Assembly (NCBI GenBank): GCA_951406725.2 | Contig: OX597826.1 | Coordinates: forward strand, 15,376,001 to 15,440,000 | DNA: 64,000 bases | Direction: 5' to 3' | Origin: Octopus vulgaris | Taxonomy: Eukaryota | In this document: piece after piece, positions 1 through 64,000 of the stretch | How positions within the stretch are numbered: position 1 is the stretch's first letter | Layout: each line of letters begins with the position of its first letter | Program-made: the position numbers and the translations under genes | The notes under the pieces: generated by a model | The model's database searches: none | The model's input: only the letters and a program-made list of their open reading frames with translations | What the model was told of the DNA's origin: nothing

Positions 1-520
1 AGAGAGAGAGTGCTCCGACATTATTCGGATGGTACTCACTTTTATACGAGTTGACTGAAGTAACATGCAACAAAGTGTCTTTGTAAAGGATGCTACTTGC
101 CGTTCGGTTCCGTAACTGAACGCTCGACCTTAATATCGTGAGCTAAGCATCATCTAGGCTACACACACACACACACATACACACACAAACAGATCTAATA
201 AAAACGTTAATATCAATAAAGAAGACTCTTCAAAATACTACGAAATAGTTATTACTTAACACGAATGAGAATTGCAATAGAAACAACGTTAATCTTCCTT
301 TATTAATGCTATCGATACATTCTATATTCCAAGGTGCATTAGTCGTGATATTTTACTGAAACATGATTTTTTTAATGCGATAATACGTTCTAAAAATGTG
401 GCGCTAAAAATATGTTCAAACGCCATGTTTACGAACTAAAATATCAGTTATATGTTTTATTATATTTTCCCCCAAATACATTTTTTTACGTTTTCTTTCT
501 GATAGAGGCAATGTTCAGAT

Positions 521-552
<32 letters not shown>

Positions 553-622
553 TGTATGTATGTATGTATGTATGTATGTATGTATGTATGTATTTATGTA
601 TGCATGTATGTATGTTCGTATG

Positions 623-676
<54 letters not shown>

Positions 677-788
677 TACATATACATGGATACACATATA
701 CACGTATGCATATGTGAATACATATATGTGTATATATATTTATATACATATATATGTTTATATATATATGTGTATATACATATACATG

Positions 789-830
<42 letters not shown>

Positions 831-2011
831 CATACATATATATAATATACATAGATGTGCATGTATATTTGTATATACACATAGATACATAAACGCACAA
901 ATTGATACAATTTAGAAAGTGACCTCGAGTCAATAAACATCAAAGCAAGTTCTTCATATTCTGTGAAGCAATTAAGCAATTTTCCGAAGATTCAATTTCT
1001 ATTGACTGCCAGGAAATAATATCTAAGAATAAACAACAAAATTTTTTTTTTAGATATTCCGCTATTGCATTAATATATAGATTATATTTTTAACCAATTG
1101 TTGGTGATCTCTATAATATGTTAGGTCACTTTAGTTTTTATTCTCATCATTGGATAAACATTTCCTCCCAGACTTTAGCAAGTTTTGCTAAAGGTCCAGA
1201 GGAGGAAAGTCATGTAACTAACAATACAAATGAGACATTTTCGCAGAAATTTATATTTTGTCAATACATAAAGATAATGATACAAAGTTCTATGTGTATA
1301 TTATTAAGAAGGCAATATCATCAAGTCGGTTGATTAACTGGGTCAGCAGTTAATTCAGAACAAGAAAACGGGAAGTCATATTGTTCCTGTTGAATGCATT
1401 TGTTTCCACGGTCCTGGAGCATTGTTCGAAATTAGAGCGGTAAAAATATCTAATTACCACCATAACTCAGTGGTGTAATTCTGAAAGAAGTGATGCTCGC
1501 AATCTGAGGAGCATTTATGAAAGATATAAAGTGCTAAATGTTTTGGAGACTTTACATGTTCTACCAACAAAATATGCCACTCAAATTTATAACAATGTTG
1601 GAATATGCCGATAATGCGTAGCAGCGAAGGTTTTGATATCTCCATTTAGATCTTAGGTTTCAATATCTAATATAAATCTTTAAAAATGCTGGTGAAGTGA
1701 ATGGAGTTATATTTAAGAAAATTTGTCATCTTTTTACCAGAGATCCAAAGGGAGTCTACTTTAGAATAAGGAACAAAAATGTGGTCAGTAGCAAAAAAAT
1801 ATCCATTCAATAAAGTGAATAACACAAGTAGAAATATAGAAATAAAAAAACATTCGTAAACCCGCACGACAGCAGGGCCAAAGCCGAAAAGCAAGGACTA
1901 GTAAGAGAATAAAATGTTAGAAATTGAAGTTATAACATCACGTTAAATTGCGAAATTTCACAATTTCAATGAAGTACCAGCTAGAATGTTGTAGTGGTTA
2001 TTGTTATTATT

Positions 2012-2066
2012 AAGGTGGTAAGCTGGCAGAGTCGTTAGCACGCTGGACGAAATGGTTAGCGGTATT
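2012..2066 (+). mobile_element. SINE family A 5' fragment
   Basis: AAGGTGGTAAGCTGGCAGAGTCGTTAGCACGCTGGACGAAATG. Confidence 0.65.
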
Positions 2067-2239
2067 TATGCATACACACACATGTAGGAATAAATGTAAG
2101 GACAATCAAGTTAGGCAAATCGATTTACACAGAAAATTAAATACATCTAATACAAAGAATGTGTGTTTAAAATAGTCCGACTCACAATAGAATACAAATG
2201 ATATCAGGAGTTAAATGAGATGAGTTTTACAAGTCCAAC

Positions 2240-2310
2240 AACCGGTGGTCTGGAATAACGATAGTTACTTCATTCCATTATCGGATAACACCGCCTCCGT
2301 CTTCAGGGGA
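2240..2310 (-). ncRNA. Degenerate hammerhead motif
   Basis: Minus strand CUGAAGA-cgga...ucca-GAccACCGGUU. The GAAA box is mutated; the palindromic ACCGGU is retained. Confidence 0.4.
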
Positions 2311-2904
2311 GAATTTTACATCGAGGAGATGGCGTTTAAAAATCGAATAATTTTCTGGAGAATCATGTGTATTAGGAAGTGGAGTTGGGGCGTTTAGATA
2401 GAGAGTAATTAGCGGAGAAAAGAGATTTCAGGATTAAGGTTAATAATGAGGCTAGTGATAGTAGTAGAAGTTGAAGGTGGGAGGAGTGAATGATGGCCTT
2501 TGTGATAGTTTGTACGAAAACTATAGAGTGAAATGTTGAGATAGTGAAAAGGGATTGTTATTATTTGAGGGAAATGCGTTGACTGATTCAGTAGCTATGG
2601 TGGACGAAAAGGTGGTCAAAAGTAATTGTTAGTGGGAAAAAGGAATTGGGTTGGCAATGGAAGAGGTGTTATTGTAAAGAGATGGGTTTGAGATTGAATA
2701 AAGTGTTGTAGGGCGGGGTAAATGTAAATTGGTTAGTTTTCAAAGACTCAAGCCATCATCCCACAATCCTACCTACGCGACAACAAATACTAGCTTCAGT
2801 ACCAGCTCTCAAAGCAATGCATATACAAATTTCAATATAGGTTCTCCCCTCACTAACAAGAAACCAGCGGAGCTCATCCTCAGTAATAATAAACCCCAAC
2901 TACG

Positions 2905-3230
2905 AGCAGGTAGGGAAACTTGCAACTGCCGCGTATCTCGATTATGCCCTCTTGAAGGCACCTGGCTACGCAAAAATGTGATCTACAAGTGCCGTGTTAT
3001 AACACCACGTTTCCCCCAAGCACCATAAATTTCAAGCGCACCTACTGTGCACACATGAACTCTTTCATTAATCCAAATTCTAAACTATCGACCTCCTTAG
3101 CAACGTATATACACAACCTCAGATCGCAAAATAATCCATATGCCCTATTCTGGTCCATAGTAAGTGAAGCTCCCCATACAATGCAATAACGGTTAGTGTC
3201 AGTTATCTATAGGAATCATTAACCCTTCGC
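2905..3230 (+). pseudogene. Frameshifted Penelope-type GIY-YIG endonuclease fragment
   Basis: TCNCRVSRLCPLEG...NVIYKCRV, then in another frame FKRTYCAHMNSFINPNSKLSTSLATYIHNLR..LFWSIV. Homologous to the ORF at 23621-24235. Confidence 0.8.
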
Positions 3231-3738
3231 CAAATCTATATAAATCCTACAATAAGTTTCCATAGCCAAAATCCTTAACCTAAAACAATACCAAACTAGC
3301 AATCTACTACTTAATAAATATTAACCCCCACTCTTGTTCTTTCTGATACAACCATCTCAGATTTCTTTCAAATCTTCAAATCAACCACTTCCCACTTGCC
3401 TCTTAGCCTTCCCAACCTCCTCAAACTTAAGCAGTACTTAACAAAACCCCACTTCTTTGAAAATTAACCAATCTCCTCTACACCTCTCTATTCAGTTTCA
3501 TACTCCTCTCTTTACAATAGCACCCCCTCCATTGCCAACCCAATTTCTTTGTCCCACTAACAACTCTTTTTGACCACCTTTAACTCCCCCTCCTTAGCTA
3601 CTGAAATAGTCAACTCATTTCCCTCAAATAATATACTGTCCCTTTTCACTAACTCAACCTTGACCTCTATAGCCTTCATACAAGCTATCACAAAGGTCAT
3701 AATTCACACAGTTATATAAACATTTATTCAGGCGCGCG

Positions 3739-3806
<68 letters not shown>

Positions 3807-4154
3807 TGTATGTATGTCTGTATCGATGTGTGTGCATTTGTGTGTGTAATAGAGAATTTGTTTTTTGGTTTGAAAATGCATCTGTAGTCGTTTATATGTT
3901 TAATAATGGGTTTATTCAAATAGCAAACTGGTACCCACATTGTTTTGGTTATGAATGGTACAAATGAATAACTAAAGGGCTTAGGAGAATTTAACGTTAC
4001 TAAGCAAAAATCGGGAAAGAACATTAAATCAGATGTTCAAATGTTCACAGAAATGACAATGAGTTTCACATGGCTAGATAGTAATATCAATGTAAACTTT
4101 CGGTGGAGATCATAGCAAATGTATATTATTGAAAGTTCAATCACGTTGAATTTT

Positions 4155-4241
<87 letters not shown>

Positions 4242-4301
4242 CGGTTGATTCGGGGTTAACCACAGTAAATAAGGTACTCAATACATAGCAGAGTAAAATT
4301 A

Positions 4302-4423
4302 ATTTATTATATAGAAGGAGCTTCTACAGGACTAGAACTGTTTCATTCAAGAGAAATCTTCCTGAAGATTTCTCTTGAATGAAACAGTTCTAGTCCTGTA
4401 GAAGCTCCTTCTATATAATAAAT
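4302..4423. repeat. Perfect 60-bp-arm palindrome centred on a hammerhead core (pseudo-LTR fold-back)
   Basis: Arms at 4302-4361 and 4364-4423 with a 2-nt spacer. CTGAAGA-tttctcttgaat-GAAACAGTTC begins at 4362. Embedded in (TA)n. Confidence 0.85.
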
Positions 4424-4473
4424 ATATATATATTTATATATATATATATATATATACATGCACACACATACAG

Positions 4474-4558
<85 letters not shown>

Positions 4559-5051
4559 AGTATATATGTACACACATATCTTCACACACAGAGGGCAATA
4601 GAGTGGTGTGCTCTTGCGCGCGCTTGTCTGTGTCTCTCTCTGTGTCTGTGCATGCGTGTCTATGTGTTTGCGTTCTTTTACATCTATTGACGCTGTGTGT
4701 TTTTTTCGTTACATCTTGTAATTCACAGACAGCGTTTGGATATTTTTAGAAGTTGTGGACATCATTGGATTGAATGGTATCGTTTGGTGTCGAAACCTTA
4801 TTGATTTTCAGCAGTGTATCTGTTGATATAAAATTTATGTCGATTTAGATAAAATTGTCGCTATTGTTTTTTTTATAGTTCCCCTTTTGTTTTATGTTTT
4901 CTGTTATATATATTCTTTAGATATCGATGTTATTCTAATTTGTACGCCTCGTTGTTTAGGGACCTCTCATCGTCTGGTGTAGGGCAAAATTGCGTTTAAT
5001 TTATTTGTATCTATTATGCCTTAATACTATATCAATATTTGTAACGGTGTT

Positions 5052-5190
5052 AAGGCGGCGAGCTTGCAGAGTCGGTGGCACGTCGACCAAAATAACGGCA
5101 TTCCGTCCGTCCTTACGTTTTGATTTCAAATTCCACCGAGGTTGATTTTGCCTCTCATCCTTTCGGGATCGATGAATTAACAATCAGTTG
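5052..5190 (+). mobile_element. SINE family A copy
   Basis: Homologous to 17521-17660. Confidence 0.75.
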
Positions 5191-5529
5191 AAAATAATTT
5201 TAGTGGAATTTTAAAACACACTTTCACTCATGATCATATATTATATATGTGTGTGTATATTTACATGCATATATATATGCAAACAACTTATATATACGTA
5301 CAGATGTATACAAATATATATATATATATATATGTATGTATGCATATATACATACATAGAGAGAAAGAAAGAGATACAAATGTTTTACGCAGATAACCAG
5401 CTGTGACTCTTCGATTTATCTAATTTTTATCAACGAGCATGTATCTATGTATACTTAAATACATACACAGTGAAATATCTGCATACGTAATTTGTATATG
5501 TATGTATGTTTGTATATATGCAGTTACAA

Positions 5530-6010
5530 GACGTCTATCTGCAATAAGGTTGAACAAATACAAACTAAAATTATGGAACAACTAAAATCATGGAAAATAT
5601 TAAAAAAATTTTGAACAACATATATCTGTAAAATGTAATCACACTTGGCCCAAAATTTCTCTACCTATCCAATTCATCCCATATTAAGGGAAGAATATGT
5701 CTCTTGGGTAGAAATACGTAAGAAATTTGTCTCTGTCCAGATACATCTGCAAACATTGCAGAAATGGGGGTAATACCAATATTATGAAATACTGCGCAAT
5801 TAGGTAAACAATATGCAAAAATAAAAGGAGCTTTAATCATACACTAGGAAATATCTCGGAGAATGTCGAATGATCATAATCTGGGATATAACAATTCATA
5901 CACAAGGAAACCAATGCTATGCGAATATTGTTTTCAGTGTCCCACAGGAAAGCAAACGTATCGGATCGTATGGAGGATTCTGCATCTTTAAAAAAACATT
6001 AAGACAAAGT
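5530..6010 (+). pseudogene. Decayed R4/Dong-type LINE C-terminal fragment
   Basis: Relics of the zinc-knuckle and restriction-like endonuclease region (CKM..TLGPKFLYL; IIIWDITIHT..ANIVF). Confidence 0.5.
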
Positions 6011-6168
6011 AAAAATATAAACAATCACTTAAAAAGAAATGTCTATGCGAAGAATTACATTAGACGAGTATATAAACTGCACCCAGAACATTATAATGAT
6101 AATTCTAGTTGCATCCATTAATATTAAATACTCACACATAGACACGTACATCATACACACATGCATTA

Positions 6169-6254
<86 letters not shown>

Positions 6255-6274
6255 TTATTTATTTATATATATGT

Positions 6275-6475
6275 TTGCGTGTCTGTGTTTGTCCCCACTA
6301 TAGCTTGAGAACCGATGTTGGTGGGTTTACGTCCCCAAAACTTAGCGGTTCCGCAAACGGATCCGAAAGAATAAGTACTAGGCTTACAAATAACTTGTCC
6401 TGGCGTTGATTTCTTCGACTAAAAGGCAGTACTTCAGTATGACCGCAGTTAAATGACTGAAACTAGTAAAAGTAT
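6275..6475 (+). mobile_element. SINE family B 3' half
   Basis: GTCTGTGTTTGTCCCC..AACCGATGTTGGTG..AGAATAAGTACTAGGCTTAC. Confidence 0.75.
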
Positions 6476-6490
6476 AAAATAAAGAATAAA

Positions 6491-6561
<71 letters not shown>

Positions 6562-8617
6562 GCATACACGCTCACGTATATATGTATGCATATTTTAAGA
6601 GGTCAAATATTTATGTTTTTGTGAACATAGATACGTATATATGTAAATGTAACGTAGACACAAACTCATTCAAGATTTATGACACGAACCTGTATAGAAA
6701 TGGCCTATAAAAACAAATCGGTTAAACTTTATTCACAAGTGGGATGAGAAAAAGCATCATCACTAATAAGAACAATGTTATTTAACAATAGTAATAAATC
6801 TCATCAACCAATGTGGTTGTGTTGGAAAACAACCGAAAAGTATATAGATGATTTGTTGTATCCCAAATTTGGATTTTTTCCAAGAAAGACAATGGTTTAT
6901 ATTTCAATCGATTCTTAGGGAACATCAAAACACATTGCTACAAATATTCTGGTGATGTTCAATAGTTTGGTCTAGAAATTCTGTCTAATATTGTCTCATT
7001 TCTTTGCCAATTCACTACAGCTTTCAATAGTACATGTAGCACTAAACCCCATTCATGTATACAAGGAAGTAAATGTGTCATTGAGATTTACACTGAATTA
7101 ATGAAAGTGTGAATTAATATATTTATAGAGGCAACGATTTGGCTTAAACGTTGTGGTAAAGTTTTCCAATGTACATTTATGACACCTTTCTAGTTCAAAT
7201 ATTGGTTACACCCCTTTATTTTATTTCTCTGTAAGCAGTTTCAGTGGAGATATACCTAGCGTAAATATTTTCGATTCTTTCAATTGATTTCAATAATTGT
7301 TGTTTTTGCAGAAAAAAATCAATTGGTTAATACTATTAACAAAATATGTTGCTTTCCCCTGTTGCTATAAATCTTCTCTTAGTTTCCATATATTCATACA
7401 ATTCTTTCGTCTAACTTACTATACTCTTGGCACACTTTTCCTCAACAAAAACATAAACACAAACACTCACACATGTACATATACCCGCGCGCGCACCACC
7501 CACACATTTATTGAGTCCTTTAGTCAGTCATTGTTCTTTTTTGCATATAAAATCATATATATATATGTTGGCATTCATAAACGTAAGCGAGCAATTATAA
7601 GAGATAAAAATAAATATAATAAGAAACAATAGAAGAAAACAAATTGAAATTGTTCGCCCAAAAGAATATTGGTGAAATTGAAAATTTAGAAAAAACAAGG
7701 TCTAACCAATTTAAAACTCATTCGAATTCGAATCGATTTTGCACATTGCGGTTTATTCAAAGAAATCAAAACAACGCTTAAAAAATTGCCTAGGCATCAA
7801 AGGAGTAAAACCCGTACACCAAAGGGAGTTATACAGGCTAATTGCATTGATGCAACTGATTGAGCTGACCTGAGATATTATGACACGTTAGGTGTCGTGT
7901 AGTGTGTTTAAACCTAGAACCGCACGAAGACGTTGTGAATTATTTTAGCACATGGTTATGATTTAATTTTGGACAACTATATATAAAAACATACTCCGTT
8001 GAAGAATTCAGTCCATCTCTAGAGATAATACGATAGTAGTAGTAGTAGTAGTAGTAGTAGTGGCGGTGGTGGTAGTGTTGCTATTTCTCTATATCTCTCA
8101 TATTTCATCATTTGGGACTGTAAAGACTATTATGTGGTACCTTCTATTCTCTTTATCTACCACTACTAAATCAGGCATTCTAGCTTATATTACTCTGTTA
8201 GTCTGAATGTTGCACAACATCTTATATTTCTTACTTTCTAGTACTTTACTAGTTTCATATTCATACCAATTTTCAATAGGGTCAAATCCCTCCTTTCTAC
8301 ATCATTCTCAGTGGATTACTCTCTCTATACTGCATCTCTTTATTTGTATCCCTTCTGTGCCAGCATGCTACATTTCCTTACTATATGAGTAACACTTAAC
8401 TCTTGATTTGCATAACCTGGGAATCTACTTGGTTTTTGTCTATCTAGGCTTTTATCCGATTAGTTTGTAATGCTTCAGCTTCTACTGTTACAAACAAACT
8501 TTCTGTCTCATTTCAGCCTTCCTTTCTGCAACCATAACAATATCTCAATGTAACTATCTTTGAGAATCAACCATGCAAAGCGTTCTCCTGCCAGTCGTAT
8601 AACTTTTGTTCTTTTCT

Positions 8618-9357
8618 CTAGTTTTTAACTTCGTTTGGCCTTCTGGTTTTCCTATGGCTTGCTGCAACTGAAGCAGCTTTTAAAACACTTTCATCACTAT
8701 TACTTACATAGGAGTCTATATATACTCTAGCTAAATCCATGCAGTCTTCTGCTGCTATTAACCCTCTTCCAATTTCCTTTCTAGGTAAGTATAGTTTTGC
8801 TACTCCTTCTCTAGGGTGGAAACCTCCATTCAAAATGAATTCCTGCTCTGTAGTCTTCAGATTCTTACAAAGTAGCATGGTCAAGTGGGATACATGTTCC
8901 CTTCTAAACCATACAATGGGATGAGCCAGTCTAACAACATTAACATCAAACGAGGCATCTTTCCGGTGGCTCCCTCTCTTTTGCATGTTACTGATCCAAT
9001 TCTCAAACGACCTGAGTAACACCAGGTATAGGTTCAAAATGTATAATATTATAGTAAATAGTCTTCTCTTCTTTTTTTCATTCAGCTCTTTGGTTAAACT
9101 TTTCCCTGCCATCATTTCATCTGCATTTACACCCATATCTTTCGCGGCATATTGCAGCAGGTCTTCATCACTATTAATCAAATACTCAGCAAGCGTTCTC
9201 CTTTCGCTCATTATACAACGGTCTATACTAATTAGCCCTCTGCTACCATTCATTCTTTTCATATACAGTCTGTTTATGTTCGGTTTAGGATGTAGCGCTC
9301 TATGCAGCGTTCTCAACTTTCTCGTCCTTCTATCCAGTGTTGATATTTCCTGACCCT
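8618..9357 (-). pseudogene. R4/Dong-type non-LTR retrotransposon RT-thumb fragments
   Basis: LDRRTRKLRTLHRALHPKPNINRLYMKRMNGSRGLISI, plus a second copy of the motif FHPREGVAKLYLPRKEIGRGLIAAED. Abuts (TAA)n. Confidence 0.8.
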
Positions 9358-9365
9358 CATTATTA

Positions 9366-9440
<75 letters not shown>

Positions 9441-9477
9441 GTGTTGTTGTTATCGTTGTTGTTGTTGTTGTTCAACA

Positions 9478-9865
9478 ATTGGTAGTTTCAGGCAAATTTC
9501 TACTGCATCACCTGCTACACTTCCGTGTTTCTGGAGTGTGTGCAACATTGTGTGTTCTTCTCTGCTGTATGGAGTGTGAAAACTCCTCCTGGTATTGTAT
9601 TGTGTGAATTTCTCTTCGCTTGAGGTGTGGTACCTATTTTGGTGTATCAATCTTTGTATTCTGTATTGAGTGTGCAATTCGCTGGTTAACCGGATTGTTG
9701 GTGGAAGTTTATTTTTTTGGATAATTTCTTTATACATCGTGTCTTGTGTTTGTGGGTTTTGCTTGGGTTGTATAATGTTGTATATTTGAATTGTTAGTCA
9801 CTTGTGTAGGATGTGGGCTCTTCCAAGGAGGGCTAATTTTTGGATAGTGCGTACTGTTGTAGATA
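9478..9865 (-). mobile_element. 3' end of R4/Dong-type LINE
   Basis: Minus strand encodes IQKLALLGRAHILHK (ORF terminus) followed by a 3' UTR. A related 3' UTR occurs at ~41110-41300. Confidence 0.65.
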
Positions 9866-10010
9866 CATTTTCTTCTTCTTCTTCTTCTTCTTCTTCTTCT
9901 TCTTCTTCTTCTTCCTTTTCCCCTCTCCTCCTCCTCCCATCCTCCCCTCCACCTCATAAACATCGTCATCCTCCTTCTCTTCCTCCTCCTCCTCCTCCTC
10001 CTCCTCCTCC

Positions 10011-10117
<107 letters not shown>

Positions 10118-13100
10118 ACAAAAGCAAACAAAAGTCATTAAAACTATTCAAGGAAGAATTCGCAAATCCAATTCCTATAAAGCTGTTTAATTTTGATGAC
10201 TATTTTTGTTTTGTTCAAAAATGAAGGTAAGCCTCGTCACAGCTTGATCAAATTTCAAATTTGATTACTGTAAAAGCCATACCGCTCCCTGATTCTTACA
10301 CTTTTGGAATCTCCGATAAATGGACACTAAAAATATCCGTAAAATTTTTATGCAAATGTTGTTGAAAGATAGAGGAATATAACTCTTTTTTGATTAATGT
10401 TTCATTATAATTTTACCAAACATGAATTATGTAATTAAATATATGCCCTGCCCAAATCTCTAATCAGGAAGGAAACACAGATACACTGAAAACCACCTAA
10501 TACATATATACAAATAGACATACATACGGTTGCTAGGTACTGTTGGAAACCTGCAAATCATCAGCGTCAGTGTACCAACACACGTAGCTCCAATTTTATT
10601 GTCAAACTCTCCTTACATTTTTCAACCAGTTGAAGATTTATTTCACATTGGAAACTATCCAGTGCTGTATATCTAATAAATGTTCCCTTTACACTTGCAG
10701 CTCTAAGCTGATATAATTTCGTAAACGAAATGCACAATAGATTCCCACTCTTAAAGTGGAGATTTCTCTGCATCACTCCACTCCAGTTGTTAAATTTGTG
10801 ACAATTACCAGTACACAGCTGAATACCTTTTGGTTGATGAGTTACACCATTATCTACAGTTACCCTCTCGTTATTATTCTAGATATTCAACTGGCCAGTT
10901 CTCCTATGATGCTCTATTTTTCACCGTTTTTAATGTTAGATAGATATCTATGAAAAATGATACTGAACAAAATTAAGCAACTTACGTCATTAGTTACAGT
11001 TACTACACCCACTCATTATTTTGAATATATAACACGCTCCATTATTTTCTTTTTGTTTAAAAATTATTTATGATGACTCGGACTCTTTTCTTATGATAAT
11101 AGTACCGCATTTTCACGTCAAGTTGTCTTAGATTTACATAAGTCTGTGATAGAGATGCAGAAGGAGACAAAATTACCTGTAATAGTTTTAACGATTGCTC
11201 CACTCTTTTCTCATTGTTTTCTTATCTGCAAAGGTCTTCAACAATACAGCATTTGTACTAATTGTTGAAACAAATTCATGGTATCTTTGACCACTGGAAA
11301 ATCATGATCAAGCAAACCCATATTTAAATGTATTCAGACCATACATATCATTATTCTTTAAAGTTAAGTAGAACTACATAATAAATTATGGTCTTTAATT
11401 ATTTAAAACGATAGATTGTAATTTGAGGCAGAATTTTTTGCTATTTCTTCAAGTTTGTCTAGTTTCCGAAAACAATTAGATTGGATTTCATTCCATAGAA
11501 TCGCTTATTTCTCTAATGTTCAATTTTCTTTCAATCAAGGGTGTAGAAATAAATTTTAATAGTAATGTTGGTAAGTAACAAAACTCGCAACAAAACTAGT
11601 AATTCGAAAATAATGTTAATGCAAAAACCATAACGGGAGGGTGCAGACTTGGTAGACATGTCAGGCTACGAAAGTAAACATGTTGTAGTGTAAATAGTTC
11701 ATTCTTTCAGAGTCATTAGGGCTGAGTACACTTTTCACACAACTTATGTTGTTGAATAACATTTCCCTTCCTGTACCAATACAACAGCGGACATTTTTAA
11801 TCGATTAGAAGGGTTTGTTTGCAGTATATACATACATAAAAAACATGCATGAGTACATGCATACACACGCGTGCGCGCGCACACACACACACTCACGTAT
11901 ATAGTCTAAAGAAATCAATATTTGATGCAACTGAAATTGCAACGATTTTGCCGAAATGAGGAAGTAAAGCGATGATTTGAATACTTCAAAGTATTAGGTT
12001 TTCTCTATTTTCTTCCTTAACAGAAACTGTACCTTTCACTGTCCTGAGATTGGTAGAACAGGTAGCAACCCTTAAAACCACGTAAAGAAAATCTGGCCTT
12101 GTGCCTAGTCAATAAAAATCCAACACTAGATGCAGCAGAAAATAAAAATTCTGGATAACAAATTAGTTTTATCTCACTTAATGTGATGGCTTAGGAAGCT
12201 AATGAATTTCAAAAACGGCGAGGTTGTACAGCTTGACATCTATTCAAAGCAGTTTCCATTCAATTGATACAAAGCAGGACTAATTTTAATCGGGCCAATT
12301 AATTAGTATTGCTGACATCATTTTCGACACTCCATATATGATACACTGCTGTATAATCTGTCATATCTCTAATAACCTGTTGTGCAGATAGCAAAACCTC
12401 AAACGAATGCAAAAAATAAAAATTATCAAAATGGATTTTTTCTATTAATTAAATATCGTCAAAAAGTTTCCATTGTAAGTTAACTTCTCCAGACGCACAG
12501 CATCGTTCACTGCGTGCAACTTGATCGACCTTTTGGTAATTATGATTCTAAAAATATAGTTTGATGTTTATTGGTGAGAAAATTTGTCTTTGCTTTGATG
12601 TTTTTTTTCTATAGAATGTGTTTAAAGAAAAGAAATATAAACGAAATATTTGTTTACCACTTATAAAAACAAAAATTAAATTTTCATTAAAAAGTATTTC
12701 TGGAAAAATAAACCTCAACGGATTTTATAATGAATAAAACAACAATTAGTAAAATGAATCATTTGTGAGCTATAGAAAGAGATAAGGCATTGACGATAAA
12801 AAATATATGTGATTGCGAAACAGAAAAATACATACAGAAATTTTGAGGACATTTTAAGTACAGCGTTGCATTCAACTAATTGTTTTAATACATGCAGTTA
12901 TGTCTGTGTACAGACATAACTGTTTGTGTACATAAATGTGTGTGTGTGTATGTGTAGAATTCCTATCATGCTTCTGTAGTGGAGTACATTACGCTTTCTA
13001 TCAATTTTCACTGTTCTCATCCATGTACCACTATACTATAAGATATCTGGATATATTTGTGTAGATCAATAGCGTTAGGGGGCGAGATCACGCACACTCT

Positions 13101-13735
13101 CCGGAGTGCGGCAATAGCTTTACTAACTCACAGTTGTTGTCAGTCTCATTATTGCTGTTGTAGCTGATGACACAACTCTAATAGCTAAAAGTGTCCACTG
13201 CCTCGATATTTTGTTGATTGATCTTTATGATGGCTGTTGTTCGATGCTGACTGTTTTGTTCATCTGAGAACGTAATCATAAGACCACATAATCTTAAAAC
13301 GTTCTAAAAAGATCCAGCTCTGGGCCGACAAGATTAAAACTAGCAAGTCACTTAGTCCGGTAACTAGAACAAAGCCATTGTAAAACAGCTTTCAGATGGG
13401 CGAAAGTAAAGAGAGGAAGATGGAAAACTGCATAGCAGAGAGCTTTCGTAAGAAGTCAGACTGGATGCAGCGAAAAACGCAAGCAACAGAAATCAATGGT
13501 GTCAACTTGCTGCTCAATGTGCTCGGAAGGACAAGAAGAACCAATACTGATGACATTAAACGAATTTCTGTTATTTGAAATTCCGCGCTTGCTGAATATA
13601 TTAAAATAGGCGTGCGTGTGTGTGTGTGTGTATGTATGTGTGTATGTGTGTGTGCGCGTTCGTGTGTGTGAATGTACATTTGTAGATGTGTTCCTAAATA
13701 TATAGATATGAACGGAAACTCACACACACACGCAC

Positions 13736-13771
<36 letters not shown>

Positions 13772-14264
13772 AACTATATATATCATTCTGTCTGTGTATA
13801 TATATATGTATTTGTGTGTGTGTGGGTGTGAAAATATATATATATACACACGCCGATGTATATGAATACACACGCACAAATACACAAATATGAATGCACG
13901 TAAATTTTCTCATTCATTTCCTCAGAACCTATGCGTTTTATTCCGTATATAATCCATTAGCCTACGTAATCAAACTGAACTCCATTAATTCACTTCCAAT
14001 AAGGTAGCTAACTTCTACTCTCTCTCTCTCCCCATCTCCAGATCACTCTTATGTGTCTTCATTAACTCGCTTTAAATTAAATATTATACACTTGGTGTGA
14101 GCCCTACCATTCCGTGTTAAAACTTTAAATTCTCACTAACTGATTTCACTAAAAGAATTACTTCTCCAACTTACAAACCAATTTTGAAAAGAAAACGCTA
14201 CAAATGAATAAAGCAAACTGCTCGGCCGTGGGTGCTCATACGCTTGAATTGGGTTTGTAGTAGC

Positions 14265-14697
14265 CTTCTTCTTCTTCTTCTTCTTCTTCTTCTTCTTCTT
14301 CTTCTTCTTCTTCTTCTTCTTCTTCTTCTTCTTCTTCTTCTTCTTCTTCTTCTTCTTCTTCTTCTTCTTCTTGTCGTCGTGCTCCATCATCATCTTCCCC
14401 CCGTTCTTTCTTCCTTTCTTTCTTCTTCTTCTTCTTCTTCTTCTTCTTCTTCTTCTTCTTCTTCTTCTTGTCGTCGTGCTCCACTTCCTGCTCTCCCCCA
14501 TCATCATCTTCCCCCCGTTCTTTCTTTCTTTCTTCTTTCTTCTTCTTCTTCTTCTTCTTCTTCTTCTTCTTCTTCTTCTTCTTCTTCTTCTTCTTCTTCT
14601 TGTCCTCCTGCTCCTCTTCCTGCTCTTCCCCCATCCTTCTCCTACCCCCGTTCTTTCTTCTTATTTTTCTTCTTCTTCTTCTTCTTCTTCTTCTTCC
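14265..14697. repeat. (CTT)n tract with reiterated spacer modules
   Basis: CTT runs separated by related modules GTCGTCGTGCTCC..CATCATCTTCCCCCCGTTCTTTC at ~14373, ~14470 and ~14602. Confidence 0.9.
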
Positions 14698-15621
14698 TAT
14701 ATCCATGTTTATATGCTTTATTATCATTTATAGTTTACGCCTTGTCCGCTAGTTCTCCAATCTTATTCTATTTTACTTACTGTTTCCCTCCCACATAAGC
14801 AACATAAACAGTTGAACAATCACAAACGGTAAGAGCCTACCATTGAACGCAGGCCTGTGCATGAAAGTTTTTACCTGTAATGGCGTTAAAAAGAGAGGCG
14901 TATCAAAAATTTTCTAACTGTTAAGATGCGCTAACCTGTTTCTTTCTCAGTTTCTCATGCTTATTATTTGGACGATATATGTATGTACACACACACACGC
15001 ACAAATACACACACACAAACACACACGCACAAACACACGCATACATACACATATATTCATTCATATACACATATACAGACAGATACACACATACATACAC
15101 GTATACGCACGCACGTATATACAAACCTGAAAGCGTGATTCGTGATTCATCAACAATTTGTTTCTTTGGATATCTTTGTATGTCTCCTGTTTTTGGCAAT
15201 TCTGATTGAAACGCACACATCCTTTATACATACACATACATACGCGCACAAACATATACACGCTCATATACACAGACAGACACATACATACACATACGCG
15301 TGCACACGCTCGTACTCGAACAAACATATGAAGTTCCTGATGTGTGAATTTGTCTTACATTAATACATGAAGACCGAACAGAGAAACAAATGCAGGTTGC
15401 ATCATTCCTTTTAAATAAGCTATTACAAACTTGTAGATATACGCATCTATACATTGGTAGAGGGTATAAACACAAAAACACATTCATTTAAGCTACCCTA
15501 GAGTATGTGTAGACACATGCGTATACAATTGAATATATTTTAGCATCAGAGGCAAAATTACATAAATACTGTTTAAGAGTCACACGTGAAATACTTGCAA
15601 ATAAATCTCCATTGAGAATAT

Positions 15622-15728
15622 CACACACACACACACACACACACACACGCATGCACACACACACACACACACACGCATGCACACACACACGCATGCACAC
15701 ACACACATACATGCACACACACATACAT

Positions 15729-15762
<34 letters not shown>

Positions 15763-15823
15763 GCATGCACACACACACGCATGCACACACACACATACAT
15801 GCACACACACACATACACACACA

Positions 15824-15865
<42 letters not shown>
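15622..15865. repeat. (CA)n/GCATGC compound microsatellite
   Basis: Directly visible. Confidence 0.95.
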
Positions 15866-15866
<1 letters not shown>

Positions 15867-17520
15867 CGGACAGAGAGACTTCTTCATGCACACGCTCTTT
15901 CGATATCGATTGTTTGAAAGTTTAGCGTAAACCATATTTTTGTTAATAAGCTACTGACAGCTCATTAATTTCCGGTTACGAGCAAAAGTTGGCTGCCATC
16001 GCTAGACTAACGCAATTGTCTTTGTAGCATTATCACTCGTCTACTTTAATTCGGAGTCGCTAATTTCTAGTTTAATTCCACTCAAGAGCAAAAGGTTATA
16101 GATTGTGGAAGTAAATGGTTTCTTTTATTTTAATGAGAGTTTGATGAAAGACAAAAATTTCGTTGAAAATGATACAAAAACAAAATCAACAGAAAAAGAA
16201 ACTAAAATTCCGAATTTTTTTTCTTTTGATACTGGCGGGTTATATATGTAGAAAAAAGAAATGTGTGTACGAATGTTCGTGTTTGTGTGTATGTATGAGT
16301 GTGTGGAGGTAGTATCTGTGATTGCACGCTTGTATGTGAATTTTGAATTACTTTGGAAGCCCAAAGGACTTCCCATTCTTATCCATATGAAGTATTCTGT
16401 GCGTATGTCTTCAATTGCATCAGGTGCAAAGATACCTAAATATAAATATAGAACTTAAAATATGATAGTAAAAAAATAAGATTGTCATGATTCTAAACAT
16501 GTTAGTTGAAACGAAATTAGTAAATAATACTAAAAAAATACTGTTAGCTAGGCTGTGATTCTGGTGTTTAATCTTCAGTCTTTAATCTACTCCCGATAAA
16601 TGGTTCAAGATTACTTAGCATCTTTGGTACATAGGGTTAAATATCTAGGTCAGATTCCACGGAATTTATGATTAATATAGTTTTTAAATCCCTACATCAA
16701 TTATTATCGTATCATCAAACTAAGCTGTGGAAAGCACAGTCAGCAAATCGCCGGATGGAATACTTTTACACTATTTACTGCTTCCATTTACGTTCTGAAT
16801 TCAAGTAACAGTGAGGCCAGCTTCACATCTCTCCAGAAATAAAAAAAAAAAGAACTGACTGCTCAAATATATTTACAAATAGGAATAGGTAAAATAGATA
16901 TGAAATTTTCAACGTTAATAACGTGGGGAAATGATCGAAATAGAATACAAAGACTGGGAATGAAGCCAGATTGCGTTGCAACTTTCTAAGATTTAAGTGA
17001 ATAAAGTATAAAGAAGACCAAGAGACTGAATCAAACACGAAAACGATATTTGACACTTTTAGAGTCAACAATGCTCGTAGTTAGATCTACTATTATATCA
17101 ATGTTAAATTTATGTCAATACAGACCAATTAAAAGGTAGCGACTGATATACGATATTAACTTCTATTCAGGGGAAAAAGAAATATTGATGGAGCGCAAAA
17201 AGAGAAAGAAACATATCTGTACGTATTTTCGAAGATTATGTTTAGCATCATGCTACTGTTTCGAAGCAACACATTTTCGTACTGAAACTTTTCCTACAGT
17301 TTTATACTCAAAAACACGCATTTATGTATCTATGCGCATACACGCACGCACGCACTCTTGAAAAGATATTTATATTCAAATGGTCGTGTTAAGATAAGTT
17401 TTTATAAAAGTAATACATCCGTCAGTATATAAGGTAGGGGGTTTTAGTGATGAAAGAAGCAGCATTATTTAGATAAAGACACATTGCATCACCTTAGAAA
17501 AGGATATATTGAACAATGAA

Positions 17521-17761
17521 AAGGCGGCGAGCTGGCAGAATCGTTAGAACGTCGGGCGAAATGCTTAGCAGTAATTCGTCTGCCGTTACGTTCTGAGTTC
17601 AAATTCTGCCAAGGTCGACTTTGCCTTTCATCCTTTCAGGGTCGATAAATTAAGTACCAGTTACGCACTGGGTCGATATAATCGACTTAATCCGTTTGTC
17701 TCTCCTTGTTTGTCCTTGTTTGTCCCCTCTATGTTTAGCCCCTTGTGGGTAGTAAAGAAAT
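17521..17761 (+). mobile_element. tRNA-derived SINE family A, near full length
   Basis: GGCGGCGAGCTGGCAGAATCGTTAG (A-box-like) ... GAGTTCAAATTC (B-box-like) ... GGTCGACTTTGCCTTTCATCCTTTC. Many paralogues in the window. Confidence 0.85.
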
Positions 17762-17882
17762 ATATATTGAACAATAAGGTCTGCTCATAGGCAAAAGAGA
17801 AGATTTGTAGGAGGGGCATTCAACTATTGAAACAGTTTTCGATGAAATGAAAAAAAATATTAAATAGTGCAATACAGTAGTA

Positions 17883-17938
<56 letters not shown>

Positions 17939-17944
17939 ATTCTG

Positions 17945-18150
17945 TGTGCTTGTGTCTGTGTTTGTTCCCCACCATGGCTTGACAACCCGTTCTGGTTTGT
18001 TTACCACGCTTTGGCGTTGCGGTTCGATCAAATTGTTCGATAGAATAAATACCAGGCTTTAAAAATGTCTTGTGACTGATGAGCTGGAGTAAAAGTTTTG
18101 AAGGTGATGCTCCAGCATGACTGCAGTCAAATGATTAGAAATATTAAAAG
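17945..18150 (+). mobile_element. SINE family B 3' half
   Basis: Same motifs as 6275-6475, diverged. Confidence 0.65.
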
Positions 18151-18869
18151 GTGAAAGCTACATGCATACATACAACCAAACATATATATATGCGTGTATG
18201 TGTCAGTATATATATGGGTGTATTACGTATCGTTATTTATGCATGTATATTTCCATATGCCCGAGATGCATGTGTATATACTTATACATGCATACCTACT
18301 CATACACACGCGTACATCACATGTATGTTAGATATTATTTTGCCACTAAATATATCTGTGTGATTAAGTCTAATCTGTGTTTTTTTAAATGGAAGCAACT
18401 ATTTTAGAGAAAGCAGCTATTCTAAATGCTTCCTACGTCTAATTACGTATAAAAATACCATTAACTATTTAAAATGTTTTTTCTCCTTCTAAATGTTATC
18501 AATTTCCAATCAATAAATCGAAACAAATTTCATGAAATATATTTAAAAAAAATTTAAATAGTAAAAATAAGTTTAATATTTATTTTATATTTAAAGCTGA
18601 TACGGAACACATTAAAATTAATTACAGTCTCCCAACGAAAACATCCTGATAGTTCTCTAATAACGCGAACATTAGAATACAAGGAATTCTGCGACTCATC
18701 CATTAATAATCTGATATTCTGTTCTATTTTTAACTTTTATTACCAATCTCAAGGGTGGAAGAATTAACTGTCTTTTTTAGTCACAACATTCATTCGTTTA
18801 ATTGAGGATCCCAGCATTAAATTTATTACGAAGCGACTTCTTGATTTCAATATTCCAATACTTTCTAAG

Positions 18870-19260
18870 AGTAGCGAGTTGTCTGAATCGTTAACACCCA
18901 TGCTTATTGTGACTTCCTTTTGAGTTTAAATTCCTCTGAGGTCGATTTTGCCTTTCATTCTCACGTGGTCGATAAAAAATGCACCAAAATTCCTGGCCAC
19001 GTACCAAAATATGAAACTAATATTTCAGTACTTGCAAAGAGCAGAAATTTTGCAGAACCGTTAGCAGTATTTATTCCGTCTTTACGTCCTGTGTTTAAAT
19101 TCCGATGATATCGACTTTGCAATTCGTCCTTCTGGTAGAATAAAATAAGTACCCGTTGCACACTGCGGTCGATGTAACCGGCTTATCACCCGTATTGTCT
19201 ATTTGTCGATATATGTCGTCATTTTCAAATTGCTGGCCTTGTGCCAAAATTTGAAATCAG
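18870..19260 (+). mobile_element. Two tandem decayed SINE family A copies
   Basis: GAGGTCGATTTTGCCTTTCAT and AAATTGCTGGCCTTGTGCCAAAATTTGAAA motifs each occur twice. Confidence 0.65.
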
Positions 19261-19645
19261 CATATCAGTGCTTGCTCTATATGAATAGTGTATCGTAAAC
19301 TGGACCGTAGACGAACCAGTATCATGGTGGTTACTAGGCCTGCTAGGAATTCCAACAATATTAGTAGCAAATAGCAAACTATTGTTATTATAGGAGTAAG
19401 CGTATTTTTGTAGGCTGGTGTCAGTTGTCAAAAAAAATTTTTCCTCTTTAATGCGGTGGCAACATAATTACGACTCTACAGATGAATGGTAGAGGTGGTG
19501 GATTTATACACACACATACACACACGCACACACATGTATATATATATATATATGTAGGGAGAGTTTACGAAAAAGACAAAAGACGAAGACAGGTGGTGTA
19601 CAAAACAAGCAGATGTATTAGTATAACGCTCAGGAATAGAAAAAG

Positions 19646-19683
19646 CCTTTTACGTTTCAAGCCTACGCTCTTCTACAGAAAGG
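19646..19683 (-). ncRNA. Minimal type I hammerhead-like motif (core CUGUAGA)
   Basis: CCUUU-CUGUAGA-A-GAGC-guag-GCUU-GAAACGUA^AAAGG, inside a repeat (19556-19710) that recurs at 40652-40850. Confidence 0.6.
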
Positions 19684-20457
19684 GACACAGAAAAAACAAG
19701 TAGAGAACCAATATATATATATATATAGGCGCGCGCACACACGCGCTTGCGCCGGTTCGCGCACGCATGCGCGCCGCATGCACCTCGCCCTTGGACCCGA
19801 CGAGACCTCCCGCCCGTTCCTGGGATGTCGCTTGTCGTTGGGTTTTCCCACGCCCGTCTCCGCGGGACCACTCTTCCATCTTCCCCTCCGCTGAGTCCTT
19901 TTCCTAACCCCCCCTTTTTTTCGTTACACACACGCGCACACATATACACACATTGCTTAAACATATACATTACTCTTACACACATTCAATCTACTCGCCA
20001 CTAATACTACCACGACACTGGACACACACACACACTACTACTCAACACACGCTGGCACGCTACATACGCCCCCACCCCTTCCCCTCCCTCCCTTCCTCCT
20101 TCCTCCCTTTCTTACTACTGACCTTTGTCTGCTATGCTGCTGCTATGCTGACCACCGTCTCGCCCTACCTCACACGCCTACACACAGACGCACACACTAA
20201 CACATACATATATTTTTTGTTTTTTTACCTCGCCTCACACACACACATACACACACGCACACGCACACACTCACACATACACACACATCTGTTGCGTTAC
20301 CAACCTTGTCTCCACTCTTTTGCCTTTAAAAACCCACTTTGCTCTTGTTGTCGTAAACATCCGCCTTTCACCATGTGCTACTCCTAACACCAGTCGTTTT
20401 TTTCTCTATCTCCGTTGCCCGCTCCGGGATCTTTTCTTTCCTCTCTTCCTTCTTTAT

Positions 20458-20492
20458 GTTTCCGACGAAGAGCTCCGCTCGAAACGTCATAC
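20458..20492 (+). ncRNA. Minimal type I hammerhead motif (core CCGACGA)
   Basis: GUUU-CCGACGA-A-GAGC-ucc-GCUC-GAAACGUC^AUAC. Same family as 23237-23271. Confidence 0.6.
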
Positions 20493-20579
20493 CTCCCTGC
20501 TTCCATTTCCTGAGCGCCTATTAATAATAATACTGTAATTGTTCCATTGTTGTTGTTTTTTTGTTTCCCGTTTGGATTA

Positions 20580-20648
<69 letters not shown>

Positions 20649-21291
20649 GTATGTATATAGAAAAATATACATACACACACTCAGAAACATGTATAGTAAA
20701 TGTACACGATTCAAAGAACACTACATTATGGTTGATAAATACATCAACATAAACTGTATTAAGTCTTGCAGTGGAAATAGGAGAACATTGCACGGGACAG
20801 AATAGTGGGGGATTAAGTATACGTGGTCCTCAGTGTTAGACAATCCATCACCTAGATTATCAGCACAATTCACAATTGGGAAGCTTTAAGAAAATCAACT
20901 GCGTTGCAAGTATTTAGACAAGGGTATCCATTCAGAATAATATAAAGTGTTGATGTGAAACCTCCTTCAACATAGTCCCAGGTGCAGTTCAAACATGCGT
21001 TGGCTCTGCACTTTCTACCTAACGTGGTAAAAAAACCCTAACAAAACAGAAAAACTAAAAACAAAACAAACAAACAAACAAACGGTAATCTGTGCTGCCT
21101 TCCGCTGATGTTAATAGATTTTGTTGTCCATGCGTTTGTAAAGACTCTAGAGAGATATTGAGACTGATACGTTCGTCTGATAAGTTGTATTAAATAAAAA
21201 AAAATATATTTCTGACGACATATATCAACAAATACACACGTATGACAGTCCTTGTATGTATCTCTCTCTGTCTCCCCTCTCTCTTTCTGCG

Positions 21292-21367
<76 letters not shown>

Positions 21368-22267
21368 CACACACACAAGTACACACATACATCGGTAGTT
21401 TAAGCGGATAGTCTTCACTTGCTGCTCTGTGTCACAAAACAACACTCTCATCTCAGTGGTTCTCTCTAAATAAGAATCTACAGTAGAAGTATTAATTTAA
21501 TTTGCACCCAGGTCATACAACATATGTACACAGAGATTCTTTTACAGCTTTTAATATTATATTCTAAACAATGCGATTTACAATATAAGCTGCCTGTGGA
21601 ATTTACACAAATTAATCTAATAAAAATGTCTCGTAGCATAATCTTCCCAAAAAGTTACAATACACATTATTATGTCTTGGATAAAAAAAAATATTAAAAT
21701 GCTGTACAACAGTGAGAAATACTATATCGATATGAATATGAAAGAGAATATCACTGAATGTGTTATGAGAAGTATGTGCTTCATACGCACACACATACAC
21801 ACACACGCGCGCGCACATATATTTCAAAATGTACAATCGATGTGGAGGACAAATAGATACACCGATCAAAGTTCAGTAAGTAGATGCCTAAATATTGTAA
21901 TAGATACCGCAAGTGACTTAAGTATATGCTGCTGTTGGAAGGAGATCATTTATACTTTTGTAGTTCATTTCGATGTTACAGATACATAGAAAACCAGCGT
22001 GAATTTTTTTTAATGCTATGTGCAAAGCTGATGTGCTTCAGTCTGCAGTGTAAGTGTATCTCTCTCTTTCCATTCCTTAATTTTTGCATGATCCCTATTG
22101 ATCGTTTTCTTTTTTTTTCTTTTTAATCTTTCCTTTTTCTCTTTCCCTTTTACGATCCCTTTTGATCGAAAACTTACCCAACTTTTTTTTTCTCCCCAAA
22201 AAGAAAAACTCTACTTTGTAATCTGGCCCGTCTGTGTGCAGCCCTGTGTGAAACACACACGCACGCA

Positions 22268-22367
<100 letters not shown>

Positions 22368-22500
22368 ACAGAGAGAAAAGTTTGAGTTCTATTTCATCTT
22401 TTACTCTGGGGCTCCAAATTTCGATTTCTAATAATGATTCTTCATATTAGATTGGTAGCTTACTATTGTAAGTATTTTTAGAATATGAACATGTTACAAC

Positions 22501-23080
22501 TATAAGGTATGCTATGAGCATTTATAGAACACGTATCCTACAGAAACTCAACAATCAATTTAAGATGGGGAAGAAAATGTGTTAAAACCTTAGATAAATT
22601 TTAATCCATGCATCCGATCGTTTCGAACGGTAATATTAACATGTAAAAAAACGTGGAAAAAATTAGAAATTAATTATTAAATTAATTACATATTAGTGTT
22701 CTCCCCAGTGCGAAAGAAGAATACCTAAAAATGAATGCATCAGAAGAATATTATATTGTTACAGAAGACTAGATGGAGCGAGTGTCACATAACATATTCG
22801 GATATGCATAATATGATTATGGAAGATGACAGATGAAAACATGCTTAGGTAGTGTTGAGTCTAGCTGTGTAGGAAATATAACTCAATCGTGTCTCAAGAT
22901 TTACTTATCTATGGGTTATATTTCATACACAACTAGACTCAACACTACCTAAGCATGTTTTTGTCTTTCTTCTTTCATAATCATATTATTCATATCCGAA
23001 TATTTTATATGATACTAATTCCTTCTAGTCTTCTATAACAATATAATATTCTTCTGATGTATTCTTTCTGATCAATTCTT
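22501..23080 (-). mobile_element. Penelope-type pseudo-LTR with degenerate HHR and adjacent fold-back
   Basis: 22501-22670 is a diverged direct repeat of 23456-23625. Minus-strand CUGGGGA-gaac...guuc-GAAACGAUC at ~22609-22712. Inverted arms at ~22733-22884 and ~22913-23064. Confidence 0.6.
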
Positions 23081-23081
23081 C

Positions 23082-23138
<57 letters not shown>

Positions 23139-23236
23139 AATCCAAACATGAAAACACAAAGAGAAAACACAACAACGTGAGGACGTGGAACAAGTATAAT
23201 ATTATTGGACGCTCAGGAAAGAAGGAAAGACGGAGG

Positions 23237-23271
23237 GTTTAACGTTTCGAGCGGAGCTCTTCGTCAGAAAC
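23237..23271 (-). ncRNA. Minimal type I hammerhead ribozyme, canonical core
   Basis: GUUU-CUGACGA-A-GAGC-ucc-GCUC-GAAACGUU^AAAC, within a pseudo-LTR-like repeat at 23137-23342. Confidence 0.8.
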
Positions 23272-23338
23272 ATAGGAAAAGGAAATATCCAAAGAAAGGA
23301 AGACGGAGGAAAAATATCGCCAACGATACACACGCGGT

Positions 23339-23404
<66 letters not shown>

Positions 23405-23620
23405 CTTACATACATATATATATATATATGTATATATATATGTGTGTGTGTCAGTATAAGGTGTGTTATAAGCATTTATAGAACACGTATCCTATGGAAA
23501 CTCAACAAACAATTAAAGATGGAGAAGGGAAGGTGTTAAAAGTTTTTAAAAAATTTTAATCCATGCATACGATCGTTTCGAACGGTAATATTAACATGTA
23601 AAATTCATGGAAAAAAAAAG

Positions 23621-24235
23621 AAATTCATTTTCTCTAGTAATAATTTTGGAGTAGGTTATTCTGCCACTAATAGTGTAGGTAACATTATTTCTTCTTTTAA
23701 CAAATTTAAACTGAATAAATTTAATAAAAATAAATTATATAATAATACCAATAATAAAAAAGATAATACACTAATTAACTGTACATGTAGAGATAAAACT
23801 AAATGCAAATTAAATAATAAATGTGATATTAACGATGTAGTGTATAAATGTATAGTTACATTACATGATGAGAATAATAATAATAATAATAATAACTCAA
23901 ACACGATATATATAGGGTTCACTTCCTCTAAAATGAAATTAAGAATCGCACAGCATATGCATTCATTTAAAAATAAAAACTTAATTAACTCCACTGGATT
24001 TAGCAAGTACATTTGGGGACTTAAATCCCAAAATATTAATTATAATTTATCTTGGGAAATAATTAGTAAGGCTAAATCATATAGTATAGGAGGGAATTTT
24101 TGTTATTTATGTTCAAATGAGTTTAAGGAAATTTTATTTTATAAGCATGATAATTTAGTGAATACCTGGGATGAGCACAAAATAAAATGCAGACACAAGT
24201 TACTTTACTTATATAATAAATTTTTTGATAAATAA
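23621..24235 (+). pseudogene. Penelope-like element ORF C-terminus: RT thumb end, Cys linker and GIY-YIG endonuclease (5'-truncated)
   Basis: Open frame reading KFIFSSNNFGVGYSATNSVGNIISSFN...NCTCRDKTKCKLNNKCDINDVVYKC...IYIGFTS..KLRIAQHMHSF..STGFSKYIW...CYLCSNE...KCRH. This is the typical Penelope-like endonuclease layout. It extends the track ORF 23840-24235 upstream. Confidence 0.88.
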
Positions 24236-26589
24236 TGAATATTTCTTAGCCTTAATTAGCTCCTCATTTGTTGTTTTATGTAATAGTATTCTAAATATAG
24301 CAGGTGATTTGTAATTTATTTTAGTTATTTAGGTTCTGTTTTTAATTATAGTTAGATTATATATAGTTGTTTATTTTATTACTAAATATATTTTTAATAA
24401 ATATTTAATGGTTTATTGAATTTAGAGTCTGGTAAGTTACAATCTTATTTATCTTATAATAAAGTTAAGTTTATATATTTTGTTATACTTCTGTTATAAT
24501 TTCGTTAAATTATAATTTTGTTATATTAATCTATTTGTATGTAATTTCTTTATATTTGAAATAGATTTATTTAGTTGTTTATTTAATCTACTTTATTTAA
24601 TATAGAAGTATAGATTAGTAGATTAATTATTTAGATTAAACTTAATGTTTACCTCTATTTTTGTATTGTAGTATGAATATAGACATTTATATACGTATTT
24701 ATTATATGATATATGTGGTTGTGTGTGTATGTATATATGTGTATATTTTGATGTGCGTGTATATATATGTATATACATTTATTTATGTGAGTGGATGTGT
24801 GTATATAGGTGTATGTGTATATATTGAGCATTGTATGTGTGTACATGTATGTATGTGTGTGCATATGTGTATGTGTGTATGTGTGTGTATATATGTGTGT
24901 ATATATGTATATGTATGTGTGTATGTATGTGTATATGTATATGTATGTATATGTATATATATGTATATATATATGTATATATATATGTATATGTATGTAT
25001 ATTTTTATATATTTATGTATACGTATGTATAGTTATACTGCAAATTTTGATAAGTATTCTATTGATTTGGTTATGATCACTAATTTTAGCCTATAACTAT
25101 AAGAGCATGGGGAAAGACTTTACAGTATAATGAGGGGTTACTATATAATTTTTTTTTTATATATTTATTAATCATATAAGAATTTTAGAATATATTTAAT
25201 AATTATTGGTTTTTAATCATTTAAATTATTTAATTTATTTTGTATTAAGTATTATTTATCATAGTTATTTTATTAATAAATATTATATTATAGAGAGATT
25301 TTATTCTTTATTTGTGACTTCATTCTATTTACACTGATAAACCATTAATGTTCGCATTCACAATCTCATTGATAAAGCGTATGTTCCTCACGCTTAATGA
25401 ATTCTTCAACAATTTATTCTTTTTTTGCTAATAATGTAATTCCACGAGTATTCTTATAAACGCTGTAAAGACGTTTTCCGATTCAAAATTTTAGTTCATT
25501 ACTAAACCTCGCTAAGATAAGTTTTTATTTATATTTAAGATCTTCAAATTGTAAATTTTAATATTGTATAAGTCTTTGGTGTAATAATATTTTCCTTATG
25601 TAAATATCGTTGTTTATGTAATGATCTAATTATCGTAATTTTTTATATTATTAGATATTAAATTTAAGTTTATTCGTAAGATACTACTTAGCGATATATT
25701 TGTTGTTTGATAGCAAGTATACGAGGTGTATAAAGTTAGGCTTTTGTATATACATGTTTTAATAGTATTAATTGTAGTTTTAAATTTCTTATAATTAAAT
25801 TAGATAAACTTTGATAAACTTAGATATGTTTCGACTAAAGATTGGTCCAGGCCATGTCTAATTTAATAGCATAACTTAGTTATTGTTTTTTTAAATTGAT
25901 ATTCGCAAGTTATTCCCATTGATAATTATATTTATAGTATTTATAGTATTTATTCGATACTATATTACTACGAATTGATTATTTCTATAAGTATTTTACA
26001 TAACATTTCCGAAAGTTCGTTTAAGTTTGTTTATTTGTATTTTGAAATTAGCTATTTCATCTTTAAATATGAAAAGTTAATTTATTAGGTTTTTATTATA
26101 TGTGCATATATATTTATTTATAGAGATTATTTTAGATCTTAATTATAATATTTATATACATTTATATATTTTCATTGATAATTTATATATAATAGTCATT
26201 TTTAAATATATATGTAATTAGATAAAGATTAATACCGATATTAGATTATTGGTGGTTTTCCTACTTTATAAATTAAAATTAATATTTAACATTATAGTCG
26301 ATTTTGATATAATCATAATTGTTAAGTTTTATGTTTCTAGTTTGATAATAGAGTTTATTATAAGTAAAATTATTATATTATTAATTCTCTAAAAGGGATA
26401 TAGACAGTAACTGCTCGATAACATAAGGGACTAAAGCCATCTGAATATGGCTAGGGACAGGGCAGGGTGGTGGGGGTGTTACTGTTGCATTTAGCCCCAG
26501 GCGAACATCGACGTCACCAGAAAGGCTCGACACCGTCACGGTGCCCTTAACCTGCAAAGGGAGGTAATTCCCCGATGAAACGGAAACCA

Positions 26590-26635
26590 CACACGGACCA
26601 TGGTTTCAAGGTGTATTGCCTATCATCGGCGTGTG
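26590..26635 (-). ncRNA. Type I hammerhead ribozyme, unit 1 (U4C core variant)
   Basis: Minus strand reads CACACG-CCGAUGA-U-AGG-caauaca-CCU-U-GAAA-CCAUGG-UC^CGUGUG: 6-bp helix I, short helix II, palindromic helix III (ACCAUGGU), GUC cleavage triplet. Confidence 0.75.
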
Positions 26636-26949
26636 GTAGGCCTCCGCTTCCTCGACGAATTCTCACTCTGCAGGATTTTCTTATATAGATTTTCAAGCAA
26701 AATACATTTGCTGATTTCGAAAATCTGTTCGAAAGCAATAATAATTCTCTAAAAGGGATATAGACAGTAACTGCTCGATAACATAAGGGACTAAAGCCAT
26801 CTGAATATGGCTAGGGACAGGGCAGGGTGGTGGGGGTGTTACTGTTGCATTTAGCCCCAGGCGAACATCGACGTCACCAGAAAGACTCGACACCGTCACG
26901 GTGCCCTTAACCTGCAAAGGGAGGTAATTCCCCGATGAAACGGAAACCA

Positions 26950-26995
26950 CACACGGACCATGGTTTCAAGGTGTATTGCCTATCATCGGCGTGTG
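26950..26995 (-). ncRNA. Type I hammerhead ribozyme, unit 2
   Basis: Identical to 26590-26635, offset +360. Confidence 0.75.
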
Positions 26996-27309
26996 GTAGG
27001 CCTCCGCTTCCTCGACGAATTCTCACTCTGCAGGATTTTCTTATATAGATTTTCAAGCAAAATACATTTGCTGATTTCGAAAATCTGTTCGAAAGCAATA
27101 ATAATTCTCTAAAAGGGATATAGACAGTAACTGCTCGATAACATAAGGGACTAAAGCCATCTGAATATGGCTAGGGACAGGGCAGGGTGGTGGGGGTGTT
27201 ACTGTTGCATTTAGCCCCAGGCGAACATCGACGTCACCAGAAAGGCTCGACACCGTCACGGTGCCCTTAACCTGCAAAGGGAGGTAATTCCCCGATGAAA
27301 CGGAAACCA

Positions 27310-27355
27310 CACACGGACCATGGTTTCAAGGTGTATTGCCTATCATCGGCGTGTG
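27310..27355 (-). ncRNA. Type I hammerhead ribozyme, unit 3
   Basis: Identical to 26590-26635, offset +720. Confidence 0.75.
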
Positions 27356-27691
27356 GTAGGCCTCCGCTTCCTCGACGAATTCTCACTCTGCAGGATTTTC
27401 TTATATAGATTTTCAAGCAAAATAGGCAATACACCTTGAAACCATGGTCCGTGTGTGGTTTCCGTTTCATCGGGGAATTACCTCCCTTTGCAGGTTAAGG
27501 GCACCGTGACGGTGTCGAGCCTTTCTGGTGACGTCGATGTTCGCCTGGGGCTAAATGCAACAGTAACACCCCCACCACCCTGCCCTGTCCCTAGCCATAT
27601 TCAGATGGCTTTAGTCCCTTATGTTATTATATTATTTATATCTTAAAAATATTGTTTAAATATTTCTGATTATTTTTTAGATATTTCAATT

Positions 27692-27780
27692 AACCTGAAG
27701 ATTGACTGTAACCATAACTCGAATTATTAATTGAATTTAAATTATTGTTATTCGAATTGTACAGCCATGAAACGATCGTA
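27692..27780 (+). ncRNA. Hammerhead motif with long helix II (Penelope pseudo-LTR)
   Basis: AAC-CUGAAGA-uugacugua...uacagccau-GAAAC-GAUC^GU. The core is canonical but helix I is weak. Confidence 0.6.
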
Positions 27781-27907
27781 GTGTTTTACTCTTATTAAAC
27801 TTTTAATACTTTTGATATATATTTAAAATAATATAAATTAAATTAATTTTATGTAGTGGCTTATGTTTTTCATTGTTTGATTTGCTTAATAGTGGTTTTA
27901 TCTCTAA

Positions 27908-27938
<31 letters not shown>

Positions 27939-28099
27939 GGCGCAGAAGTGACTGCGTGGTAAGAAGATTACTTCCCAACCACATGGCTCTTGGTTCAGTC
28001 CCACTGCTTAGTACCTTCGGCATGTGTCAGCTAGTATAGCCTCAGGCCGACAAAGGCTTTGTGAGTGGATTTGGTAGATGCAAACTGAAAGAAGTTCGT

Positions 28100-28164
<65 letters not shown>

Positions 28165-28375
28165 TGGGGATGTTTGTGTGTCTGTGATTGTCCGCCCTCT
28201 ATCACTTGACAACCGATGTTGGTGTGTTTACGTCCCCGTAACCTAGCTGTCTGGCCAAAGAAACTAATAGAATAAGTACTAGGCTTATAAAGAATAAGTC
28301 CTGGGGTCAATGTGCTCCACTGAAGGCGATGCCCCAGCATGGCCGCAGTCAAATGGCTAAAACAAGTAAAAGAAT
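27939..28375 (+). mobile_element. tRNA-derived SINE family B with internal (TA/TG)n, full length
   Basis: GGCGCAGAAGTGACTGCGTGGTAAG..GGTTCAGTCCCACT head and CAGCATGGCCGCAGTCAAATG..AAACAAGTAAAAGA tail. Confidence 0.85.
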
Positions 28376-28379
28376 ATGA

Positions 28380-28443
<64 letters not shown>

Positions 28444-30699
28444 GTATATGCATATATATATGTATATATGTATATATATGTATGGATGGGTGGATGACTG
28501 GCTGGCTGGGCTAGATGAATGGATACATGTGTAGTTACTTATTAATTGGTAGCTTAGGTCAAAGTTCAGCTTAGAAAATTATGAACTTCACAGCCTTCAG
28601 GAAACTGGAGATTAGGAAGAGGATGGGCGTTTCATCAAATCTGTAACGAATGCCAAAAAACGTTCGTGCCATTCATCTGCTTATTAGTTTAACAGCCCTA
28701 CAACACGAGCACACAAAAACATGTGTGTGTGTGTGTATGTGTGTGTGTGCGTGCGTGTGTGTGTATGCAAGTAGATATTAGTAGTAAAGCTCTTCTATCG
28801 TCTGAAAGATGAATTTATTGTTTTGGAAGGATGTATCGATTTGTTGATATATGGCTGACAGATATCCTCAGCGATTCAAGCATTGACATCATCGATTTAT
28901 GGCCTTCAAACAACTATCGTTTACCATGTATAATTGTAAAGCACGCCAGATGAGTGTCAGCCGAAACTGTTTGATGTCCATATGGTTTTAAATCACATTG
29001 GTGAATCTAGAGAAGCAAAATAGGGAGAATAAAAATGAAAACAGATTTAGAAGTGCCTTAAAGTAACTCATGGCATTGCTCTGCATTAGTATTAAAACAT
29101 GTGTATATACACACACACAAACAAATATATATATATATATATGCTTTAAACATATTTGCAATAACGAAGCGAGTATTGAGCTAACTTGAGTCTGTAGTTG
29201 TATTAAATGGAGAAATCAAAACGATGTGTATGCATGCCTGTATACGTGGGTATACATATATATGTATATATACACACACACATATATGCATATACAGTCA
29301 CACACACATACCTACATACATACACGCACGCACACTCACACATACACACACATGCACATATGCATATATATGCATGCAGTTATCTATACACACACTGGAA
29401 TCACGATTAATCAATAACATGAATGCATTAGATTACTAAATATATTTCTTTTTTTCAGTATAAAATTCTGAATTCTATATAGAGGAATTGTTGATTGGAG
29501 AATTGTTAAGTGGCGAATCGTTAAGCTACCAATGTAAAATGGTAAACCCTTGTACAACATTAAAAGTATTTGAACAAAACCATTTTCCCTTATTCTGTAT
29601 TCTATCGCAAATATAATACATACTCGAAATTCTACGCCTCAATTTTCCTATTGCTTCAGTAAATGCTGTTTAGCAATTTTCTTAATTCATATTTCATTAA
29701 TAATTGCAACGGCTCTTTAGATCATTAAATCGCAAACGTTTCGTTTAATTGCAAATGTTATGTTGAATTTTAAATGCTATGTTGAATTGCAAACAGTCTT
29801 CTGTTTCTCATTTCGGCTTAGTGTCACCACTGTCCTAGAACATGGTGCATGTAATGGTATTGCTTCTCATACATAATTAATTAACTAATAACAATTAATT
29901 AATCCAACTTTTATTTATTTTCCCATAGTATTCTGGATTAATGGAAAGCCACTTAACATATTAATTAAATGTACATGTACCTGCTTTTCCTTTTCCTCTC
30001 TGTCATTCCCACAGATACTCTATGTATATATGTATGTATATATATGCACGTGTGTGTGTGTTTGTATGTATGTAAGTATATATGTGGGGTGTATATGTAT
30101 GTGTAGGTATATATAATAACTCTTTACAACTACGAACATTTATACCCTCTCATACATATCTAAGGAAACATATTCTACTGTCAACAAAAGCCAATCAAAT
30201 GTTAATCTGCAAAACTAGAAATGTAATACGCCAATTAACAGGATTGCAAAACTCTAATGAGAATGCGATAAACAGAAGCAAATATTCATTTTATTCTATG
30301 TGTCCTCTTTAATGCAAGACTGTAGATTAAACTATTAGTTACGATCGGGGAAAAGTAATCCTTGTCGACGACTTTGAGATCCGAGGCAAAGACATTTTAA
30401 TTTGTTGACTGTTGGAAGAGACAAGCTCTGAGCTTTTGTTACTGGTTCTGCTTGCTATTTTTGCGATTTTATAGTTATTCAGTCTAGAAACTCTCCAAGT
30501 AACACTTACTACAGCTAGGGCAACTCTCAGGTCTTCTCTTCTGCAATATTAGTTTCATGGCTTTTGTTTCCTCATCCACGTTGGAGTTCAGTTTTACTGT
30601 GGCTGAATGATTTTCGAAGAGCATTTGGGCATATGTATCCATGTAGCCTTCAATCATGATAAGACAGTGCCCATCCAAGTTGGAACTTGTGGTGATCTT

Positions 30700-32370
30700 C
30701 GCTAAACGCGAAGAGCAAAAATCGGAACAAGAACAGTAATTATCAGAGGAACCAATAAATTCCACCCCACCAATGATGCAAAAAACAGAATAAACAATAA
30801 TAAATAAGTAATTAAACAGCTGCTCGGATGACGGTAAATTTTACTTTGTGGAGAGAAAGACTGTTACAGAGGAATACAGAAACTTATTACTGAAACTGAA
30901 TGATGCACGTATAGCGAAATGAAAAGGATACCAGATCTGAGAGGAATCGAAAGTTGGATAAACTGCTAACAAAACTCAACTTTTTGAACTTAACATATTT
31001 AAACTACCTTATATACTGCGTTGTTCTATTGCTGTGCAAACTCTTGGGGGTTAGAAATGAATGAAAGAAAAACAAAAGATGAAACCCCATGGTTGGAACA
31101 CAGGCTAGAGAACAAAACAGAACAACTGAACTGTAAACTTAGATGGATATATGCAAATATAGAAGCGAAGAGTTTGAGAGTAAGACACAGGGACGAACTG
31201 TAAAGGAAGTATAACATAAGACACGATGGACTGTAAGTAAAGAAGAACAAAGACAAAGAAACAAATAAACACCGTTAGGTAAAAAAAGAAAAAGAAAAGC
31301 CGACACTAATAACGATCGAATCAGTGTCAGCAGAATAGATTCTTCAAAAACAATGAAAGAAAATTCTATTAACAACTGAACAACGGGGAAGAGAATCAGG
31401 GAAACTATACGCCAGATGCTGAAGTTGCGGGGTAATTCTCGCACAACACGTGTAAACACGCTCGTTACATTACGGTTCAAGTCAACATCAGACCGTCTCC
31501 GTCCCCAACCACCATACTGGAAAAAAGTGAAAAATAAATTAAATAGTACCCGTATTATTCAACCCAAGGATAACCAACAGGAAGTTCGTACTATAAATTT
31601 ATTACACAAAAAGAGCGAAAAACTACACCATTTAACACCAGAAATGAACGGACCGGTACCCTACAAAAATGATGCTCATCAAAATAAAGGGCCGGACGTT
31701 ATTTCTCAGTCCCGCAAATAAAACCCAAACAACATAAATGAACTCGTGAAGAATATATTTGAATCCTACACGTTTATTTTACAGTAGTGCTCTACTCACA
31801 GAACGAAAATGCAACAACATATACATATAAAATCTGGAAGGAAAATAACCCAGGTAAAGATTTGAATAAAGCAATGAACCCTAATAAACTATATCCCCGT
31901 ATGTTAATACGGAGTTATATTCTCAAAACAAAACAAAACAAAAAGAAAATATCAGAAATAGAAATAGAGCACTTAAAACGAAAACACACCAGGGAAACGT
32001 AGATAGGGACTGTGAAATATGAAGACAGGCGTAACATGTCCAACTAAAAAGAAGCAAGCAACGAAAGACAACAAACCGAAACAGTAGGAATGCATAATAA
32101 TGAGCAAAATGCAAGAAACCAGAACAACACACACAGAAATATGAACGCGTGGGAATACGAAATAAAATCTAAAATCTTGAAGCAGTGAAGGCGAAATTAA
32201 TGATTATGATGCTATAAAATGAATATAATCAAAGAATTAAAAGCCACGGATCCCAGTATGGAGCACCGGTTATACTTCCCAAAAATTAAAATTGATAATA
32301 CAACAACCTCAATAATAAATAATATGAACCTAGCCGTCACAGAACTAATTGCCACAGAAACACATGTCAA
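30700..32370 (+). mobile_element. Decayed non-LTR retrotransposon N-terminal/central fragments
   Basis: Broken Lys/Glu-rich frames (TPWLEHRLENK; YKIWKENNP..MNPNKL) resembling R4/Dong ORF N-termini. Confidence 0.45.
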
Positions 32371-32523
32371 TATGACCAGGTTCATATTTTAAATTTGAAT
32401 TTCTATAATTTTGAATCTTTATCGCTGTTTATTTTTAACTCGACAAAGACAGGTTTGCTGTCCAAATATCGTTCAACCAACAAAATATCTATTGCAATCG
32501 CATCGCGTTTTAATTGTCTTGCC

Positions 32524-32628
<105 letters not shown>

Positions 32629-32664
32629 TAATAATAATAATAACAATAATAATAATAATAATAA

Positions 32665-33600
32665 CGCAACTTTTTAAGAGGCTGGTCCAAACAGCTTTCA
32701 TTAAATTAGATACCGACACTACCATCAAGGAGCTCGAGCCACGGGAAAGCTATAAATAACTGAGGATAAACGAAGGAGATTGTATACAACACGCTATTAG
32801 GAAGGAAAATGAATAAGAAAGACTCATACTTAAAACTAAACTCAGCTCCAAAAATCACATCGAAGTCATTAACACCCTGGGACTTCTAGTTATCCAATAT
32901 AACTTCAACATCATTGACTGAAATCTTACAGAACTGCAACGCCTGGTGTAGAATAGAAGAAAGCTACTAAATCTAAGAACATGCACCACCCAAAAGCAGA
33001 CATTGATCATCTTTACCTAGAAGTAATGGGGGAAGAGGAATGATGAAGGGAGAACTCTGCTAAAAGACCTCAACAATAGCAATGAACAAGTATCAGAGCT
33101 TATAATGTGTGGAACGAGACCCGCTGAGACCTATGACAGCAAACAGCTATCCGCTCCCAGAATCTACGAGAAGAAACGAGACTGAGCGTTCTGAGAATTA
33201 AAACAACAGCAATAATAATAATATTAATAATAGACGGGACATAATTATAGTTAAGGAAAAGCGAAGTTGCTTACTAATCGACCCATCATGGCCTTTTGTT
33301 TCCAGAATCGTAAAAAAAGAGGGTGAAAAACAAAAACAATACAATCTCCTAAAATTTGAAATGGGAAGAATTTGGAACATGAGAACACCAAAGGTCGTGC
33401 CTATAATAATTGGTGCGTTGAGATTTGTAAGCAAATATACAGACAGATGGATAAAAGAGACAGAAATAGAATGCCCGGTAGAACTCTTACAGAGTTTGTC
33501 TGTTAGGGACAGCAAATAGTATATGGATGGTTTTCAGCATTTGAAAGACAGCTGAAATTTGTGGATACCTATGGTTACAAGTAGTAACCAGCTACCCAAT
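32665..33600 (+). pseudogene. R4/Dong-type LINE RT and endonuclease fragments
   Basis: IKELEPRESYK*LRINEG; MHHPKADIDHLYL; NRRDIIIVKEKRSCLLIDPSWP; KQYNLLKFEMGRIWNMRTPKVVPIIIGAL. Starts after (AAT)n. Confidence 0.8.
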
Positions 33601-35590
33601 TAAATACTACCAGGAATAAGACCAAATCTGAGCCAAGCCAAAATAAATAATAATTATTTCCACTATAAGCATAATGCCTAATATTTTGGGTGGAGGCTCA
33701 TAGTCCATTACATTTCTCCCAATGCTCAAATGGTACCTATCAACGTCGATCTCATCAGAATTTGAACTCAGAACGTGAAAGACGGATAAAATGTCCGTAA
33801 ATATTTTTGTACAGCATGGTAAATAAAGGTTAACGGCCGCGATAAAATGTCTCAAAGGCATTATCTTTGCAAGAAATGTTAAATAGAAAACGGAACTCGC
33901 GATCGGACCAATTACTGCATATTACTTTTCTCTCTCATAATGTCTCTTAAATTTATTAATTATTTAGATTATTAAATATGAATTTAGTCTACTCTACTGA
34001 TCCCAGCAGAATACATGAATAGTATTTATTTGAGCGATGAAATTGAGATGAAGGTCAGAATCGAGTCTTGCGGGATTTAATCACACAACGCAAAAGCAGG
34101 GGGTTTAAAGATGATTAACGTCAATATTTGCTACTCGTGATATCACTTAATTATCCTTCGAATATCAACAGATACATTTAACATATTTACAAAAACTTGA
34201 TATCTTTGTGTAGTATGACGATCATGATTATGATCGCCGTATTTTCCCCCCCTCCTCCTCCTCCTCGTCTTCCTCCTCCTCATCATCATCATTCTTAGCG
34301 TCATAGATGTCATGTTATGATAATCACTATGTTGGTCATGATGATGGCAATGATGGTGATGATGATGAAAACGATAGTGATGATGATGAGGATCATCATC
34401 ATCAGCATAATCACCATCATTATCGTCAATAATTCTACATACATACCACATCACACTCATGAAAAAGTGTCGATTCAACTGATGTGTAGAAACACACTAA
34501 CACTGACTCTTCTGACACACAGACGTGTTGTTACTTGTCTCTACTTCTTCTTTCGGTACAGAAAGTGGCTTTGGAACTAATCTTGTAATGAAAACCAGAC
34601 CATTTGTTTCTACCTATGAAGTGAAATCATTTGGAAGATAGCATTCGAATTATTCTCTTCACTCATACACCATTGAACAAATATACAAAGTGTGCAAAAA
34701 TCAAATACCTTCACATATTAGGGACCATCTATAAAGGTCATGGGACATAACCCCGTCTCCTCTGGCTGATTAAAAGATGGACGATATATCAGTTACAATC
34801 ATTGTCGTACTAACAGTTGTATTAGTAGCAGCACCAACAGAAACACTAGCAACTGTGGTGACAGTGGAAGGGTCATTCTTTGGCCGTGATGTATTAATTT
34901 CATCTGAAGTATTTTTTGAGAATTACTGTTAGACAATTATGTAACGAGATGACCCTGAGTAAGAGCGGTAATACCATATAACGCTGGTAGATAAAAAAAG
35001 ACAAGTCATAATGTGAGTGTAATTTAAAAAGTAGGTGACTTTGGCTAATATAAATAGAGTGGTTATTTTATTCTATCTCGCTGAATCAATTTCTTCTTAT
35101 ATCGACCAAAGTAGAAAATCAATGAGTGTATGTAGGATATGTGTGGTGAGAAAGAAAGTGTGTGTATACGACGAATAGGAAAAAGAGAGAAAGTAAGACA
35201 GAGAGAAAGGGAGAGAGAGAGAGGGTGAGATAGAACGACACAGAGCATAAGTGGAAGAAGTTCATTGTTTCAAATACAAAGCACGCAAGAGACAGATTCG
35301 TGTGTATTTCTAGATACAGACAAATTCATAGAGGATTTTATATGTTTGTATATATTCTATACAGATATAAACCGTCGCTATTTGGAGAGTGCTCCTATAA
35401 TTGATACATACATACATACATACATACATACATACATACTTATATATATACATATCTGTTAGTGTGTGTATGCATGCGCCTATGTATATTACGGGCATAT
35501 ATGGGAGTAGAGGTCAAATATATGTATTTCAAACAGAAACCAGCTTATGTAACTGAGATAAAGAGAGAGAGAGAGAGAGAATAGAGAGAT

Positions 35591-35652
<62 letters not shown>

Positions 35653-35786
35653 GGGGTGATAAAAATGTGGGAAATAGAATGACTGAAAAAGTAAGAGATA
35701 AAGGAGCAGACCTTTGGAAGAGATATTATAATTATTTTAAAATCGATACAGGATAATTGAAATACGAGATAATTTTACACTACAAT

Positions 35787-36134
<348 letters not shown>

Positions 36135-36717
36135 TCTCATTCCACCTGACATGTTTACTTGCAATTCTAATTCCACTCTCTTAGACACGCTCCATTTCTT
36201 GCAAAATAACAAAGAAGAACATTACAGTGGAACTATTTCAGGTAATATATAGTTTAAGAAAATAAAATTCAAACCAGAATTCAAGAAAGAAGCAGTCAGT
36301 GTATGAAACTACTCTTGTAATCAAATAGTGAATATCTTCGTGGTCGCTCGTTTGTTTGCAACTAACAACTAAATTCGTTTCAAACCACAACTTTTCATCT
36401 GTAAAAAAAATAAGGAAACACCACATAACGTAATTTTGAATATATTAACTGACAACGTGATTCGAACGTCAATGCTGGAACTCTTTAATCATAAATCCAC
36501 TTGATCGTAGATAATCTGGGGCTAAACTACGACTTCCTTGCATTTTCTGGTTGAGTTAAGGCACTTTCATGAAGGATGATTAATGGTTTAGTGTCGATAA
36601 ATTGTTTTCCAGAGCTATTCTTTCAACCGTTGTTATTGAGGGGAAAAGTTATAACTACAAGCTAGAGCAGTTTCGAAAGTTATTTAAATAGAACAGAATT
36701 ATATTCTTAGGATTCAT

Positions 36718-36790
<73 letters not shown>

Positions 36791-38029
36791 AATACACACA
36801 TACATACATACATACAAAAATATATATATATATATATAATATACGATACAACTAAGATGATATTTATATATACATACATACACATATATACATATATATA
36901 TATACATGCATGCATACATACATACATACATACATACATACATACATGCATACATATATGTTTGTATGTGTGTTTCAATGCTACTCGCTATTACAGTATA
37001 TATCTACAGATTTTAGACACCAGGATATGTACCAGACATATATAAACTAATTTTCTTTGTGCAGACAGTAGTTACGTGGTCAGAATAACGTGTTTAACCC
37101 ATTTTGTTCCGCTATTTGCAGTCATATCACCATGGAACATTTACTCTTGATATCTCTTCACAGTCGATCATTTATCAAAGACAATGAAAAATTTATCCCA
37201 TCATTTATCTATACCACAATGGTTTAAGACACAAGGAATGCTACTAACCTAAGGAGTTTGAACACAAAACCAGCATCCTATACACACCTCAAGTCATGCC
37301 CTTGTAAAAAAGTTAAAATGCCATTATTGTATCACTTGCCATACTAAAACTAAAGGCTAGACTTTAAAAATTCCCAGCAAAATCACAAAACGAATACGAA
37401 AAAATGATTAATTAGGGGCGGAATTCAATTCATTTAACAAAATTTTCTGAACGTTGTTAGAAGCATTAACAAATTATCTGGGCCCGTAATGGGACGGAAA
37501 ACCGGCTAAGTTACACTGATTTGAATTTGGTTCATGTCGAAGTCCAAATATATGTTTAATCTAGATTAAAGTACAACGAAATCTTCCAGAAATATCTACT
37601 GGAAAGTTGTAAACGTTACTTGGGTAACTGTTTCATTCTTTGAACTGAAAGTCTTGACCAACTTGAATTCCAGTCCCAAGTTAACAGCATAAACAACAAC
37701 ATTCACTTCCCGATGGAATAGAATATAAAACAACGATCCTTCCAGGATAATTTAAACATAAAAAATGATGCAAACATCGAAACCAGCATTCACTATAAAC
37801 TCACACAAAGCCTGAACGATACTTATTGTTCACTTATTACCACCCAAAACAAATCCAAAGGAATATATCTTCTAATATATTAGAAAGAATAAGTGTTTAG
37901 AATTTTGCAACAAGACTCTGATGATTAAGACAAATGATGCTTCATGAGAAAGAAACAACAAAATTAATAGATAACGGACTAGAACTCGCCACTTATGGTA
38001 GAAGTTACATACGTTTTGAAATCAAACTG

Positions 38030-38079
<50 letters not shown>

Positions 38080-38145
38080 TCTTTTACTTGTTTCAGTCAC
38101 TTGACTGCGGCCATATATATACATACATATGTATATGTATTTAAT

Positions 38146-38180
<35 letters not shown>

Positions 38181-38186
38181 ATACAT

Positions 38187-38244
<58 letters not shown>

Positions 38245-39247
38245 ATGTATGTATACATGCACGTGCCCGCGTGTGATTGTGAGTCATTGTATGTATGTAT
38301 GTATGTGTGTGTGTGTACACTTGTGCGTCTGTTGCACAATTTGGCAGTAATTTCGTTATCATATATACATAACAGAGTGTATTCGAAAGAGAAGTTGGGA
38401 GTTTATAGGAAAACGTTAACTCTGAAATTGCGACGTAAGTGCGGGGCAAAAGAGTAGTTATGATAAACAGGAAACTGTGCAACATGGCTTGTTTTTTTTT
38501 TTACCACCATTGATTAAGTAGATAAGGACGTTTAATGTATCAGTCATTTTCTCTTTCTCTCCCCCTCTCTCTCCTATAAAATACATCCTGTTAACATGGC
38601 AATGGGTCGAAGTAATGCAACCTTTAGCACTGAGCTAATCATTAGTGATTATCTTTAATTATGCTAAATCTAATTCGCTCGATGTTAATAACAATTGTGA
38701 AAGTCACTCAGAATCAGTTGCAGTTCAGATTATTAACTCTATGATTTCGACAAGTGAGCATGTTTTGACATTTATTTCACACGAGAGAAAACCTCTCGGG
38801 GAACACGACCAAGCCGCTATGAGTGGTAGTGTTGTTCTTCATTCATTGTTTGACTGATTAATTAATTAATTTTTTTCTTTTTTCATTTCTCCATTCCTTG
38901 AATTTTTCCTCATCTTTTTATGCTAGACTTCATTCATTTGCTCATTTAATTTTTTTTAAACTTTGGACAACCACTTCAAATATTCCGCACAGTTGATGTG
39001 TGGGATGAAAATAAAAATCTAGAAAACAAGCTATTACCAGAATTGGCCAATTCCATGGACGATCATTATATACAAGAGTGCTAATTGCCTTATGTTTTAA
39101 TGATAGCATCATTGAATACGCACTTTATAGCTTTTCTAGAAACTCCCAACTAATTGCAGCTTCTCTACGCACCGAGGCCGCAACCAGCACCATAACATTT
39201 ACCTACATTTCGCTATATAGGTAGGTGTATGTATACTTGTCTATCTG

Positions 39248-39340
<93 letters not shown>

Positions 39341-39557
39341 CTATCTGCCTATCTATCTACGTATATCTATATACACACAAATATATATCAATGTATATGT
39401 ATTTGTGGATGTGTAGGAACGTATATGTCTTCAAGAGATGTGAGTTCGTGTCTCACAAAGAGCCTTCGAATTTTTCTATTCAAAAGTGCTTTTCAACTCA
39501 AGATTTGCATGCTATTATGTACAGCGCTATGTGCTTCGAAATCCATTGTTACACACA

Positions 39558-39600
<43 letters not shown>

Positions 39601-39635
39601 GCACGCACGAACGCGCACGCACGCACGCACGCACG

Positions 39636-39698
<63 letters not shown>

Positions 39699-39708
39699 AT
39701 GCTTGGTG

Positions 39709-40542
39709 TATAGAGGCGGTTCAAGCAAGATTTGACGAAACTGCTTGATGTATAGGTGAAGAGTATCGACGCTGGAGAGCATAAAGATTAAATTTGTAGT
39801 TAACAAAAGGTTATCTGGCATGGAGGAATGGAAATCATCTGAATATCGGAAAAGAGTTAACTGTATCATATTGATTCGCACCCGGTATCAAAATGCCGAC
39901 ATCCTGACTCCACCTCGGTCCTCAGGGAACACTGTAAAAGCTGTAAGACGTGACATGGAAAGCTGCAACAGAGACTATATAGACGGGCTCAGCACGAAAC
40001 GACACAGCAGGCATTCTGACTGTGTATCCTACGCGCTCTCGAATGCAGCCAGACATTTAACAAGACCTTAAGCTCTATTCAGAAAGCTATGCGGAACTGC
40101 TGGAGACTACGTTCAATACCTGGCTGGGAGGCCATGTGTGTAGCATACTTCTGGAAAGAGTCAGAAGTGGTTGTCACAGAATTTATACGACTTCATCAGC
40201 CCCATCATCTGGCTTCCTGATTTCCTCAGATTTTAATTCCTTGAATTACACTAACTGGTGCAGTTCAGAAAGACACCAACCGATCTACCTCCTAAAACAA
40301 GCCTGAATTGGTGGCCCACATGAAGGATCTGTTCGAAAATCTTCATGGCATACAGTGAGAAACGTATGCGCCAAGTTCCAGTGGAAGCTGAGGCTGGCTA
40401 CTTACTTTGAGTAAACAGTTATCTGCCACCCATAATCTAGTTGATGCTTTGAGTTTTTGAAATACTATTATTTTTGGATGGGATAATGTGTTGTCCTTTT
40501 TCATTTATACAATTGTCAAATTTTGCCCGAACACCCTTTATA
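39709..40542 (+). mobile_element. Degenerate, internally deleted Tc1/mariner DNA transposon
   Basis: Imperfect ~28-bp TIRs (TA-TAGAGGCGGTTCAAGCAAGATTTGACGA and TTGTCAAATTTTGCCCGAACACCCTTTA-TA). Transposase relic HTSGKSQKWLSQNLYDFISPIIWLPD..DFNSLNY resembles the WPPxSPDLNPLD motif. Confidence 0.75.
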
Positions 40543-40576
40543 CATACAACTATATGTATGTGTGAGTGTTTGTGTT

Positions 40577-40651
<75 letters not shown>

Positions 40652-40653
<2 letters not shown>

Positions 40654-40851
40654 GGAGAGTTTACGGAAAAAAACAAAAGACGAAGACGGGTGTTGTACAA
40701 AACAAACATATGTATTAGTATAACGCTCAGGAATAGAAAAAGTCTTTTACGTTTCGAGCCTAAGCTCTTCTATAGAAAGGGACACGGAAAACAAGGAGAG
40801 AAACAAGGAGAGAAAAAATGTGTGTAGTGGCTAACGATCTAACATAGCGTC

Positions 40852-40852
<1 letters not shown>
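40652..40852 (-). mobile_element. Solo pseudo-LTR-like repeat with degenerate HHR (40744-40779)
   Basis: Homologous to 19556-19710. Core CUAUAGA, helix II GAGC/GCUC, GAAACGUA. Flanked by (TA)n. Confidence 0.65.
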
Positions 40853-40885
<33 letters not shown>

Positions 40886-40899
40886 GTGTGTGTGTGTGT

Positions 40900-41105
40900 G
40901 TATGTTTGTGTGTCTGTGTTTGTCCCCCCAACATCGCTTGATAACCGATGCTGGTGTGCTTACGTTCCCGTAACTTGGCGGTTCAACAAAAGTGGCCGAT
41001 AGAATAAGTACTATACTTACAAAGAATAAGTCCTGGGGTCGATTTGCTCGAGTAAAGGCGGTGCTCCAGCATGGTCGCAGTCAAATGACAGAAACAAGTA
41101 AGAGA
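40900..41105 (+). mobile_element. SINE family B 3' half
   Basis: Same motifs as 6275-6475, well conserved. Confidence 0.8.
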
Positions 41106-41107
41106 GC

Positions 41108-41645
41108 CTACAGTGTCATGCGAGTTTCTACAGCACCACTTGGTGGTACCTCCATGTTTCCGAGGTGTGTGTAACATTGTGTTCTTGCTTGTTTGAGTAT
41201 TGGACGACAGTACATGCTTCCTGTTGGTATACTCACCACTTTGTTTAATGTGAGTTTATTCTCTTGTTTCTTGTTATATTACTATGTATTCTGCCGCCTG
41301 TGGTACGTGTAATATGAATCGTCTCATTGTGCTGGATGCTCAGTCTGCATTCGGTATTAGGCGAATGGGTTAACCCCTTTGTTTCAGCTTTCGAGAACTC
41401 TGCGGAAGATTTGTGTAGTTACCGGTATCTCTATTCGCTATTCATGCCATTATTCCTTATTGTATTTGTTGTTTTTTATTATTGTTTTTACCACTGGATT
41501 CTAAGCAGAGAGAGTTAATGTTCTTTGATATGTATTTGCTGATGTTGTAATGTAGTTAATTCCTAGCATTTTCGTATTTATATTTGACAACAATAAATCA
41601 TGTTACACAGATATATAGGTTAAATATCGATCAGGATCTCTGGCA
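41108..41645 (-). mobile_element. R4/Dong-type LINE 3' fragment
   Basis: Minus-strand relics of PD-I-motif endonuclease and ORF end, plus a 3' UTR similar to 9480-9560. Confidence 0.5.
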
Positions 41646-41924
41646 TTTCTTATCCCTTACGTCTCATTTCATGTTTATGAGCGTTTCTACATTCCATGTT
41701 CACTCTCTTCGGTTTTCCTCTTCCTCCTCCTCTTCTATCCATTTTTGAATTATATGTATATATACTAGAGTGTTACTAGTCATATGCTGGGGAGCTTTGG
41801 AAGTATATTTTTGCCACAGTGGATAATTAGATAAAAAATAAAAAATAATGATTATACGGAAGTCACATTTTCTGATATTATCCATGTGGGCAAAGCGTTT
41901 TAATATTATTTTAGCAATAAAGTC

Positions 41925-42125
41925 AGTGAGCTGTCAGTATCATTAGCACGCCGGTCTAGATGCATAGCGGTAGTTCGTCTGTCTTTACCTTCTGCGTTCA
42001 AATTCTGCTGAGCTCAATTTACCTTTCATCTTGGCGGGATTGATAAAATAAGTACCAGTTGAGTAATGAATCGACTTTCCTCCTCTCCCAAAATTGCTGG
42101 CCTTGTACCAAAATTTGAAACTAAT
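41925..42125 (+). mobile_element. SINE family A copy
   Basis: Homologous to 17521-17700, with tail AAATTGCTGGCCTTGTACCAAAATTTGAAA. Confidence 0.75.
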
Positions 42126-42254
42126 ATTATTGTAGCAGTAGTAATGATATATTCTTTTGGAGTAGCTTCTGGAAGTTCTTAATCCTAGTGATTGGCGAAA
42201 AACGATACAGAAAAAATTATTTGCAAATTTTTATTACAATAAATATTGCTATTG

Positions 42255-42463
42255 GTTTCGAATTTCGGCACATAGCAGACAGGTTTGAGGGAGAAGATAA
42301 GTCGATTATATCGACCCCAGTGCTCAAGTAGTACTTATTCTATCGACCCCGAAAGGATGAACATCGATAATGGTAGAATTTGAACTCACCACGTAAAGAT
42401 GGCCGAAGTGCTGCCAAGCATCTGACACTGGCACGCTGACGATTCTCCAGTTTCGTTGCCTTC
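42255..42463 (-). mobile_element. SINE family A copy (inverted relative to its neighbour)
   Basis: TCGACCCCGAAAGGATGAA and GAATTTGAACTC are reverse complements of family A motifs. Confidence 0.75.
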
Positions 42464-43774
42464 ACAATGAATGTTTATATTGCATAGCCTTTTCAGCTTT
42501 CGTCTCCTACTCTACCGTCCGTTTCCACTCTTCCTCCTCCTACTCCTTTTCCTCCTGATTTTTTTTCCTGTTGCACTCTTTCAGTAATTGTCTGCCACAA
42601 AGCACAGAATGTACACTCATTCTGAACTACTTACGTTACTTCTCTCTACATCTCTGTTTCAACCTATCTCTTTCCCCTCAGTGTCAGATATAAAGCATAA
42701 TTGCAATATTCCGTCAACGAGTTGACCAGCATTGATATTGCCTATTATTGTATACTAATACATTAACATAGATACAGGCACATATGTGTGGAAGGCAGAT
42801 GTGTGTGAGTATATATAGGCATGCATATAAATGCATATACGTATAGGCATACTCATACATGCACATATATTTATATAGCCATCAGTAATTTTCAACCTCC
42901 TTGCCACGCTTTTCGTTTCAATTTCTTAAATATTCAACTGACAATATGTTTAACACGCCAGTGATTGAGTCATTTAAGCAAGAAGGGCAATAGTGAAAGG
43001 ATTTAAAGTGTTTCTACTTTATACACGTCGAAATTGTTTTTACGCTATTCCCCAAAGCTGAGGGATGTTCCCAAAAGACATCACTTTTGTTTACATTTGT
43101 CATTTCAATTTCCATACACTCATACATACATACACACAAACATACATACATACATATACGCACACACATATACATATAAATACATGAAAATAACCTAATA
43201 TAAGTAACTGAGAGTGGTTAGTGGAATGTGTATAATTCTCGAAGGAAAATAACTGTTTATTAAATAACACGTAATATAATTTCTTGATTTATTGGTAATA
43301 ACTCCACTTCCAGAAAATGTAGGAAAATCTCTTTATGGCAATAGACATTGACTCCGATTTAGAGTCCGAGATAATTGCAAGAATAAAGAATACTTTCAAC
43401 TCTGCGTACCATTAAGGAAAAGGGAATCGGATTGTCTGGAGAATGAAAAAAATACAACGTTTGTTCTGAACGTGCTAAAACACCAACAAACACAGTTAGT
43501 CATTTATGCATAAATACGCGTGTGAGTATGTGTGTGTGTGTGCATGTGTATGTGCGTTTGTGTGCGTACATGTATGTATAATATTTGTGTACGTTTGAAG
43601 TAGAGGTGTAGCGAATAAGACAGACGTAGTAGCACTTGCACTCGTGCACAAGTAAGATGCAAAATATTCATATGCCTGTTAAGTTGAGGCACCAAAATGA
43701 TCGTCGTCCTTGAACGAAGAACACTTATTACGCTGCACACACACAAAAAAAACAAACACACGCAAATATATATA

Positions 43775-44181
43775 CTCTCTCTCTTTTACTTGTTTCAGTC
43801 ATTTGACTGCGGCCATGCTGGAGCACCGCCTTTAATCGAGCAACTCGACCCTGGGACTTATTTTGTAAGCCCAGTACTTCTTCTATCGGTCTCTTTTTGC
43901 CGAACCGCTAAGTAACGGGGACATAAACACACCAGCATCAGTTGTCAAGCAATGCTAGGGGAACAAACACAGACACACAAACATATACACACACACTTAT
44001 ATATATATACATATATACGACAGGCTTCTTTCAGTTTCCGTCTACCAAATCCACTCACAAGGCATTTGTCGGCCCGGGGCTATAACAGAAGACACTTGTC
44101 CAAGATGCCACGCAGTGGGACTGAACCCGGAACCATGTGGTTGGTAAGCAAGCTACTTACCACACAGCGACTCCTGCGCCT
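43775..44181 (-). mobile_element. SINE family B, full length
   Basis: Reverse complement of the 27939-28375 family. Confidence 0.88.
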
Positions 44182-44625
44182 ACATATACATACATACTTA
44201 TACATGTCCTATACTTTATTATTTGGCTTTATATATGTATGTTTGTATGTATCTATGTACGTATGTATGTATATAGGGACAGCAGAAAACAGGTGTCTCC
44301 ACGAATAGGATTCCTTCTTTCCATGTAAGCAAATTAAGAAAGCAATAAATTGCCATTTGCTATTTTTGTATGTGTTTAACTGCCCCATCTGACTTGGAGG
44401 AGGACCAGTACTTACTCGAAGGCGTTAAAATAGACAAAATCACTTGTCCACAGATGTCTGCTTGTCGCTAGAAGGCCAAACGCTATTCACCTTAATGACA
44501 CGTCCATTCTAAAACATTTCTGATTCTTAAAATTACATCTCCCATTGAACTTGGCACTAATAACTATATTGCGAATATTTTGCCTTTATGTCTAATACTT
44601 TATTATTTAGCTTTATGGATGTATG

Positions 44626-44659
<34 letters not shown>

Positions 44660-44782
44660 TGTATGTATGTATGTATGTATGTATGTATGTATGTATGTAT
44701 GTATGTATGTGTCTATGTACGTATATATATATGTATGTATGTATGTATGTATCTATCTATCTATCTATATATCAATCTCTCT

Positions 44783-44858
<76 letters not shown>

Positions 44859-45044
44859 CGCTGTTTTTCCTCTCTGTGTACGTGAATTTTTGAGTATATA
44901 TTGTCTGGGAGTTGTTTCTTACAGTAAAAGAAATAGCTAGGTTTTTGGCTACTATTTCTACAATTCCGTGTGTTGTGAAGGAAATTTTTTGTCTAACCCT
45001 AATTATAATTACACTCATAGTTATAATATATATATATATGTACA

Positions 45045-45335
45045 AACAATTGCAGCGTAGAAGTTGTTTATAAGCCATTTAGAAACACACAAAATCCGTT
45101 AGATTCACTTCAACATTTAAATTCAATTTGTCAAAATATTTTCCTTGTTTGAGACTGACAAAACTCCGTGTTAATGAACAGGTCACGGTCTCAAATTGAA
45201 TTTAAATGTTGAAGCAAATCTAATGGTTTTTGTGTGCTTCTAAAATGGCTTATAAATACCTTCCACGCTGCAATTGTTTTTGTTTCAACTTACGATGTCA
45301 GATCAAGTCACTTGCTATGCAATTACATCTCCGTA
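45045..45335. repeat. Decayed copy of the 63646-63975 fold-back family
   Basis: Shares GTTTATAAGCCATTT, TTCACTTCAACATTTAAATT, CTGACAAAACTCCGT, GAACAGGTC and the tail CAAGTCACT...ACATCTCCGT, with internal deletions. Confidence 0.8.
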
Positions 45336-45996
45336 ATATGTATATATGCATATATATATATATGTGTGTGTGTGTGTGCGTGTGTATAGTAATGTGTATT
45401 TGGCAACACAACGTGGCAATCCTACGAAGGACGGTGTTACTACTTTTGAAGAAAATATATTTTCCCACTGGCTACCGTCACATGATCTGTGTCTAAATAG
45501 CGTTAGCAAAGGAGCCTACTGCTCCCTTTCTAGCTTTAGTGATCTCCTCACTCTCAATATATAAGATATTTATAACGAATATTCTCCACCGTATATATGT
45601 ATCTTATGAATAGGTTCTAAGCATTCTCGAAAATTCAGTTTGGCATTGTATTTATTGCTAACTGTAAATGCGCCTGCGCGCGGTATTTTGGAAAATTATA
45701 ACATATAATGATGGGACACGTGTTATCTTGTCTCTGAATTATAAGTTAGTTATTGAGGCCGGTTACTGACGAGAGTTCGCCTGGTGGATAATATTGTCTT
45801 GCTATTAAAGGATGGCAAGTAATATTATTTGCTAAAGTAATTCGAAACCATGGTATAACCGTTAAATAAGAAGGTAAAAGTTTTTCTTTTTCATTTACTT
45901 CGTAATTTGCTATTAAATTGTGGTTTTGGCCGGGTTGCCTGCTATTTCTAGCATGTAAAAATTACCTGTTAAAGGGTAATTTTCTATTTTGAAATA

Positions 45997-46050
<54 letters not shown>

Positions 46051-47314
46051 AATACAAAAGGAAGGAAAATAACCAAGTCTAGTAAATTCTCACTAAATCG
46101 AGTATCACCAGCATTCGCTGTGACTCGCCGGCATTGAAAACCGATCTAAGATTTACAGGGTAACCACCAGGATTATATATCTTTGAAACCATTTTGGGAA
46201 ATTTATGTGTGCATATATGCGTGAGCGAGCGAAGATGTGTGTGTGTTTGAAGGTGATTTGCATTTTCAGAACAGATATTCTGTTGGTATATACAGGAATC
46301 CTGCAATGAAAAACAATGTAAAGGAAACGTCGAAGAAAAATTACCATCAAATGGAAGGAACTTGAGGAAAAGTGTGAATAAGTAGACTGCCAACTCCTGT
46401 TGAACGATTTTGCTTAAAAATTCCGAGGTGATTATTTACTTTGTTTATTTGTGACAAATAAATTACAGCTAACTCAAAGATCTCTTCAAATTAACATTAA
46501 TGTTTCAACCTCATAAATGTATTAATTTGTTCCTTCCTGTTGATATCTTCAAAAGGTTAGAATAAAATAAAATACTAGCTGTATATTAAGTTTAGAAACA
46601 TTGTCGCAGTGGCAGAATCAAACTCAAATTTTACATGTTAATTTGATATTTTTCTCAGATAAACTCATTAATTATAGTGTTCCTCAGACAGGAAGACTTA
46701 TGAGAAAAATATACACGAATTGCTGATAAATAGATTACTTTCTACTGTATTTTTGCGAGATTCATGGTTATTCGTCAAATTTGAGCGTCTACTTTATAAC
46801 GTATGACTGTAAATCCTCTCTCTCCACATAAACAAATTGCTTAGCCTGAAATGCTGAGATTCTCTTCTGCCATTGTCATGCCCAGTAGTCCAAACTTTAC
46901 ATCTACTAACGTTTATTCTGCTTTCTAATTGGTTTTCCTTATGCAATCGTTTCTAGTGTCCTGCTAAATCTTCTCTGGTAGACTGGCTCTCTTTTCCTAT
47001 ACATTAGATATCATTTTGCTGTGATATTTGACTTTAAGCTTTCATCTTTCTCATTTTAAATCCATGCAGATTTTTTGGTAACATTAGTGAACCAATGATA
47101 TAGACATATTTTTATTCACACCTCATTCCATTATTTTTATTGACACATCTCTAATACACTTGACAACAACAGGAATCTTATAATCTTAATTATATTCCCT
47201 TCCTTACTAATAGAATGTATAGGTATACACATATACACTCAAGAACACCCACACACGTATAAAGATAAAGAAAACCTCCTCCATATAACGTTAATTTGGA
47301 AAACATATTATATA

Positions 47315-47594
47315 CTCTCTTTTTACTCTCTTTTACTCCCTTTTACTTTTTTCAGTCATTTGACTGCGGCCACCTTTAATCGAGCAAATCGACCTCAGAA
47401 CTTATTCTTTGTAAGCCTAGTACTTATTCTATCGGTCTCTTTTGCCGAACCGCTAAGTTACGGGGACATAAACACACCAGCATCGGTTGTCAATCGATGT
47501 TGGGTGGCAAACACAGACACACAAACATATATATATACACACACACACACATACATACATACATACATACATACATACATACATACAAACATAC

Positions 47595-47654
<60 letters not shown>

Positions 47655-47826
47655 ATATATATACGACGGGCTTCTTTCAGTTTCCGTCTACCAAATCCAC
47701 TCACAAGGCATTGGTCGGCCCGAGGCTATAGTAGAAGACACTTGCCCAAGGTGCTATGCAGTGGGACTGAACCTGGAACCATGTGGTTTGTAAGCAAGCT
47801 ACTTACCACACAGCCACTCCTGCGCT
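47315..47826 (-). mobile_element. SINE family B, full length
   Basis: Highly similar to 43775-44181, with a repeated CTCTTTTA tail. Confidence 0.88.
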
Positions 47827-49181
47827 CTAATATGGAGAACGTTCTAATAAAATATTAAGAGAAATTTTACTGTAATGAATTACAAGTCGCAATTCACACC
47901 ATGTTATTGCTTGAGACATATATTTTAGCAAGACTCTGTAAATATAAAAGAAATTAAAAATATAGGAATCGAGTAGAAACTGCTTCATAACAAGCATTTA
48001 ACAATCGAAGAAAATTATAATTGTGAAACTTACGTTTAAAAAGGAGCAGTAGGAATGTGAAAAATTTAATCACCATCTTGAATTGGATTTTCAAGTTGTT
48101 TATAATCTTGTTTCTAGATAGAATAGCGTACACACGTGCTGGCATGCATTTCTATACCATCCACACTATAAGACAATGATGTGGCATTCGATCCATATCC
48201 CAGTTTCTTTCACTATTTATTCACTTCATCTCATTGATTTCTTCTTCTCTATATTTACTCAAGGACTTGTTCACCTGTTTACACATCACTTGTTGTTTAT
48301 CTCGCTAAAACAGCCATGTTTCTTCTTCAGCCGTAGATATTGTTTGCTTCCTTTGAGGAATTGAAAAATAAAAACATTTGACAAAAGGAACACAAATCCT
48401 AAAGCTAAATGAGCTCAGCTGAAGGGATAGTTAGGTATTGTCAAAGCTTATTTATAAGAAAATATTAGATGAATTGAAAACAAGCAAATGTTTAAAACTA
48501 CATAGAAAATAAACGTAAAAGGTTTATAGCTTTTCAATTTCAATGCTAAAGAAAAATTAACTGAATAAGAACAGAGCTTGCACTCACACTTCTATTATTG
48601 GCATCAAAATTCTACACGTGAGTCAGAAAATTTAAGGCATTAGAAAAGGAGCTGAAGACGTTCATACTGTTTCCGCTACAATAGTAAAATGGCACCAATA
48701 AAAGCATAACACTAGACAAATGAAATAGAACACGTAGTTATTGGTAGAAGTAACGATCCATTCTGAACCAGTGAACTGTTCAGCAAACAATTCCGAAAAC
48801 CACAAAACCGTGGTGAAAGAATTACACCGAGAAATATATGAAAGAAAGTACAGTTGTAAGCGTTAGTTTCAAATGTCTCTATGATAATAAGAGAAGTGAT
48901 TTAAATAGGCCAATTAGATTTACCTCCTAATGAACCACTTTGGTGACAGTACTTATTTAAGTCTATTAGCTCTAATTCGTTTGGCAACAAAATATCTTCC
49001 GCGTCCTTGACATGTATCGTACATTTATAGCCACATAACCATACTTTCTAACACAAATAGCAAATTCTTGCATTGCAAAATACCTACATCTATATAATAT
49101 AGAGCTTTAAATGCGTAGTTTTATAGAATGCATCACACACACACATATGCACACATGCATACATACACGTATATACACTGG

Positions 49182-49246
<65 letters not shown>

Positions 49247-49808
49247 AATTATGTGATTTTGAAATTAAGTACCAAACTCAGACATTCTCAAGAGAAAGGA
49301 TTTCATAGAAGAGTACAAAGAAAGGTGAATTTGAATACTGGAATATAAGATGATATAAAAGCATAATCCTTATAATAAAAAACCTATACGAGCAAATGTT
49401 ATGAAAATATATTTTACATGGAGTAAAATTAATTTCACTTTGGAAGACCTGCTCTGATGCATGCGTTATATATAGACTAGAAACTAGAAACTATGACGCA
49501 CAATATTGAATAATGGGATTAAATAAATGGTTACCTATGTCTCACAATGAGCACCAAAACAATGATAATTTTTCCGAAACTTTTGAGAAAGTGGGTTAGT
49601 CCATTACTCCATTGCCTCACTGATAATTGTTTTATTCAACTCGAAAGGAATGAATGCAAAATTCAACCTGGAAGATGTATTTTATTCGGCGTGCTAATAA
49701 TGCTTATACCAGCTCACCACAACAGCAACAAAACAACAGCAAGAACAACAACAACATAATCATATACATTTACATTAGAGGGATATTTGTCCTCATCTTT
49801 TTGTTGTT

Positions 49809-49854
49809 AACACAACGTTTCGGCTGATATACCCCCAAGCCTTCATCAGGTGTC
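49809..49854 (-). ncRNA. Type I hammerhead ribozyme, canonical core
   Basis: GACAC-CUGAUGA-A-GGCU-ugggggUAUAUC-AGCC-GAAACGUU^GUGUU. Adjacent to a long (ATT)n tract. Confidence 0.85.
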
Positions 49855-49904
49855 TTGGGGGAAATTTCGAACCTGGGTTCTCATTCCTAAGGTATTTTTT
49901 GATG

Positions 49905-50210
<306 letters not shown>

Positions 50211-50559
50211 TCATTGCCTGGAATCGAACTCGGAATCTTGGTTCTTAAAAGATGAAACGTGTTAAAAATGAAAAGGATAGCAAAATAATGTTAACGAAAA
50301 ATTTCTTCAAAAGCTTCCTTGGGTTACTCATTGTCTTGCCGCAAAGCCAGGGTCGCAATGACCACTAGGACAAGTGCCCTCTTTACATCGCCCTGCTACA
50401 ACCTACAACCGCATGCTTAGAATAGGTCCTGTCCACTCGGACCATTGTTGTAACATTTACTCACATTTAATCAAAATTACTGAAATGCAGAAATTCCTTC
50501 TTTAATATCACTCAATTTGTACCTAATTCATCGATCCAGAAAGTTGGGAAGCATCATAG

Positions 50560-50828
50560 CCTTGTGTTGAATTCTTTGTTCAACATCCTTTCACAACCCT
50601 TATTCAGGGACATTTTGAGCGGGATGGGTTACTCGACTAGAAGGAAATTCTAACTGGGTCCCACCTGCAAGATTATGCACTGTTTATCTTGATATGAGAT
50701 CATTATGTCGCGCACATATGGTTGTCATGCATGTGCCTAGTGTACCTTTATCAAACGAGCAGTCCTGATGGTTAGACTGGACTTCGTATATTTTAACACA
50801 GTATCACTTTGATGGCATGCACTGTTCT
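50560..50828. repeat. Interspersed repeat terminus abutting (AAT)n
   Basis: More GC-rich segment ending GGCATGCACTGTTCTCTCACTCAAT-(AAT)n. Recognised from memory as a common repeat end; family not established. Confidence 0.35.
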
Positions 50829-50862
50829 CTCACTCAATATTAATAATAATAATAATAATAAT

Positions 50863-50974
<112 letters not shown>

Positions 50975-50996
50975 GTGATGATGATAATGATGATAA

Positions 50997-51620
50997 TAAT
51001 AGATAATCTCGGAAGCATAATATAAAAGATAAAAAATGAAAAAAAACACCTGCTTACTTTTAGATATTGCTGTCTTTTCTGAGCAAGACATTGCCCCACA
51101 AAATAAGTGAAATTATTAAAGTAAAAAGACCTAGAAGTCGAAGTATACAAGATGTGGAGCATGGAAGTGAAAACAATACCAGTAAGCATTGAACCATTGG
51201 CTATGATAAAAATACCTATAAACAAAAACGTAGGGGGTATGCCTAGACCCTCAACACTACACGCTATACAAAAAATAGCCCTACTAGGGACAGCCGACAT
51301 CTAATGCAAGACTCTATCAATTCAATATCACAACTCAAATAGAACTATTCACAAATACAAGAGCCTCTCTATACAGTAAATATCAAATTAAACACACGAC
51401 GCCCACAACATATGCTCTACAAGATACCTAAGCGAAGAACTCAGCTCTCATTATACAAACAACACATAATAAAGACGCCAATAACACAAAGATGGCAATC
51501 ACCATTACAATTATAAACTGATGTAATACAATACCGGGAAGATCCTGCATTCCCCACCACCACCAACAACAACGAAAAGAACGAACAATGTAGCACTTCC
51601 AGCAACACTCGATAAGATGG
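50997..51620 (+). pseudogene. R4/Dong-type restriction-like endonuclease and 3' end
   Basis: TCLLLDIAVFSEQDI; KDLEVEVYKMWSMEVKTIPV; LHAIQKIALLGTADI. Confidence 0.75.
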
Positions 51621-51644
51621 CAAACTACAACGAGGACGACAACG

Positions 51645-51675
51645 ACGATGATGATAATGATGACGATGATGATGG

Positions 51676-51732
<57 letters not shown>

Positions 51733-51784
51733 CGATGATGATGATGATGATGACGACGATGATGATGATGATGATGATGATGAC

Positions 51785-51816
<32 letters not shown>

Positions 51817-51916
51817 CGATGATGATGATGATGACGACGACGATGATGATGACGACGACGACGACGATGATGATGATGATGATGATGATGATGGTGGTGA
51901 TGATGATGATGATGAC

Positions 51917-51957
<41 letters not shown>

Positions 51958-52086
51958 CGATGATGATGATGATGATGACGATGATGATGATGATGATGAC
52001 GATGATGATGATGATGATGATGGTGATCATGATGATGATGATGATGATGATGACGATGACGACGATGATGATGATGACGACGACGG

Positions 52087-52119
<33 letters not shown>

Positions 52120-52154
52120 CGACGACGACGATGATGATGACGATGATGATAATG

Positions 52155-52218
<64 letters not shown>

Positions 52219-52240
52219 CGATGATGATGATGATGATGAC

Positions 52241-52275
<35 letters not shown>

Positions 52276-52333
52276 CGATGATGACGATGATGACGATGAT
52301 GATGATGACGATGATGATGATGATGATGATGAT
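51645..52333. repeat. Very long (GAT/GAC)n microsatellite
   Basis: About 690 bp of trinucleotide repeat; the source of the poly-D, poly-M and poly-I ORFs. Confidence 0.97.
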
Positions 52334-53269
52334 GTTACTAATTATGTTTTCTTCGCCATTAGAAAATAGAGAGAAATATAAAACCAGAGCTTACAAAGAC
52401 GTTTGGGGTGATTACCAAAGAAGGCAATAAAAGCGTAAAGTATAATATAACTGAACAAATTAACAATGTATACAGAATACATTTTCACGGAAATTAATGA
52501 GAAAACGCACCATAAACCGCACAACAATTAAAACATGTGCTGATAAGTAAACCCTACTTCCTTGATAACACCCACGCATTGCTTCGTCGAATTACTCTTG
52601 ATGGTCGGAGATTCTGGAATATTCTATGTGTTCTCGTGTTGGGCACGTAGTCGGCCATGTTTTCAGCATCGTTAAAGTCTATATAAAATTTGAACAACCA
52701 TTCACGTTTTTATGGTGTTTAAAACGTGATCCCATTTCATGCTCGAGGGATACATTTTTTTATATATCTTGTGTATACTGTCTAAGTGTCTTTGTATTTT
52801 TTACATTTTCTTGAACGATTATTCTTGAAAATGTCTGTGAATTTCGTTTCCCTCAGGACAGAAATAAGTGATGTTTTTCTTTGCTGGAGATGTACGCCAT
52901 CTCTCTCATATTTTACCTTTGTTTTCCCTGCTGAGTTTTCCTACTTTCCTTCCTTCCTTCCTTCCTTCCTTTCTTCCTTCCTTCCTTCCTTCCTTCCTTC
53001 CTTCCTTCCTTCCATCCATCCATCCATCCATCAATCCATCCATCCATCCATTCATCCATCCATCCATCTTTCCTTCTTTCTTTCCTTCCTTTCTGCCTTC
53101 CTTCCTTCCTTCCTTCCTTTCATCCATCTATCCATCCTTTCTTCTTTCCTTCCTTCCTTTCATCCATCCATTCATCCATATTTCCTTCCTTCCTTTTGTT
53201 CCTTTCCAATCATCATCGTCATCATCATTATTATTTACATTTAATCTGCGTGTTAGTTACAATCACTAG

Positions 53270-54320
53270 TCGAGACACATCCAGCGTCCTAGGGCGAGTG
53301 AAGGATAAGAGATGTTACAGTATGACTGAAAGTTTGGGGAGGTTAAGTGGCAGGGGTAGTAGCGAAATATCTTAATGCAATACAACACAGACGATTAAAT
53401 TGATAGGATTTTTTTAAAGCTGTGGACAGTACTTGACAGCACAATCTTTTGGATTTCCCTTCCCATATTATCTAGACGTTTTTCACATCCCTTTCTTATC
53501 ATGCCTAAAACACCCACAATAACAGGCACAATTCTTGCTTTAAGATGCCACATTATTTGTATTTCAATTTCCAGGTCCTTATATTTACTTAATTCGTGAA
53601 ATTCCTTTACAGATACATTTTTATCAGTGAGAACACTTACGTCTAATAATCTACAAGTATTTTCTTCTCAGTGCTAAATGACAATGTCTGGTAGATTATC
53701 TGGATCATTCTGTCGGTGTTGAATGAAAATTCTCAGACGAGAGTGACATTTTTACATTCAACGACTAGCTCCGGGTGATGTTCATACCAGTAAGCATAAG
53801 TTTTGATTTTGTAGTGTTTACATATTTTCCAATGTAAATACCGCTCTACCCTATAGTGGTGACTTTTCTATTCGTTTGGCTTCAGGACAGGACATCCCGA
53901 GATGAGATGGCCTACTGTTTCGTCAAATGTGACGCAGTATCTGCATTTAAGGTCAGAACCGTTTTGAAGAACGTTAGCCTGGTACATTTTGGTTAGCAAA
54001 TGTGCGCCAATAGGAAACCTTCGGTCTCTGCTTTCAGTCCCGAGCATCTCAGTCACTGATGGTTTGTTGCTAGGTGTACGTCAGCATTTCTGCTTCGAAG
54101 CATATACTGTCCGCACAGAGGCTTCTGGCTCCAGCGATCCTTAATTTGCTTCTGCCCGTTCTTTTTTGCAGTCTGATTGATCCGTTTTTCTTGTTTGATG
54201 GCAGAGGTTTCGTTTTCTTGCAGAGTTTTCTTGAGAATTTGCAAGCTTCTTTGACAATAGAATGTGATTTTTTTCTCCTTTCGTGTTTGCACAGAAGTCA
54301 CAGCATCGAAATGTATGATA
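53270..54320 (-). pseudogene. R4/Dong-type LINE C-terminus (CCHC knuckle and endonuclease)
   Basis: WSQKPLCGQY; KCRYCVTFDETVGHLISGCPVL; PDIVI..TCRLLDVSV; KYKDLEIEIQIMWHLKARIVPVIVG. Confidence 0.85.
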
Positions 54321-54509
54321 TCATAATAAACCTTCTATTTTATATGAATTATCTGAAGCTGTTTTAATTTTTAGAAGAGCTAATAAGGCTGTTAACAACT
54401 CTTAAAGCGTTCAGCAACGAGATCGGGATGGATTTTGGATGACATTGTCATGGATATCGCGATAGATATAAAATATCCATTGCAATTGTATCTCGCTCTT
54501 TGTCTTGTC

Positions 54510-54563
<54 letters not shown>

Positions 54564-54568
54564 TGATG

Positions 54569-54630
<62 letters not shown>

Positions 54631-54635
54631 TAATA

Positions 54636-54688
<53 letters not shown>

Positions 54689-54699
54689 AATAATAATAA

Positions 54700-54955
54700 A
54701 GCAACTTTTGTAAGAAGTGTGCTCAAACAAACATCTTCCATTAATTAGATACCGACACTACGGTCAAAGATCTTGACCCACAAGAAAGCTATAAATACCT
54801 GGGAATAAACGAAGGAGATTTATACAAGATGCTACTGTGAAGGAAAAATAAGAAAGTTGTATTACAGCAGAGTAAAATTCATTAAAAAATGAACTCAACG
54901 CCAAAAATTGCATCGAAACCATTAACCCCCTGACACGTCCAATAGTCCCCTATAG
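54700..54955 (+). pseudogene. LINE RT fragment paralogous to 32665-32900
   Basis: LDTDTTVKDLDPQESYKYLGINEG. Both copies follow TTGTCTTG..TAATAAT. Confidence 0.7.
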
Positions 54956-54995
<40 letters not shown>

Positions 54996-54999
54996 GTTG

Positions 55000-55072
<73 letters not shown>

Positions 55073-56344
55073 CATCATCATCATCATCATCATCATCATT
55101 GTTATTATTATTATTTTGCCAAAGTTTGCTTCTCCCATCGACCTCGCTTCGGTTCCCATCTTGAAAACTGGATGGACTTGTTGTTGTTGCATGAAGTGAG
55201 TTTCCTAGTTGTTTCTCGTTGTTGTTGTGACTGATAGCCCATGTCTTTATCAGTTGTAGCTGTGAGGACATCCTTCTGAGTTTCATGTCGCAATCCTGGA
55301 TATGAGGATGGGGAAATTTTACTTACTGACTCATAAAGTATACCGGTCGTTTTTCCTAGAACCGACAATCTTCAAAAAACGCTTTTTATCGATTATTCTT
55401 TGGATTTTCCTTTGAAATCTTTCAGATAGAATTTTCTTCCGCATATGTAATTGCTAGGTTATCCCTATTAAAAACTGAGCTCCAACTTCTTTCTCCCATT
55501 ATTCACTAAAGAATTCAGTTCCGATACAGTTTCGTAGCCTCGCGTGGTCATGAAAACGTGTATGCCAATCTGACCTCATCGTCAAATGTTATATCTGTGA
55601 TAACCATTTGCATTTACTGTCTGCTCATATTGTACAACGATATTGACTGATAATCGATATTCAACATCAACCACCTATCCCTTTTTTGATGTTCCTTCTC
55701 TTCCGGTCCTGCGAAAGCAGGTAATGGGTAGGTTCTATTTAGGCTTACACTTTTGTCTCATCCTCCGTTTGAAAGACGTCGCATATAGGAGTCGTATGCC
55801 ATACCTTCCCCAAATGCATGATGATTCTCTTAACATATCCGCCGGAGCTGTTTCTAATTCTAGCTTGGTTTGAATCAGAAAACCTTTTGTGTGCTGAACA
55901 AAAAAAATAAATGTGGTATTTTTCTCTTCTAAGAACATTAGTGTTAAATTATGGAATGCTAACACCAGTCCTTTGAAAAAAAAAGATGTTTTTAGACTTT
56001 CAGTCTTTCAGCAAAATGATTCATATTAAGAGCCTTTTTCTTTGAAAACGGTCGTACTTTTGTTTAATCAACACCGGAGATATGGAATGCAAAGATGATA
56101 TCGGCATCAATATAGAAACTAAAGAAGCAAAACATATAACACAAGAGACGCTTTAATGATTCTGCTTACTCGTAACACAGACTTGCATCTTGGAGTTAGG
56201 GAAAATCGTTTTTAGAATATAAACAATAACAATTTTTATGAGTCATAAGATAATAATAAGTAAAATCTCACTCTTGAACTTGTTTCAACTCAGATCATTT
56301 GATCTTCTCTAGTAATATTGACCTTCAATAATAATTCTAAAACT

Positions 56345-56432
56345 GGTTTCACAAGTCAACAGTTTTAGGGGAAGGGGTTCATCGATTACATCGACCTTAG
56401 TACTTGATTGGTACTTTATTTCATTGACCCTC
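56345..56432 (-). mobile_element. SINE family A 3' fragment
   Basis: TCGATTACATCGACC...TTGGTACTTTATTTCATTGACCC. Confidence 0.55.
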
Positions 56433-56543
56433 TAAAAGAAGTAGTTATTTTAATTAACAAGGAAGGATGAAAAGTAAATCCACCTTGGTGGATGATGATG
56501 ATAATAATCATCCGCCATGATGATGATGATGATGATGATGATA

Positions 56544-56575
<32 letters not shown>

Positions 56576-56629
56576 GATGATGATGATGATAATAATAATA
56601 ATAATAATGATAATAATAATAATAATAAC

Positions 56630-56717
<88 letters not shown>

Positions 56718-56836
56718 TTAATAATAATAATGACAATAGCAGCAACCATGAAATTGGCATCTGTTATGTACAGGAATGTGAGAAGTATGTGTCTTTGTAC
56801 TTCTGTGTGAGTAACATGTGTGTGTATGCATGTATG

Positions 56837-56888
<52 letters not shown>

Positions 56889-57460
56889 CACAATAATTGA
56901 GGGAAGAAGCTATACCGTATTAGGGATTAACAGATTAACGACGGAGAAACTGACTGAGCTTCTGTTTCTGAAGACTTCAGTTCTGTGTGTGTGTGTATGT
57001 CCGTCGACGCATGTATTGCAAAGGAATGTGTGTCTGTGGTGCCCAACTGCATCCGTTTGTGCGTGAGCAGTAAATGATTTATGCGATCTACAGATGAAGA
57101 ATCCGAATTCTATGTCTCTGCCTGTATTTTAGTCAGGTGTTCCGATACATCTCTATGTATGCTTGTGTGTTTGTGTTTGGGTGTGTGTGTGTTTACATCT
57201 GTGTGTGTGATGCGCGGTTGCGCACGTTGGCATGAGTGTGTGTGTGTGTGTGTTTCAATTTATGGTGTAGCGCTGCTTCAGTACGTTTACAGAAATTTGT
57301 GTGTGTATTCATGCGTGTATGAATATCTGTATAAGCGTACGCTGTTTGTTCTTGAGTGTTTATGCATATCCACGTATGCATGTATACACGTGCATCCACA
57401 CATACACATATATGCATGTATATGGATGATTGTACACACATACACACGCGCAGACACACG

Positions 57461-57553
<93 letters not shown>

Positions 57554-57622
57554 GCATATATAAATACACACACACGCTCACAAACAAACACACACACACA
57601 CATATACACACACACACGCACG

Positions 57623-57662
<40 letters not shown>

Positions 57663-58293
57663 TGTGTTTCTGCACATACATATTTGTACGTGTTTATGCA
57701 CGAATATATATGCATACATATATGTGAGTATGTCTGCGAGTGTATGCGCGTATGTACGCCTGTTTCTATATATGATTGTGCGAGTGTAATTAGCTACGCT
57801 TTTGTTTCTGTTTGTTTGTTTGTTTGTTTGTGTGTGTGTGTGTATGCCTGTATGCGCGTGCATATGCTCTACATCTGGCATGAGAAAGCGAAAGGGGAAA
57901 AAAATGAAATAGCGGGAAAAGAAACAGAGACATGTGCGCGTGGATGCGTATGTGCATGCGCGTGCGTGTAAGTGTGTGTGTGTGTATGTGTGTGTGTCTG
58001 TGTGTGTCTGTGTTTGTGTCTTTCTGTCAGAGAGTGTGTGTATGTCTGAGCAGTTTACCTCATACTAGGAGGAGGCTTCACTGTATGTCTCCACGTATGT
58101 GTAGGTATGCGTGTGAATGTAAATATGCAATTCTATATATTTAAACATGTGCGTAGCTGCGTGCATACAGGCCAGTTTGTATAAGATGTAATGGTACAAT
58201 CACGTCCTAAATGCACGTGTAGTATAATGCGTGCGTGCGTATACTTTACACAGATATACATACACGCAAATATATGTATGTGCATGTTACCTG

Positions 58294-58497
<204 letters not shown>

Positions 58498-59041
58498 CCT
58501 AATCTGTCTATTATTGTTGTATGTATATGTACATATACCTATGTGCACATATATATAATCACACATGCATGTATGTAAATGTGACGAGCCTGAGAGTGTA
58601 TGTATGTAGGTATGTGTAAATATGCATGTATATATGCACGTATACACACACAGACATACAAAACACACATATCTATATACATACGCACTCACACAAATAC
58701 TTATATGTATATATACATTCATACTCACAATCATACACATAGACACACTCGTACACACATATACACGTATATATTTGTGCGGATGTGTATTCGATTATGT
58801 ATTTATGTAACTATATGTGTATATATCTATATTTATATAAGTATGTGTGTGCGTATAATTGCTTAAATGTACATCTGTAGATATTTCTAAAAGACGGTGG
58901 TGGGTGGAGAAAATTGTGTGTAGAATACAGGAAATACACTTTACGTGAGAAGAATCAGGATACCAAAGATAGGTGAGAAGGAAGAACAAGACAAAATGCA
59001 AGAGGGGCGGAGCGAGGGAGAAAGAGAAAGAATAATAGGGA

Positions 59042-59089
<48 letters not shown>

Positions 59090-59108
59090 TATATACATAC
59101 ATGCATAC

Positions 59109-59193
<85 letters not shown>

Positions 59194-60068
59194 TATATAC
59201 ATATGTATGTATGTGTGTATACACATACATACATACATACATACATAAGCATTCAAACGTACATACATACATAGACATACAAACGTAAGTACTCAAGCCT
59301 GTATGATGAGAGAGGGTGCGATATATAAAATGGGTGGAAGAAACAGGATGAAAGTGAAAGAAATATCGAGCTACAAGAGAGAAAGGAGTGGAACAGACAG
59401 GAAAAGAACGGAGAGCGAGAGAGAGGAGGGGGAGGAAGAAAGAGACAGTGCCTGGGAGAGAGAGAGAGACAGAGAGATTGAAAGTGGGCGAGAGAGTGAG
59501 TGACAGATCAACAGCTCGTTTGATAGATATATAAATAGGAGGGAGCGGAATGTATTAAAGACGATGATACGATGCGAAATTTCGGTTCCAGAGAAAAGAA
59601 TGGTTTGAAAGAAATCCATAGAATACCTGGCAAAGAAGGTGGTAGGAGGAGAATGCATAAGAGAAGAAACGAAACCACACACGCGTGCAGACATACACTC
59701 ACACACTCATACATACATATACACTGAAAATTGAGTGAAAGGAGAAGGATTAAGAATGGTGAGGCAGCAGTAAAAAAAAAAAAAAAATACGGAGAAGTAC
59801 TGAAAAGAATTGAAATATAAATGAAGAAATGATGAGAATAAAAAGTAGAGAAGAATAAATAAGAAAAAAGAAAACAGGAGAAAAAGGTGATTGAAAGAAA
59901 AGAATGAAGATTTGAAAAATAATGAAAAGATAAAGGAAGAGATTGAGCTGTTGGCGTGGGGGGGGGGGAGAAGACTAGGGAGAGAAGAGGAGAGTGATAA
60001 AAAGGATATTGTAATGAATTGAGAATGAATGAGCTGAGTGGCAAAGAATGAACGGGGAGGAACGAACA

Positions 60069-60122
<54 letters not shown>

Positions 60123-60124
60123 TG

Positions 60125-60230
<106 letters not shown>

Positions 60231-62056
60231 ACACACAATCGTTAGGAACTAAAGCAATAAGCAACAAAGATTTAAACCAGAAAATGCAAGTGAAGGAGAA
60301 AGAAAGAAATGTGAGGAAGAGAGAGAAAGAGGCAAGAAAAGAAGAGTCGGATCAGAAGAATGGAAGTGTAAATTAATTCAAGCTGACGTTGGAATTACCA
60401 CTACCATCACTACTACCATTCATCACCAACGCCAGCTCCATCCACTAGAATTAAGTATTTAAGTATCGCGAAACATTTAAAAGAAAAAACAGAGCCACCA
60501 CACCATGTACACACACACACGTGCGCGCGCAGTCACTGTACGCTTGCACACATCGTAGCCGAGAATTTTTGTCTGTACGGCACACTTTGTATACGCCATT
60601 CAACGAGGGGATTATGTGACGTTCATGCTGTTCACGTGTTTGTTATGATACAGAGTTGATAGTTGTTGTTTAGTTTTGTAAACCTATTTGGTTGCTGGAT
60701 CAGAAGTCAAGGCGTGAACTTGTACGCGGTTATTCCATCCGATAAAAGTATTTTCGACATCTTCAAACTCATCTTACCTTTTCAGAAAGGTTGATACACA
60801 TGGATAATATTACTGTTGGGCAAGTTTCATAGTAAAGTAACGGGTTGTCATGACGAGAAACCTTTGATCATAGGTTTGCTCTTTCGAAGCTGACATGGAA
60901 CAAACTGCAGCAGCAAGAACAGCAGCAACAAAAATAACATGCAAAGCTGGTCTTGAATTTGTTATTGAAAGGAAAAATATTCTAGAATAGTTTTCATTTG
61001 AATTGTCTTCCAACTTGGAGTATATTTAACTTACTTGGATCACAGGTCTGTTCACTCAAGGCTTATATGGCTGTAAAGAACAACATTAATTTCAACAACA
61101 CCCATAGCAATGACGTTACGTGCTGGTCTTGCTAACCGAGCTAAACGCTGTAATTGCATGGTACTAATTTAAGATTTGCTGTAACACAGCTGTTAAGGAA
61201 AAACAAAGCAGTGAGACTTGCAGTGATTGAAAGAAAGAATATTCCGGAACGATTTTTAAATTTACCTCTTCTAGAGTACAGCTTGTTTTCATCTCAGTCC
61301 TTTCAAGTAACTGGTATCAGGTTAACGCTCCTTAGCTGGCGTTGAGTGTAAAAGTAAAAAGTTCCAGCATATAGGGCATGTGTAAGATATACTAGACACT
61401 GCTGTTGAAAGTCGCCTTCGATGCGAACAAACTATAGGGTCTATAATCACAATAAAACTGATAATTGTGAAATGGCGACGTTAAAATATAGGATGGAAGC
61501 TACAGGTGAGAGGAAGTTTACTTTTTGCTGTCCAGAAGTTAACCTCGCATCAAAGTCGTTTTTGGTGCGACCCAGCAACGTCGTACTTGGCCAGTATCTT
61601 TTACTAGAGTTTCAGGTGGGCCAAACCCGTCTAAGTAATATTTGGTAAGCCGAGACTAAAATCCCATACGAGAGACCGCCGCTTCTGTTCTTGGGTACTT
61701 AACTAGACCTCTCGTTCAGTTTAACACCACTACCTACTTTTAGGAGGACTGGATTATTTAAAAGTAGTCTTTTTTACATTGAAGAAGATTTTTCATTTCA
61801 CTAGTTTTGGAAGTCCTGAAAAGGGTTTGAATTCTGCCTTTTACTCTCCGAGAAAGTCATTCATATTGGTTGGCAGGTAGTCAAACAGATAAAGTTCAGA
61901 AATAAAATCTTCAACAGTTTGGTTTCAGTAGAGCAGCGACAGGGTATCTTCAACTATATTTATTAATATCTAATATCATACTTAAATAAGAACTTATTAT
62001 TATCAATGCTAACCCCTTCGTGAACTTTACCACCATCAACGATGACCACCACCAGC

Positions 62057-62087
<31 letters not shown>

Positions 62088-63645
62088 CTACCAGTAACAA
62101 TCCCTAACGACGATGACAACCAACAACACTAATTCTCTATCACCACCACCACTACATCATCTACGTCCGTACCATCGTCACTACAACCACCACCACCACC
62201 AGTAACAAAATGCACCAAACTATCCCCACCATCGTCATCATAAAACAGATTTCACTTGTTGCTACTGCTGATGGTGATGATGAAGATGATGCTGATGTTT
62301 CTGGTATATGTGCCTAATTTCTAAGAATTGGTTAATCACTTAAAAGTCGTTACTGTTAAGTGATTAGCCAATCAGAGCATATGATGGAATAGATGTGAGA
62401 GACTGATACACACACACACACACACATACACACACACATACATGTGCCTGTGTATGGGAAGACAGAAAGAGAAAGAGAGAGAGAGAGAGAGAGAGGGAGA
62501 GAAAGGAAGAGAACGGATATTTTGAGAGTCAAAGAAAGTTGTTGCTTAGCCGCAGGTAAGCTCTGACCATTCTGCTTGTTTTTTTTTTCTCTTTTCTTTT
62601 CATACATTGCATACTTAGGACTACATTATCCAGTGTGTCTTTCTTTTCTCTAAGATGGTAGGATGTGATCTGAGATAGATTTCCGAGCAGCCATGTAGAA
62701 GTTCCATTGTAGGCCCTGTGGCGATATGATAATGCGTCTGACTCAAGTTTAAATATTGTAAAATTAGAATGAGATATAGAGAGAATCAAACTGATAAAGG
62801 AGAAGAGAGAGAGAGAGAGAGTGAGAGGGGGAGGAGGAGTGAAAGGGAGTGAGAGAGATGTGGTAGGACAGACAAGTAAAGTGTATTTGTAGAAAGAGAC
62901 AAAGATATGAGGAAGAATGCTCAGATATCGTAGTCATTGTGGTGAATGGGAATATATAACTGAATGTGATTCACGTAATGGCGGCTCCATAAAAATGTCA
63001 GCCATTTTACTCTTATATCAGTATTGAAATGTATAGTAGTCTCAATGTGAGCATTGCGTTTGTCATGTGAACGGCAAGAGGATCAACAGCAAGGAGAATA
63101 AAAAATTTAAGTTGGAGGAGAAGGAGGAGGAGGAGGAGAAGAAAAAGAAAAGAAGAAAAAGGATGACGTTGAGAAAAATAACGATGGCAATAACCACGAT
63201 AAAGAAAGTGAATTGATCACAACAATAGCGAGAGAAGCAGCAACAGTAGTAGCAACAACAAACAAAATATTCACTAAAAAAAAAAAAGAGAGAAAAAAAA
63301 TCAGTTGTAACCATAGAAACTCCAGCAATGACAACAAAAGTAACGATATCAACAATAATATAATTAGACAGACTAACAAAATAAATAAAAATAGCAACTT
63401 TACGAAGAGAACCAAACCGGCAGTATCAGCAGCAGTAGCAACGGCAGTAGCATTAGCAACAGACACACCATTTAGAAAAGTCAATACGAGAGTCTGGACC
63501 TGCTGGAAGTAACAATCTAATATGTCTCAAATCACGCATCATGACCTAAATATAGAAGGATATATTAGATAATGTCGACTAAAGTATATTATGTCGTAAA
63601 AAAATGGCGGAACGGAATTGGCTGGAAAATGTTTCATCATTGTCG

Positions 63646-63905
63646 CGTGGAAGGTGTTTATAAGCCATTTAAGAAACACATAAAAACTGTTAAATTCACT
63701 TCAACATTTAAATTTAATTTGTCAAAATATTTTCGTCGCTTTGAGACCGCGACCAGTTCACTGACAAAACTCCGTACTGCATTTGTCAGTGAACAGGTCG
63801 CGGTCTCAAAGCGACGAAAATATTTTGACAAATTAAATCTAAATGTTGAAGTGAATCTAACGGCTTTTGTGTGTTTCTTAAATGGCTTATAAACACCTTC
63901 CATGC
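63646..63905. mobile_element. Fold-back (MITE-like) element made of two inverted HHR-bearing arms
   Basis: Near-perfect arms of ~120 bp around a short spacer at ~63769-63781. A decayed relative at 45045-45335 shares the 3' extension. Confidence 0.8.
63781..63833 (+). ncRNA. Type I hammerhead with G3-C8 swapped core
   Basis: AUUUGUCA-GUGAACA-G-GUCGC-ggucucaaa-GCGAC-GAAA-AUAU-UU^UGACAAAU: 8-bp helix I, 5-bp helix II, palindromic helix III. Confidence 0.72.
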
Positions 63906-64000
63906 TGCAATTGTTTTCGTTCCAGTACATGATCTCAGACCAAGTCACTCGCTCTGCAAGTACATCTCCGTGATTTTTCATCATTATTCTGCGAAAAATA

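What the first reader, a model, noticed from the sequence alone, without database searches (positions are those of the whole stretch)
26382..27627. Candidate cephalopod retrozyme: tandem 360-nt hammerhead-bearing unit, likely copied from a circular RNA
Seen: about 2.9 head-to-tail copies of an exact 360-bp unit with one SNP in total, non-coding, GC-rich against very AT-rich flanks, with one type I HHR per unit on the minus strand. Known: metazoan non-LTR retrozymes are ~170-400-nt tandem units with type I HHRs that self-cleave to monomers and circularise. Inference: this is a recently active retrozyme family. Neither end of the insertion coincides with the predicted cleavage site (26596/26595), as expected if reverse transcription began at an arbitrary point on a circle and went round more than three times. 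I do not know of a description of this family in cephalopods, but I could not search.
Basis: partly seen in the sequence, partly recalled or inferred. Interest (0 to 1): 0.93.

Follow-up and report, generated by a model that had tools for sequence, protein, structure and literature searches.

The report
Ribozyme retroelement inserted as two-armed palindromes
A very young non-coding 360-base jumping element carrying a hammerhead ribozyme inserts as head-to-head double arrays that start at two fixed points, the footprint of Penelope-type retrotransposon enzymes, which ties retrozyme spread to a specific and testable mechanism.

Summary
The repeat and the hammerhead are real. The family is dispersed and very young: 1,324 exact ribozyme copies genome-wide, 0.23% from consensus. 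The type I hammerhead has a fixed U4C change; an older co-linear sister family has the canonical core. 'Arbitrary start on a circle' is wrong. Of 40 loci, 33 are two head-to-head arms, and 29 of those pair one arm starting at unit position 353 with one starting at 37 (44 nt apart), mostly in (TA)n; two other sites show 13-15-nt duplications. This is the 'tail plus inverted copy' signature of Penelope-like elements (PLEs), several of which look active in this genome. No homology to the ends of six PLE families was found, so the helper is unassigned. A circular template is plausible, not shown: arms cross 158 cleavage sites without piling up there, and this locus is uniform for a rare SNP, but other arrays are mosaic. 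Cleavage, circles, allelic polymorphism and the cephalopod host were not established. Verdict: new variant of non-LTR retrozymes.

The parts
26382..27424 (-). Long arm: 2.9 tandem 360-bp units; ribozyme sense is minus, so + is the cDNA strand. Outer end lies 3-8 nt inside the family's start site at unit position 353 (position 1 = 26382)
27422..27627 (+). Inverted short arm, unit positions 242 to 37; outer end is the family's second start site (position 37); 3-nt overlap with the long arm at the head-to-head junction
26586..26638 (-). Type I hammerhead, copy 1: 6-bp stem I, core 26629-26623 with U4C, stem II closed by U.U, palindromic stem III 26604-26597, predicted cut 26596/26595
26946..26998 (-). 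Hammerhead copy 2
27306..27358 (-). Hammerhead copy 3
27422..27459 (+). 5'-truncated hammerhead in the inverted arm (lacks most of the core; cleavage triplet ends at 27449)
26734..26777 (-). 44-nt 'tail' between the two fixed starts (positions 353 to 36; repeated at 27094-27137); best conserved segment against sister family B
26370..26382 (+). Left copy of 13-nt target-site duplication (includes 1 nt that also fits the element)
27624..27636 (+). Right copy of the duplication (includes 4 nt that also fit the element)
26580..26580 (+). Rare variant at unit position 199, present in all four copies here (26580, 26940, 27300, 27465) on both arms
26885..26885 (+). Private SNP in unit 2 only
23540..27911 (+). 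Host element: 5'-truncated Hydra-type PLE (ORF remnant 23540-24232 with CxCX5C linker, long AT-rich 3' region ending at (TA)n). It is the target, not part of the retrozyme

Best explanation
A non-autonomous, non-coding non-LTR retrozyme family mobilised in trans by the RT/GIY-YIG protein of a Penelope-like element. SHOWN: a dispersed, near-identical family; a hammerhead in every unit; two-armed head-to-head insertions; two fixed outer ends, one of each per insertion; (TA)n or AT-rich targets; target duplication; random inner ends. INFERRED: (1) the minus strand is transcribed and cut at the hammerheads, slowly and probably as a dimer, into 360-nt monomers that are ligated into circles; (2) a PLE protein nicks both strands of the target 13-15 nt apart; (3) one 3'-OH primes cDNA at position 353 and the other at position 37, as an asymmetric pair; (4) each RT runs 0.1-9 laps through ribozyme sites, sometimes switching to a related RNA; (5) the two cDNAs are joined head-to-head by 0-10 nt microhomology. 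My odds: PLE-type mobilisation about 0.9; ribozyme cuts in vivo about 0.65; circle as a usual template about 0.55. The helper family is not identified.
For: 1,324 exact 34-nt ribozyme copies, control 0; the first 100 listed form 34 loci, 16 with both orientations, all 16 in the same order (counted by hand). 138 substitutions in 59,931 bases. 33 of 40 loci two-armed; 29 of 33 are 353+37 (29 of 30 where both ends are classed, p=3e-8 against independent choice). 64 of 72 fixed ends abut (AT)>=4. Duplications of 13 nt here and 15 nt at L062. PLE papers describe an inverted truncated copy and a 30-40-bp tail at one end (PMC8557442, PMC3846280) and two internal RT starts with both strands extended (PMC11167929). 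Three Neptune-type PLE families with intact ORFs here (775, 781, 753 aa) show two 3' ends about 32-47 nt apart in (TA)n, with inverted pairs seen for 775 and 753; the 775-aa family's hammerhead has the same U4C and U.U. Sister family B is co-linear (59% identity), has a canonical core and a different palindrome in stem III. Circular monomer folds at z=-4.9 against 60 shuffles. 158 cleavage sites crossed; 1 of 76 inner ends within 5 nt of one, 2.3 expected. The position-199 variant had 10 candidates genome-wide, with a run of three only here.
Against: No sequence homology between the unit and the ends of six PLE families tested. U4C lowers activity in vitro (PMC3088659) and is fixed in 155 of 155 cores; Rfam does not score the motif. 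Of 10 loci with informative variants, 3 are uniform and 7 mosaic, which a single monomer circle cannot give. L185 is uniform across both arms for a haplotype with a changed C3 position, so copying there may not have needed an active ribozyme. Ribozyme mutants did not affect insertion by the anole PLE in vitro, and no strand difference in start site was seen. The 40 loci are best BLAST candidates, so they are biased to long intact arrays.
Confidence: 0.78

Rival explanations
1. Same PLE-driven insertion, but the template is an uncut linear multimer plus template jumps; the U4C ribozyme is slow or vestigial and circles are not needed.
For: Seven mosaic loci; in L031, L038, L045, L065 and L068 both arms fit one heteromultimer read from the same or a shifted unit. 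L068 changes to a sister-subfamily haplotype in the last 42 nt of an arm. Uncut RNA was the main substrate for the anole PLE in vitro.
Against: Rare variants fixed over whole arrays and both arms (window 4 of 4, L063 5 of 5, L067 5 of 5, L185 3 of 3) need a one-unit bottleneck followed by re-multimerisation. No linear source with three consecutive position-199 variants was found in this assembly. A long master array was not excluded.
Confidence: 0.3
2. The second arm arises by fold-back of the first cDNA, and its fixed end is made by endonuclease resolution rather than by a second priming event.
For: Self-priming was proposed for rotifer Penelope palindromes and EN resolution for the tail. L045 has a nearly symmetric junction with a mirrored variant, and L058 has one haplotype in both innermost units.
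Against: Most junctions are asymmetric, and either arm type can be the longer one. L031 and L038 variants do not mirror across the junction. Two RT starts were measured directly for a PLE in vitro.
Confidence: 0.12
3. The unit is the pseudo-LTR of an autonomous PLE not yet found, and the arrays are its truncated by-products.
For: PLE pseudo-LTRs carry hammerheads and tails; Xenopus retrozymes resemble pLTRs; thousands of PLE candidates were not scored.
Against: Arms of up to 8-9 pure units; 5 of 40 loci have PLE protein remnants nearby, none contiguous with the array; six families show no homology; sister family B has the same 357-nt non-coding unit.
Confidence: 0.07
4. One reading: random-start rolling-circle cDNA inserted as a simple tandem array.
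For: Inner ends are uniform around the unit (Rayleigh p about 0.45).
Against: Outer ends are fixed at two sites and insertions are two-armed.
Confidence: 0.02
5. Satellite amplification in place, or a long-read fold-back artefact.
For: Palindromes can arise from chimeric reads (general knowledge).
Against: The 40 loci lie on 16 contigs; ends are asymmetric and fixed; the target is duplicated and an empty-site form exists in public contigs.
Confidence: 0.01

Closest known systems
Metazoan non-LTR retrozymes (Cervera and de la Pena 2020, PMC7229834; mussel units 350-390 bp)
   Same: Non-coding tandem unit of 360 nt, one type I hammerhead per unit, GC under 50%, stable fold, no LTR, dispersed multimers, TSD larger than 4 bp.
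   Different: Fixed U4C core with U.U at 10.1/11.1; two-armed palindromic insertions with two coupled fixed starts and (TA)n targeting, which the passages I read do not describe ('inverted' 0 occurrences). RNA circles and cleavage untested here.
Vertebrate retrozymes as PLE derivatives (Li, Clavereau, Pollet 2026, 10.64898/2026.07.22.740005)
   Same: Concludes retrozymes are non-autonomous PLE partners; PLEs co-occur here too.
   Different: Their evidence is co-occurrence and pLTR similarity, with no mollusc and no analysis of tails or inversions. Here the evidence is insertion anatomy, and pLTR homology was not found in six families.
EN+ Penelope-like elements (Poseidon PAc, PMC11167929; Neptune, Hydra and Naiad, PMC8557442; rotifer Penelope, PMC3846280)
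   Same: Two internal RT starts (tail), inverted truncated copy, tandem copies, AT-rich or (TA)n targets, hammerhead.
   Different: No ORF; tail 44 nt against the quoted 30-40; arms are multimers of one short unit.
Non-autonomous Chlamys elements such as MRC1 (PMC8557442)
   Same: Non-autonomous PLE passengers, often as multicopy head-to-tail insertions.
   Different: They generally resemble autonomous families at the 3' end and most Chlamys lack canonical hammerheads; here there is a hammerhead and no detected 3' similarity.

Membership tests
non-LTR retrozyme | Tandem non-coding unit of about 170-400 nt, dispersed | tested here: met
non-LTR retrozyme | Type I hammerhead fold in each unit | tested here: met
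   Descriptor match, 0 of 5000 shuffles; homologous canonical core in family B; not found by Rfam
non-LTR retrozyme | Fully canonical catalytic core | tested here: not met
   C at position 4 in 155 of 155 units and U.U at 10.1/11.1; U4C is a known weaker natural variant
non-LTR retrozyme | Self-cleavage of the transcript | not testable with these tools
   Needs in vitro transcription
non-LTR retrozyme | Accumulation as linear and circular monomer RNA | tested here: inconclusive
   Only contigs of runs guessed to be RNA could be laid; they cannot show circles, strand or level
non-LTR retrozyme | Stable self-paired monomer | tested here: met
   Circular MFE -116 kcal/mol, z=-4.9, 67% paired. Compensatory pairs against B are weak support: 19, shuffle mean 10.5, maximum 17
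non-LTR retrozyme | No LTR or coding capacity; TSD larger than 4 bp | tested here: met
PLE-mobilised element | Two fixed 3' ends (tail at one end) | tested here: met
PLE-mobilised element | Inverted 5'-truncated copy | tested here: met
   33 of 40 loci; 16 of 34 in a position-ordered listing that needs a ribozyme on each arm
PLE-mobilised element | Microsatellite or AT-rich target | tested here: met
   64 of 72 fixed ends
PLE-mobilised element | 3'-end similarity to an autonomous PLE | tested here: inconclusive
   None in six families; other families unsampled
Autonomous PLE | RT plus GIY-YIG ORF | tested here: not met
tRNA-derived SINE | tRNA-like head | tested here: not met
   ARAGORN found 0 genes; no Rfam match

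The most novel reading that the evidence does not exclude
A viroid-like RNA circle, not derived from any resident PLE's pseudo-LTR, is copied by an asymmetric PLE dimer: each nicked strand primes at its own start site, each RT rolls up to nine laps and can hop between circles, and the two cDNAs meet head-to-head. The roughly 450 young insertions would be an in vivo record of PLE integration, showing that the tail reflects an obligatory one-of-each pairing of start sites and that retrozyme multimers are rolling-circle products.
Probability: 0.3. Interest if true: 0.85.

Novelty: new variant of a known kind. Interest (0 to 1): 0.63.

Why it matters
Which enzyme moves animal retrozymes, and whether the circle is the template, has been inferred from co-occurrence and pLTR similarity. 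How PLEs make their tandem and inverted copies and tails is also unresolved. Here a family 0.23% from consensus carries the full PLE footprint in a short non-coding unit, in a genome with PLE families that have dozens of identical proteins. That gives a small defined substrate, exact start sites and candidate enzymes for a direct test. The 29-of-30 pairing of unlike starts is a new constraint on the PLE mechanism. A ribozyme-bearing RNA that integrates as multimers into (TA)n is also of interest for genome writing.

Tried and rejected
Rfam at gathering and E-value thresholds: no hammerhead hit. ARAGORN: nothing. Helper search: a 46-nt match beside a PLE in L116 looked like the partner's tail but belongs to a separate insertion of sister family B. 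blastn, an A+B nhmmer profile and shuffled end alignments against three Neptune-type families (775, 781, 753 aa) and three Hydra-type families (840 aa, 806 aa, the host element) gave no significant similarity; the best was B against the 753-aa family, 14 of 500 shuffles in one of two window sizes. Empty-site contigs in two runs were first read as allelic polymorphism; rejected because the host sequence has at least 40 copies at 95-98%, so they define the target but not polymorphism. Expression: no RNA holder listed on record; contigs of 358-390 nt from four runs guessed to be RNA cover the unit but fit tandem DNA or RNA as well as circles, so they are no evidence. L1-type twin priming (recalled model) rejected: inner ends of the 353 arms do not lie near position 37. 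Two of the four other position-199 hits are older-subfamily loci with the variant in one unit only, so the site can recur or predate the family, which weakens the link between L058 and this locus. RNAfold of the isolated motif did not give the active fold (z -0.7 to -2.2). Earlier scan findings: none. Not resolved: total locus number, existence of a long master array, host species.

Full report
OBSERVATION. Tandem Repeats Finder gives a 360-bp period, 2.9 copies, 99% matches at 26382-27424. The rest of the reported interval, 27422-27627, is a 100% inverted copy of 26418-26623. The unit is 47% GC and has no ATG-started ORF over 50 aa; the flanks are 17-26% GC. I number the unit from 26382 on the + strand. 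The minus strand holds a type I hammerhead with a 6-bp stem I, the core CCGAUGA (C instead of U at position 4), a 3-bp stem II closed by U.U, GAAA, a palindromic stem III and a GUC cut between 26596 and 26595. My descriptor found such a motif in 0 of 5000 dinucleotide shuffles of the unit. Rfam gave no hammerhead at either threshold, and the isolated motif does not fold into the active form by MFE.

FAMILY. A search of the own genome (2.8 Gb, 227 contigs) gave 205 matches in 40 scored of 758 candidates, the listed ones at 97-100% identity. An exact 34-nt ribozyme pattern has 1,324 matches, control 0. The first 100 listed form 34 loci by my hand count, which extrapolates to about 450 loci. Across the 40 loci (39 fetched, plus the window) there are 138 substitutions in 59,931 bases, 0.23%, and C4 is present in 155 of 155 cores. 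An older sister family B (2,620 candidates, about 90% identity to the query) is co-linear with the unit (357 nt, 59% identity). It keeps stem I, has the canonical core and a different 6-nt palindrome in stem III. That conservation is the best sign that the motif is under selection, and the palindrome fits the dimeric fold described for animal hammerheads (PMC4209133, passages). U4C lowers activity in vitro but supports viroid infectivity (PMC3088659, passages). The circular monomer folds at -116 kcal/mol, z=-4.9 against 60 shuffles. Compensatory pairs between A and B are only weak support (19; shuffle mean 10.5, maximum 17).

INSERTION ANATOMY, the main result. 33 of 40 loci are two arrays joined head-to-head with the RNA 3' ends outward. 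Outer ends are fixed at unit position 353 or 37, 44 nt apart. 29 of 33 loci have one of each, 1 has two 353-type ends and 3 have a truncated end; 29 of 30 against independent choice gives p=3e-8. Inner ends are uniform around the unit (Rayleigh p about 0.45), junctions mostly overlap by 0-10 nt, and arms reach 8.2 units and 9. In the position-ordered listing all 16 two-orientation loci have the same order. 64 of 72 fixed ends abut (AT)>=4. The window's locus is one of the few outside (TA)n: it has a 13-nt duplication, matched by empty-site contigs in 2 of 4 runs laid, and L062 has 15 nt. The host sequence is itself a repeat with at least 40 copies at 95-98%, a truncated Hydra-type PLE, so the empty site does not show allelic polymorphism. 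The 40 loci are best-scoring candidates and are biased to long arrays.

COMPARISON WITH PLEs. An inverted 5'-truncated copy and a 30-40-bp tail at one end are PLE hallmarks (PMC8557442, passages and section 11; PMC3846280, passages). The anole PLE protein extends both nicked strands and starts at two internal RNA sites that bound the tail; no strand difference in start site was seen and ribozyme mutants still inserted (PMC11167929, parts 1-2 of 4). This genome has three Neptune-type families with intact ORFs (775 aa with at least 76 identical copies over 573 aa, 781 aa, 753 aa). They end at two sites about 32-47 nt apart in (TA)n, with inverted pairs seen for the 775- and 753-aa families. 'Neptune-type' is my label from the cysteine linker before the GIY-YIG domain; no tree was built. 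The 775-aa family's hammerhead shares U4C and U.U. Hydra-type families of 840 and 806 aa carry hammerheads with 6-nt palindromic stem III like A and B. None of the six families' ends is homologous to the unit, so the helper is unassigned. No RT ORF is contiguous with any of the 40 arrays; 5 have PLE remnants nearby.

CIRCLE OR LINE. For a circle: arms cross 158 cleavage sites, and 1 of 76 inner ends lies within 5 nt of one, 2.3 expected (0 of 66 in two-armed loci), so cut linear RNA was not the template. Rare variants are fixed over both arms in the window (4 of 4), L063 (5 of 5), L067 (5 of 5) and L185 (3 of 3). The window's variant had 10 candidates genome-wide: 4 here, 3 among 16 units of L058 with a longest run of two, two single units in older loci and one old copy. 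Three consecutive variant units therefore have no linear source in this assembly, although a source may be absent from it. Against a single circle: 7 of 10 informative loci are mosaic, five of them fit one heteromultimer read in the same or a shifted register, and L058 mixes three haplotypes in different orders on its arms. L068 changes to a sister-subfamily haplotype in the last 42 nt of one arm, which points to template switching or conversion. A mixed model, monomer bottlenecks plus switching or oligomeric templates, fits best. RNA data were uninformative.

MECHANISM. Transcription of the minus strand; slow, probably dimeric self-cleavage; ligation to circles (inferred from the family and the bottleneck pattern); staggered nicking of (TA)n by a PLE protein; priming at position 353 on one strand and 37 on the other; multi-lap reverse transcription; microhomology joining of the two cDNAs. 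The anatomy is shown; enzymes and RNA intermediates are inferred.

NOVELTY. Non-LTR retrozymes and a PLE helper were proposed in PMC7229834 (passages and section 14) and PMC7761336 (passages). They were argued from co-occurrence and pLTR similarity in 10.64898/2026.07.22.740005 (parts 1-3 of 5 and a term search), which sampled no mollusc and leaves the mechanism open. Searches listed no paper on a cephalopod retrozyme or on two-start palindromic retrozyme insertions. The library lacks most subscription papers, I read no supplements (those of the preprint are closed), and Repbase and Dfam were not searchable. PMC9977147 (passages) added nothing. The host species was not established; the named homologues of the 775-aa PLE protein are from bivalve molluscs or symbiont-labelled records. 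I file this as a new variant of a known kind: an expected class of element, with a variant ribozyme and an insertion footprint that makes retrozyme mobilisation and PLE integration directly testable.

Noticed in passing
window 23540-27911: 5'-truncated Hydra-type PLE hosting the insertion, with its own hammerhead-like motif at about 27688-27787 (long stem II, palindromic stem III). Related family with intact 838-862-aa ORFs and a 3.6-kb 3' region (L180).
   Followed up: partly
L138:2149-3510, L103:768-2204, L175:4225-5364: All three young Neptune-type PLE families carry an extra upstream ORF of about 370-480 aa overlapping or abutting the RT-EN ORF; no Pfam hit for the two tested. The papers read describe canonical PLEs as single-ORF.
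   Followed up: partly
L138 1960-2020 and 6230-6290; L103 and L175 3' regions: The 775-aa family has an intact U4C hammerhead; the 781- and 753-aa families seem to keep only decayed remnants yet have many intact copies.
   Followed up: partly
L145-L174; L116:5580-5820: Older sister retrozyme family B, 357-nt unit, canonical core, 2,620 candidates, same outer end at the 353-equivalent site, tandem and inverted forms.
   Followed up: yes
L184, L185, L066:7362-7501, L050:2696-2934, loose ends: Further subfamilies at 75-97% identity. L185 carries changes at both core positions 3 and 4 in all three units on both arms. Some related contigs had depth 150-220 in run X20.
   Followed up: partly
L068:4045-4086; L056:3053-3288: Arms that change to a divergent relative near the inner end, suggesting RT template switching.
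   Followed up: partly
window about 26681-26690, minus strand (unit positions about 300-309): TATA-like stretch about 50 nt upstream of the ribozyme core, with a counterpart in family B; possible internal promoter, untested.
   Followed up: no
L182:560-670: Hydra-type 806-aa family has a hammerhead with a long stem II upstream of its ORF, and its two arm ends differ by about 80 nt in the one pair seen.
   Followed up: no
window 2702-3025: Second, older Hydra-type PLE remnant (CxCX5C linker).
   Followed up: partly
window about 27940-28330: Interspersed repeat fragments between (TA)n runs that match many fetched loci, probably common SINE-like families.
   Followed up: no
window 8621-9797 (-), 33202-33516 (+), 53398-53667 (-): ORF fragments that look like non-LTR retrotransposon remnants (by recalled motifs, not tested).
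   Followed up: no

Follow-up and report, generated by a model that had tools for sequence, protein, structure and literature searches.

A dispersed hammerhead retrozyme of Octopus vulgaris with a Penelope-like insertion footprint, paired start sites and arms probably copied from one RNA

The window analyzed here, a stretch of 64,000 nucleotides of the Octopus vulgaris genome (contig OX597826.1), contains an insertion that, judged from its sequence, belongs to a young, dispersed retrozyme family with a unit of 360 nt. The ends of this insertion and of its relatives carry the footprint of Penelope-like elements (PLE), and it is very probable that the retrozyme-like element is moved by PLE machinery with priming paired between two start sites, A and B. 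The explanation that best accounts for the whole, held with moderate confidence, is that a PLE reverse transcriptase (RT)-endonuclease acting in trans inserted the retrozyme and that both target strands were primed on one RNA, probably a circle. The partner PLE family, the activity of the ribozyme and the circle are the parts of this explanation that we infer.

The insertion is flanked by a 13-bp target-site duplication (TSD) on the plus strand, with the left copy at 26370-26382 and the right copy at 27624-27636. The coordinates given by the initial annotation hold, and the 13-mer is a true TSD because it was single in all 19 host paralogs fetched, abutting the right flank each time (18 exact, one with one change). 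Both flanks are part of a repeat present in many copies (1,375 candidates, 40 scored), and the empty sites compared are paralogous copies of this host repeat rather than alleles of the window locus. At the base composition of the host, an exact 13-mer match is expected by chance at about 1e-6 per position pair and about 2e-4 over 121 offsets. Contigs from two other sequencing runs also pass from the left flank through the 13-mer to the right flank, and may represent paralogs rather than alleles. The inversion joint of the window insertion and its private variant were absent from four contig sets; contigs show presence only, so this absence says nothing about the window locus.

Between the two TSD copies lie two arms of opposite orientation. 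The long arm comprises 2.9 retrozyme units at 26382-27424, with the RNA sense on the minus strand, and forms a tandem array with a period of 360 (2.9 copies, 99% matches). Its 3' end is site B and its 5' end is unit position 74. Site B falls at unit position 36 in the window and usually at position 41-44, and the shift may mark the spot where the AT-rich primer end pairs best; the 3' end of the left TSD copy primed this arm with partial pairing (four of the last six nt). The stretch at the site B end of the long arm (26382-26417, minus strand) is set apart by its end geometry, following the definition in PMC8557442 and PMC11167929. The short arm, 206 nt with the RNA sense on the plus strand (27422-27627; unit positions 155-360), is 100% complementary to every unit of the array. 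It ends 3' at site A, where its last 4 nt are common to the arm and the right 13-mer. A 3-nt microhomology (ATA, 27422-27424, on neither strand in particular) joins the 5' ends of the two cDNAs. The inverted arm, the ATA overlap and the shared 4 nt had been described from the sequence beforehand and were all confirmed. The accompanying label of a 5' inversion could go to either arm, the short one ending at site A and the long one at site B.

The host of the insertion is a 5'-truncated PLE on the plus strand (23567-27912, the 5' limit being approximate) that is 90% identical to a longer copy (L161) and terminates in (TA)n. The retrozyme sits within its 3' non-coding region. An ORF from the endonuclease end of the host (23540-24235) is 66% identical to an intact ORF of 841 aa. 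Neither the host fragment nor the 841-aa ORF had a Pfam match, a viral-contig scan using the host endonuclease gave no match, and the Atlas places the 841-aa ORF near clusters with HTH_animal (31-38% of members) and GIY-YIG. The host PLE also has, at about 27695-27780 (plus strand), a putative hammerhead-like motif of its own, whose stem II is long and whose loop III is palindromic. Elsewhere in the window, a fragment at 37491-37811 (plus strand) is 37% like a PLE RT of 781 aa.

The genome searched is large (2.8 Gb) and microsatellite-rich. A 33-nt core of the retrozyme unit, corresponding to the minus-strand type I hammerhead core, had 1,305 exact genome copies, which at about three core copies per locus gives an estimate of roughly 400 loci; 33 loci were found across the initial 162 Mb of contig C1. 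Identity among copies is mostly 95-100%. The short, non-coding 360-nt unit in dispersed tandem copies is that of a non-LTR retrozyme, and the unit is identified as such because of its hammerhead, on which the initial annotation was silent. In the RNA sense, the predicted hammerhead has a GUC site and the core CCGAUGA (a U4C variant); its stem II has 3 bp above a mismatch, and its stem-loop III is palindromic. It was read directly in unit 1 (26584-26643), unit 2 (26944-27003) and unit 3 (27304-27363) of the minus strand, and the type I fold is supported, despite U4C, by covariation of unit 1 with a sister family. Cleavage of unit 1 is predicted between 26596 and 26595. The folding z-score was -4.7 for the minus strand vs. 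-1.4 for the plus strand. A TATA-like box upstream of each hammerhead (27400-27407, 27040-27047, and 26680-26687, minus strand) is similar in the sister family and may be a promoter.

The sister family (family 2) has a unit of 354 nt with a canonical core, and 239 of 340 aligned bases are identical (about 70%). Both sides changed in 6 of 16 pairs across the two families and 94.8% of cells pair, compared with 17-53% in a control with slid partners; a shuffle control overstates the significance of this covariation because its 12 rows derive from two related lineages. The sole common polymorphism of the core is at N7, a free position of the hammerhead core. U4C is a known variant, reported to have considerably lower activity in vitro (PMC3088659). 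A search of Rfam with the array and with family 2 gave no credible match, to hammerheads or otherwise. On the plus strand, a mirrored core word at 26572 hinted at a hammerhead too, but inspection by eye ruled it out, since its stem I is unpaired. A short way downstream of its hammerhead core, each unit has 7 nt complementary to that core (26572-26578 in the window, and its repeats), which could block the ribozyme through an alternative fold.

Several relatives of the unit were seen. A divergent haplotype in L108 and L112 has the core TTGA (C3U with U4) in place of CCGA. The sister family (L166-L185, e.g., L171:1199-1553) gave 2,211 first-look candidates, and A/B ends were found in the four copies with both ends seen among 13 examined. 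A third related unit (L238, G000:C18:63231950) has a different palindromic loop III, an inverted arm of 96 nt and (TA)n flanks, and its ends look A/B by eye. An array with a period of 119 (L178-L183, G000:C1:11168330-11169267) consists of the end region of family 2 and a short (TA)n run. In two presumed RNA runs, the unit is traversed by single contigs of 368 and 390 nt, the latter being self-closing. This is no evidence of expression because tandem DNA would look alike, and in assembled contigs generally a circle looks no different from tandem DNA or a multimer. No RNA run was among the sequencing runs recorded as containing the unit.

The end geometry was compared across 70 loci, 40 chosen by score (the window included) and 33 in positional order on contig C1, with three shared. 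Inverted arms were found in 57 of the 70 loci, every one with its 3' ends outward, supporting the earlier claim that both target strands were primed. The outer ends fall at site A (unit position ~345-360) or site B (~28-47, mostly 44), about 44 nt apart. The 70 loci comprise 51 inverted A/B loci (counting the partly garbled L050), L119, which was resolved as A/B, one doubtful B/B locus (L047), no A/A locus, four inverted loci with one end elsewhere, 12 direct loci (eight A, four B) and one garbled locus. Thus 52 of 53 scorable inverted loci are A/B (p = 1e-14 against an even split), and the positional sample alone gave A/B in 24 of 33. The twin priming proposed initially is not supported in its L1-type form, with a second primer at a chance internal site, since both starts are fixed and inversion is the rule (57/70 overall and 25/33 in the positional sample).

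Primed A or B ends (n = 120, counted without L114 and L119) adjoin (TA)n in 111 cases, (TAA)n in one and other sequence in eight. TSD lengths are unreadable at (TA)n sites; the three non-microsatellite sites with a clear TSD have duplications of 13, 15, and 12 bp, all longer than 4 bp. Within the family the window locus is unexceptional; its value is that the duplication can be read, the target not being a microsatellite. Arm lengths had medians of 530 and 540, with no difference between A and B and no correlation; the longest arm had 14.7 units, more than two units were present in 51 of 127 arms, and L119 totals 23 units in one insertion. Junction overlaps of at least 3 nt were found in 11 of 47 loci vs. 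about 2.4 expected. Neither an enrichment of 5' ends at the predicted ribozyme cut site (4/127, p = 0.23) nor a clustering of deletions there was detected. In two three-piece insertions (L092:892-917 and L094:795-872) the middle piece begins at unit position 179-180, 2-3 nt from the predicted cut, as if the RT had jumped onto the 3' end of a cut RNA. At L056 (1334-1487), 154 nt between two pieces resemble sequence about 340 nt downstream of the insertion, which suggests captured flanking sequence.

The two arms of an insertion also agree in sequence. Lineage-diagnostic sites agreed across arms in 97 of 98 cases, drawn from the 25 informative of 55 multi-arm loci (the variant analysis was run without L050 and L114). 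In the window, a private variant at 27465 is present in the short arm and in all three units of the long arm (4/4 copies). Variants fixed in no other sampled locus likewise run through both arms at L105 (8/8), L110 (4/4), L099, and L107, and a minor variant of L058 is also in both arms; such "private" variants may stem from unsampled uniform source arrays, as only 70 of the estimated ~400 loci were sampled. Single-unit variants, counted without L068, L094, and L098, amounted to 0.085% per base, and 4 of 76 distinct ones recur at another locus. The loci that are not uniform are L068, with one unit of a different haplotype, L057, with one discordant site, L058, which repeats a variant pair in three units, and L038 and L098, in which variants alternate. 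A figure of 8% for the chance that two molecules share a haplotype was set aside because partial coverage splits classes. Gene conversion or assembly polishing could homogenize units. Taken with these cautions, the agreement makes it likely that both arms come from one RNA molecule.

Known PLEs have inverted arms and a tail of 30-40 nt, often at one end only (PMC3846280, PMC8557442), and PMC8969392 gives the same structure. In assays with a purified PLE protein (PMC11167929), AT-rich DNA was cut, synthesis proceeded on both strands and began at two internal sites, between which the tail lies; ribozyme cleavage was dispensable, uncut RNA was the main substrate and no strand bias of the start site was observed. 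The retrozyme insertions have the same type of footprint, with a tail at one end only, an inverted 5'-truncated arm and an AT-rich or microsatellite target. This paired A/B tail footprint, together with the lack of an RT and GIY-YIG ORF in the insertion (no ORF of 150 aa lies within that of the window), bears out mobilization in trans with a Penelope-like candidate, one of the two proposed initially. Tabulated across copies, as proposed initially, inversion is found at 57 of 70 loci and readable TSDs are 12, 13, and 15 bp; the paired tail ends recur in PLE families of this genome. In the host PLE family, the two ends are about 90 nt apart and A/B was found in all five copies with both ends seen (19 examined). 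In a young family encoding a 781-aa RT with GIY-YIG, both ends were seen in 2 of 20 copies and both read as A/B; the automated call gave one A/B and one B/B, the latter reading A/B in the alignment print.

Two young PLE families with many intact ORFs, L150-L158 (838-862 aa) and L218-L237 (781 aa), both end in (TA)n, and the 781-aa family has an apparent atypical hammerhead core and an upstream coding stretch. Tail length is about 44 nt in the retrozyme vs. about 35 nt in the 781-aa family and about 90 nt in the host family. Among the PLE families surveyed, the 781-aa family comes closest in tail length and target. We take Neptune-like and Hydra-like to be the clade names for these PLE families. 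Similarity to the unit was not found in 16 host-type loci, 30 GIY-YIG loci or one full 781-aa copy, nor in the 838-862-aa family apart from a neighboring sister retrozyme in L157. One relaxed pattern gave a single third-family retrozyme and another nothing. PLE ORF fragments lie near nine of the retrozyme loci scanned, and none was established as continuous with the unit. The failure to find a PLE of similar sequence among those searched, and the differing tail lengths, weigh against the PLE reading.

In the mechanism that we propose, the source RNA would be a non-autonomous non-LTR retrozyme, with its 360-nt hammerhead unit read from the window minus strand. A PLE RT-endonuclease would act in trans. 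The sequences themselves show a staggered cut of ~12-15 bp in AT-rich DNA and extension of both target 3' ends outward-in. Synthesis began at RNA site A on one end and, on the other, at site B ~44 nt downstream, with a few bases of microhomology fine-tuning each start; the two cDNAs stopped at unrelated positions and were joined 5' to 5'. One complex with two RT sites may bind one RNA, with the consequence that A and B are each used once. The RNA would most likely be a ribozyme-cut, ligated monomer circle, and both RTs would go round it repeatedly in one direction, so that head-to-tail arms could reach any length and would have the circle's variants in common. A monomer circle copied repeatedly by two RTs accounts most simply for arm identity and length, and we lean toward a circular monomer rather than a linear multimer. 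Beyond this family, we tentatively suggest that PLE integration is obligately paired, with a two-RT complex on one RNA, two mutually exclusive starts and both DNA ends primed; on a retrozyme circle this reaction would become double rolling-circle reverse transcription of up to ~15 turns.

An uncut linear multimer, copied by the same PLE machinery from the same A/B starts with the primers on different units, is the reading closest to the model of the initial annotation and is possible, if rather unlikely. U4C weakens hammerheads (PMC3088659), uncut RNA was the main PLE substrate in vitro (PMC11167929), and an uncut transcript from a uniform, unsampled source array would also fit arm identity. 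Variant patterns are repeated in L058, L038, and L098. Gaps between arms of 30 nt or less are mildly over-represented (22 of 47 vs. 14.6 expected; p = 0.017 at one of five thresholds tried), so that some events may be twin priming along one linear stretch. However, gap distributions among the clean two-piece A/B loci, the only ones taken into the test, fit a uniform spread in both orderings of the arms (KS p = 0.28 and 0.59, n = 47). Template length is unreadable from such gaps, and the ~3.7-unit template deduced initially cannot be upheld. The skip of 73 nt deduced with it is arithmetically right for one ordering of the arms and 118 nt in the other; the two are indistinguishable because the template is periodic, and the skip is uninformative because the gaps fit a uniform spread. 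Further, L119 would need an uncut RNA of ~8.3 kb with 23 ribozymes, arrays would shrink every generation, and single-unit variants are seldom common to loci (4/76) whereas private variants fill whole loci.

It is quite improbable that each DNA end was primed on a separate RNA, or that the RT jumped between cut linear monomers. The PLE protein is predicted to be a dimer (PMC11167929), L068 is a mosaic, the internal pieces of L092 and L094 start next to the predicted cut, and arms would match anyway if one haplotype dominated the RNA of the cell. Against this, the agreement at 97 of 98 sites and the private variants crossing both arms point to one molecule, with independent molecules the pairing of one A with one B would be unexplained, deletions are unclustered at the cut site, and 5' ends are unenriched there.

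R4/Dong elements, the other machinery suggested initially, or another LINE with L1-type twin priming, are very improbable agents. R4/Dong elements have (TAA)n targets or a (TAA)n tail, and a 13-bp duplication fits R4. The window also contains a LINE-like coding fragment at 8618-9487 (minus strand), which had no Pfam match and which we take, by its motif, to be R4/Dong. The insertions themselves speak otherwise: (TA)n adjoins 111 of 120 ends and (TAA)n one, no 3' simple-repeat tail is present in the non-microsatellite targets, where TSDs are 12, 13, and 15 bp, both start sites are fixed, and the tail pattern over the two ends is a PLE hallmark (PMC8557442, PMC11167929). Local DNA slippage, fold-back repair or an assembly artefact is extremely improbable. 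Two of the 70 loci (L050 and L114) look garbled and full of deletions, possibly from poor assembly, and the window junction is taken from the assembly. Yet the 13-mer is single in the host paralogs, and dozens of unlinked loci whose junctions differ have ends of the same geometry, which upholds the original view of one retrotransposition event.

The preferred reading, PLE-driven insertion from a single and probably circular RNA, was compared with known systems. Animal non-LTR retrozymes have been described by Cervera and de la Pena (2020; PMC7229834) and in a preprint by Li et al. (2026; 10.64898/2026.07.22.740005). The octopus family resembles them in its non-coding unit (170-400 nt), which carries a single type I hammerhead, in its dispersed tandem arrays, in a GC content close to or below 50% and in duplications longer than 4 bp, and differs in its U4C core. 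Those reports propose that the intermediate is a circular RNA and the partner a PLE; in the parts compared, they mention neither inverted arms nor fixed paired ends nor private variants common to the arms. Like PLEs with an inverted pLTR and a tail, usually at one end only (PMC3846280, PMC8557442, PMC11167929), the retrozyme has an inverted 5'-truncated arm, AT-rich or microsatellite targets, variable short duplications, extension of both strands and two internal starts. Unlike them, it has no ORF, a free tandem unit of up to 23 copies per insertion and a tail of ~44 nt. The start sites differ as well: in the PLE assays described in PMC11167929 there was no strand difference, whereas A and B are mutually exclusive within a retrozyme insertion. 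With L1 twin priming and the proposed dual priming (PMC2837659), the insertions share two inverted pieces with 3' ends outward inside a TSD and short microhomology. They differ from L1 twin priming (PMC2837659) in that inversion is the majority outcome, both primers are at fixed sites, and the arms cover overlapping unit sequence and lack poly(A).

Retrozymes, the proposed circle, the idea of a PLE partner, the PLE tail and the two start sites are already in print. The literature searched contained no inverted, tail-paired retrozyme insertions, count of A/B exclusivity or cross-arm variants, on which supplements (e.g., figure S9 of PMC7229834) may bear; neither a PLE footprint on a retrozyme nor evidence of a common template turned up there, and both are apparently new. 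The enzyme moving animal retrozymes has so far been argued from co-occurrence and sequence similarity, including that of pLTRs (PMC7229834; 10.64898/2026.07.22.740005), whereas the octopus family links retrozymes to PLEs through the mechanism recorded in its insertion footprint; similarity to the PLEs examined was not detected. The origin of the tandem and inverted structures of PLEs has been named an open mechanistic question (PMC8557442). If the paired reaction is true, the inverted repeats and one-sided tail of PLEs and the tandem arrays of retrozymes would share one mechanism, and several hundred near-identical insertions would form a natural single-molecule record of it. The reading makes a sharp prediction for the existing in vitro system (PMC11167929), namely one A and one B start per insertion from a single RNA. 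If the circle is true as well, these arrays would be genomic evidence of rolling-circle reverse transcription in an animal.
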